A stretch of 64,000 bases of DNA from Octopus vulgaris (lineage: Eukaryota). Of the stretch, positions 1-64,000 are shown piece by piece. The DNA lies in NCBI GenBank assembly GCA_951406725.2, contig OX597826.1, positions 32,674,001 through 32,738,000 on the forward strand, read 5' to 3'. How positions within the stretch are numbered: position 1 is the stretch's first letter; each line of letters begins with the position of its first letter. A program made the translations under genes and the position numbers. The notes beneath the pieces were generated by a model, which searched no databases, was not told the DNA's origin, and worked only from the letters and a program-made list of their open reading frames with translations.

Positions 1-38
1 CTTCATTCTTGTAATATCTGATTATTTTGTTTCTTGTG

Positions 39-363
39 AAGGGCATGTAGCTAAGTGGTAAGGACGTTTGGCTCATGATCTTAAGGCCTTGAATTGGATG
101 CCTGGTAGCACATTGTGTTCTTTCACAAGATACTTTATTCCACATCACTCCAGTTTCACTCAGCTGGCAAAAATAAGTTGTACCTGTAATTCAAAGGGGC
201 CAACCTTGTAACACTCTGTGTCACACTGAAATCTCCTTCAGAACTACATTAAGGGTACACATGTCAGTGGATCTCTCAGCCACTTGCATATTGATTTCAT
301 GAGCAATCTGTTCTGTTGATCAGATCAATTAGGACCCTCATTTTCGTAGCTGACTGAGTGCCC
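39..363 (+). mobile_element. tRNA-derived SINE, local family C (diverged copy)
   Basis: Colinear with the younger copy at 38349-38677: A-box-like TAGCTAAGTGG, then CACTCAGCTGGCAAAAAT, TTAAGGGTACAC and a GGACCCTC tail. Confidence 0.8.
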
Positions 364-445
364 ATTTATTTTCATTCCTCGTTATTGTGTTTTTTCTTCC
401 AGATTAACCTTTGTTAAAGCATTTATTTTTTATAACTTCAATTAC

Positions 446-847
446 TCTCTTTTACTTGTTTCAGTCATTTGACTGTGGCCATGCTGGAGCACTGCCTTCA
501 GTCGAGGAAATCGACCCCAGGACTTATTCTTTGGAAGCTTAGTACTTATTCTATCGGTTACTTTTGCCAAACCGCTAGGTTATGGGGACGTAAACACACC
601 AGTATCACTTGTCAAGCGATTTTGGGAAGGACAAACACAGACACACAAACACACACACACATATATATACATATACATATATACGACAGACTTTTTTCAG
701 TTTCCATCTATCAAATCCACTCACGAGGCTTTGGTCAGCCCAAGGCTATAGTAGAAGACACTTGCCCAAGATGCCACACAGTGGGACTGAACCGGGAACC
801 ATGTGGTTCGTAAGCAAGCTACTTACCACACAGCCACTCCTGCACCT
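446..847 (-). mobile_element. tRNA-derived SINE, local family A (full length)
   Basis: Minus strand reads GGAGTGGCTGTGTGGTAAG (A-box-like), GGTTCAGTCCCA (B-box-like), internal CA/TA microsatellite, and a CAGCATGGCCACAGTCAAATGACTGAAACAAGTAAAA tail. More than 12 related copies in the window. Confidence 0.9.
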
Positions 848-884
848 CTTAGAAATATCGTGATAAATGTTATTTTGGGGGTGT

Positions 885-1385
885 TTATAAAATAGCCTTT
901 ATTGATTATATTTGAGAAAGTGTGAGGTTTTGTCTTGGAGAAAAATTTCTCCTGTTACACTTGCTGTGTAATTACACATTGAGATGAGCTGCAAGTGATA
1001 TCATTGGATCAACAGACATACTGTTTCAGCATAATTTCACATCCTCAGTGGTGGCACTACCTCAGTCATTTGGTGCCAGGCCTGAGCTATTTTGAATTCA
1101 ACTGCTTTGAGTACTTATACATAATCAGTTCTAGCTTAACAAGGTGGAACAAATGCAAGATAGTTTTTTTTTTTTGTTTTTTATTTTCTATATTGGATGT
1201 AGCTCTGGCAGAACTTTAGATGACTGAGGTGTGTATCTACAACTGATGTGGTGAAATTATGTCAAAACATAGGATCTGGTGGTCTGCTGATGTCATTTGG
1301 GGTTTGACTCAATGTAATTTTACAAACAATGTCAATAGAAAAGAGTTTTTCTCCAAGACAAAATTCCACTAAGGCTGTCTTTCAT
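885..1385. mobile_element. Old MITE-like fold-back element with ~200 bp imperfect inverted arms
   Basis: TTTTGTCTTGGAGAAAAA (~929) pairs with TTTTTCTCCAAGACAAAA (~1346); CATTGAG/CTCAATG, CATAATTTCAC/GTGAAATTATG and ACCTCAGTCAT/ATGACTGAGGT are nested symmetrically. Confidence 0.65.
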
Positions 1386-2084
1386 GTTCTAGTCTACAAT
1401 AATATTACAAATAAATGAATACATCATTATTTTGATTGTCTGTGCTTCATGTGCTTATACTACCATTTAAAATATGTTGTACAAAATAGCAGACAAGATC
1501 AAGTTGACAATGTAAAACAAATCTTCCAGTGTAATAACTTCAGTGCAAAACAAGTTTCAGTGAGCTGATTTATAAAAATACAAGTTTAGTAGAATATATT
1601 TATTCCACAGAGACAATATTAAACAAATAAATCTGTTGATTTCCAAAATTTTCATAGAATAATGTGCTTCAGCACCAAAGACTTTCTATTCAAATTTATG
1701 AGATTCACTGAACACCATCAAACATATCCAGATGGCTATTATCTCATGCAGTCAAAACTTCTGCTTTCTGCTTCAGAGTATTTTTTTGTTCGAATGGTCA
1801 GTAGTTTGGTTCACACAATCCAAAATATTCCATACATATTTTATAATGAAAATTGAAGGTGATATTGCTTGAGCTGGGCCCCTAACTGTGGCCCCTCATC
1901 TACAAAGGTTGTCTATTAATCTCATATGTAATTTAAGGATTTTTGCACAAAGGAATCATGAAATACTACCACAAGAAGAATTATCTCCTGGAACAGAAAA
2001 TAAAACATGTAATCTAGTGTGATACATTTTGAATGTTAATTAATCCAGTATCTTTTATGATATATTACAGTATTATAGTATTGA

Positions 2085-2430
2085 CAAGACTATAAGATGC
2101 TGTTATGCACCACTGGTCACAATGCACTCCCTTTTCTGTTTTGATTGTGCTATTCTTTTCTATCTTGACCCAAATTCTTTGATTAGGCCACTATCTTTTG
2201 GATACCTCTTGGCAACTGCACAGGTCCACCTCGGTTGTCTGTGAAGCTTGTGGTATCTTTGGTCCAGTGGAACTTAAGTTTTTGGTATTCTACGATCACA
2301 TGGTTCACTTCTTTCCATTCATGAATCTTTTCATTTCGAATATGTTTTCATACTGATATTCCAAGCATGGATCTTTCCACAGTCCTTTGTGTCATAGCCA
2401 ATTGATATTCTATCTGCTTTGTATTAGCCT
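2085..2430 (-). mobile_element. Decayed RTE-clade LINE 3' fragment (post-RT region)
   Basis: Minus strand translates to TKQIEYQLAMTQRTVERSMLGISV*KHIRNEKI...KFHW...TDNR, matching the RTE pattern TQRAMERSMLGISL.D.IRNE.IR...W..H...DNRW, with stops and frameshifts. Confidence 0.75.
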
Positions 2431-2526
2431 ACATGACACTCGAGTGAACACAAGAAGGATGGTGTAATTGAGGAGTCTGGCTTTGTTTATGATATATATT
2501 TAAGGTTATATTTCAAGTTACTGAAT

Positions 2527-3060
2527 GCTGAGCCTGACAGAGGCAATGACGAAAGACCAAGACCTCTGGAGATATGCTATGACTGCAAAGACCCAGCAAA
2601 TAAAGTGAGTTCACAGCTGAAACCTACACCAGTGTTGAATAACCAACCCACTCAAAAAGTACCCTGGATCGCAGGGTGACCTGCTGTGCTTGAGGAGACC
2701 TATTGAGTCAAGTATATCAACATCAAAATCAAATGGAAATTGTAGTTGTGATCCCTGTGCCAGTGGCATGTAAAAAGCACCATCCAAACAAGGTCGATGC
2801 CAATGCCGCCTTGACTGGCTTCCGTGCTGGTGGCACGTAAAAAACACCAACCGATCGTGGTCATTGCCAGACTCCTCTGGTGGTACATAAAAAGCACCCA
2901 CTGCACTCTCAGAGTGGTTAGCATTAGGAAGGGCATCCAGCTGTAGAAACACTGCCAGATCAGAGTGAAGCCTGGTGCAGCCTCCTGGCTTCTCAGGCTC
3001 CAGTCAAACCGTCCAACCCATACCAACATGGAAAACGAACTTTAAACAATGATGATGATG
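2527..3060 (+). mobile_element. RTE LINE 3' end (ORF C-terminus, 3' UTR, (GAT)n tail)
   Basis: LSLTEAMTKDQDLWRYAMTAKTQQ parallels LGLTKEMTEDRVLWKCAVHERTRQD of the 43839 element; the UTR has GGTGGCACGTAAAAA-CACC modules, GGAAGGGCATCCAGCTGTAGAAAC and a GAT tail. Confidence 0.85.
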
Positions 3061-3424
3061 AAGAGAAATGGGCATAAATTTTGAGTTATCATGACTCTTT
3101 GGACACATGGTCGTTCTGGTCCGGATGCTACTGACCACATGAGGCAATAGAACTGCAAACATCACAGATAATTTCAGTTGCTATTTGGAGGTTTTTGGTT
3201 TCATTGGTTGCCTTCCTTTTCATTCTTTGCTGCTTCTTTTCGTGAGATACAACTTATGATTTAGGTTTCCCAATAGAGGAAAAACATATATTAAGTCCAT
3301 TGACATCAGATCAGGTAACTGTATGTGTTTGTGTGTGTGTATGTGTATGTATGTATGTGTTTGTGTGTGTGTATGCGTATGTATGTATGTGTTTATGTGT
3401 GAGAGATAGAGAGAATAAATACTG

Positions 3425-3640
3425 GCTTCAAATTTTGGCACTAGGCCAGCAATTTCGAGGGAGGGAGTAAGTCAATTACATCAACCCCCAGTACTCAACT
3501 GGTACTTATTTTATCAACTCTGAAAAGATGAAAGACAAAGTCAATCGCAACAGAATTTAAACTCATGACATAAAACCGAATGAAATGCCATCAAGCATTT
3601 TGCCTGGCATCATACAGATTCCGCCAGCTCGTTGCCTTAG
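3425..3640 (-). mobile_element. SINE, local family B (diverged)
   Basis: Aligns with the young copy at 15985-16197 (GAGCTGGC head, GACTTTGCCTTTCATCCTTTC core, AAGTACCAGT...CTGGGG). Confidence 0.8.
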
Positions 3641-4535
3641 AGAAGATAGATTTTACTACTTTGCACAATGCAGCTGTTCAGTAAATGATGGCAGAGAGAT
3701 GCTCTATCATGCCAGAGACATAATTCCTCTGCATCCTGCCAAACCTCTTAAATGTGTAGGATGAGATTCCTGCGGCACATTCAAAGAAACAATAACTGTA
3801 GCAGTCATTCTGTTATCAAAGAAACATGATCCAAGCAGAGACTAATAATGCTAAATATTCTGCAGCCTTTCTAATCTTCTACCACTTCTGGACTGACAGA
3901 ATCTTCCAGAAACATGCTTGTGGATGTTATGCATACATTCTTCTGCTACAGATTAATGCTAGCAAGTGATGGTTACATTGGTGGGGTGAACACTTTTCTA
4001 AAATATCTTTGTACTTTTGCTATTCTCGCACACTTGGCAATAAATTGCTTTTTCCCCCCAAAGCTTCGCCCCTTTTCAGTCAATATTACAACCAGCTGCT
4101 TCTGAAACAGAAATATTTAAAATGTTGGAGAGATATGAGCTGTAAGACATATGTAGATACACATTTTGAGGGCAACCTCTCTCCCTGTGTCTCTCCTTAT
4201 ACACACACATATATATAATATATACATACATATACAACCCATATATATATATACATATAGATACATACATATATATAAACATATATATACATATTATATA
4301 TATGTATATATATATATATATATATAATATATATACATATATATATACCGAATATGGTCCTTTTCCATACCGAAAAACTACTTGGTGAAATTTGTTGATT
4401 TTATTAAATTAATTATATTTCACCCTTTATCTGTATACATATATATATGTATATAAATATTATATATATACTCATACATATACATATACATACATACATG
4501 CATACATACATATACATATGCATACATACATACAT

Positions 4536-4567
<32 letters not shown>

Positions 4568-4571
4568 GTAA

Positions 4572-5082
4572 GGAAAATAAGATAAGGTAGAAAATGCTAA
4601 AATAATTTTATCATGAAATTCATTTTGTGACAGTTAGTGGTGGTTTCTGACTTCGATTTTTTCAACCAAGAGTAAAACAAAGATGGACATTAATTGAGAA
4701 GAAAAACAATTAAATTGAAGAAAAAATTTAATGAAATTCTTTGTGTTCTGCTGCTGCTTAAACCATCAGACTTCACAACCAAATATATCTCTACACCCAT
4801 AAATACAATTTTTCAGATCTGCTACTATTTACTTTATGAACCTTCACAAAGGAAAAGAGAGAGACAGAAAAAAAGGAAAATGTCCTACTTATTTGAAGAC
4901 TATGGAAATATTTACAAAACATTTCATTTAATTTTTTCTTCTGTTTAATTGTTTTGCTTCTTAAATAATATCCACCTTTGTTTTACATTGAGTTGAAAAA
5001 ATCAAAAACACAAACTGGTACTAACCATTACAAAATGCATTTCATGATAAAATTATTTTAGCATTTCTACATATCAATTCAT
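4572..5082. mobile_element. MITE-like fold-back element with ~160 bp inverted arms
   Basis: AATGCTAAAATAATTTTATCATGAAAT (~4592) is the reverse complement of ATTTCATGATAAAATTATTTTAGCATT (~5039); arms run ~4586-4745 and ~4914-5071; flanked by TA/CA microsatellites. Confidence 0.7.
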
Positions 5083-5113
5083 GTGTCATTTTCAACGTTC
5101 TACACACACACAC

Positions 5114-5146
<33 letters not shown>

Positions 5147-5178
5147 TGCATACATATCTATAATTACATATGTATATA

Positions 5179-6454
5179 TCAGGTTGGCAACTAAGTTCTC
5201 GCCGTTTTTTTAAATTTAAATTTTTTAAAAGCTTTAATAAAAATAACAACTAATTCATCAATAATGTATTCACCCTTGTTGTTTACAACTTCTTCCCAAC
5301 GTTCAACAAGATTTTCAATACCTCCTTGGTAGAAATCACCCGATTTTGACTCAAAAAAATTGATCCAACGAAGCTCTCAATTCTGCATCAGTATTGAATG
5401 AATCTCCATGCATAGCATTTGAATGAGATCGAAAGAGGTGGAAATCCATTGGTGCCAAATCAGGAGAGTACGGCGGGTGTGACAGCATTTCCCAACCATG
5501 CGTTTGAATGGCTTCCTTGGTCATATTGGCGATATGAGGGTGGGCATTGTTGGGCAGCGGAAAAACTCCATGCTGCTGATTAGGTTCTTTCTCTTGAACT
5601 GCTGTGTTGAGTTGTTCCATCTGTTCAACATAGAGTCCCACGTTGACCATTTGGTTCCATTCAAGCAGTTCATAATGGATAATCCCTTCCTGATCTCACC
5701 ACATGCACAACATTATTTTACGTGGATGAAGATCTTGTTTCACGAATGGTGTTGCTTGTTTACCGGGGCTAAGCCTTTCCTTATGCTGCTTCATATTGAT
5801 GTATAGGCACCATTTTTCATCGCCAGTAACGACTCGGTAGGAAATCATTGCTTGTGTCCATGAGTTGAGCAGTGGTGAGCAAGCAAACCAGCATAGATTG
5901 TGGCTCGTTGATTTTTGTTGTCGTCACTTAAAGCATGCGGAACCTATGCTTCATACTTCTGCACCTTTCCCATCAAGTGAAGATGCTTCTCTATAGCAGT
6001 GTGGGAGCATTCCATTTTCTCTGCCAGTTCCCTTGTCGTTTGACGAGAATTTTTGTGCAAAAGTTGATTTAATCGCTCTTCATCAAACTCAACTGGATGG
6101 TGAATGAGATGCGTGTTTGAGATCAAAATTTCCATTTTTGAACTTGGCATACCAATTACAAGCGGTTCTTTCAGCTATGGCAGCCTCTCCATACAGAGCA
6201 CAAATGTTGCAAGCAGCTTTTGCAGCCTTAGAGCCTTGATTAAAAGCAAAAAGAAGGAGGTGTCGAAAATGCTCATTTTTCTTAACTTGACATTCCATTT
6301 AAATGATTTGAGAATAAATAAAACATAACTCAAATTAACTAGAAAAAGAAAGCAAAATAGATTCCAAAATGATTCAAAATTAGATTCAAAAATTTAAAAA
6401 TGCAATAAATTCCAAAATTTGAAAAAAACGGCGGGAACTTAGTTGTCAACCCAA
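5179..6454 (-). mobile_element. Full-length decayed mariner (DD34D) transposon, mellifera-subfamily-like
   Basis: 33 bp TIRs TCAGGTTGGCAACTAAGTTCTCGCCGTTTTTTT / TTGGGTTGACAACTAAGTTCCCGCCGTTTTTTT (4 mismatches), TA on both flanks, 1276 bp long. Confidence 0.95.
5255..6298 (-). pseudogene. Mariner transposase pseudogene
   Basis: Fragments NEHFRHLLLFAFNQG, QTTRELAEKMECSHTAIEKHL, *VPHAL (WVPHEL motif), NNAHPH...HPPYSPDLAPMDF (34 residues between second and third catalytic positions; second D changed to N) and ERWEEVVNNKGEYI; several stops and frameshifts. Confidence 0.92.
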
Positions 6455-6466
6455 TATATAATATAA

Positions 6467-6508
<42 letters not shown>

Positions 6509-7499
6509 CAATGTGTATAACATGTTAAGTGGATATAAAAATCATTATAGAACAGCGTTAGCTGTAATAGCTTGTCTTAGAGAAACTTCTCAAAGTGTCT
6601 TCTGCATTGATAAACACAGAGCTCACTGTGAATTTTGGCAGATTGCCAAAGACAGTGTTTTGACTTCATTTCTTCTCCTCAGTCACCAGAACCCATGGAT
6701 ATTTTGAGCTGAGTCCAATAGTATTCATTCTGATATCGTGATGGTTGAACAAGGCATTCAAGGATTTGTGTGAACGTTGGCCAGGCTAGAGATGAATTAA
6801 TATACAAACAAGAAACAAAGTTTGATTACAATAACAATGTGTGTATAATATTTGTGATGTATATGCAAAATGGTAATCATTATAATAACACACACATGAT
6901 GCTGAGATGATGATGAGGATGACGACAACAGTGGTAATGATGATGATGACAGTGAGGAGGAGGAGGAGGATAGCAGTGATGAGGATTATGGTGGTGATGA
7001 TGGATGATGAGGATGATGACAATGACGATGACAACAACGATGACACTGATGCTGTTGAGATGATATTTAAAATACCATGATGTAGAGGATCATGAAGGAA
7101 ATGAATGAATCGTTCTGAATTCTCGAATCACATTTCAAAACGAAAATTATCATGTGCAATCTGGGAAATTAATTCATGATTCCACAAAATACCAAAAAAT
7201 AAGTGAATAAATAAAAAATAAAAATAACTTAGAAAAATAATTTCAGATTTTTCTAATGTGACTCCACAAACTTTATGTTGCAATATTTCTGTTTCCCTGC
7301 ATAAAACATAAAACTTTGATTAACGGAAATCTATTTTAAATGTTTCATATTGAAATGTTTAACATATTATTGATTCCTGGATAAAATGGTAAAAGTGGTG
7401 TTCAAGGAAGAATGTTTCAGGAAAAATAAAAAAAAAAGAAGAAAAGCTGTTTTAGGTCGACTGAGAAAGCTCAATTGATAATTTTGTATTTCAGAAAAC

Positions 7500-9190
<1,691 letters not shown>

Positions 9191-10539
9191 TATCAATGAT
9201 AAGAATATAAACAGTAATAAAATAATTACCACAGAATTTTATGATGCCAATCAATATATGTAGTAAAATGTACACTTGGAAAATTGCAGGAAAGGAGGTT
9301 TAAGCCCATCACCACCACCCCTGCCACTATCACCACCGCCGCCGCCACCACTACCACCACCACCTCCAACAACAACAACAACAACAACAAAAACAACAAC
9401 AACAACACCAAAAACAAGAAATATCCCTAGAAAACAATAAAAGAACAACTAAAAAAGTGATGTTTTCTACTGAATGTAAGAGTTATAAAGGCGTTTTTTG
9501 TTGCATTTATTTGCCTATATTTTGGCCATAATTTAAGAGCCAATAGAAATAATTTCAGAGGTGGCTTTTATTTTTTTTTAGCTTTCTAATGGAAAATTAT
9601 TAATATTTTGATAAGAATTATCAGTTTTTTTTTATCCCTAATATACGTTTGTGTTTTGTTTTATTTTTCTTATTTCGTTGGTTGACTTTATTTCATCTTG
9701 TAGGAATAATGTTATGAAACAAAAAGAAGAAAAATAATAACAAAGAAATAAAAACTGAATGTCAAGCAATCTGGTATAATTTGGTCATAAATATTAGATG
9801 ATTGGTTATAAGAGATAATGAAAAACCAAACAAATAAGAACTGGCAAACATAACACGTTAAAGCAATGTCGAGAAAATATTTTTCAAAATACAAACGAAT
9901 AAATACATAAATAAAATAACATAAAAAATAATGATATAATAATTAATAAAAATGAATGGAAATAAACACAACTTGAATTAGGAATTCTTTATATTTACAC
10001 AGAATTGATGAGAAAAGTAAATAAAATAGCTGGTGTAAATTTTATATTGATCATCATCAAAATGAGGATTTGGAAAAAGAATTCTTTTATGCTTAAAATG
10101 TTTTGATGGTTCTATGCGAAATATCTCTTAAATTCATTAGTCGTTATATGTGTGATTGATACTAACGTTACTCCAGATGAATGGGCTGACAATGTGTCAC
10201 ATAATTTATAAACAATGCCAAACATCACTCTAATGGTAGGTGTTAGAATCTAACATGATCTTGCTCAGAAAAGCTAGATTCATCAGGCTTTATATATAGA
10301 TGTGATCATCTGATATAAATACATGTAATGTATATATATGTGTGTATGTATAGTAATGTTAATTAAATGTATAATTAAAAGAGAAACAGAGTTTTGACTC
10401 TGGTGGTTTCTGAACATTTATGTTAATGAATGCTGTTCACTGACCTTTGATAATATTGTTTGTTCACCACTCCAATGAACCATTCGATGGCATAAAGTGA
10501 TCAATAGTTATTACAAAGACAGTGATCGTGTGCATTTCT

Positions 10540-10860
10540 CATCACTATCATCACCACCATCGTCATTGTCGTCGTCGTCGTCGTCATCATCATCATCATC
10601 ACCACCTTCCCATCAGCATCAGCATCACCACCATCACCATCACTGTCGTCATCATTGTCATTGTTGTCATCATCCTCGATGTCTTTCTCGTCTTCCACTT
10701 CTTTCTCCTCATTATCCTTGTCATCATCATCTTCATCTTCCTCAGTAAGCTTCTCGTATGCCGCCCCCTCACCTTCCAAATCTCCTCATCATCACAGTCA
10801 ACACCCTTCTCCTCCCCTCCTCCTCTTCCTCCTTATCACCTTCAGCATCATTTCTATGAC
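10540..10860. repeat. Degenerate (CAT/CGT/CCT)n trinucleotide tract
   Basis: Direct reading; gives poly-S/H/D pseudo-ORFs. Similar tracts at 6900-7050, 50505-50950 and 60875-61270. Confidence 0.9.
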
Positions 10861-11165
10861 TGCTTTCCCATGCTTGAATAGGTGAAACAGAATTCATTGA
10901 GGCAGATCCTTATTTGGTCAGATAAAATCAGATAAAATCTCCCTGAATGTAGGAGTCACTGTTTTGTAAAACTTTCTCCTACAGTTAAAGATGGAACTTC
11001 CTTCCCTGCAGAGTTGACAGGAAAAAATACAAAAATGTGGGGCACCCAATTGCAGCTGCTAAAACCCTTTAGACAATGATTAAAGAGGTGAAGGGGTGAA
11101 TTTGTAGATGCCAGTTATCAAAGTATTTAACCCTTACTCTTTGTGATGGAGAAGCAATATATATA

Positions 11166-11559
11166 TGGCTGTGTGGTAAGTAGCTTGCTTACGAACCACA
11201 TGGTTCCAGGTTCAGTCCCACTGCGTGGCACCTTGGGCAAGTGTCTTCTACTATAGCCTCGGGCCGACCAAAGCCTTGTGAGTGGATTTGGTAGACGGAA
11301 ACTGAAAAAAGCCCGTCGTATATATGTATATATATATGTGTGTATGTTTGTGTGTTGTGTTTATCCTCCCCCCAAACATCGCTTGACAACCGATGCTGGT
11401 GTGTATACATCCCCGTAACTTAGCAGTTCGGCAAAAGAGACTGATAGAATAAGTACTAGGCTTACAAAGAATAAGTCCTGGGGTCGACTTTTCTCGATTA
11501 AAGGTGATTCTCCAGCATGGCCACAGTCAAATGACTGAAACAAGTAAGAGAGTAAGAGA
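11166..11559 (+). mobile_element. SINE family A (young copy)
   Basis: TGGCTGTGTGGTAAGTAGCTTGCTTACGAACCACATGGTTCCAGGTTCAGTCCCACTGCGTGGCACC through GACTGAAACAAGTAAGAG; CpGs retained. Confidence 0.9.
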
Positions 11560-11612
11560 ATATATATTTATACATACATACATACAAATATATATATATA
11601 TATATATATATA

Positions 11613-11685
<73 letters not shown>

Positions 11686-12799
11686 CTCTGTGTGCGTATG
11701 TTCATGAATCTGTTTTACTTTCAATGTAGATTCAGTTGTTTGATCTGCTGAATTACCTGCTCCTGAATTAACATGTAAGTGTTGAGTATTCTGCAGACAT
11801 GGTCTACTCTTAATGTAATTCTCAGACATTTCATGGTCTGCATATCCAGTGTCCTTCTTCCCAGTTTTACTCACAAGGTATGGGTGAATTCAAGTCCATA
11901 GGAACTGATATTTTCCCCCATACTGCTAGAGTATGAAGTTTGTATCCAGTGAGTTGTAGGGACTCTAAGACATTACTTTATGCTAAAAGAAGCCATTCCA
12001 TTTCTTAGCAAAGCAACCACAGCTTTCATTTGGTTTATGATCTGAAAATAAATGTAGAAAGTTATCATAAGCAGAATTGAAATTTAAAAGAAATAGTCCA
12101 GAATTGTAATCTTCATGTTTTTAAACAAGGAATTCTAAATTCTAAATAAATTTTCAAAAAGAAAACTTTAATCCTTATCTAATTATTTTTCAAATTTGAA
12201 GGCTGTTTTTCTTAAAGTAATATCTGTTTGACAAACAGGACTCTAAAGAAAATTTCACACAAGCCTACCCTTCCACTAAAAACCAAGGATGTTGTGTTTT
12301 CAGCATGTCTGCCTTAATGTTGCCAAATAGTGTCAATAATTTCCCTTTCACTTTGTGATTCAAAAACGAAAGTTTTCTATAAACAGTATTGTTAAACTTT
12401 ATACTGAAAATTAGAAAGCTTTCCCTATACATATACCACAAAAGTGTTACAACACCCATTTTATAAAATAAATACTCCTTCAGTACATCTCCTCGTCAAT
12501 AGCTGTTTCTTTTAAAAGTAAATACCTTCTAATTGATTGTAGGTGAGAAGAAAATTAATTGTCAGTTCCTTTCTGAAATGTTTTTAAATTAAAGGAGAAT
12601 TGCTACCAATGGGAACAGAAAAAACTTGAGAGATGTATTTGGTGAATTTTGCTTTAATGAATGTTTCCACATCAGACTTTCTTTTTGAGTAAGAAGAATG
12701 GAATTTGTAGCAAGCTTGCATAACTTCAAACAAGACTTGAAACAATATTACAAACTGTTCTGCAAGCTTTGTCATAACGCTACATCTTGTTCATCTTTA

Positions 12800-13232
12800 C
12801 CATCATCATCATTGTTTTAACACCCGTTTTTCCAAGTGTGCATGAGTCAGACAGAGTTTGTTGAAGCAAATATCTACGGCTGGATTCCCTTCCCATCAGC
12901 CTTCACCTATTTTCAAGCAAGGTAATATTTCCCCCACGGCCACAAGTATTCTTGCAGGATATTTGAAATAAATAATGCTGCTTATATAACAGTGACAAAC
13001 ATTTATAATTATCACGATGTCAAAACAAGACATAAACATGCACATACTCACACACATACATATATGTATGACAGGCTTTTTTCAGTTTTCATCAGCCAAA
13101 TCCACTCACTAGCCTTTGATTAGCCAGGGCTCAAGTAGATGTCATTTGTCTAAGGTTCCGTGCAGTGGGACTGAACCTGAAACCATGTAGTTGGTAAGCA
13201 AATTTCTTAACTACATCACCACACATATGCCT
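12800..13232 (-). mobile_element. SINE with family-A head and RTE-derived tail (subfamily A2)
   Basis: Family-A head at 13070-13232 followed on the minus strand by GGAAGGGAATCCAGCCGTAGA...GGAAAAACGGGTGTTAAAACAATGATGATG. A more decayed copy lies at 21732-21945. Confidence 0.65.
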
Positions 13233-13544
13233 AATCCTAATATGTGGGTATCTGTAGCAGAAACTGCTCTACCGTGAGTATTTGGGTAAGGTCTGTAGCT
13301 TGAAGGTTATCTCCTTCTTTTCCCACTAGTCTTGAAGACATAAAACTAACCATGGTTGATGCCTCTCCCTTTCTGATTAGATTTTTTTTTTTGCCACTGT
13401 AACTGTGGCTGTTCTATAAAGAACTATGTTACTACCTTTTAACCCCAGAAAAACGTCTTTTCCAGCTGGTTAACGACACACAACCTATGTCTGATATATT
13501 TCAAGTAAAGGAGTGAATCACACCCCCTTCCAGCTTTGTAAGAT

Positions 13545-13587
13545 CAATAGACCATGGTTTCTGGGTCTTTACCCTTCATTGGTACTG
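13545..13587 (-). ncRNA. Minimal hammerhead ribozyme motif (variant core)
   Basis: Minus strand CAGTA-CCAATGA-A-GGGT-aaag-ACCC-A-GAAA-CCATGG-TC-TATTG: stem I CAGTA/TATTG, stem II GGGT/ACCC, palindromic stem III ACCATGGT, GUC triplet. Confidence 0.6.
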
Positions 13588-14969
13588 GATACCTGCTTGC
13601 TAGAGATGGAAGTCAATCGTCCCTAGCCACAATATATGAACAGAGAAGCAGCAGGCAGCCGTTGATCTTGTAACAAGCAAAGCAGCAAGTTTTAAAATCT
13701 CTAAATGAGATATAAGTAGTAACAATACTAGACTGTAACGTTTTTTTTTTTTTGCTACCTCTATAATATGGTTGTTCTATAAAAAAAACTGTTGCAACAT
13801 TTTAATCCCCAGAAAACGTCTTTTGCAGCTGGTCAAAGAAGAAAATGTTGATGTTTATTTCCAGGATAGCATTCAGTGAATGAGGGAAGTGAAGCTGATT
13901 ATCACCTATAGATTCACATTGTGTCTGTAAAGCCTATGGCACAACTGTTTATTTTATAGTTCACTCATTCTCTTCAGTTGTGAAATATATAGTTAACTGG
14001 TTATTTGTTCTACTTAGAAGGGGGACAACAGATGGTGGGCTCTGAGCACACTTAATCTCAGCTCAGAATATATAGAAAGGAAAAAACTGAAAGCATGTGA
14101 GGTTTAAAGCCCTCTCAATTACTTTAAAATTAAATACAATAAATAACCATAGTCTAGTGGAATCTGAGTTGGAAAATTATTGACTAAATTTTGCAAGTTG
14201 TCATAAATTTTCTTCCCAAGAAAGACTTTCCCCAAGACATCAGAATTATTGCATGGCCGCAACATATGCATTGTAAAATTTATTGAAATAAAAAAGATAT
14301 TAATTGACTGCAGTTCATTGACGATATTGGCTCTACATGTTACTTATTGTTTTAAGGGATTTGCATTTTAATATATAATTTGCATTCACATAATATGTCA
14401 CAAATTTATAGTTTAGAGTGTATGATAAAGATGTTTTGTTTTGGTTAAGAGATGGATAGACAAGAGACTGTATGAAGTTCCAGATACAAAATATTTATCA
14501 TTAACAAGAAGGTTACAATGAATAACAGAAAGAAATCTAGCCAATTGAAGCAGTTCAGAAGTTCATGTAAGATGTGTGTCAACAATAACAGTAGACTACA
14601 GCAGTTGTGGAATGGTGTAGCTGAAGTTGTGTGACATATGTTTGTGCAGTCAGTGGTCTTGGCTAGGCTATGACCTCTGTCATCATTGTGGTTCACAAAT
14701 GATGTTTAGTGGTGTAGTTGTTTGCTGATGTTATCATTGTTTGACAGCATCTTTTTGTTATTTAGTTATTATTTGTCTGAGCACAGTGATTTGGGTTCTA
14801 TTCCAAGGCACTCCGCCAAATATTCCTGCTACAAGAGTAACACGAGATTGTGTAATTTTTATTCCTTTCTCGGATTGTGTGAATGAAACAGCAGTTACAA
14901 AACGGACACTAACACAAAGCACTTTGGAAAGAGTTAAAGAGACTGAGTAGTATATAAAAATCGTTTGCT

Positions 14970-15490
14970 TTACTTAGTAAGGATTAGAGGAATAATAAAG
15001 GCAAGGATCTTATTAGTACATCATTAAATGGCTTCTATTTGCTCATAAGTCTTGTGTCTATTTGAATTTCATTATACTTTTATTCCATCACCAAAGTATG
15101 AAGCTGATGTTATTTTATAGTAAAATAACCACATCATCTTTGTCGATTTTATCGAAAATACAACATGATGTTCTTGATAGAAAACATTAGTTTTTTTCCA
15201 TCTTAATGTAGAAATAAGCTCCAGAAAAAGCTATAAGCAATCAATAAATGCAGATCGATTTAAAAAAGATCAAGCAGAATTATTGTGGCATAAACTGATA
15301 GGTCAGAAGAAATTGCACCGTTTCCTTTTTCTTTTTTTTTCATTTCTATCAGTTTTTGTCAATAATGTTGATAAATAAGAAATTACAGTTGTTTAATGAA
15401 TTCTGATACCTGCTGGCAGTTATTAGTATGGTCCACAATTTGAAGATCTTTTTATAAAACAATAAATCACAGATTTTTCACATAAATATA
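14970..15490 (+). repeat. Left arm of a diverged inverted duplication (partner 19235-19690)
   Basis: AAAATAACCACATCATCTTTGTCGATTTT, TTTTCCATCTTAATGTAGA, CTCCAGAAAAAGCTATAAG, AAACTGATAGGTCAGAA and AATAAGAAATTACAGTTG recur as reverse complements in mirrored order. Confidence 0.85.
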
Positions 15491-15984
15491 AAAATTCTCT
15501 ACAAAGTAGAATCGGTAGAAAACAACAATAAAACGGTGGTAAAGCGTGGGTTTTGTCCAGAAGTGTATCAGGGTGGGTGGGGGCGAAGTGGGGCTTGGAG
15601 GGGTTAGGGTTAGGGGAAGAGGGGAAGAGAGGTGAGAGGGCAAAGAGAAGCGAAGAGGAATGAGAGTAAACAAGGGGCGAGTGTGGACGAGGGTAACGAG
15701 GCAGGAAATGTTTTTATGGGTGTGATACTTTTGGGTCTGTTGTATAAGCCTGTAAAGGCTTCAGGGAGCCTGCTGAGGGGCGACAGACTCAAGGCTTTCC
15801 TTGAGCAACACACTAATTACACTGCTGGTTTTGCTCACCATGTACCATTGGCAAAATGGCAGCTCATTTCCTCACATAGAATATATCTTTGACTACAGCA
15901 AGCACACACACACATATATAAAGTGGATGCACTCTGCAGTTCATACCCCACATCTCACACAACCACTACCACATCATACCTATT

Positions 15985-16197
15985 TCTTTATTACCCACAG
16001 AGGGGACAAACAAGGACAGACATAGGTATTAAGTCGATTACATCGACCCCAGTGCGTAACTGGTACTTAATTTATCGACCCCGAAAGGATGAAAGGCAAA
16101 GTCGACCTCGGCGGAATTTGAACTCACAACGTAACGCAGACGAAATACCGCAAAGCATTTCGCCCGGCGTGCTAACGTTTCTGCCAGCTCGCCGCCA
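15985..16197 (-). mobile_element. SINE family B (young, CpG-intact copy)
   Basis: Minus strand GGCGGCGAGCTGGCAGAAACGTTAGC...GAGTTCAAATTCCGCCGAGGTCGACTTTGCCTTTCATCCTTTCGGGGTCGATAAATTAAGTACCAGT: A/B-box-like motifs and a central core resembling the Deu/Nin-type SINE domain (from memory, unverified). Confidence 0.9.
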
Positions 16198-16769
16198 CAT
16201 CATACCACTGCATTAAAGGCAACAAGACCATAGTTGGAAACACTTGCCTAAGGTGCCATGCAATGGACCTGATCCCAAAACCCCATAGTTAGGAAGTAAA
16301 TTTCTTAACTTCACAGCCACACACACTCTATGTTGCCTATATTAACCAAAAATTTCAGTTATCTGCTTTTAACTGAATTATCACCCATTTTTAAAGATTT
16401 TTAAATCCCTTAAGAAATAGTTATTTGTCAGTTGATTAAGGTTTCAGGCTCACTGTATTAAACATGTGAAGGCCAATGGTAAGTATACTCAGAGTACAGA
16501 ATACTATTCTTGAGATTTTATTTACCTCAACCAAATTATTGGTTAATATTCCCCATTCGGCATATCTATGCTTTATGTTCAAGCAAATTGCCTTAAGGTT
16601 TGTAAACGAAGTATGAATATGATCAACATGTAACAGAAATATTAATGGAATTATCTATCATTGCCTGAAAATATTATTACATCAAAAATACAACAAGAAT
16701 GCCAACATATTTTGTCTTGCTGTCTCTAATGTTGACTTATTAATTCTAGATTGTCCTGAGAATGTGTTG

Positions 16770-16856
<87 letters not shown>

Positions 16857-17060
16857 AAATACACTTTATAACTTAAAGCCTAAATTCACTGTGTTTTGTA
16901 TGTAACACTGATTCTTATATATTTATAGATATTATATGATTTTTATCTATTTATATATATCATCATATTTATATATGTAGGATTTAATATTCGTTCTGTA
17001 GATATAAATGAATATATGAATATATGTATGTATATGATCTTTGTGTGTGGATCTTATTAA

Positions 17061-17109
17061 TGTTCGCTTAGTTCCCGCTCGCATTGCCTCTGCTCAAATT
17101 AAAAAGTGG

Positions 17110-17181
<72 letters not shown>

Positions 17182-17400
17182 GTAGCGAATTAAGTGCATC
17201 GCGAGTGTTGTAAACATTATCGACTGCACATACTCAATGTGTGTGTTTGTGTGTTCTGCTTGCTGTTAAGCACCTGAATGGCGACTCCCTCATTACACTA
17301 GGTGTTCTTTCTAACTCGTTGATCCCTTTGAAGTATTTTAACACCCACTGCAATAAGAAAGTCATCCTTCAAGTGCTTTAGTGCAGCAAACCGGCGAACA
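17061..17400. mobile_element. Possible solo LTR
   Basis: Bounded by TGTTCGC...GCGAACA (7 bp inverted TG..CA termini) with a CpG-containing interior; no clear TSD. Confidence 0.3.
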
Positions 17401-17459
17401 AATATACAAATACAGGCATATGTGTATGTATATGTATATATGTGTGTGCATATATATAT

Positions 17460-17639
17460 CTTAAGATCCACAAAAATCAGAACTTAACTGCAGCTGTTGG
17501 TGGTCCAAATCGGATACGCAATCTATGTGGGTGTCTTTTCAATACATCGTCTGGTTTAAAAAGCCACATCAGATGCCATGATGGATCTAAGGTGTTGGTA
17601 CAGTAGGTGGTCAGACTCTGCAAAAGGAGTAGACAACCA

Positions 17640-17642
<3 letters not shown>
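17460..17642 (+). mobile_element. RTE LINE extreme 3' end with C2H2 zinc-finger remnants
   Basis: Translates LKIHKNQNLTAAVGGPNRIRNLCGCLFNTSSGLKSHIRCHDGSKVLVQ*, then a short UTR ending GACAACCACC and a (TA)n tail. Confidence 0.7.
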
Positions 17643-17690
<48 letters not shown>

Positions 17691-17696
<6 letters not shown>

Positions 17697-18477
17697 TACA
17701 TTTTATAAAGGGGCTTAGTAAAATAAATTACTTTGCCACATACTGAACTCATTAGAAATAGCAGCCAAAAAAAAAAAAATTTTTTTTTAGCCATTTCTAA
17801 TACTTAAAGAAAATTTCTCTCAGATAGTGTTTACTCAAAATAGCCCACGAAGGTATGGGGGTAAAACATTAAAAAATCACAAGTGCAAAGATTATTTGAG
17901 AACATACGTTTCTAGATCAGCCAAATACAATTCGACATTTCTTTCGTCAGCTCAAAATTCCTTAATTCGGATTTGCAAACACTGAAAGTAGGAGCATACC
18001 CTTTTGGCGACTTTTCACCTCTGAAGATCCGTTCAGACTAACAGTGCTAACAAATTCAAAATATGCAAGCGAAGAATTTCTGCTCTCCCCTTTCCACCCA
18101 CGTGGGCTAACCTAGCAAACACCATAATTTTATCGGTGAAAACCGAAGCATTAAACAGAGAGAAATGAATTATAATTTCAACAATTGAGGGTAAAATTAA
18201 TTAATTATTAATCAATTTCACCAAGTATTCAGTATGTAAAGGGACCATTTAAGGCGAATTCAAAATATTACATTTTATAAAGGGCTTAGTAAAATAAATT
18301 ACTTTGCCACATACTGAACTCATTAGAAATAGCAGCCAAAAAAATTTTTTTTTTCCCTTTATTTTACTAAGCCCTTTATAAAATGTAATATTTTGAATTC
18401 GCCTTAAATGGTCCCTTTACATACTGAATACTTGGTGAAATTGATTAATAATTAATTAATTTTACCCTCAATTGTTG

Positions 18478-18485
<8 letters not shown>
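17691..18485. mobile_element. Non-coding element with 572 bp period, ~95 bp terminal redundancy and perfect 128 bp inverted segment (Penelope-like architecture)
   Basis: 17691-17788 repeats directly at 18263-18354; 18171-18298 is the exact reverse complement of 18358-18485; (TA)n on both sides; diverged relative at 4348-4435. Confidence 0.75.
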
Positions 18486-18522
<37 letters not shown>

Positions 18523-18699
18523 CAATAATAACTATATAATAACATTTAATGATAATAATATTTACAATGGCGGTGCCCCAAAATGGCCACAGCTCGTGAG
18601 CTGAAAGTAGATAAAATTTTTAAAAAATTAAAAATCTGATTTATTGTACCATGTGACTTTCATAGTTGCTCTATCTCTGTAACTTACAAAGCTTTCAGA

Positions 18700-18766
<67 letters not shown>

Positions 18767-18804
18767 TTCCACACACACACACACACATACACATGCATAC
18801 ATGT

Positions 18805-19210
18805 AGGTGTGGCTGTGTGGTAAGAAGTTTGCTTCCCAACCACACGGTTCCAGGTTCAGTCCCACTGTGTGACACATTGGGCAAGTGTTCTCTACTACAG
18901 TCTGGGGCAAACCAAAGCCTTGTGAATGGATTTGGTAAATGGAAGCTGAAAGAAGCCCGTCATATATATGTGTGTGTGCTTCTGTATGTGTGCATTTGCA
19001 TCTGTATGTGTGCATTTGCATCTGTATGTGTGCATTTGCTCCCTGAACACCGTAAGTTAGTAGATCGGTAAAATGAGACCGATATAATAAGTGTCAGGTT
19101 TAAAAAATAAATAACTACTGGGCCGATGCATTCGACAAAAAAATTCTTCAAGGCTGTGCCCCAGCATGGTCGCAGCCTAATGACTAAAAGAAAAAATAAA
19201 AGATGAAAGA
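18805..19210 (+). mobile_element. SINE family A
   Basis: Same head, body and tail motifs as 11166-11559, with an internal 20 bp unit (CTGTATGTGTGCATTTGCAT) repeated about three times. Confidence 0.85.
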
Positions 19211-19234
19211 TATATACCCGTATAAATATATATA

Positions 19235-19690
19235 AATTATACGTGTGTAGAAATCACTAATTTATTGTTTTATAAAGAATCTTCAAATTATGGACGGTGC
19301 CAATAACTATGAAAATTATTAAAATTCATTAAGCAACTGTAATTTCTTATTGATTTGCATTATTGGCAAAAACTGGCGGACGACAGAAATGAAAAGGTGC
19401 AAAGTTTTCTGACCTATCAGTTTTACACACCAACTATTCGATCTTTTAAAATCAATCTACATCTATTGATTACTTATAGCTTTTTCTGGAGATTTTCTCT
19501 ACATTAAGATGGAAAAGTATTGTGTTGTATATTTTGGAAAAATCGACAAAGATGATGTGGTTATTTTGCAATAAAATAACATGGACTTCATAAGTTAGTG
19601 ATGCAATAAAAATAAATAAATTCAAAGAAACACAAGAATGATATGCTTATAATATCCTTGCCTTTATTACTCCTCTAAGATTTACTTAGT
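19235..19690 (-). repeat. Right arm of the inverted duplication (partner 14970-15490)
   Basis: Reverse-complement match to 14970-15490 with several indels. Confidence 0.85.
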
Positions 19691-20110
19691 ATGACAAAGA
19701 ATATCAATTCTTTCTCGGCCATTTCCAAAGTATTTTACAACTGTCTCTATTTTGAAAAAAATATTTCGTACTCCTCAAAGTGTACAACTTGCAAAAGCAT
19801 TTGCATGCCGGAAGAACTTCTATCAGTCTTGACACTTTGTGTTCAAATTCCATGGAAGTCAACTTCGTCTTTCATATTTTTGGGATTGATGAAATAAATA
19901 TCAGTTGTGCATTGGAATCGATGTAGGCAACTAACTCCTGCCCTCTCCTAATATCTCAGGCCTTGTGCCTCTAGTAGAAAGGATTATTTCATAGATAGTC
20001 CAAGAAAGCAATGGAAAATCAAACACAACACTACCTTTCATTGTCAATAATAATGTGATACACTCTCTGTAAAAGAGACAAGCTCTTAAATATAAATTTG
20101 CAAATATTTG

Positions 20111-20450
20111 AGGGAGTGGCTGTGTGGTAAATAGCTTGCTTACCAACCACATGGGTCCAGGTTCAGTCCCACTGCATGGCACTTTGGGAAAGTGTCTTCT
20201 ACTACAGCCTCGGGCTGACCAAAGCCTTGTGAGTGGATTTGGTTGACGGAAACTGAAAGAAGCTCGTCGTATATATGTATATATATATATAGATATATAT
20301 ATATGTGTGTGTGTATGTGTGCTTGTGTTTGTCCCACCAACATCGCTTGACAACCCATGCTGGTGTGTTTACGTCCCCGTAACTTAGCAGTTCGGCAAAA
20401 GGGACCCATAGAATAAGTACTAGGCTTACAAAGAATAAGTCCTGGGGTCT
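20111..20450 (+). mobile_element. SINE family A (3' truncated)
   Basis: GGAGTGGCTGTGTGGTAAAT... through AAGAATAAGTCCTGGGGTC. Confidence 0.9.
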
Positions 20451-20471
20451 TATTTTTCAATGTTGTTGGTG

Positions 20472-20775
20472 TTATTATTATTATTATTATTTGGGCCACT
20501 GCCTGGAATCGAACTCGCAATCTTGGTGTTAGTAGCCCACGCTCTTAAACACTACACTATATGCCATGCCCATGGGCATATAGCGTAGTGTTTAAGAACG
20601 TAATATGTTTAAGAGCATAATATGTAATAATGACATCGAAAAATACCTTAGGAATGAGAACCCAGGTTCCAAATTTCCCCAAGACACCTGATGAAGGCTG
20701 GAGAGTATATCAGCCAAAACGTTGTGTTAACAACAAACAAGATGAGGACAAATATCCATCAAATGTAAATAACGT
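20472..20775 (+). mobile_element. tRNA-headed, hammerhead-tailed repeat with inverted 5' head (family D)
   Basis: Minus-strand tRNA-like head 20492-20570 (B-box GTTCGATTCC) is head-to-head with a plus-strand head around CCCATGGG; the tail ACATCGAAAAATACCTTAGGAATGAGAACC...CAAATGTAAATAA is shared with 38214-38727. Confidence 0.75.
20683..20728 (+). ncRNA. Minimal type-I hammerhead ribozyme motif
   Basis: GACAC-CTGATGA-A-GGCTG-gagagtatat-CAGCC-(G>A)AAAC-GTT-GTGTT; the paralog near 38265 keeps GAAA, so the consensus is CCGAAACG. Confidence 0.7.
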
Positions 20776-21239
20776 TTCTTTGTCCTGTTAAGTCAGTAAT
20801 TTTCCCTTTTGCTATGTACTAAACTATTACTATCTTCTAGCATAGTAACCATAGCCATTACTTGCAAACAATTATTTCTTGGTAACATGTGCCGTACTTT
20901 CACTAATAATATTAGGTGTCAATTTAATCACAAGCATAGATACCAAATAATCTTCACCTTTTAATTAAGCAGAACGTTAAATATGTGTCTGCTGAAGGGA
21001 AGGGAGAGACGGCTATCCCAGAAGATGACTGGTATTTATCTTTACTTGAAAAAACTGGGGTAATGTGAAATGAAGAGCCCTGCTCAAAAGACCAAATACC
21101 ACAAGGTCTAGGGATCGAACTGATGGCCTTATGTCCATGAACACAACACCTCTTTCCTCGCAGCCACGTGCGCCTTTCCTGTATTAACGGTAAAATGTGT
21201 TAAGTCTGGCTAAAGATGAAGTACTAAAGATGAGTACTA

Positions 21240-21450
21240 GCATATATTTTATTATGAAATATTTCGGTATGAGAAGAGATGATTCCATTCAAGACATATA
21301 AGAATGAAATTTGGTCAATCTCCATGTTTAAGATAACTGAAAATACGATTGTATTTATTGTGTAAAATAATCCTAATCTTTGGAAATTTATTGTTTTCTC
21401 ACAATGGTTTATTTTTGCTTGGTTTTGGTTATAAATTCTTCTTGGCAACT
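21240..21450 (-). pseudogene. Possible very decayed Penelope-like RT fragment
   Basis: FYTINTIVFSVILNMEIDQISFLYVL...FHNKIYASTH loosely resembles the PLE RT motif LNSIHP.IKFTME...I.FLDVL...T.VYRKPTH. Confidence 0.3.
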
Positions 21451-22209
21451 TATCAGACGTGATTTACACTTCCCATCTATTCAATAAACTATTTAACACT
21501 TTCAAATCTTGTGCGAAAGTCTTGGTTATTTATTTTATTTCGATAATCCATTAACATAAAGAACTAAACGTTTGTTATTACATAATTCCTTATCTAACAA
21601 TGGTAAGAAATGGAATGTGGTTTAGAAGTGAGTTTTACATGCCAACAAATGAAATGGTTTCTATAGATATATGAGGCTAACTGCTAACAAGAGAATATAC
21701 GACAAACAAATATACACACAACACTTAATTTATCATCATTTTAATATCTACTTTCCTATGCTTGCATGGGACGAATGCCATTTTAGTCACTGATATACAA
21801 CCGTTTCCAAGTAAGATATTGCCTCACGGCCAGACATGCTTCCATGGAAGGTTTTTAACAAACAACACTACTTATAAGATCGTAACACTTGCTCAAGATG
21901 CTGTGCAATGGGATTGAACCCAGAACAATATGGTTTGGAAAGTTTCTCATCCTGGTCATTTAACTCAATGGTGCAGAGCACTCAGCCGGAGTTTGAGAGG
22001 TACAACGTCTGAATCTCCGTAACAGCTGCTTGTCACATTTTTCTGTCTCTAGGGGTATTTATACTCAATTTTCTGAAAACTCTCTGCACAGCTATTCTCT
22101 GGTTTTCGAGATTTCGTTAATTTCTTTCCCTCTCCCTCTCTCTCTCCTTCTATCTCTCTCACTCCCTCTTTCTTTCTCTCTCTCTCTCTCTCTTTCTACA
22201 TATATGTAC

Positions 22210-22240
<31 letters not shown>

Positions 22241-22342
22241 TGTATGTATGTATGTATCTATCTATCTATCTATCAATCTCCTCTCTCTCTCTCTTTCTCT
22301 CTATGTATATATCTATATATATATATATATATATATATATTC

Positions 22343-22515
22343 GACATGATAGATAACTAGCCACTAAAGCTTTTCTATTTTTCTCCTTGTTTATTTCTGT
22401 GTTCCTTTCTGTAGAAGAGCGTAGGCTTGAAACGTAAAAGATTTTCTCACTTCCCGAGCGTTAAACTAATACATCTGTTTGTTGTTTACACATCCGTCTC
22501 TTTTTTTGTAATTTC
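22343..22515 (+). mobile_element. Short hammerhead-bearing repeat (family E), copy 1
   Basis: Colinear with 40640-40825; contains CTTT-CTGTAGA-A-GAGC-gtag-GCTT-GAAA-CGTA-AAAG at 22405-22440. Confidence 0.7.
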
Positions 22516-22523
22516 TATACATA

Positions 22524-22557
<34 letters not shown>

Positions 22558-22713
22558 TTCGTGTGGGTGCGCGCGTGCGCGTACGTATGTATATGTGTAT
22601 GTGTACATATGTATATGTCTGCGTCTGCAGATTCTATGAATGAAATTTTACTTTCTCCACGCCTATTGGAGTAATTTCCTGTTATTCAACGGATTTTTCA
22701 TAGCATCTTTGTT

Positions 22714-22782
22714 TGTCTTAACTGATGAGATGCTGGAGCAGACTTCAGCCCAGCATCTGAAACTCTGAGTTTTATTATGACA
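22714..22782 (+). ncRNA. Hammerhead ribozyme motif with intact core
   Basis: TAA-CTGATGA-GATGCTGG-(13 nt)-CCAGCATC-T-GAAA-CTCTGAG-TT-TTA: perfect 8 bp stem II, stem III ACTC/GAGT, outer TGTC/GACA pairing. Confidence 0.7.
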
Positions 22783-22914
22783 ACCAACTAATTGTCACAT
22801 ATTATATTTATTTATATGTATGTATATATATATATATATATACATACATACCAGGTGGTGCTATTAAGTTAGACATGGCCTGGGCCAATAATGGCCGAAA
22901 CCTATCAAAGTAAA

Positions 22915-22947
<33 letters not shown>

Positions 22948-22949
22948 CA

Positions 22950-23179
22950 CAAACGAGGTCGTTGCCAATGCCGCTGGACTGACTCCTGTGCAGGTGGCAT
23001 GTAAAAGCACCCACTACACTCTCGGAGTGGTTGGCATTAGGAAGGGCATCCAGCAGTAGAAACTCTGCCAGATCAGATTGGAGCCTGGTGCAGCCATCTG
23101 GTTTGCCAGTCCTCATTCAAATCGTCCAACCCATACCAGCATGGAAAGCAGACGTTAAACGATGATAATGATGATGATG

Positions 23180-23180
<1 letters not shown>
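22950..23180 (+). mobile_element. RTE 3' UTR fragment with (GAT)n tail
   Basis: GTGCAGGTGGCATGTAAAAGCACCCACTACACTCTCGGAGTGGTTGGCATTAGGAAGGGCATCCAGC. Related fragments at 37220-37385 (-), 39272-39500 (-), 40470-40625 (-) and 50295-50520 (+). Confidence 0.85.
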
Positions 23181-23219
<39 letters not shown>

Positions 23220-23539
23220 CACTGTTATCACAACCATTTAGTATCCATCTTCCACACTACCATGGATTTGGTGGATTGAAAGAATATGACTAGATGGAGG
23301 TCTGTCTGCTCTGATATCACCTTTAGCATGTTTCCTACTTTTATCATCAACCCCTGTATGGGGTGTACAGAGACTAAGGATACACGACTTTGGGGAAGGA
23401 GAATAAGAGACAGAGTAGTAAAGTTTTGCACGATGTTCAAAAGGTAATGTATAAAGGGAGGAGTAAAGACAGGTTTGTCGTGAGACTTGTTCAAGACTAT
23501 TTTGCAATTTTCCATGGGTGTGTAGGAGGGCTTGTATGG

Positions 23540-23765
23540 TGCTAGAAAGGGAGGTAGGTATGGAGTGATGCTGTAAAGAAAGATAAACATGGAGTAGCAC
23601 TACTAAGGGTGGTAAACATGGAATAAAACTACAAAAGCAGGTAAATGCGGAGTTGTTCTACAAAGGGAGGTAAATATGGAGAAATGCTATATAAGGGGGG
23701 ATAAATACGGAGTAGTATAAAGGAGGTAAATATATTGCAGTGCTACAAAGGGAGGAAAATGTGGT
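23540..23765 (+). repeat. Diverged ~29 bp minisatellite, ~8 copies
   Basis: Consensus approximately GCTACAAAGGGAGGTAAATATGGAGTAGT at ~29 bp spacing. Confidence 0.75.
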
Positions 23766-24453
23766 GGTGATGTGGTGCCAGATTGTAACCTCAAGGTAAT
23801 ATATCTAAGAAGATGAGTCAAAGACTTCATGTCGACAGTAGAATCATCTTGTGTGTGTGTGTGATTTGTATGCGTAGATAAGCTTTGGTTGTTTGAGAAA
23901 GTCATCAGAACATGTTACAGTCAGATTAAGATATTTATAAAAGAGCAAAATCACAAAAAACCCATACTAAGACAAATTAGGAAAAGTTTCCTGGACACAA
24001 TCAACTCTAAAAAATGCAAAAGGTAAGACCTAAATAATTATTGAAAAGCAATATAACCGAGGAAAAACCTTAATAACTCTGGATAAAGTAATATAAATGT
24101 GTCAGGCTTAGATATCTTCAGAGAAGCAATATAATTCTTTCAAAATTCATATACAAAATCGTAATAAGATTTATTTGTCTTATAAAATCTTACGAAATTA
24201 AGGTTCTATTGAGAAAAGGAAAATTCCTTAGCTTTAAGTCTTGGCTTCTCAATTTCCTGGAGTATATAAATCAATCAAAGTATAATGCATTTGTTAAATT
24301 TTATTTTCTTTTGTCTATTTTTTTTTCATTCATTTATTATATATGTTTTTTAGAATTTTGTTATTTTCTTGCAACTTACTAAAATTTCAAATTTGAGATT
24401 TGACAGATTTGTTCCTGCCCCCAAAACTTTTATTGGTGAAATATGCAAAACAG

Positions 24454-24539
<86 letters not shown>

Positions 24540-25069
24540 CCTATCTATCTCCTTCTCCCTCTCTTTTTTTCACTCTCTCTCTCTCTATATATATATATAC
24601 TTATCTATTTATCTACCTACCTACCTACCTATCGATCTACTTACATGATGAAAGTTACCATTGCTGTCACCACCACCACCACCACCACCAATAACAACAG
24701 CACCCTCCCTACTAACACCACCACCAACATCATTGTTTGTTGCTTTTATTTCCATACACTTAAATGCAAATATGCCTTAATCTTAACAGTTAATATGCGG
24801 CGTTCATGTTAATACCCCATTAAAAGACACCATTGTGATCTCCGTTGCCAAAAATATAATCGAAATCATGGAGAAAAAGATTCGTATATAAATTAACAAA
24901 TGGTAAAAAGCCATTGAAGAAGAAAATGAAAACATCTGAAGAGATGCAGGTATTCGAAATGAGAATATTTCAGCTTTTAATGAATAGATAGAAAATAATA
25001 ATAATAATAATAATGATTATAATGATGATGATGATGGTGGTGGTGGTGGTGGTGGTGGTAGTAGTAGTA

Positions 25070-25114
<45 letters not shown>

Positions 25115-25224
25115 TAATAAGAAGCAGAAGAATGGTAATAGTAATAGCAACAACAACGACAACAATAATGATATTAATGATAATGATGTTGATGATGATG
25201 ATGAGGATAATGATAATAATAATG

Positions 25225-25276
<52 letters not shown>

Positions 25277-26571
25277 CAATAATAATAATAATAATAATAA
25301 TAATAATTCAAAGAAGTTTTTTATTATTGTTATTGATTTTTACTTATTCAATGTAGTTTTCTTCTTTTTTCACAAATTCCATATCTATTGACTTATCTTT
25401 TAGAAATCTTTCATGCATCAACATCATAATTCAAGATTTTTCTTTCTTTATATCCTCCAGAATAGATGCAAGTACATTAATTTTAATTTTACAGTCCTAT
25501 GTATGCCTGGATTAGCATGTTTATCATCCTGCTGCAGCATGTTGTTAAATTTTAATGTTGTTACAATGGCAGGGTAGGACTGGAAAGGAAACTGGTCGCT
25601 GCCAGTTCAAATTTCATGCAATGGAAATTACTTTTCCATGGAAATTAATTTTATGTTGCGAAAGTCACTGGAAATGTTGCAAATTGCAATGAATGAGCCT
25701 TGACAAAAATATAAAAAAAACACAACATAAATAAGTAAAAACAACAAATGATTTGCTGTTTAACCAAGTTAAACAAACAATCAATTAGTTAGTTGAATAT
25801 TTAACCAATTGACTAATAATAAAGAGTGGAATTGAACCAGTGCATGTGTTAATAATACTGGTGTAATGACCCTCCCTAGACACAGTAAATACTGTAAATT
25901 TTTTTTATATGTTCTATTGTTTTATTTTTAGTGAGCAGAGCAGCTGGTATTCTTGATGCTTAACAGCCTCCAAAATTAATGGGGATGATAATGGAAGGCA
26001 TCTTCAAACTGAAGCTCTCATTTGTATATTTGCAACGAAGTGGACTGTGGTAAAGCCACCCAAGATACCAGATAGTGGAGTTATACTCTGCTACTTGGTG
26101 GGTTTTGAACTTAGAAGGAAGACAAGCAGAACAAATACCACAAGGCACCTGTTCTGATGTTCTTACAATGTCACCAATCAGCCATCTTAAATCAGTACTT
26201 ATTTTATTGATCTTGAAAAGAAGAAAAGTAAAGTTGACCTCTGCAGGATTTGAACTCAGAACAGAGAAGAAATGCTGTGAAGCATTTAGTCACATGTGCT
26301 ACCAACTCTGCCAGTTCAATATTTCTTATAGCAATGAAACATGAGCCAAATAATTTTAATTAAGAATTGCGTCGCCAACTTAACTATATGTTTTCCATGC
26401 AGATAGCATTCTTTGTAAATCATTTAGATGAATTAAAACGTTTAATTTTACACTTTATAATTTATGCCTCTTTTCCATATTAATTCTCTTCTCTAAATTT
26501 GTTTGCTTTTTTACTATTTTACATTCATTTTCCTATGTTAACATGCCTCCAATTATTTCTATCAACTTAAA

Positions 26572-26956
26572 CAGGCACAGGAGTGGCTGTGTGGTAAGTA
26601 GCTTGTTTATCAACCACTTGGTTTCAGGTTCAGTCCCACTGTATGGCACCTTGGGAAAAGGTCTTCTACTATAGCCTTGGGCCGACCGAAGCCTTGTGAG
26701 TGGACCTGGTAGATGGAAACTGAAAGAAGCCTGTTGTGTGTATATATGTTTGTGTATGTCCCCCCACAAAATCACTTGACAGCCAATGCTGGTGTGTTTA
26801 CATTCCCATAACTTAGTGGTTTGACAAAGGAGACTGATAGAATAAGTACTTGGTTTACAAAGGATAAGTCCTGGGGTTGATTTGCTTGACTAAAGGTGGT
26901 GCTCCAGCTTGGCCGCAGTCAAAATGACTGAAACAAGTAAAAGAATAAAAGAATAA
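26572..26956 (+). mobile_element. SINE family A (full length)
   Basis: AGGCACAGGAGTGGCTGTGTGGTAAG through GACTGAAACAAGTAAAAGAATAAAAGAATA. Confidence 0.9.
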
Positions 26957-28254
26957 CAGAATTCACAACCGACTTACAAGAGAAAATGGACGTTCTTTAA
27001 ACTATTGAACATTTCAACTGTGATTGAGTGGAATTGAGGGGTAAATGTAGTGAGAGGCTGTCAAAGGTAGAAGAATGATAAAGAAGTCAGAGAGAAGGTA
27101 AAGGAGAGTGGGTGATGACTGGCAGTGCAGAAAGTGGGAGGGGGGATAAATCAGGAGAATACTACTAATAATAATGAATACAAATTTTGGCACAAGGAGG
27201 AGAGGATTGCTAAGTAAAATTGACCTTGATGGGATTTGAAATCAGAACTTAAAGCACCAGAAGAAATGCTGCTAAGTATTCTTTCTTATGCACTAACAAT
27301 TCTTTCAGTTTGATGCCTTAATAATAATAACAATAATACAGTAAGCAAAGAAAGGAGGAGAGAAAGGGAAATGATAAATATGTAGGTAGGTTGCAAGAGT
27401 GTGAGAAGAGAGGGATCGAGGTAGTGTACGTGGGAGAGTGAGAAATGTACAATGGTGGAGAAAGAAATAATTTGGTAGCACAGAAGATGATCAATGTAAA
27501 ATGTGAGTGGAGAGGGACAATGTTAAGAATGAAGGAGGAATGTCAAGTGAATTGGTTGCAGGTAGTATAAAAGATAACAAGTATCACAGAAAAGGATGAT
27601 GAAATATGCAATTCAGCTCTCAATTAGTCACAACTACAGAATACTGTAATTAGGTAAGTGACATGTACTACTAACTCACATTGTCTTTCTGTATACTGAC
27701 TGACTTAATAATTTGGCTACATTCCATTCCAATACTATAGCACCATTTGTACCATATTTTATCGTGAGTATTGCAAATGTGTTAATGGTGCATATAATAT
27801 TCTCATAATTGGGATGAGTTTGATTGTCAACATATTCATTTTTCATTTGGATTCACACACATGGTTTCAAATACTTACTCACGTATTTAGAGAATGCAAA
27901 CTTATTCATTTCCTGCATTATCTCCCTTTTCATAGAGCTTCCAAAAAAATCTGTTTGACTCACCATTTTACCTTGCTATACTGATATCTTGCTCTATTTC
28001 TTCAGTCTGAAGACCTCTTGTTGTTCTTACTAAATCACTTTTGTGAAGAGACTTTCTAACAGGGGACTATTTCTTGTGTGCAAAGTTGGTGGTATTTTTA
28101 AAAAAATTATTTCCGCCTTTGGTGTAAACAGACATGACTTGTCTGCTCTTTCGCAGCCGAAGTATTTTATCCAAGAATGGATTATTAGCTGCATTGTCTT
28201 GGATACTGAATTTTAGTAAGGATAAAATGAATGTGTTTAGATCTTTATGCATGC

Positions 28255-28288
<34 letters not shown>

Positions 28289-29079
28289 ATGAGTGTGTAT
28301 TTGTACACATATGTATATATGTGTGTATGTGTGTATGGTAGTGTGTGCACCATGTATATATGTGTGTGCACACATATATATATGTGTATATGCGTGTGTA
28401 CACATATGTATATATATGTGTATGTATAGTGTGTATACATACACACACATGTATGTACATGTATATGAAATGAAATTCGAGAGTAGATTCTGAAGTAATT
28501 AAATTATGTCATCTTACACGTGTTTCAGAGAAGATTATGGTTGAATTATATAACCCATTCCAAGTGTATTCTCTAAATCCTCTCTTCATCGGAGACTAGA
28601 ATTTGGCCTTAATTTTCACAGAATCACATGTTAGATGATGTTACTAAATTGTTCCATCATCTACATCCCATTTTTGTTTTCTTTATGTGTACTCTGTGAT
28701 CTTTGTAACTATGGAGAACATTGTAAAGTAACTTTGATGATAAGACACGAATTCTCCTCACAGCTTTGTCTTTTCATGTAAAAGGATGCAAATATAGATA
28801 TATGTGTGTGTTTGTGTTCGTTTTATGTCATCTTTAATGCTATCATGTGTCAGATGAATATGTATTATAGAAGCATTGATTTACAGTTAGACACACCTAT
28901 TTTTCATGTAAGAAATATTTTATTGTATACATCATAGAAAGTGCAGAGCTAGCAGACGATTTGTTGACATGGAATTATCAATAAACATCACCATTTATTG
29001 CTCAGTCTTGTTTTCCCGTTAAGTGCAAAATGTAAACTTTCTGCCTGACACACTTGTGCATGTACACACGTAAATGTAA

Positions 29080-29151
<72 letters not shown>

Positions 29152-29185
29152 GTGTGTGCGTGTGTGTGTATGTGTATATATATAT

Positions 29186-29395
29186 AAAGTTAATCCAAAC
29201 ATGAAAACATGAGAAAACACAACGTGAGGACATGGAACATGTGTAATGTTATTGGACACTCAGGAAAGGAAAGAAAGAAGGAGGATTTAACTCTTCAAGT
29301 GGAGCTCTTCATCAGAAACATAGGAAAAGGAAAGATCCAAGGAAGGGAAGACGGAGGAAAAAAATTGCCAATGATGCACACGCAGTCACATATCT
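29186..29395 (-). mobile_element. Short repeat with decayed hammerhead motif
   Basis: Minus strand 29286-29318 TTT-CTGATGA-A-GAGC-tcc-ACTT-GAAG-AGTT-AAA; inferred consensus CTGATGAAGAGC..GCTCGAAACGTT, as in family E. Confidence 0.5.
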
Positions 29396-29510
29396 AGAAT
29401 GGATAATAAAATGAATGGTTTACACCTGGTACCTTACTGGCACATCATCTGGTTGCCATTTCCAAATTTAATTTGTCTCATTACAACTACAGCCTATATA
29501 TATATGTATA

Positions 29511-29553
<43 letters not shown>

Positions 29554-29766
29554 GTATATATATATATATATATATATGTTGTTTGTTTTTATGTTATACT
29601 GAAAACAGCTTTACATTAAACTGAAGGATTACTCAATACATTTGCTAGAGTAAAAATTTGTTATATTTGGTTTTGACAGTGATTTTGATGCTGCAGCCAG
29701 CTAAGCCACCATCAGACTATCTTACGATGGTAAGATTATTATTTTTATAACATAAGAATGCATACT

Positions 29767-29823
<57 letters not shown>

Positions 29824-29945
29824 GGTTTATAGATTAGAGACAGCTAGTGCTCAAGAGATTTAAACTTGAACTGGTAGAGGAGTAAATGTAAGGATAACTT
29901 GTCGTAACATTTACTCGTGTATACATATATATATATATATATTTG

Positions 29946-30310
29946 TTAAACAGGACATCAAACATTAAGGCAAGGCAAACATCTCAAGTTGTATACAATA
30001 TTATTATTGGAAGAAATTCAAAATCTTACAGCTGTTTCTGGGATATACCCGAGTATGGGATATTCCATCATCAGAAGCAAATAGGGAAAAAAAACAGGGA
30101 AAATGAGAATGGTATATATTAATGTTGTCATCTTATTAATATATACCATTCTCATTTTCCCTATTTTCCCCCTATTTGTCTCTGATAATGGAATATCCCA
30201 TTCTCGGGGATATCCCAGAAACAGCTGTAAGAGTTTGAATTTCTTCCAATAATAATATTGTATACAACTTGAGATGTTTGCCTTGCCTTAATGTTTACTG
30301 TCCTGTTTAA
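29946..30310. repeat. Fold-back with ~178 bp arms, 11 nt loop and a hammerhead motif in each arm
   Basis: 29946-30123 is nearly the reverse complement of 30135-30310; arms contain CTGAT(G/A)A-TGGAATATCCC...GGGATATCCCA-GAAA-CAGCTG-TA-AGA at 30024-30077 (-) and 30179-30233 (+). Confidence 0.85.
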
Positions 30311-30420
30311 GAATTATATATATATATATATATATACATATGTACATATATGTATGTATGTATTGCATGTATGTATGTATGTATGTATGTATGTATGTAT
30401 GTATGTATGTATGTATGTGT

Positions 30421-31621
30421 AAGGGTGTGTAAGGTATTTGAGGACACATTTTTTGGGTCATTGCTGCAATTTTTGCCAAGCTCTGTATAATCCTTGTTTC
30501 AGAAAATAATAATTGCAGACCTCTTAGCTTGCTCAAGAAATGAAAAGGTGTGCTGTTATTGTGGTCATAAGGCTGAGCATAGTGATTTAAAAATATCTCG
30601 ATTTTTAAAAGTTGCTAGTTTTTTTTTTTTACAAAGATGGAAATGTATCACAAAGCATAAAAAAGCATTCTAAATGCTCTGAAATCATGAGAACACCTGA
30701 ATTTATTTAGAAAGTTTGACAGACCATTGATTACAATCCCAGAAAGTCCATGAGGTCAATTGCAAAAGATCACCATGTGTCAGAAGGAACAGTCAGAAAT
30801 GTTGTCCACAAAGACAACAGATATCAGTCTTATATGATGAGGAAAGGTCAATTTGTCAGAAAAAGCAAACGAAAATCACTACATCAGATCTAAAAGGCTC
30901 TTAAACAAACTGAAAAATCCAGCAGAAGATTTGATTTGTGTTTTCTCAAATGAGAAAAACTTCGACCAAGATCAAAAAGTTAACAAAAGAAATGACAGAT
31001 GGTTATGTGCAGACCCTTCTGAAGGTCCAAGTGTTAATTATACAAAATCTCCTGCAGTTGTCATGATTTTAGTGGTTGTCAGCAATGAAGGACATGTGAT
31101 GCCATCTTACTTCTTTCCACAAGGCCTTAGAGTTAACTCTGCCACCTACATCGAGGTCCTGGACATAACTGTTGAACTCTGGATAGACAGTGCAGTGTAT
31201 GCAATGGAAAGCCATATATGTTTCTGTAAGACTGCACTATCACACATGCCACTACTAACACAAAAATGGATGGCTGAAAATTTTCATGATCACATAACCC
31301 CTAACATTTGGCCTCCTAATTTCCCAGATATCAATTCACTGGACTATTACATGTGAAGCATTGTTGAGAGAGAAGTCAATGAACACACCCATAACATCAA
31401 AGATTCTTTGAAAGCTGCCATAGTGAGAGTAATGTCCAAAATGAACCAGGACCACTTGATCTCAGTTGTTGAAGCTGAAGGTGGCTTTATTGAATAACAT
31501 TAGAGAAAAGGTTTATTTTTATCCTCATAGCATTTTTTATAAATAAAGTTATTATCCATTATTATATATCTGTTTTATTTTTATAAACATAGATCTGCCC
31601 TCAAATATCTTATGCACCCTG
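30421..31621 (+). mobile_element. Decayed Tc1/mariner-superfamily transposon, DD37D (maT) type
   Basis: TIRs AGGGTGTGTAAGGTATTTGAGGACACAT / CAGGGTGCATAAGATATTTGAGGGCAGAT with TA flanks; transposase FSNEKNF...NDRW...VMILVVVSNEG...WPPNFPDINSLDYY with ~37 residues between the last two Asp across a frameshift; ends VVEAEGGFIE*. Confidence 0.9.
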
Positions 31622-32667
31622 TACATATATATGTATACACACACACAGTTTTATAGATAGACATTCATATAATAAACATGTGGATGCATACACATGTATA
31701 AACAAACATATTTTCACTTGAGAATTTGTTACCAAGCAGCTCTACATTGTGGCCTATACAGAATGAAATATGAGTGACAATTTAGATGTAAATATGTGAA
31801 GGCATTTGGGTAAAGAAGGATCAAACAATTCAAAGAATTTTAGACCAGGTTGCTGAACATGGTTCATGCTCTTTTATTATATACAACCAAAGAGGCTGTA
31901 GTTGCAATGAGACAAACCAAATTTGGAAATGACAACCAGATGTCCCATTGTCTTGAAGCATTTTGAGACATATTCTTGTGAGGAGGGAACTTATTGTCTT
32001 TATGTTGTTCCAACTTTTTTTAGATTACACTGTTTTAATGAAATTCATGATGGAGTCACCAGACTGACACTCTTTAAGAATTTTGATGAGGCATGAAAAT
32101 CCTTCATCAAATGCTCACATCCAGGCATATGGCAGATTTGTTTTTTTACTATACTTTTGCATCATCTACATTTTGTTACCAACATTCTTGATGCTGTAGT
32201 TGTTGTTGTTGCTGCTGCTGCTGCTGTTGTTGTTGTTGTTGTTGTTGTTGTTGGTTGTTGTTGTTGTTGCTGCTGCTGCTGTTGTTGTTGTTGTGAAAAG
32301 ATGGTTGACTGAGGCAAAAATGGTTAGGGTGAATGAACCCACTCTAAGCATGCATCTGTTGATCAGAAAAAAACCCCTCCAATATTTGGGTGAGGGTTCA
32401 TGTTTTCCTGGTCAGAGAAATTCTGGATCTGTGGAGTTCCTTCATTGGCTATAGTTGGAGCTTTCCTGGCATCAGGAGGACTTCATCATCCACAGGTTCA
32501 TCACCTACTTTGTATGCATTTATCTCATTTCCTTCCCTTCATCTTTTATATAAACTTGCACAAACTGTAGACTAGCCTTGAAATGTTCCTCTCATGTATG
32601 CCCTTGAGGCAAATAAAAGAAATTCTTCTTCTCCTTCTTATTATCATTATCATCATCATCATCATTA

Positions 32668-32724
<57 letters not shown>

Positions 32725-32825
32725 CTTTCCAATCATTTTGTTCAGAAGGTTTGTTGTTGAAATATAATTTTGATTATTCTCATAGCTCTTTATTTTATTT
32801 TAATTTTTCTCTTTTATCTATTCCT

Positions 32826-32947
<122 letters not shown>

Positions 32948-33760
32948 TATTATTATTATTTATTTTCTCCCCAAAGATATATTACACAATATCATTAAAC
33001 AGATTTAGATGAATAACTAATCAAAAATGTAAAACCACCCAGCCTCTTTCTAGATGAAAATAAAACCAAACCAAAACAAGTAAACAACCAAACAAATACA
33101 GAAACAAAAATAAAAATAAAAATAAAATAAAATAAAATAAAGCATAATAAAAATAAAATAAAATGAACTAAAATGAAATCAAAAATAAGATAAAATACAA
33201 AGACAAAATTCTAATTTACAGCTTTTACTTAAATCAAAGAATATTTAATCCATATCTAAATTCTATTTTATTGATAATTGCTTTACTCATGATTTAATTT
33301 TAATTATATCTATTTATTTGGAGATGGAATTTACAGTTTTTTTTTCCTTTTGTTTGCGTATATTTATTTTTGTTTATTTCTTTAAGTTTTTCTCTCTCAA
33401 TTTTCATTTTCTTGCGATTCTACACCGAACAGCTTTGGCATTTCTTTATCTTGTCTTCTAATTCTTTTCAATTCATTTTCTTTACTTATGGGAGGCGGGT
33501 GGAGAAGAAGAAGAAGAAGAAGACCACTAACAACAATAACAACCAAAGAAATTAACAATACAAACGCATAATAAATACAAACAAAAAACATACATAAATC
33601 AACTAATTAAATTAAAGCAAATACAGACTCGTTTTCTCTCAACGAGAATATAGTGAGATTAATTTGAAATGCTAATCTATTATTGAGAAACCTAAGTCTC
33701 TGATAGAATTATATATTGTGAAAAAGGCGCCAAGCTAAAGCAGACCTCAGTATGATATAA

Positions 33761-33852
<92 letters not shown>

Positions 33853-33944
33853 TTTATAACAATAATATCAACAACAATGATAATAAAAATTACAATATTA
33901 TTAGAAACTTGCATAAAACTGCTAATAAGGTGATGTTAATGAAC

Positions 33945-33985
<41 letters not shown>

Positions 33986-34010
33986 AGTAATAATAATAAT
34001 AATAATAGTA

Positions 34011-34059
<49 letters not shown>

Positions 34060-34062
<3 letters not shown>

Positions 34063-34493
34063 CACAAGGCCCACAATATTGGGGAGGGGTTAAGTCAATT
34101 ACATCGACCCCAGTACATAACTAGTACTAATTTTATCCACCTTGAAAGGATGAAAGGCTAAGCTGACCTTGGCAGAATCTGAACTCTGAACATAAAAGTA
34201 AAGGAAATGATGCTAAGCAGTTTACCTAGTGTGTTAATGTTTATGCCATCTTACCACCTTAATAAAAATGACCTTTTCTACTATAGGCACAAGGCCTGAA
34301 ATTTGGGGGAGGAGCTAAGTTGATTACCTCGGCCCCAGTATTCAACTGGTACTTATTCTATTAACACCCCACCCCATAAAAAAAGATGAAAGTTAATTTC
34401 GACCTCAGTGGAATTTGAACTCAGAACGTAAAGACAGATGAAATACTGCTAAGGATTTTGCCCGGCATGGTAATGATTTCACTAGCTTGCCAA
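34060..34493 (-). mobile_element. Two tandem SINE family B copies
   Basis: Cores AAGGATGAAAGGC...GACCT...GAACTC near 34150 and 34385, same orientation; a further copy at 35185-35382. Confidence 0.8.
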
Positions 34494-34564
34494 TAATAAT
34501 AATAATAATAATAATGATGATAATAATAATAATAATAATGATAATAATAATAATAATAATAATA

Positions 34565-34606
34565 ACAATACCTGTTGTCATAGGTGCCCTGGGAATGATA
34601 GCAAAA
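34565..34606 (+). mobile_element. Tiny R4/Dong-type LINE fragment inside (AAT)n
   Basis: Translates TIPVVIGALGMIAK, the C-terminal endonuclease-region motif also seen at ~48835 (FIPTIIGALG) and ~59880 (FIPVII*ALG). Confidence 0.6.
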
Positions 34607-34697
34607 AAAAAACCTTTTTTTTTTTCTTTTTAGACATTCATTAGTACAACATCCCCACCCCCCAAAAATAATGATGATAATAATAATAATAATAATG

Positions 34698-34780
<83 letters not shown>

Positions 34781-34829
34781 TTTAGTAGTAACAGTAATGA
34801 TCATAATAATAATAATAATGATAATAATG

Positions 34830-34869
<40 letters not shown>

Positions 34870-34965
34870 TAATTATTATTATTATTTCAAATTTTGACAC
34901 AAGGCTAGTAATTTCGAGATTAACAAGTACTTATTTTTATGCCCAAAAGGATGAAAGTCAAAATC

Positions 34966-35009
<44 letters not shown>

Positions 35010-35067
35010 TAATAATAATAACAATAATCGTTTAATGTCCACTTTCCATGCTGGCCATGACAGCAAT

Positions 35068-35124
<57 letters not shown>

Positions 35125-35384
35125 GTAATAACAGCAACAATAGTTTCAAATTTTGGCACATTATAATAATAATAATAATAATGATGGTTTCAAATTTTGG
35201 CACATAGCGTGGTGCGTTTTTGAGGGGAGGGGGATATTGATTATAATGGTCTTAATGCTTTGCTGGTATTTTGTTTTACTGACCCGGAAAGAATAAAAGG
35301 CAAAATTTGACCTCGGTTGCATTTGAACGTGGAACATAAAGCTGGTTATCCAACATGTAAATGACTCTGCCAGCTTGCTGCAAT

Positions 35385-35482
<98 letters not shown>

Positions 35483-35857
35483 TGATATCATTAGACAGTT
35501 GTATGAAACTGAAAAATTTGATGATGATGATGACTATGATAATGATTGTGATGATGATAATAATGATGATGATGATAACAACAACAACAACAACAACAAT
35601 AGATAATATTTATAGGCACTGAAGCATCAATGAAAACAAGCTGCAGCAAACAGAATTCAATTGAAAATGTAATTATGAAGAAATTAATTGATATAACGTC
35701 TAATTACAGGGTGTATTTAAAACTGGTCGTTTTTAATATGCAACCAATTGTTGCATCTCATCTATTATTCTTTTAAAAGTTATATATTCATTTTATGCGG
35801 GCTAACTGGAGTGATAATTTTTCTGTCTGCTGATCGGAGTGAGAGCAATTATTATTA

Positions 35858-35901
<44 letters not shown>

Positions 35902-35903
<2 letters not shown>

Positions 35904-36805
35904 GGTGAGCACATGAGATGATAAAATGCTTAGCAATATGTCTTTGAGATCTTTACATTCTGAGTTCATATTCTGCCGAGGTAGACTTAGCATTTCATCC
36001 TTTTTGGGGTTGATAAAAAAAAGTACCGGCTAGGCACTGAGGGGACAATGTAATCGATTTACCTCCTCCCTCGAACTTGCACCAAAATTTGAAACCGTTA
36101 TCATTGAGCTGGCAGAATCATTAGCACACTGGGTGAAGTGCTTAGTGGTATTTTGTCTGTTGCTATGTTGTGAGTTCAAATTCTGCTGTGGTTGACTTTG
36201 CCTTTAATCTTTTTGGGGCTGATAAATTAAGTACCAGTGAAACACTGGGGTCGATGTAATCAACTAGTTCCCTCCCTCCAAAGTTCAGCACTTGTGCCTT
36301 TAGTAGCAAAGATTTCCATTATCATTATTAAGATGGCGAACTTGCAGACTCGTTAGCATGCTGGGCTAAATGCTTAATGGTATTTTGCCTGTTGCTACGT
36401 TCTGAGTTCAAATTCTGCCATGATTGACTTTGCCTTTCATCCTTTCAGGGTGACAAATTAAGTACCAGTTGAACACTGGGGTCGATGTAATTGAAACATA
36501 CCCTTCCCCCAAAGTGACTGCCCATGGGGTAAAATTTGAAACCATTATTATTATTATTATTATTGTTGTTGTTGTTGTTGTTGCTGTTATTAAAGCAGTG
36601 AGCTGGCAGAACTGTTAGCATGTTGGACGAAACGCTTAGCAGTATTTAACCTGTCGCTACATTTTGAGTTCAAATTCCAATGAGGTCAACTTTGCCTTTC
36701 ATCCTTTCAGGGTTGATAAATTAAGTACCAGTGAAACACTGGGGTCGATGTAATCGATTAGTGCCCTCCTTCCCAAATTTGAGGCATGTGCCTCCAGTAG
36801 AAAGG

Positions 36806-36810
<5 letters not shown>
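35902..36810 (+). mobile_element. Train of four head-to-tail SINE family B copies
   Basis: Units start near 35902, 36104, 36329 and 36592, each with TGAGTTCAAATTC...ACTTTGCCTTT(C)ATC...AAGTACC...CACTG, separated by ATT-rich linkers; further copies at 36905-37128 (-) and 37464-37680 (+). Confidence 0.85.
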
Positions 36811-36864
<54 letters not shown>

Positions 36865-37126
36865 CATTATTATTGTTATTGTTGTTATTATTATCTATTT
36901 ATTTATTGCCCACAAGGGGCTAAATGTGGAGGGGACAAACAAGGTCAGACGAAGGAATTAATTTGATTACATCGACCCGAGTGTGTAACTGGTACTTATT
37001 TAATTGAACTCGAAAGGATGAAAGGCAAGGTCGACCCTGGTGAAATTTGAACTCAGAATGTAGTGGTAGATGAAGTACCGCTAAGCACTTTACCCGGTGT
37101 GCTCACAATTCTGCCAGCTTGCCACC

Positions 37127-37174
<48 letters not shown>

Positions 37175-37184
37175 ATTATTATTA

Positions 37185-37215
<31 letters not shown>

Positions 37216-37417
37216 CATTATTCGTCATTTAACGTCTGTTTTCCAAGCTAGCAATGGATGGATGGTTCTACTGGGGTCTGGAAAGCCAGGAGGCTGCACC
37301 AGGCCCCAATCTTATCTGGCAGTGTTTCTACAGCTGGATGCCCTTCCTAATGCCAACCACTCTGGGAGTGTAGTGGGTGCTTTTTATTATTATTGTTATT
37401 GTTGTTGTTGTTGTTAT

Positions 37418-37452
<35 letters not shown>

Positions 37453-37835
37453 CCATCATTATTAAGGCAGCAAGCTGGCAGAACTCTTAGCACTGCAGAT
37501 AAGATGCATAGTGGCATTTCTTCTAGCTTTGGGTTCTGAATTCTAATGTTGCCAATATTGACTTTACCATCCACCCTATTGGAAGTTGATAAAATAAATA
37601 TGATCTAAGTTCTGGGATCGATGCGACTGACTAACTTCTCCCACAAAATTTCAGTCTTTCTGCCAGAAGCAGAAAGAATTCTTCTTTTCATTATTATCAA
37701 AAGTTTTTCTCTGTTAATTTCATTCAGGTTTCTGCAGCACCAACTGGTGCACCCATATGTTTCAGGTATATGACGTAGTGGTAAAGAGCATGAGCTACTA
37801 ACCCAGTTCAATTCCAGGCAGTGACCTGAATAATG

Positions 37836-37879
<44 letters not shown>

Positions 37880-37889
37880 CATTATAATC

Positions 37890-37937
<48 letters not shown>

Positions 37938-38139
37938 TTAAAGTTTTTAAAGTTTTAAACATTTTAAAACAAACATAATTTTCTTATGGTTTCTTAAACA
38001 TTCACTAGTACAACACTAAGTACAAAGCCAAATATATGGCACCCTAGGCATAACACCAACATGAACTTCCAACTTGTCTCTTGAGGTCTCTGGGTGAGAC
38101 TTGGAGCCAACTTGTACAAATATAAAGCAAAAGTCAAAC

Positions 38140-38142
<3 letters not shown>
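37938..38142 (+). mobile_element. Probable Dong/R4-type LINE 3' UTR inserted in (AAT)n
   Basis: Unique segment ending GAGGTCTCTGGGTGAGACTTGG...AAAAGTCAAACAT and running into (AAT)n on both sides; family call is recalled resemblance only. Confidence 0.4.
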
Positions 38143-38216
<74 letters not shown>

Positions 38217-38348
38217 TCGAAAAATACTTTAGGAATGAGAACCTAGATTCGAAATTTCCCCAAGACAACTAATGAAGGCAGGAGAGTATATCAGCTGAAA
38301 TGTGATAACAACAAACAAGATGAGGACAAATATCTATCAAATGTAAGT

Positions 38349-38677
38349 GAGGGCGCGTGGCTTAGTGGTTAGGGCATTCGGCTCATGATCGTAAGGTTGT
38401 GAGTTCGATTCCCGGCGACGCGTTGTGTCCTTGAGCAAGACACTTTATTTCACGTTGCTCCAGTCCACTCAGCTGGCAAAAATGAGTTGTACTTGTATTT
38501 CAAAGGGTCAGCCTTGTCACTCTCTGTGTCACGCTGATTATCCCCGAGATCTACGTTAAGGGTACACGTGTCTGTGGAATGCTCAGCCATTTGCACGTTA
38601 ATTTCACGAGCAAGCTGTTCCGTTGATCGTATCAGCTGGGACCCTCGTCGTCGTAACCGGCGGAGTCTTTTTTTTAG
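38349..38677 (+). mobile_element. Young tRNA-derived SINE family C with TSD
   Basis: A-box TGGCTTAGTGG, anticodon-like loop CTCATGA, B-box GTTCGATTCC, oligo-T end; 13 bp TSD ATCAAATGTAA(G/A)T at 38336-38348 and 38678-38690. Confidence 0.92.
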
Positions 38678-39219
38678 ATCAAATGTAAATAATGTACATA
38701 ATTCCCCATCTCTTAAATAAAGAACTGAAGGGATTGCAATGTCAATCAGTAAGCATGTGTTTCTATTCCAGTCTTTTAGTACATCAAAATGGTTTGCCTT
38801 GGTCAGTTTGAATAGACATACTCCAGATTATTGTGGCCAACTTATTATCAAGTACCTCGTTTGGTACATACTTGTACCACTTCTTATTTGCTTTCACATT
38901 TAAGAATTGGCATATTGCCAAGGGTAACTTCCTCCATCATTTTGAAGCTGATAAAATAAAATACTAGTGAAGTGCAGGAGTCAATGTATCCTCCTAACCC
39001 TCTCCCCTTAAAATTGGGGTTACCATTTAGCTCACAAGACCAAGATCCTTTCCTAGCGAAAGAATTTTTAGGGAAATGGATCAACCTCAGTACTTATTCT
39101 GTTGGTCTCTTTTTTGCTGGAATGCTAAGTTACAAGGATGTAACTAGACCAACACTGGTTGTCAGGCAGTAGTGGGGGACAAATGCAGACACAAAGACAC
39201 ACACACATAAATACATACT

Positions 39220-39266
<47 letters not shown>

Positions 39267-40095
39267 TATATCATCATCATCATCATCATCATCATCATTT
39301 AACGTCCGTTTTCCGTGCTAGCACGGGTTGGACGTTTGACTGGGGTCTGGGGAGCAGGGACTGCCCCAGGCTCCAGTCTGATCTGGCAGTTTTTTCTACA
39401 GCTGGATGCCCTTCCTAACGCCAACCACTCCGCGAGTGTAGTGGGTGCTTTTTACGTGCCACCTGCACAGGTGCCAGAGGGGTCTGGCATCGGCCCACGA
39501 TCGGTTATTGCCTTTTTTCGTTGCATTGCGGCAGGGGGGGGGAGGGTTCCGGCAGAGAGGAGAGAGGGAGAGGGAGAGAGAGTGGTGGGGGGTGCATGTA
39601 ATATAGGGGAGCACCAGTGGGGAAGGTTTGGGGTAAAGAGAAACGATGACAGGTAGGGTTGGTGGCAGGTTCTAGACAGAATGAAAAGTAGGAAGTAAAA
39701 CGTAGGATATCAAGAGTGGGGAGGGGGCTGGAAGGAGATAGCCGGTTGAGGCAGTGACACATTTCAAAACAGGAGGAACATAAGATAACAGGTTAAGTGG
39801 GACGTTTGATGAGCTGCAGCGCCAGCTGCTTCTGTCCAGGGGGAGAGAGGCAGGGGTAAAATACATAATGAGAAAGTATATTGAGGAGGAGGGGTAGGAG
39901 GAACAGACACACGTAGTGGTGGCGGTGGTAGAGGGGATATCCGGTGAGGATGGTGTAAACAGAGTGTTCTCCGGTATGGGTGAATCAAAATCTTCGCAGC
40001 CCGCAATTCGTTCGCGGTTTAAATTCTTAAAAATTTTTTAAAATGCCTCGGTATGAAGATATTTCGTTCGTCCTCCGCCATTACTTTCAATCAAA

Positions 40096-40165
40096 ACTTC
40101 CGTCTTTCCAACCCACTTCCGGTGAACCTATATAAATAATCACCTCGTGTGCTTATCTTTCATTC
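40096..40165 (+). promoter_or_regulatory. Candidate Pol II core promoter (ETS-like sites, TATA, Inr)
   Basis: ACTTCCGT 40096, ACTTCCGG 40115, TATAAA 40131 and TCATTC 40160-40165 (A is 31 nt after the TATAAA start), within a locally CpG-rich segment. Confidence 0.45.
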
Positions 40166-40639
40166 ACCCCTTCTTGACCACACAGCGATGATCATAGCAA
40201 GCAAGCTAAGAATTCTCATTTCATCTCTTCCTCACTCTTGTACTACACACATACATTTGCTGCTAACCCTTAAATGTTCGAATCTATTCACTAATTCTGC
40301 TTGTTCTTAAAATATAACCCTTTAATTTGTTTATCCCCTCGGTACCAAGTTAATTTGTTTGTTACTCTGTTCATTTCTTCAAACACCAATTGTTTTAAGT
40401 CTACTGTCCCCAATCAAAATCTTCGCAGCCATATATATATATATATACATACATATATATATATATCATCATCATTATCATCACCATCATCTTCGTTTAG
40501 CATCTGATTTCCATGTTGCATGGGTTGGATGGTGTTGACTAAGAACTGGCAAGCTGGGAGGTTGCACCAGGCTTCAGTCTAATTTGGCAAGGTTTCTACA
40601 GCTGGATGCCCTTCCTGATGCCAATATATATATATTGAG

Positions 40640-40823
40640 TCGCCATGATAGATCATTAGCCTCTACACACATTTTTTTCTCTCCTTGTTTTTTCTATGTC
40701 CCTTTCTGTAGAAGAGTGTAGGCTCGAAATGTAAAAGACCTTTTCTATTCCTGAGCATTATACTAATACATCTGTTTGTTTTGTACACTACCTGTCTTCG
40801 TCTTTTGTTCTTTCGTAAACTCT

Positions 40824-40825
<2 letters not shown>
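40640..40825 (+). mobile_element. Short hammerhead-bearing repeat (family E), copy 2
   Basis: CTTT-CTGTAGA-A-GAGT-gtag-GCTC-GAAA-TGTA-AAAG at 40702-40737; colinear with 22343-22515. Confidence 0.7.
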
Positions 40826-40884
<59 letters not shown>

Positions 40885-41429
40885 CATACATACATACATA
40901 CACACACATGCGCACGCACGCACACACACACACACACACACATATATATAGCGGCTTCTTTCAGTTTCTGTCTACCAAATTGACTCAGAAGGCTTTGGTT
41001 GGCCTGAGGCTATAATGGAAGAATTTTGCCAAAAATGCACACAGTGGGACTGAACCCAGAACCATGTGGTTGAGAAGCCACACTGGCACCTGTGTAATTT
41101 TTGTATAATTTGTATAATTCTTTTCAATGTTTTCTCTTTTTTTACTTTAAAACAAATTTTAAAATATTTGCATGTGAAATGCACTGGTAATTTTTTAATT
41201 TTCCACGCACACTGCACTCACCATTTTTTCTGTTTGGTCTCATATGAACCGCAATGTCAAAAAAGATTGTAAACTACTGGTCTATATCTTGTTCTGGTCA
41301 TTTGGATGGCTTATTTTACTGTTTCCTATGTAAACCAGCTTTCAAGCAGGTGACTGAAAAATTTGGCTCCATCACTACCATCTTCTACTCTTCCTTACTT
41401 TTTCATCTTAGGCAGAAAGATGGCAAAGT

Positions 41430-42470
41430 TTTCAGCATGGTGGATTAACAGGATTTCACCTGTCTATACTTTCAGAGTTCAAATTCTGCTGATGTCGGTT
41501 TTGCCTTTCATCGTTTTGGGGGCAATAAAGTAAGTGCCAGTCAAGTACTAGTGTCAAGGTAATTGACCCCCACCCTAAAAATCTGCTGGTTCTGTGCCAA
41601 AATTTGAAACCATTTTAGTTTCTTTGTCTATGGTAGAGAAGTGGTAGGATCGTTGGCACATCAGGCAAAATATTTTGTGGCATTTCATCCAACTCTTTAC
41701 ATCTAGGGTTCAAATCTGGTTGAGGCTTATCTTACCTTTTATAGCTTCAGGGCTAATGAAATAAAGTACCAGTCAAATACTTGGGGCAATGTTATCAACT
41801 CACCCATTCCCCTTAAATTACAGGCCTTATACCAAAGTTTGAAACAATTTCAATTATTATCATTAAAAGCAGTAATGACAAGCAAAATACTTAGCGACAT
41901 TCTGAGTTCAAATTCTACCAAGGACGACTTTGCTTTTTATCCTTTTGGGATCAATAAATCAAGTACCAGTGATACACTGGGGTCGATGTAATAGATTAGT
42001 CCCCTCCTCCAAAATTTCAGGCCTTGTGCCTATGGCAGAAAGGATTATTAAAGGTAGGGATTTCGCAGAATCATAAATATGTTGAATGAAATTTCGTTCT
42101 TCAAATTCGACTGAGGTCGACTTTGCCTTTCATTCTTTTGGGGGTTGATAAAACAAGAACCTGTTGAGCACTGGGGTTTGTGCAATCAATTTACCTCACC
42201 CCCAAAATTGCTGGCCTTGTACCAAAATTTGAGGCCATTATTATCATTAACAGCAGCAAACTGGCTGAATTGTTAGAATGTTGAGAAGAGAGATTAGCTG
42301 TATTTGTTTCAGCTATTTGTGAAATGGGTTCAATTCTCACTGAGAACAGTTTTACCTTTTAACCTTTCAGAGCCAATAAAAGCAAGTGAATAACAAAGTT
42401 AATCAAAGTAATTAACTAACCCCTGCCCCTTAAGTTTGCAGGCCTGATGCCAACATTTAAAACAATTATT
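41430..42470 (+). mobile_element. Train of five head-to-tail SINE family B copies
   Basis: GTTCAAATTC-like cores near 41478, 41709, 41906, 42100 and 42329, each followed by CCTTT...AAGTACC and a CCTTGTGCCAAAATTTGAAAC-type tail. Confidence 0.8.
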
Positions 42471-43616
42471 CTTTCATTTACATATGGTAAACTAATGTTA
42501 ATCTAATGAAGATTTAGCCCAAATCAAAATACAGGATAACACCTGTATTTGTAAATCCAAGATAATGGATCTTGGAATCATTCCAGAATACTTAATCATT
42601 TTCTCCCATATCAAGAGCTGGGGGTGAGGTAGGAACAATTAAAAAAATATCACTTAAATTTAACAAAAAATACAATTAAGTAATTGTATGTAAATATATG
42701 GAAAGCTTAAAATTTAATTAAATTCCTCATAGAATTCAAATCAGTATCCTTGGGTTGCACAAATTCTTGAGCTATAAAGCTGGTTATATCATAATGTAGT
42801 TAAAAAGCAATGATGGTGTCAATGTATATAACAAAAACAAAATTCACATTTCAAACCTTGAGAAAGGACTTGCATATCTTTATTGTTCCGCTTACACATT
42901 GTAATTGTATTGCGTAAATTAGCTAGTTGATTTCTTTCTCTAGAAACCTTAGCTTATCCAGATTGTTGCTTAGGCATTTACTCACAAAAAAAAAGAAGTA
43001 CACCTGTTATTATTGGTATAAATGTGAATTTTATAATCTGGATGTGTATGTATATATATATATATCTACATATATATACATGTATGTGTGTGTGTGTGTG
43101 TGCATGTACATATATATGTATGTATTTAAGCTAGTATGATGGTATGCCTATGTGTGTTTATCCACTGTCATTTTAAAATACTCTTACTTAAAATGTTCAT
43201 AAAAATTAATAACAGACTCCAAACATTTCTTTTGTCTTCCATCATGGAGAAGTTTATAGAATTGAAAAGAAACTAGAATTTCACCTGCAAAATACTTAAT
43301 AATTATACACAATATAGTATGGAATAGATATTTCTTGGAGGAGAAACACAGAAAATATGCATAAGCACACGTGCTTGTATGTATATATGTATGTGAGTTT
43401 TTGTGTGTTTATACATACAGATATATAACAATGTATAATGTATAAATTAAATATTATACATAAACATACATATATATATATATTCACCCCTTTATGTTAT
43501 ACACAAGTATGCTTGTGTGTATTAAGTTCATGTCTATACATCTCTGTGTATGTACAAATATATACATATACACACACTACATGCACACACATACTGATAT
43601 TTATCACGACATATAT

Positions 43617-43657
<41 letters not shown>

Positions 43658-43838
43658 TATATGCATTGTTGTAAGTGTGTATGCATGTAATACTATTTTA
43701 CATTGGAACAAAACCTAAATATACATACCTTCAGACATGCATAATCATAAAGACATGTATACACATACACTCACATACACAGACACAAAGATATATATAT
43801 ATAGATATATTTTTATATATATATTTGTATATATGTAT

Positions 43839-44357
43839 GTAACTGCTAGAGTAAGAATAGCCTGGGCAAAGTTTAGAGAGCTCTTACCCCTGCTGGTGAC
43901 AAAAGGCCTCTCGCTAAGAGTAAAAGGCAGACTATATGATGCGTGTGTACGTACAGCCATGCTACATGGTAGTGAAACATGGGCCGTGACTGCTGAGGAT
44001 ATGCGTAAGCTTGCAAGAAATGAAGCCAGTATGCTCCGATGGATGTGTAATGTCAGTGTTCATAATCGTCAGAGTGTAAGTACTTTGAGAGAAAAGTTGA
44101 ACCTAAGAAGTGTCAGTTGTGGTGTGCAAGAGAGACGGCTGCGCTGGTATGGTCATGTGACGAGAATGGCTGAAGATAGTTGTGTGCAAAAGTGCTACAC
44201 CCTAGCAGTTGAGGGAACCTGTGGAAGAGGTAGACCCAGGAAAACCTGGGACGAGGTGGTGAAGCACGACCTTCGAACTTTAGGTCTCACCAAGGAAATG
44301 ACTGAAGACCGAGTCCTATGGAAGTGTGCTGTGCATGAGAGGACCCGGCAGGACTAG
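43839..44357 (+). CDS. RTE-clade ORF2 C-terminal fragment (no native start; 5' truncated)
   Basis: ARVRIAWAKFREL...KGRLYDACVRTAMLHGSETW...RRLRWYGHV.RM...GRGRPRKTW...DRVLW are RTE hallmark motifs; uninterrupted for ~172 codons. Confidence 0.9.
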   Translation, partial: VTARVRIAWAKFRELLPLLVTKGLSLRVKGRLYDACVRTAMLHGSETWAVTAEDMRKLARNEASMLRWMCNVSVHNRQSVSTLREKLNLRSVSCGVQERRLRWYGHVTRMAEDSCVQKCYTLAVEGTCGRGRPRKTWDEVVKHDLRTLGLTKEMTEDRVLWKCAVHERTRQD

Positions 44358-47105
44358 TCAGGCCATATCCCGTGGCCCCTACCTGGGACGTAGTCGATCC
44401 ACCTGTGCATTCCTTCTTTCTTGTGACACTTGTGAAGACCTGCTGAGGCAAGTGAAAATCAATCAAAATAGATGAACATCAATGGAATTTGTATCTTTGT
44501 GGTACCAGTGCCTGTGGCACACAAGAAAACCATCCGAACGTGGCCGTAGCCAGTACCGCATCGACTGGCCTCCGTGCTGTGGGAACATGGTGGCACATAA
44601 AAACACCATCCGAAGACCCGGCAAGACTAGTCAGGTCATAACCCGTGGCCCCTACCTGGGACGTAGTCAGTCCACCTGTACATACCTTCCTTCTTGTGAC
44701 ACTTGTGAAGACCTGTTGAGGCAAGTGAAAATCAAAACAAATCAAAATAGATGAACATCAATGGAATTTGTATCTTTGTGGTACCAGTGCCGGTGGCACA
44801 CAAGAATCCATCCGAACGTGGCCGTAGTCAGTACCGCATCACTGGCCATCGTGCTGTGGGCACATAACAAACACCATCCGATCGTGGCCGTTCGCCAGCC
44901 TCATCTAGCACCTGTGTCGGTGGCACATAAAAACACCATCCGAAGACCCGGCAAGACTAGTCAGGCCATAACCCATGGCCCCTACCTGGGACGTAGTCAG
45001 TCCACCTGTGCATACCTTCCTCCTTGTGATACTTGTGAAGGCCTGTTGAGGCAAGTGAAAATCAAAACAAATCAAAATAGATGAACATCAATGGAATTTG
45101 TATCTTTGTGGTACCAGTGCCGGTGGCACACAAGAGAAAACCATCCGAAAGTGGCCGTAGCCAGTACCGCATCGACTGGCCTCCGTGCTGTGGGTGCATG
45201 ACAAACACCATCCGATCGTGGCCGTTCGCCAGCCTCATCTAGCACCTGTGTCGGTGGCACATAAAAACACCATCCGAAGACCCGGCAAGACTAGTCAGGC
45301 CATATCCCATGGCCCCTACCTGGGACGTAGTCAGTCCACCTGTGCATATCTTCCTTCTTGTGACACTTGTGAAGACCTGTTGAGGCAAGTGAAAATCAAA
45401 ATCAAAACAAATCAAAATAGATGAACATCAATGGAATCTGTATCTTTGTGGTACCAGTGCCGGTGGCACACAAGAGAACCATCCGAACGTGGCCGTAGCC
45501 AGTTCCGCATAGACTGGCCTCCGTGCTGTGGGCACGTAACAAACACCATCCGATCATGGCCGTTCGCCAGCCTCATCTAGCACCTGTGTCGGTGGCACAT
45601 AAAAACACCATCCGAAGACCCGGCAAGACTAGTCAGTCCACCTGTGCAAACCTTCCTTCTTGTGACACTTGTGAAGACCTGTTGAGGCAAGTGAAAATCA
45701 AATCAAATCAAATCAAAATAGATGAACATCAATGGAATTTGTATTTTGTAGTACCAGTGCCTGTGGCACACAAGAAATCCATCCGAACGTGGCCGTAGTC
45801 AGTACCGCATCGACTGGCCATCGTGCTGTGGGCACATAACAAACACCATCCGATCGTGGCCGTTCGCCAGCCACATCTAGCACCTGTGTCGGTGGCACAT
45901 AAAAACACCATCCAAAGACCCGGCAAGACTAGTCAGGCCATATCCCATGGCCCCTACCTGGGACGTAGTCAGTCCACCTGTGCATACCTTCCTCCTTGTG
46001 ATACTTGTGAAGGCCTGTTGAGGCAAGTGAAAATCAAAATGAAATCAAAACAAATCAAATCAAATCAAATCAAAACAAATCAAAATAGATGAACATTAAT
46101 GGAATTGTATCTTTGTGGTACCAGTGCCGGTGGCACACAAGAAATCCATCCGAACGTGGCCGTAGTCAGTACCGCATCGACTGGCCATCGTGCTGTGGGC
46201 ACATAACAAACACCATCCGATCGTGGCCGTTCGCCAGCCACATCTAGCACCTGTGTCGGTGGCACATAAAAACACCATCCGAAGACCCGGCAAGACTAGT
46301 CAGGCCATATCCCATGGCCCCTACCTGGGACGTAGTCAGTCCACCTGTGCATACCTTCCTCCTTGTGATACTTGTGAAGGCCTGTTGAGGCAAGTGAAAA
46401 TCAAAATGAAATCAAAACAAATCAAATCAAATCAAATCAAAACAAATCAAAATAGATGAACATTAATGGAATTGTATCTTTGTGGTACCAGTGCCGGTGG
46501 CACACAAGAAAACCATCTGAACGTGGCCGTAGCCAGTACCGCACCGACTGGCCTCCGTGCTGTGGGCACGTAACAAACACCATCCGATCGTGGCCGTTCG
46601 CCAGCCTCATCTGGCACCTGTGTCGGTGGCACATAAAAACACCATCCGAAGACCCGGCAAGACTAGTCAGGCCATAACCTGTGGCCCCTACCTGGGACAT
46701 AGTCAGTCCACCTGTGCATACCTTCCTTCTTGTGACACTTGTGAAGACCTGTTGAGGCAAGTGAAAATCAAAACAAATCAAAATAGATGAACATCAATGG
46801 AATTTGTATCTTTGTGGTACCAGTGCCGGTGGCACGTGGCACACAAGAAAACCATCCGAACGTGGCCGTAGCCAGTACCGCATCGACTGGCCTCCGTGCT
46901 CTGGGCATGTAACAAACACCATCCGATCGTGGCCGTTTGCCAGCCTCATCTGGCACCTGTGTCGGTGGCACATAAAAACACCATCCGAGCGTGGCCGTCT
47001 GCCAGCCTCGTCTGGCACCTGTGTCGGTGGCACATAAAAAACACCATCCGAGCGTGGCCGTTTGCCAGCCTCGTCTGGCACCTGTGTCGGTGGCACATAA
47101 AATCA
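44342..47105 (+). repeat. Tandem array of 8 units (273-367 bp) derived from the RTE stop codon and 3' UTR
   Basis: Units start GACCCGGCA at 44342, 44615, 44945, 45279, 45617, 45917, 46284 and 46651. Confidence 0.95.
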
Positions 47106-47295
47106 CCCACTACACTCTCGGAGTGGTTGGCGTTAGGAAGGGCATCCAGCTGTAGAAACACTGCCAGATCTGACTGGACTGGTGCAGCTTTCGGGCTCCC
47201 CAGACCCCAGTTGAACCGTCCAACCCATGCTAGCATGGAAAGCGGACGTTAAATGATGATGATGATGATGATGATGATTATTATTAAAACACATT

Positions 47296-47350
<55 letters not shown>

Positions 47351-47364
47351 ATATATATATAAGC

Positions 47365-47407
<43 letters not shown>

Positions 47408-47706
47408 CATGCATATGAATGTATTTACTTACACATACATATTGAAAGTATATGCTGATACGAGTATGGGCATATAAATATGAAATACGAGCTGTCAGAA
47501 ATTTCAAGAAAATAATCCGTAAAACTTAACAAAAAAAAGTCAAAGAAATGTGTTATATTTTAGAGTCGAGGGTGAAGAAACCCACAACAAGGTGTATATT
47601 TTATGTCTTGTTGCATTGATTATTGTTTCAGAAGGGGAATTTTATTATATTGCCAGCAAATGTTTTCTTTGTTCTTTTTTTCTTATACATACATAGATAC
47701 CTACCT

Positions 47707-47798
<92 letters not shown>

Positions 47799-47928
47799 CA
47801 TATATATATATATAGATGCATACACATTGGTACACACATGTATATGTGTTTGTATGTGTGTGTATGAATGATTGAACAAATGAAAGTAGGCAGTGCTTCA
47901 GCTCAACACATTTGCTTGTAGTTACATT

Positions 47929-48046
47929 TATTTAATAACAGTTTGGTTTGGCTTCGTGTTACTAAAAGTTTTTGCGAGCGTAAAACACATCCACTTCATC
48001 AGGTAACTTAAAATAACGTAGAACTGGATCAAACTGTTGTTAAATA
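47929..48046 (-). ncRNA. Decayed hammerhead motif enclosed by a 17 bp inverted repeat
   Basis: Minus strand 47958-48007 GTTAC-CTGATGA-A-GTGGATGTG-ttt-TACGCTCGC-AAAAACTTTTA-GTAAC (stem I GTTAC/GTAAC); flanks TATTTAATAACAGTTTG / CAAACTGTTGTTAAATA. Confidence 0.5.
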
Positions 48047-48080
48047 CATACATATATAATTACATACATACATACATACA

Positions 48081-48437
48081 TGGTGGCTGCCCCCTCATTA
48101 TCGAGTATGGCCATTGCATGATGCTTAATCAATGTTGTTATCGTGCAATGCCTGTGCAAGACGATTTTTTTTAAAGTGAGGAAAGGCTGTGCACTGAGTC
48201 AATCCCACTCACTAAGCAACAGCAGCCATAATCCGAAAAGAAGAACAAGTCAACATTATTGGTAACCACTGAGCCACAGGTTTTATATCGGAGTTATCCC
48301 AGTTACCTGAGTTACCTTCTCCTAGAAGGATGCCCTAACAAAGGCTAGGAGTCCTTCACTCCCAATGGTTTAACTGCACGATCAGGGTATTCAGTCCGAT
48401 TATTTCTATGTCCCCACGCATGATACAGCCTTAAAAC
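48081..48437 (-). mobile_element. Probable RTE-derived non-autonomous element in (TACA)n
   Basis: Minus strand has GGGCATCCTTCTAGGAGAAGGTAACTC (resembles RTE 5' UTR motifs) and ends GGCAGCCACCA, like GACAACCACCA at ~17632; TACA repeats on both sides. Confidence 0.45.
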
Positions 48438-48509
48438 ATACATACATACATACATACATACATACATACATACATACATACATACATACATACATACATA
48501 CATACATAC

Positions 48510-48965
48510 ATGTATTTTGTTGCTAAGATAATTTACAATGCCATCCACAAAAAAGACCGTCCTGAAATAAACTTTGAAAATCCCTCTGTTATTGAATACA
48601 TTCATAAACACCAACTCAAGGAATACTGGAAGAACATTCCCATCAAAACATCTGTCAAATGTAAGCATAACAAGACAGATATTGTTTTTTGATGGGCAAA
48701 GGTATGTACCATCATAGAGGTTAACTACCTACCCTACAGGTATAAAAATCTCTTTGAAAATCAAAGAAAAGGGGATATCTATGGACAACTGCTTCAAAGC
48801 CTCCAGCTTTTATATCCAGACTATGAATTCATCTTCATACCAACAATAATTGGAGCACTAGGTTTTGTTAGTAAATGCTTAAAGTAGGATCTGGATAAAC
48901 TGGGATTTTCACAAAGAGAAACTGACCGGCTGATTTGTACATTACAAGTGCAATCTGTTTCTATC
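48510..48965 (+). mobile_element. R4/Dong-type RLE LINE fragment
   Basis: VAKIIYNAI...KEYWKNIPIKTSVKCKHNKTDIV...YGQLLQSLQLLYPDYEFIFIPTIIGALGFV, paralogous to 59524-60050. Confidence 0.8.
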
Positions 48966-49212
48966 CAAAAGGAAAAATCCTTTCTACTATAGACACAATG
49001 CTTGGCTTTATGGAGGCAAGAGGTTCGTCAATTGCAACGACCTCAGTGCTCACCTGACACTTATTTTATCGACCATGGAAGGACAAAAAGCAAATTTCAC
49101 TTCAGAACTCAAACTCAAAACATAAAAACAGAAATTATTACACAGTATTTTTCTGGTGTGCTAACATTTCTGCCAGTTTGCTGCCTTATCCAGAAGAAGA
49201 AATATATAATTG

Positions 49213-49257
<45 letters not shown>

Positions 49258-49654
49258 AAATGGAAAGATGAATTATCTCGTTACGGATTATTCAAAAGTT
49301 TAACCGATACCTGGGTAGCAAAAATCACATGTGTAGAATGTAATAAAAGGAATTCTGTAGAATCTTCGTTCAGCTCCATTTCTTCCATTCACTAATTATA
49401 TATATATATATATGTATACTATATTCTGTTACTTCCAGAAAGATATCAACAGCTTGTGCATTTAAAGATCAGTCTGTATCAGAAAATATCATTTAGGTTT
49501 AGAAGAAATAAAATGGTAGCCTGGGTACATAATTCCTTTTATATTTTAGCGTGAGGTGAAGGACTAAGGCACACAAGTTTTTATGGCATTGGTCTTATTA
49601 CAATATTCTATTGTTTCTATAGACACAACCTTTTATTTTAGTTCTCAGGAGTCT

Positions 49655-49945
49655 TTTATCTTTTAGCTTTTACTTGTTTCAGTGATTAGACTGTGGCCAT
49701 ACTGGGGCACCGTCTTGAAGAATTTGTTTATTAGTTGAAAGAATCAACCTCAGTTCATTTATTTTCTAAGCCTGATACTTATTCTCTCAGTCTGTTTTGT
49801 AGAAACAACACCAGTTGTCAAGTAGTGGTGGTGGTGGTGGGGACAAACATAGACACAAAGATACACACACACACACATATATTTATAAGTATATGACAGG
49901 ATTCTTTCAGTTTCTGTCTACCAAATCTCCTCATAAGGCTTTGAG
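49655..49945 (-). mobile_element. SINE family A (partial)
   Basis: Tail TTTTACTTGTTTCAGTGATTAGACTGTGGCCAT and body to AAGGCTTTG. Other partial copies at 16225-16322, 39073-39235 and 40945-41095. Confidence 0.75.
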
Positions 49946-52901
49946 GATATAGATAGAAAATATTACAGAAACTTAACTAGTATCACACCTAAAGTGAGAC
50001 TTACCTCTAAGCTGCACTCTTTGCATACACTCTGGCAACCTCTTCTCACCTCCATTCCCTCTTCTTCTGATCCCATTGATCCCTATTCACTTTCTTGTAC
50101 CTTGAGAATCCATCCAGGTAGTTCATCAACCCCTATCTTTATCTCTCTTTCAAGTTCCACTCTGGTCTCTCCTACCACAGTCTGAGTGATCTTGAAGCTC
50201 TTCCACATGAAGGAATCCTCATTTAATACTTTAATCTCTCATCTCCTGGAACAATGCTGCCTCCCTCTCTACTGCAGTCCCATTCAATCAAACGGGACCT
50301 TAGTCTTGCAAGATGTATGATGATCACAGAAGTGCTGGTGCGATGTTAAAAGGTACCCAGTAGACTCTGTAGTGTGGTTGGGGTGAGGAAAGGCATCCAG
50401 CTGTAGGAACCATGTAACAGAAGACAATTGGAGCCTGATGTAGTCCTGTGACCCAGCGGATCCAGTCAAAAGATCCAGCTCATGGAACATAGATGTTAAA
50501 TGGTAATGATGAAGATGATGATGACGATGGACATGATGATGATAATGATGATGATGATGATGATGATGAGTAGGAGGAGAAGGAGGAGGTGGACAATGAC
50601 GATGATTACGACAATATGATAGGGATGATGATGATAATAATGATAGCAATGATGATGACAATCATGATGAAGATGGTGGTAATATGAGAATGACGATAAT
50701 AATGATGTTGATGATGATATGATAATGATGATGATGATGATGATGAGGAGGAGGAGGACAAGGACGATGATTGCGACTAGGATGGTGATTACAACAATGA
50801 TAGGGATGATGATGATGATGAAGATGATGATAGCAAAGACGATGACACTGATGGTAATATGAGAATGACGATAATAATAATGATGTTGATGATGATAAGA
50901 TGATGACGATGATGATGAGAAGAGGAGGGTGATGCTTATGATGATGATGATTAGAATGAAGCATCGAGGATAATGCTAGCTGCAGTCATAGTTGTCGACA
51001 AGATGATATTGGTAATGATACAGGCACTGATTAAAAAAACGGCAAAAACATTAAAATCCAGAAATCTTTTTAACTGCTTCTTGTCAAATGAAATGATCTC
51101 CAAACCTAACCAAATATTTTTTATTTTCATTTTTGAATTAAATTCCTCAAATTTTTTCTTTGAAAAAAAAACCATGTTGCTCCAAGCTTCCTTCCTTTTC
51201 TGCCACCCACTTCTTGATAATACCTCTCCATCTCTATCTCTCTTCATTTTTTTGTTCACCTTCGACCAACTAAATTCCAAATACATTTAACTTGACTTCC
51301 TATCTTCCAAAGGTTTCCTTTCCCCCGAAAAAAGTGGTAAAAAAATATATATAAATACACCAATGGAAAAATACCCAAAATAAATAACTATATATAAAAA
51401 AGCAACAAAAATATTTAATAAAATAAGCAATGAAAAAATTTCTTTGGATTTTCTGTGAGAAGTGTTTTATTTGACAGCCAAATAATTTCATTGAGAATTT
51501 TTATATTTATTTTAATAAAATGAAATTTTAAAAAATCAGGAAAAATATAAATGACGTTCTTTTTGAAGTTTACCATTTTATAATCAGTAAAAATTAAGAC
51601 GAATAAAAAAAATAATTAAGAATATATGAAAAATAATAAACAAAAAATAAAATAGAACTGAAAAGGAGTATGGTGATGTGAAAGGAACAGAAAGAGAGAG
51701 AGAGGGAGAGAAGGAAAGAGGGAAAGAGGGAGAGAAGGAGAGAGGGAGAGATAAATGGTGAAGAAATAGGTTGTGTGTATAAGAAAAAGTGAAACTGATA
51801 AAGAGAAAGATAAAAGTTGAACATGTATCAATGCATGTGTGTATTGTATGTGTGTGTGTATACAAAGACATACATATACTGCTATACATAATCTTTTATG
51901 TGTATATATATATATATATATATATGAATACACATGCACACACACACACACACATCTATCTGTCTGTCTATCTATCTATCTATCTATCTGTTTGTCTATA
52001 TATATATATATTTGTGTATATACATCCATATATATTATATATATATGTATATATATATATATATATACATACATACATATATATAATATATATATGTATA
52101 TATGTATGTATGTGTGTATGTGTATATATATCTACACATATAATGGGGAAAACGTGTGGAAACAGTATTGGAGTGTCCTATGGGATAACCTAGATGAGAT
52201 GATATATATATAAATACACTGTATATATATATATATGTACATATATGTATAAATATGTATATATCTGCTTATATAATCCACAGACACAGAGGCATTGTAA
52301 GATAAAATATGCAAGCAAATGTATAAATTAGTCTGTATAGATTTCTTTGAGAGTGTGTATATATTTGTGTATATGCATGCATATGTGTATATGTATATTC
52401 AGTGTGTGTGTATATGTCAGGCTTACTGTTATTTGTGTTTGTGCATCAACAGTATAGCATACAAATATTACCCCAGATCTTAAAACCTTAGATCTAGTTG
52501 GTCAGACAGAGAGACAGATAGACAGACATATGCAATACAATGGTAAAGGATGTTGAGTTTCAGGAGAAAATTTTCTTAAAAAGTAAATAACAAAAATAAA
52601 CAAAATTAGGAAAAAGTATTGTATAAACAAAACTAAAAATTAAAATTAAAATACGATATAAAAACATCAAACAGAAAGGAAAATGAACTGAAAAAGGTAA
52701 AAAAAAACCCCAAAACGTAGCCCCACCCTTCCCCAATTTCTTCTTAACACACTGATTATTTGGTTTCATCAAAATTATTATTTTTTAGCAAAGACACAAT
52801 CCTTAAGATGACATCTTTATTACAAAGTAATGACATTTGACTGCCATTGCAAGAGAATGTTGAAATAACCTGTGAAATTATTATTATTATTATTATTATT
52901 A

Positions 52902-52932
<31 letters not shown>

Positions 52933-52943
52933 CATAATCATTA

Positions 52944-52983
<40 letters not shown>

Positions 52984-53119
52984 CATTATTATTATTATTA
53001 TTATCATCATTATTATTATTATCATTATTATTATCATTATTATTTGCATCATTTTACATCAGATCACGTGGATAGATGTGCTCTTCTTTGAATGGTGCGT
53101 AGAGTGATCCCTCATGTAT

Positions 53120-55040
53120 TAAGGTGGTGAGTGGATTTGCTGGCATGTCATACAAAACGCTTAGCACCATTCCATTTCTTTTGGTGCTTTTTCGTTCAGA
53201 GCTAAAATTCTACCTAGGTCGAATTTAACTTTTATTCTTTCAGGGGTCAATAAAATACAATGCTAGCTGAGCCCTAAGCTTCCAGCCTTTGGCACGCTAA
53301 CATTTTTGCCAGCCTGCCACCTTAATTATAATAATATTAACAATCCTTCCTACTATAGGCACAACGCCTGGAATCTAAGGTGAGGGGGATAGTGATCACA
53401 TCGACCCCAGTACTTGACTGGTACTTAATTTATCGACCCCGAAAGAAGGAAAAGCAAAGTCAACCTTGATGGAATTTGAACTTGGAATGAAGCAACAGTT
53501 GAAATACTGCTAAGCATTCTCCTGGAATACTAATGATTCTGTCAGCTCGCTACCTTTATAATAATAGTAATAATAAAAATAATAATGATGATGATGATGA
53601 TTTCAAATATAGGCACAAGGCCAGCAAGACCGGAGGTGAGGTGAATTGATTAGATCAACCACAGTGCTAAACTGGTACTTATTTTATCAACTCTATAAAG
53701 GATGAAAGGCAAAGTCGACCTTAGCAGAATTTGAACTCAGAAAGTAAAGATGGACAAAATATCTAATTCTTTACTACCCAGAAGGGGCTAAACACAGAGA
53801 GGACAAACAAGGAAAGACAAATGGATAAGTCGATTATATCGACCCCAGTGCGTAACTGGTACTTATTTAATCGACCCCGAAAGGATGAAAGGCAAAGTCG
53901 ACCTTGGCGGAATTTGAACTCAGAACGTAGCGGCAGACAAAATACCAGTAAGCATTTCACCCGGCATGCTAAGGTTTCTGCCATTTCACCGCCTAATACC
54001 ACTAGTGGACAAAATACCACTAAGCAATTTTCCCGACATGCTACCAATTCTGCCAGCTCACCGTCTTAATAATAATAATAATAACAATAATAATAATAAT
54101 AATAATGATGGTTTCAAATTTTAGCTCAAGGCCAGCAACTTCCAAGGAGTGATTAAGTTGATTACATCGATCCCAAGGCTCAACTGGTATTTATTTCATC
54201 GACGACAAAAGGATGACAGGTAAAGATGACCTTGGCAGAGTTTGAACCACTACGGCAGTGCTCCAACATGGCTGTAGTCAAATGACTGAAACAAATAAAA
54301 GAATGAAAGGGCATATACATTTTAAAAATTAAATATAAAACAATATGAAATGAAAGGAAAAGTTGACCTCGCTAGAATTTCAACTGAGATGGTAAAGAAC
54401 AATTGAACGGCACCAAGCATTTTGTCCAGCATGCTAACCATTCTGCCAGCTTGCCACTTTATGCATCATAATAATATTGTAATAGTGTAAATAAGGCAAA
54501 AAAGAAAAGAAAAGAAATGCAAATACATTTTAAAAATTAAATATAAAACAGCGTGAAATGAAAATGGTGGTACACAAGCATAGACATATATACAAATGTC
54601 TCCATACACACTCAATCATTCACACCTTTTCATACACATATATTAATAAATAATTGTAATTACAGCTGGATACCACTCAAAACTAGAGTCGCCCAAATGA
54701 ATATAGAAATTAAAAATTTAAATTTAATTAATCTAAAAGATGTAATAAAAAAAAGCTAACTTAATTAAATGACTTAAATTGTATTTACATACTGAGTAAT
54801 AGTGACCAACCCCTTACCAAAAGAAGGGCCTATACGCAAATAATGGTTTCAAGTTTTGGCACAGGGCCAGCAGTTTTTGAGAGGAGGGGTAAGTCGATTG
54901 CATCAACTCCAGTCCTTGCCTTGTTCTTATTTTATAGGATGAAAAGCAAAGTCGACCTTGGCAGAATTTGAGCTCAGAATGTGAAGATAGGTGAAATGTG
55001 ACCAACTATTTTGTCCTGTTTGCTGATGTCTCTGCCATCT
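53120..55040 (-). mobile_element. Cluster of about seven SINE family B copies, mostly head-to-tail on the minus strand
   Basis: Cores GATGAAAGGCAAAGTCGACCT near 53447, 53700, 53883, 54211, 54355 and 54938; one plus-strand copy at 53120-53270. Confidence 0.8.
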
Positions 55041-55075
55041 CACTCCTTCAGGAGCCTAAAATTTCTTTGGTCTTG

Positions 55076-55235
55076 TAGGCACGAGCATGGCTGCATGATT
55101 AAGAAGTTCACTTTGGAACCACAGGGTTTTGGGTCCCAATGTGTGCCACCTTGGGCAATTGTCTTCTACTATAGCCTCGGGCCAACCAAAGCCTTGTGAG
55201 TGGATTTGGTAAACAGAAACTAAAAGAAGCCCCTC

Positions 55236-55285
<50 letters not shown>

Positions 55286-55470
55286 TATTTATGTATATGT
55301 TTGTTCACCCATCATTGCTTGACATCCCTGTAACTTAGCGGTTCAGCAAAAGAGACTGATAGAATAAGTACTAGGTTTACAAAGAATAAGTCCTCAAGTT
55401 GATTTGTTCAACTAAAGGTGGTGCTCCAGCATGGCCACTGTCAAATGACTGAAGCAAATAAAAGAATAAA
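55076..55470 (+). mobile_element. SINE family A
   Basis: Head, CTATAGCCTCGGGCCAACCAAAGCCTTGTGAGTGGATTTGG body and GACTGAAGCAAATAAAAGAATA tail. Confidence 0.85.
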
Positions 55471-55477
55471 TTCTTAT

Positions 55478-56022
55478 TCACATACATACATACATACATG
55501 CATACATACACACGTACATACATACATACTTACATGCATACATACACATGTACATACATACATACATACATACATACATACATACATACGTACATACATA
55601 CATTCATACATACATACATACATACATATACACACACACACATACATACATACATACATACAAACATACATACATACATGTATATATGCATAAATGCATG
55701 CATACATAGATATAGACATACTTGCATACATACATAAATGCATACATATATATACATACATACATGAATACATGCATACATAGATACATAAATGCATACA
55801 TATATACACATACATGCATGCATGCATGCATACATACATTCATACATACATAAATGCATATATACATATATACAGATACATACATTCATTCATACATACA
55901 TACATACATACATACATACATACATACATACACACACATACATACATACACACACACATACATACACACATGCAGACATACATACATACATACATACATA
56001 CATACATACATACATACATACA
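55478..56022. repeat. (TACA)n compound microsatellite
   Basis: Direct reading. Confidence 0.95.
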
Positions 56023-56390
56023 TTGTACTTATGTCTTGGACAATGGATTGACAGAATCATTAGAGGATCTTACAAAATGCTTTGTTCCAACTCTTCGTGT
56101 TTGGAGGTCAAAATCAATTGATGTCAATTTTGCCTTTCATTTTCCAAAGATCAATAAAATACAGCAACATTCCAGGCTGATGCTGGATTGATGGACTCTT
56201 TAGAGTATCAGACAAAATCTCCAAGAGGCTGATCTAAAAGTTTAAATTAATGCAAAAAATATTATAAATGGAAAAATGGAAATAGATACTTAAAAAATAA
56301 AAAAAAAAATATGTGTCTCGATCTCCGCAAGGAAAACATATTTATTTAATGCATAAAATGATATTTTTAGTTAACTCTAGAACTGTAATT

Positions 56391-56792
56391 ATCTTTTATC
56401 CTTTACTTGCTTCAGTCATTAGAGTGTGGCCATGCTGGGGCACCGCTTTGAAATTTTAGTCAAACGAATCGACCCCTGTACTTATTTTTTAAGCCTGGTA
56501 CTTATTCTATTGGTCACTTTTGTTGAACCACAAAATTACGGGGATGTAAACACACCAACACCGGTTGTCAATTGGTGATGTGGTGACAAACATGCACACA
56601 CACATTAATATATATATATATATTTATACGACAGGCTTCTTTCAGTTTCTTTCTACCAAATCCACTCACAAGGCTTTGGTCAGCCCGAGGCAATTATAGA
56701 AGACACATGTTCAAAGTATAATGCAGTGGGACTGAATCCAGAACGATGTGGTTGGGAAGCAAGCTTCTTACCACACAGCCACTGCTGCACCT
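56391..56792 (-). mobile_element. SINE family A (full length)
   Basis: Reverse complement of the family A head, body and tail. Confidence 0.88.
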
Positions 56793-57289
56793 AATTCAAA
56801 TATTTCTATTTCAAACTTATTCCAGCTCTTTCCATTTGGAATTCAAATCCTAGAAAAGTCAGTTTTGCCTTTTGTCCTTCTGAGATTGGTAAAATTTTAG
56901 GTACCAAACCAGTGCCATAAAATCATTGGAATGTCATCAAACATGCGCCTTCTGGTATTTATTCTAGTTCTTAACATGCTGAGTTCAATTCCAGCTGATG
57001 ACAGCATTGCTGTTCATCCTTCTGATGTCAATAAAGAAACTGACCAGTCAGGAATTGGATGTTAGTAGAACCAACCATCCCCACCCCTCAAACCTGAGGC
57101 TTTGAGCTTATATAAGAAATAAATATTCTTTTCTACTCTAGGCACAAGGCCTGAAATTTGGGGGAAGGGGATAATCAATTTCATCGACCCCAAAAGGATG
57201 AAAGGCAAAGTTGATCTCAGTGAAATTTGAACTCAGAATGTAATGAAGGGTGAAATACATCTAAGCATTTGATCTAGCATGCTAAAGAT

Positions 57290-57542
57290 AGTTTCCTTCT
57301 TGAACCATGCTAGAATCATAAGGGCCAGTTTCCCAGTTTTAGTGGCATCTAAATTCATCACCTGGATGGGACACCAATTTGTCACAAGATTACTTCTTTT
57401 TGCCAGCTGAGTGGACTGGAGCAAAGTGAAATGAAATGTATTGCTCAAGAACACAATGCAAAATGCATCGTCTGGTCCAGGAATCGAAACCACAATCTTA
57501 GGATCATGAGTCCAACACCCTAATCACTAAGCCACGCACCTC
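57290..57542 (-). mobile_element. SINE with family-C head and core but a different tail
   Basis: Minus strand GAGGTGCGTGGCTTAGTG...CTCATGATC...GTTTCGATTCC...TGTGTTCTTGAGCAA...CTCCAGTCCACTCAGCTGGCAAAA, then diverges from the 38349 copy. Confidence 0.8.
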
Positions 57543-57812
57543 AACATAATAAATGAATATTGCCTTCATAAATTTTTCAGTACATAACTTGAATTATTTC
57601 CATTGTAACTATTCACAGAAAGCTAGGTAACTGAATGTTAACCCTTAGAGCCTGTGTCACTGGTAAAGCAGTGGCAGTGCTAGACAAGCACACGGTGTAG
57701 CAGTGGTAAAATGGTGTAGGGTCACTGAGTGCAGCATATGTTTGATTATGTGTGTTTTGACCCCATTTTGATCGACCAATCATTGCTTATGCAATGTAGA
57801 AATATTATCATA

Positions 57813-58019
57813 TGAGGGGCTGCTGAAAAGCTCCTGGCTTTTAGTAAAAGAAAATACAGGAGAATCAGTTAATTATGGTTTTATTCTCCTCTCAGCTTCA
57901 CACACTCATTGCAGCAGTTCTTCAGTGTTTCTAAGCCCTGTAAAAGAACTTGGAAGTTTGGGCCTCCAACCAGGCACTTTGCCATACCTTAAAGCCAGGA
58001 TCTTTTCAGAAACCCTTCG
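57813..58019 (-). mobile_element. Internally deleted mariner (MITE-like, 207 bp)
   Basis: TIRs TGAGGGGCTGCTGAAAAGCTCCTGGCTTT / CGAAGGGTTTCTGAAAAGATCCTGGCTTT with TA flanks; minus strand encodes WLEAQ...LQGLETLKNCCNECVKLRGE (mariner C-terminus). Confidence 0.8.
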
Positions 58020-58523
58020 TATGTATGTTCTGACAACCTTGTTTCTTATCCTTATCAGAACAGAGCACAAATGATTCAAGAACCAAAGCACAGAAGCAAA
58101 TAGCAGCAATAAGGTCAGAGCTCAAAGGGTTAAACATCTTAATCCTGGATACAGAGCGTGTAGCATGTATTTTGAGACACAAACCATGCACTTTTCTGGG
58201 TAAGCAAATACCCTTATTGATTTGGCTGTCATAGTTTCATAATCAAATGATAAAAACAGATTAATCATATAATAACATAGTAGAAAGAAAATAGTTTTCC
58301 ACTTAGTTGTCTTAATGAAAATTTAACATTGTATGCAAGATAAATCATCGATAGAGATTGTCAGATATTCGAATTACTTTTGAATCCTGAAGCACATTAT
58401 AATAATTTATTACCACTCACTCCATCAGGCTGTATTGACGTTAATATATCAAAGATTGCATTATATATATACACATACACACTTACTCACACACATGTAT
58501 ATGTATATTGATCTATCTATCCA

Positions 58524-58582
<59 letters not shown>

Positions 58583-58665
58583 ATGCATGCATGTGTGCAT
58601 ATATATGAATGTATATGTATATAGATATAATATATATATGTCTGTGTGTGTTTATATATAATTTA

Positions 58666-58708
<43 letters not shown>

Positions 58709-58870
58709 GTATATGTTTACATATATACATGCAAACAGATTTATGTATGTATGCATATCTCTCTCATACTCTCTTTTCATCTATCTATCAATCCATCCAT
58801 CCATCCATCCATCCATCTATCCGTCCACCCATCTATCTACCTATCTATCTGTCTATCTATCTATCTATCA

Positions 58871-58942
<72 letters not shown>

Positions 58943-59149
58943 GTATGTCTATCTATATATCTATCTATACAAACATACATGCATATATACTGCCTCTACC
59001 TAAAATGAAAACATGGTGGCAGAGGCTTAACGTCAATCTAAAATGCCTTTGAATGTTGCATTACATCCCTTCAGCAACATCTGTTAACTACCAAGCGTCG
59101 AAGTGCATCCTTTGACCATGTTTGCATACATAAGGCTGATATCATCATA

Positions 59150-60374
59150 AGACTGGGAAGGCAGTTCCTTGAGCGACACTTTTTGTCTGATAAACTAGAG
59201 CACATGCACAAAGAAGTTGCACAACTCTACCGCAACGTATCATCAAATGAAAGGATGAGCCTATATGGGTAGAAGACTATGCATGGATATGTTAGTTGAA
59301 AGCCCCGTGATGATATTAACATCGATCATCAAAGCAGTTTATCATGGACGAATAGCTGGATTACTACCTCCTACTTTGAAGGGTATGCATTTGCAATCCA
59401 GGAACAGGAAATATCAACCAAGTACCTGGTACATAAAAGGGATGGAGATGCAGGTGAAACCGATGCAGACTTTGCGGAGTTTACACTGAAGATATCACCC
59501 ACATCATACGCAGTTGTGAGGAAATGTCATCATGGTATTATCTACCAGTGAGATATGAAGTTGTGGTACTCTATAATGAAATCCGTCAAAATGATAATCC
59601 CAAGGACAAAGAAATAAGAACCCACAATATGGTAGAAGCCATAGCTACTCATAATAAAAAGGAATACTGGGGGAATATACCAGTGAAGACCTCAATAAAA
59701 TGTAAGCACAACAGACCTGATATAATGATTTGGGATAGAGAAGAGAAACTGTGTACAGTTGTGGAAATTAGTTGCCCAGGAGATGTTAACATAAAGCAAA
59801 AGATCAGTGAAAAAGGGAACACTTAAGCTGAACCATTGAGAAATCTGCCATTACTCTATCCAGATTACAAGTTCAGGTTTATACCTGTAATTATTTAGGC
59901 CCTGGGATATGTAACACACTGCCTAAATACCAATCTTGAGAAATTAGGCTTCTCAAAACCAGAGAGGTGAAAACTAATTTGAAGACTACAGATCCAATCC
60001 ATCACTGGAACTGTAAAAATCTGTAAAACTTTCCAGAAGTTTATCATTTAAATATATATGAGCATGTCTAGATATGCAACTATATGCATGAGAATTCATA
60101 CATAAAACATACAAATCTGCGCATACATATATACATGCATGCATACATACATACATGCATACATACATACATACAAACAAACATACATACATACATACAT
60201 ACATACATACATACATACATACATACATACATACATACATGCATACATACAAACAAAAATACCCTGTTGTTAATGTTGAAATTCCAATGAAGGAGCCTTG
60301 GATCTAGGTTAGAAACCAGTTCTTTCTCTAATGGCAAGAAATCTTGAAATAAACTGAATAATGACATACATACA
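59150..60374 (+). mobile_element. Decayed R4/Dong-type non-LTR retrotransposon 3' part (CCHC knuckle and restriction-like endonuclease)
   Basis: FEGYAFAIQEQEISTKY, CRLCGVYTEDITHIIRSC (Cx2Cx8Hx4C), HNRPDIMIWD...VVEISCP (PD-(D/E) endonuclease), FIPVII*ALG; stop near 60050, then (TACA)n. Confidence 0.88.
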
Positions 60375-61811
60375 TGAATACCAAACCATGTAAAAATAAA
60401 TATAGATATGTAATCTTGATGTCTGTATATATGTATGCATGTCTATATCATATTATATGTAAGTATATATATATATATAGCTATGTAAGTATGTATGCAT
60501 TTACACATGTATACGTATGTATTTATGAGTGCCTCATTCTTTCTTTCTCTCTCTCTTTATCAATATGTGTGTGTACATGTTCATGTGCATGTGTGTGTGA
60601 TTGTGCCTTCCCAATGTCTTAACGCTGTTTGCCCACAGCATAAACATTCTCATTACATGGTCAGTGATTCTTGCTTGATTTCATTAGAAGACCACGCCTA
60701 ACCATTTTGGTGCCAAATATGCAATTATAAGGCGGTTTTGTTTCCATGATGATGAGAGGAAGTAGCAGTAGTATCTTATACTCAGTAACAAGTGAGGGTT
60801 AGCGACATAAAGGCATCTTGTCTCACAGTAAGTCTCATCTGATATACGCAAGGATGGAAAAAATGGATGTGCAAAGTGATGATAATGGTGATGATGATGA
60901 AGACAGCAACTACGATGATGATGATGGTGGTGGTGGCGTTGGTAGTGGTAGTGGTGGTGGTGCTACTGCTGCTACTGCTAATTATGGTTTAGATGAAGAT
61001 GGTGATGAAGATGATGATGACGTTGATGATGTCGATGATGATGATGATAGTGATGACACTGATGATGATGATGATGAAAATGATGATGATGATAGCGATG
61101 ACACTGATGATAATGATGATGATGGTGGTGGTGATGATGGCCACAGTGACGATGATAATGGTGATGTTAATGATGGAAGTGATGATGATGACGACGACGA
61201 CGATGATGATGATGACGACAATGATGATTATGGTGATGCTGACGATGACGACTCCAACGACGACGATGAGAATGATACCGTTCACAAAGAGTATACACAC
61301 ACACACACACAAAGCAGTGTGGTTGTAAAGCCATTATTGACATTAGCACCGATGTTAATATACATTACAATATCTATTTAAAAACAGGTTAAAAGTCTAT
61401 ATTTCCTGACTGTATGAGCTTCAGTGAAACTAGTAGGAAAATAGATGCCACTCCTACTTCACGGTTGGATAAACTATTTGATGGTGTGTATCCAACTGTA
61501 ATCCAGCTGGTCTCATACGTCATACAAGCATCAAAAGTTAGCAGACCATTCAGTCTCTAACAAGCAAAGGTAAATATTTAAATTAATGCAAAAAATATTA
61601 TAAAATGAAAAATGGTAATAAATATAACAAAAGCAGAAATAAACCAACAAAAACATGGAAAAAAGTATACAAGTGTTTCAATCTCTGTAAGGAAAACATT
61701 TATTTAATGCATAAAATAATATTTTTAGTTAATTCAAATATTTTTATTTTAAACTTTCCTTTGTCAAGCTAATTGACTACCAACTTGCAAAACAAAAATT
61801 GGTAAATTTAC

Positions 61812-62190
61812 CGCACTCCGTTGGTTATGACGACAAGGGTTCCAGTTGATCCAATCAATGGAACAGCCTGCTCGTGAAATTAACTTGTAAGTGGCTGAGT
61901 ACTCCACAGACATGTGTACCCTTAATGTAGTTCTCAGGGAGATTCAGCATGACACAGAGTGTGATAAGGCTGGCCCCTTTGAAATACAGGTACAACAGAA
62001 ACAGGAAGAATGAGTGAGAGAAAGTTGTGGTGAAAGAGTACAGCAGGGTTCACCACCAACCCCTGCCAAAGCCTTGTGGAGCTTTTGGTGCTTTTGGTCA
62101 ATAGACACTCACAATGCCCAGTCTGGGAATTGAAACTGCGATCCTATAACCATGAGTCTGCTGCCCTAACCACTGGGCCATTGCACCTCC
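61812..62190 (-). mobile_element. SINE with tRNA head, alternative middle and family-C tail
   Basis: Minus strand GGAGGTGCAATGGCCCAGTGGTTAGGGCAGCAGACTCATGG head; 61812-61995 matches the 38488-38667 tail; the middle is unrelated. Confidence 0.8.
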
Positions 62191-62309
62191 ACAGTGGATT
62201 ATATTGACAAAAAGAATCAAAAGTTCACATTTCATCACATTCTTCATGTTGCACTCTTCAGCAAGTTTTTCTATTAAAAAAGTCTTCTTCCTTCTCTTTT
62301 CAAAGATTA

Positions 62310-63389
62310 TTGCATACGCTGGGGTATAAAACATGCTTCTTTTGTTCTTAAAGGTGACAAAAATGTTGCCATTCGTCTTGTGAGACCATTTTATAAATGA
62401 GATACTTCATGGATGAGTGCATCTTTTATCTTTTACTTGGTTCAGACTATGGCCATGCTGGGACATCACTTTGAAGTGTTTAGCTGAATAAATTGATGCA
62501 GTATCTATTTTAAGCTTTGTACGTATTCTATCGATCTCTATTGCTGAAATATTAGATTATAGGAATGTAAACAAACCAACACTGGTTGCTAATGTGGTGG
62601 TGGTGGTGGTGGTAGTGGGAGACAAACACATACACAAAGTCACACACACACACATACACACATGCACACACACATGCACATACACACATACACACACATG
62701 CACGCATGCACACACACACACACATGCACACACACACACATAAACAAGCACACACACACACAAATACATACACACAAACACAAACACACACACAAAAACA
62801 CACACAAATACATACATACATGCGCGTGCATACACACACATAAACACACACACACACAACAGGTTTCTTTCAGATTCTGCCTGCCAAATCCTGTCACAAA
62901 GCTTCGGTCAGTCCAAGGCTATAGTAGAAGACACTTGCTTTGCATACCATGCAGTGGGATTGAACTCAGAACCATGTGGTTGAAAGGCAAACTTCTTAAC
63001 CACACAGCCACACCTGCATATTAGATTAATTTCTTCAATAAAGTACCCATTCCTCCACAAAAATGTAGGGGTCTATCTTAAACAAGAACGTGTTTTATAC
63101 ACCAGCAAATACAGTATCTGATTTGCCAGGGTAGGTAAGGCATTTTGCTACCTGGTTCCAGCTTTATGTGCAAATAAAAGTAGGTGTGTTTGTCGTGGTT
63201 GATTGACTTCAGAACAAATATAATCCAGCAGATCGAGGATCAAATACGTTTTGTGTATCTAGGAATACAACGTCTAATGGATATTATAAGCGGCTACTGT
63301 GGTTATTTAACCTCAAATCAGCTATGATTTAGCAATTCTATGGTCACATTTAACAATGAAAGAAGCATCTTATACCCCAGCATATACAA
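62310..63389. mobile_element. pogo/Tigger-like MITE interrupted by a SINE
   Basis: TA-TTGCATACGCTGGGGTATAA at left versus TTATACCCCAGCATATACAA-TA at 63370-63391 (2 mismatches in 20); a third TIR-like copy ends at 63114. Confidence 0.55.
62423..63021 (-). mobile_element. SINE family A with expanded internal (CA)n
   Basis: Tail 62423-62630, ~230 bp CA-rich tract, head 62858-63021. Confidence 0.85.
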
Positions 63390-63696
63390 TATTCTTTCCG
63401 CCGAAGTTTACTTAGTCTTTCATCCTTTCAGGGTCGATTAAATAAGTACCAGTTATGCACTGGGGTTGATGTAATCGACTTAATCTCTTTGTCTGTCCTT
63501 GTTTGTCCCCTCTATGTTTAGCCCCTTGTGGGAAATAAAGAAATAAATATTCTTTCAAAAGGGAAGGAAAAAGCTGCAGCCTCAAGTTTGAAACATATAA
63601 AAGAATAAAAGAATAAAAGAATAACAGAATAAAATAATAAATACACTGGGATCATCCTACCTTTTATTTGTTATCTTTGACTACATAATCCAGTGT

Positions 63697-64000: not shown

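What the first reader, a model, noticed from the sequence alone, without database searches (positions are those of the whole stretch)
44342..47105. RTE retrotransposon 3' UTR amplified into an 8-unit tandem array inside an otherwise normal element
Seen: directly after an uninterrupted RTE ORF2 fragment, the last codons (TRQD*) plus proximal 3' UTR are repeated 8 times (273, 330, 334, 338, 300, 367, 367 and ~337 bp), after which the element ends normally in its (GAT)n tail. Units differ by a variable (AAATC)n, loss of one ~60 bp sub-module (unit 1), a deletion between two TAGTCAG direct repeats (unit 5), and a near-identical pair (units 6-7). Related elements at 2527-3060 and 22950-23180 have no such array. 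Inference: either a satellite being born from a LINE by unequal exchange, or a LINE variant that carries a multimerised structured UTR in its RNA, for example by repeated template jumps during reverse transcription.
Basis: partly seen in the sequence, partly recalled or inferred. Interest (0 to 1): 0.78.

Follow-up and report, generated by a model that had tools for sequence, protein, structure and literature searches.

The report
LINE family carrying a tandem tail
The repeat block is real but is not a one-off: it is the normal, inherited 3' end of a young family of jumping genes found at hundreds of places in this genome, and this copy has likely gained one extra repeat after it inserted; no function for the repeats is shown.

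Summary
The 8-unit array is real but is not a local event. Its unit junction occurs 1,666 times genome-wide. All 69 of 69 examined copies sharing the window's ORF end carry 2-10 units (mode 6). Units are orthologous by position: 372 of 393 are closer to a unit at another locus than to any neighbour. Array type tracks ORF haplotype, and copies with intact ~1,040-codon APE-RT ORFs carry the array. So the array travels in the LINE RNA. Seven window units are inherited, including the 'variant' units 1 and 5. Unit 6 is a private 367-bp duplication, out of register with the units (1 mismatch in 382 bp). Both copies carry a locus-private mutation, which favours DNA-level duplication after insertion over template jumps, though an assembly error is not excluded. 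No satellite-scale expansion was found, no ribozyme, and no folding above chance (z 0.17). Monomeric sister subfamilies also spread recently, so the array is dispensable. Verdict: an RTE-like LINE with a fast-changing 3' UTR VNTR, analogous to mouse L1 monomers and Ogre arrays.

The parts
43839..44357 (+). 3' end of the LINE ORF (172 codons, ending TRQD*); the copy is 5'-truncated at about 43838, next to a (TA)-rich microsatellite
   Evidence: homology to other copies extends about 524 bp upstream of unit 1; full ORFs in L169 and L179 carry APE + RT + PHD-like domains
44342..44614 (+). unit 1 (273 bp, lacks module M2); inherited form
   Evidence: first unit is 267-289 bp in 54 of 69 lineage copies; 2 differences from its orthologue elsewhere
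44615..45616 (+). units 2-4 (330, 334, 338 bp); inherited
   Evidence: units 2 and 3 have 0-difference orthologues at unlinked loci; unit 4 best-matches the same rank at 5-13 differences
45617..45916 (+). unit 5 with the 36-bp TAGTCAG deletion; inherited
   Evidence: deletion unit present in 49 of 69 lineage copies
45763..46511 (+). locus-private 367-bp tandem duplication (45763-46144 = 46130-46511, 1 mismatch); it creates chimeric unit 6 (45917-46283: 5' half of unit 7, 3' half of unit 5)
46284..46988 (+). units 7 and 8; inherited
   Evidence: orthologues at 1 and 3 differences
44604..44634 (+). unit junction: start of a 62-bp module joined to the last ORF codons through a 2-bp GA overlap; the same breakpoint in all subfamilies seen
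   Evidence: 1,666 exact matches in G000, reversed control 0
46975..47102 (+). two terminal 62-63-bp modules (M3), each with two short conserved hairpins
47103..47285 (+). single-copy 3' terminal segment and (TGA)n/(TTA)n tail
   Evidence: 4,608 exact module-terminus junctions in G000

Best explanation
This is a 5'-truncated copy of a young RTE-like LINE subfamily whose members all carry a tandem array in the 3' UTR, so the array is very likely copied as part of the element's RNA, and this copy has likely gained one more unit by DNA-level duplication after insertion. Steps: (1) Inferred: one ancestral duplication joined a 62-bp module to the last ORF codons through a 2-bp overlap. (2) Inferred: homology between units then drove gains and losses by unequal sister exchange or replication slippage inside single arrays. 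(3) Shown: rearranged arrays are shared by groups of unlinked copies and track ORF haplotypes, so some rearranged copies became sources. (4) Shown: copies keep the 3' terminus and are cut at varied points inside the array or ORF, as target-primed reverse transcription predicts. (5) Inferred: the array is a tolerated passenger. The single-copy terminus is untouched, and monomeric sister subfamilies also spread.
For: 1,666 exact junctions on both strands; the first 100 fall in 52 separate loci. 52 of 52 of these end in module(s) + terminus; 15 have the ORF end joined to unit 1 and 37 begin inside the array (read by eye; loci were chosen for having a junction). 69 of 69 copies chosen only by the ORF end have 2-10 units. 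Nearest unit lies at another locus for 372 of 393 units (median 2 differences, against 13 within the array); 370 of 393 are at the same rank. 75 diagnostic ORF sites split copies into two clean haplotypes, each with its own array type, with almost no mosaics. Uninterrupted ORFs of about 1,050 codons in L169 (4 units) and L179 (7 units). Post-insertion gain: in 6 loci with a private duplication, all 11 sample-private variants inside the first block are also in the second. Of 4 tested genome-wide, 3 were locus-private (L154: 2 hits only; window and L180: the third hit lay in another unit or subfamily context). The junction is bridged by 31 or more letters on both sides in independent contig sets X2, X7 and X20.
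Against: A falsely duplicated block in an assembly would also share private variants, so unit 6 needs long reads. The fourth tested variant (L185) was shared with a sibling copy L207, so some 'private' variants are inherited from unsampled sources. Duplicated blocks are not all identical (0-4 mismatches), so some gains could be as old as the insertion. Clear target-site duplications were seen in only one copy (L155, 28 bp) because many insert into (TA)n. Transcription is not shown: no listed run is on record as RNA. Neutrality is argued, not tested. The tree's bootstrap had not settled.
Confidence: 0.8

Rival explanations
1. The array travels in the RNA, but unit gains and losses arise mainly during reverse transcription, by template jumps between units of the same RNA.
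For: Architecture is very diverse: 52 module strings among 69 copies, 45 of them singletons, at about 0.3% private divergence. This mechanism is proposed for mouse L1 monomers (bioRxiv 10.1101/2022.08.06.500894, passages). One tested variant was inherited (L185).
Against: Two passes over one RNA should not copy a mutation that arose after insertion, yet 3 of 4 tested variants are locus-private and in both blocks. ORF mosaics between subfamilies are nearly absent, so jumps between different RNAs are rare.
Confidence: 0.2
2. The array is selected at the level of the element, as a multivalent binding platform for the ORF protein or a host factor, or as a 3' enhancer.
For: It is kept in all five array-bearing subfamilies seen while units diverged by 3-7%. 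Module hairpins are 93.7% paired across 16 diverged modules. The 5' UTR is also duplicated in several full-length copies.
Against: Whole-unit folding z = 0.17. Covariation is not above shuffles (88 of 500). Units tolerate many deletions. Monomeric copies are young too: 6 of 30 terminus-anchored loci, and 2 of 30 ORF-end loci of another subfamily.
Confidence: 0.12
3. A satellite DNA is being born at this locus by local unequal exchange.
For: One unit is locus-private. Ogre 3' arrays gave rise to satellites in Lathyrus (PMC7004042, passages).
Against: Seven of eight units are inherited. Eight units is within the family range of 2-10. The first 100 junction hits cover 108 Mb, which would extrapolate to about 2,600, more than the 1,666 found, so no large block of exact junctions is hidden. 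The 62-bp module averages 1.6 per terminus (7,286 vs 4,608). Units within arrays are not homogenised.
Confidence: 0.03
4. The array is an assembly artefact.
For: No long reads could be laid. Near-identical private blocks are what mis-assembly makes.
Against: Units differ by 9-20 changes and recur in the same order at unlinked loci. The junction is present in independent public contig sets. Only unit 6 remains open (my estimate: 25% artefact).
Confidence: 0.02

Closest known systems
[quoted passage not shown]
   Same: A LINE carries a variable number of tandem ~200-bp units that are retrotransposed; unequal crossing-over, slippage and template switching are the proposed causes.
   Different: Those units are 5' promoters with additive activity. 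Here the units are 3', include the ORF's last codons and stop, keep a fixed order of diverged units, and have no shown function.
Ogre LTR-retrotransposon tandem arrays downstream of gag-pol (Vondrak et al., PMC7004042, passages; Macas 2009 seen only as a reference)
   Same: Short tandem arrays sit at a fixed place downstream of the coding region and spread with the element.
   Different: Ogre is an LTR element, and its arrays expanded into true satellites; no expanded array was found here.
Bov-A2, dimer of a BovB (RTE)-derived unit (PMC5786205, passages)
   Same: Multimerisation of RTE-derived sequence that is then retrotransposed.
   Different: Bov-A2 is a non-autonomous dimer of an internally deleted LINE. 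Here the multimer lies inside ORF-bearing elements and reaches 10 units.
Octopus RTE-2_OV and recently active octopus RTE families (PMC9115989, passages; PMC13282606, text parts 1-2 of 3 and supplement search)
   Same: Single-ORF APE-RT LINE with a zinc-binding motif, recently active, if the host is an octopus (recalled from sequence character, not shown by a call).
   Different: RTE-2_OV has a 1,109-aa ORF and a 3' UTR described as mostly microsatellite; this ORF is about 1,040 aa with a 0.7-3.4-kb array. Neither text seen describes such an array. The 2026 consensus library (13 active RTE families) could not be seen and may contain this family.

Membership tests
RTE-clade LINE | One long ORF with N-terminal AP endonuclease and reverse transcriptase (definition recalled) | tested here: met
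   L169 and L179, 1,041 aa: Exo_endo_phos E 1e-8/1e-7 at 37-247; RVT_1 E about 3e-32 at 566-766
RTE-clade LINE | No separate ORF1 and no RNase H domain (recalled) | tested here: inconclusive
   No RNase H Pfam hit. About 770 bp of repeat-rich 5' sequence was inspected by eye but not scanned for an ORF1.
RTE-clade LINE | 3' end in short tandem repeats, not poly(A); frequent 5' truncation | tested here: met
   (TGA)n tails across the lineage; graded 5' truncation
RTE-clade LINE | RT groups with named RTE elements in a phylogeny | not testable with these tools
   Homologues (at most 59% identical) carried no informative names; no Repbase or Dfam set was available
RTE-clade LINE | Target-site duplications | tested here: inconclusive
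   One clear 28-bp TSD (L155); most ends lie in (TA)n, and the window shows none
Satellite DNA | Long arrays independent of the parent element, homogenised within arrays | tested here: not met
   At most 10 units and 3.4 kb; always followed by the LINE terminus; 372 of 393 units closer to another locus
Retrozyme or ribozyme-bearing tandem repeat | Hammerhead, HDV-like, twister or other ribozyme in each unit | tested here: not met
   Rfam scan of 43800-47400 to E 10: all 10 hits lie outside the array, none is a ribozyme. Undescribed ribozymes are not excluded.
Structured cis-acting RNA | Folding or covariation above chance | tested here: inconclusive
   z 0.17 and -0.83; two hairpins 93.7% paired and lost on sliding, but covariation is not above shuffles

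The most novel reading that the evidence does not exclude
The LINE has evolved a higher-order repeat 3' UTR that raises its own fitness: multiplied hairpin modules act as a multivalent landing pad for its single ORF protein or a host factor. Array-bearing subfamilies would then out-replicate monomeric ones, the 3' counterpart of mouse L1 promoter monomers.
Probability: 0.12. Interest if true: 0.72.

Novelty: new variant of a known kind. Interest (0 to 1): 0.4.

Why it matters
It shows a LINE lineage that has kept retrotransposing while carrying 0.7-3.4 kb of ordered tandem repeat between stop codon and tail. Several hundred dispersed copies start from known array states and are dated by their flanking ORF sequence. 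That makes a natural experiment on how fast 300-bp tandem units are gained and lost, and on why such arrays do or do not become satellites. In practice, short-read assemblies and consensus builders will collapse or split this family, which affects counts of active octopus-type RTEs and insertion calling. The window's copy is itself an ordinary dead fragment.

Tried and rejected
Ribozyme: no Rfam match in the array. Pfam on the window's 172-aa fragment alone: nothing. RNA editing: A>G at 44907 in the RNA-guess runs is the common family base, so it was rejected. Expression: no RNA holder listed; contigs of four RNA-guess runs cover the unit, but they may be DNA and give no strand or level. One search found a different subfamily (84 hits; 28 of 30 examined multi-unit, 2 monomeric). 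The second hit of the unit-6 pattern (L206) is a recurrent change in a unit-7 orthologue, not the duplication. One count (deletion unit in 69 of 69) was a regex error; the right figure is 49 of 69. The length-binned architecture count was too fine and was replaced. ORF lengths were out of frame and were redone. RNAalifold gave a weak consensus with 1 of 12 pairs compensated. Earlier scan notes: none by sequence, words or place. Literature: nine searches listed no paper describing this array. Motif searches in supplements found nothing, but four files of PMC9115989 were skipped (one of them searched later, cut), two were too large, and Repbase, Dfam and the Zenodo library were out of reach.

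Full report
Observation. The array is as described: eight units starting at 44342, 44615, 44945, 45279, 45617, 45917, 46284 and 46651, 92.0-97.5% identical, between a stop-free ORF end and a single terminal segment with a (TGA)n tail. Each unit runs from the last ORF codons through a 115-bp segment, an AAATC tract, a 63-bp segment and two 62-65-bp modules, and then joins back to the ORF end. The window's array-less relatives are 77-87% identical and belong to older families.

It is a family trait. The junction occurs 1,666 times in G000 (779 forward, 887 reverse, control 0). The first 100 hits fall in 52 loci, which extrapolates to roughly 870 loci. All 52 were fetched. Each ends in modules plus the terminus; 15 have the ORF end joined to unit 1 and 37 start at varied points inside the array (read by eye). 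These loci were chosen for having a junction, so I also searched by ORF end alone. The window's ORF-end variant has 124 exact hits. I examined 60 newly fetched ones, 8 earlier loci and the window. All 69 have an array: 2 units in 1, 3 in 1, 4 in 9, 5 in 18, 6 in 27, 7 in 7, 8 in 4, 9 in 1 and 10 in 1; length 739-3,441 bp, median 2,241. Another ORF-end variant has 84 hits; 28 of 30 examined are multi-unit, most sharing one 4-unit design, and 2 are monomeric. Among 30 loci anchored on the terminus (4,608 hits), 4 showed arrays, 6 were monomeric with an ORF end 89-90% identical, and 20 were too short or unclear.

The array is inherited as a whole. Window units differ from each other by 9-20 changes but from their best match elsewhere by 0-5. 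The order 1-2-3-4-5-7-8 recurs in L144, L146, L148, L160, L178 and L179 (there the fifth unit is the deletion unit, scored nearest to unit 2). Over all 393 units, 372 are closer to another locus, 12 to their own array and 9 tie; 370 match a unit of the same rank. The short unit 1 is in 54 of 69 copies and the TAGTCAG deletion unit in 49 of 69. Seventy-five ORF sites define two haplotypes; the 45 copies typed are nearly all pure, and each haplotype goes with its own array design. A tree of the last 480 ORF bases agrees, with rough support values. Uninterrupted ORFs of about 1,050 codons reach the array in L169 and L179 and encode AP endonuclease, reverse transcriptase and a PHD-like finger below Pfam's cut-off. 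Contigs from independent public runs bridge the junction with at least 31 letters on each side in X2, X7 and X20, 3 of 8 runs laid, so it is not an artefact of one assembly.

What is private to the window. Unit 6 has no orthologue. Positions 45763-46144 repeat at +367 with one mismatch, a duplication out of register with the units. A pattern marking it has one other hit, which proved to be a recurrent point change. To time such gains I looked for variants private to one locus among those fetched. Ten of 69 loci had a near-perfect duplicated block of 170 bp or more. In six of them the first block held 11 private variants, all also present in the second block; the other four held none. Four were tested genome-wide. 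L154: two hits only. Window: one extra hit in a different unit. L180: one extra hit in a monomeric subfamily. L185: shared with a sibling in the same context, so inherited and uninformative. Three of four therefore put the mutation before the duplication and after the insertion, which points to unequal exchange or slippage in DNA. The test cannot tell this from a falsely duplicated block; the 1-4 mismatches between blocks in most cases argue mildly against that.

Mechanism. All subfamilies share one breakpoint, with only GA common to both sides (sequence), so one founding duplication is inferred. Its cause (template jump or break repair) cannot be told. After that, unit homology allows gains and losses: 52 module strings among 69 copies, 45 seen once, 24 copies in shared classes. 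Some singletons may reflect alignment thresholds, unsampled sources or assembly errors. Shared derived designs, such as the one in L152, L157, L162, L165, L181 and L196, show that rearranged copies became sources. Median terminal branch length is 0.0039. If the host is an octopus (recalled, not shown) and the rate of 0.0036 per Myr quoted in PMC13282606 applies, copies are about 1 Myr old and the units split about 4-10 Myr ago; both figures are rough.

Not a satellite, and no function shown. No array exceeds 10 units; the genome-wide junction count is below what the first 108 Mb predict; the 62-bp module averages 1.6 per terminus. Rfam finds no ribozyme. A unit folds at z 0.17 and the 3' end at z -0.83. 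Two 5-bp hairpins per module are 93.7% paired across 16 diverged modules and are lost when slid, but covariation is within shuffles. Young monomeric relatives exist. A tolerated passenger is the best reading; selection on the array stays possible.

Comparison. It works like mouse L1 5' monomer arrays (passages) and Ogre 3' arrays (passages), and recalls the BovB-derived dimer Bov-A2 (passages). The anatomy fits the RTE clade, but no RT tree with named elements could be built. RTE-2_OV differs in ORF length and 3' UTR (passages). A 2026 octopus repeat annotation lists 13 recently active RTE families without describing such arrays (text parts 1-2 of 3); its consensus library was not visible and may hold this family. 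A review (PMC12988792, passages) does not mention it in the passages seen. Nine paper searches listed no description; subscription journals, Repbase and Dfam were not searched.

Verdict. Observation confirmed; interpretation partly supported. New variant of a known kind; interest 0.40.

Noticed in passing
L200, L184, L169, L170, upstream of the ORF: The 5' UTR is itself duplicated in several full-length copies (repeat of about 630-700 bp in L200 and L184), like L1 promoter monomers. Two 5' UTR types go with the two ORF haplotypes.
   Followed up: partly
3' flanks of 69 lineage copies: 36 of 69 tails run directly into TATATA, against 1.4% of flank positions: a strong (TA)n target bias, or microsatellite seeding. 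A link between RTE tail repeats and target choice is proposed in PMC6007223 (abstract).
   Followed up: partly
P0001 539-582; L179 ORF 782-825: A PHD-like cysteine finger lies just after the RT domain (below Pfam's cut-off); many homologues also carry PF00628.
   Followed up: no
L031, L037, L083-L112; L137: Nested repeats: a 35-bp hairpin-like piece of the unit is itself tandemly amplified in two subfamilies, and the 62-bp module reaches 10 copies in L137.
   Followed up: no
window 36112-36826: Another repeat of 232-262 bp occurs in tandem at about 77% identity, possibly clustered SINE copies.
   Followed up: no
window 39270-39504 and 37196-37384 (minus strand), 34998-35055, 40465-40624: More short 3' fragments of the same LINE group, 77-87% identical.
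   Followed up: no
L033, L069, L143, L185, L190: Copies nested in or next to other copies of the family; L064 has an N gap at the element's 5' side.
   Followed up: no
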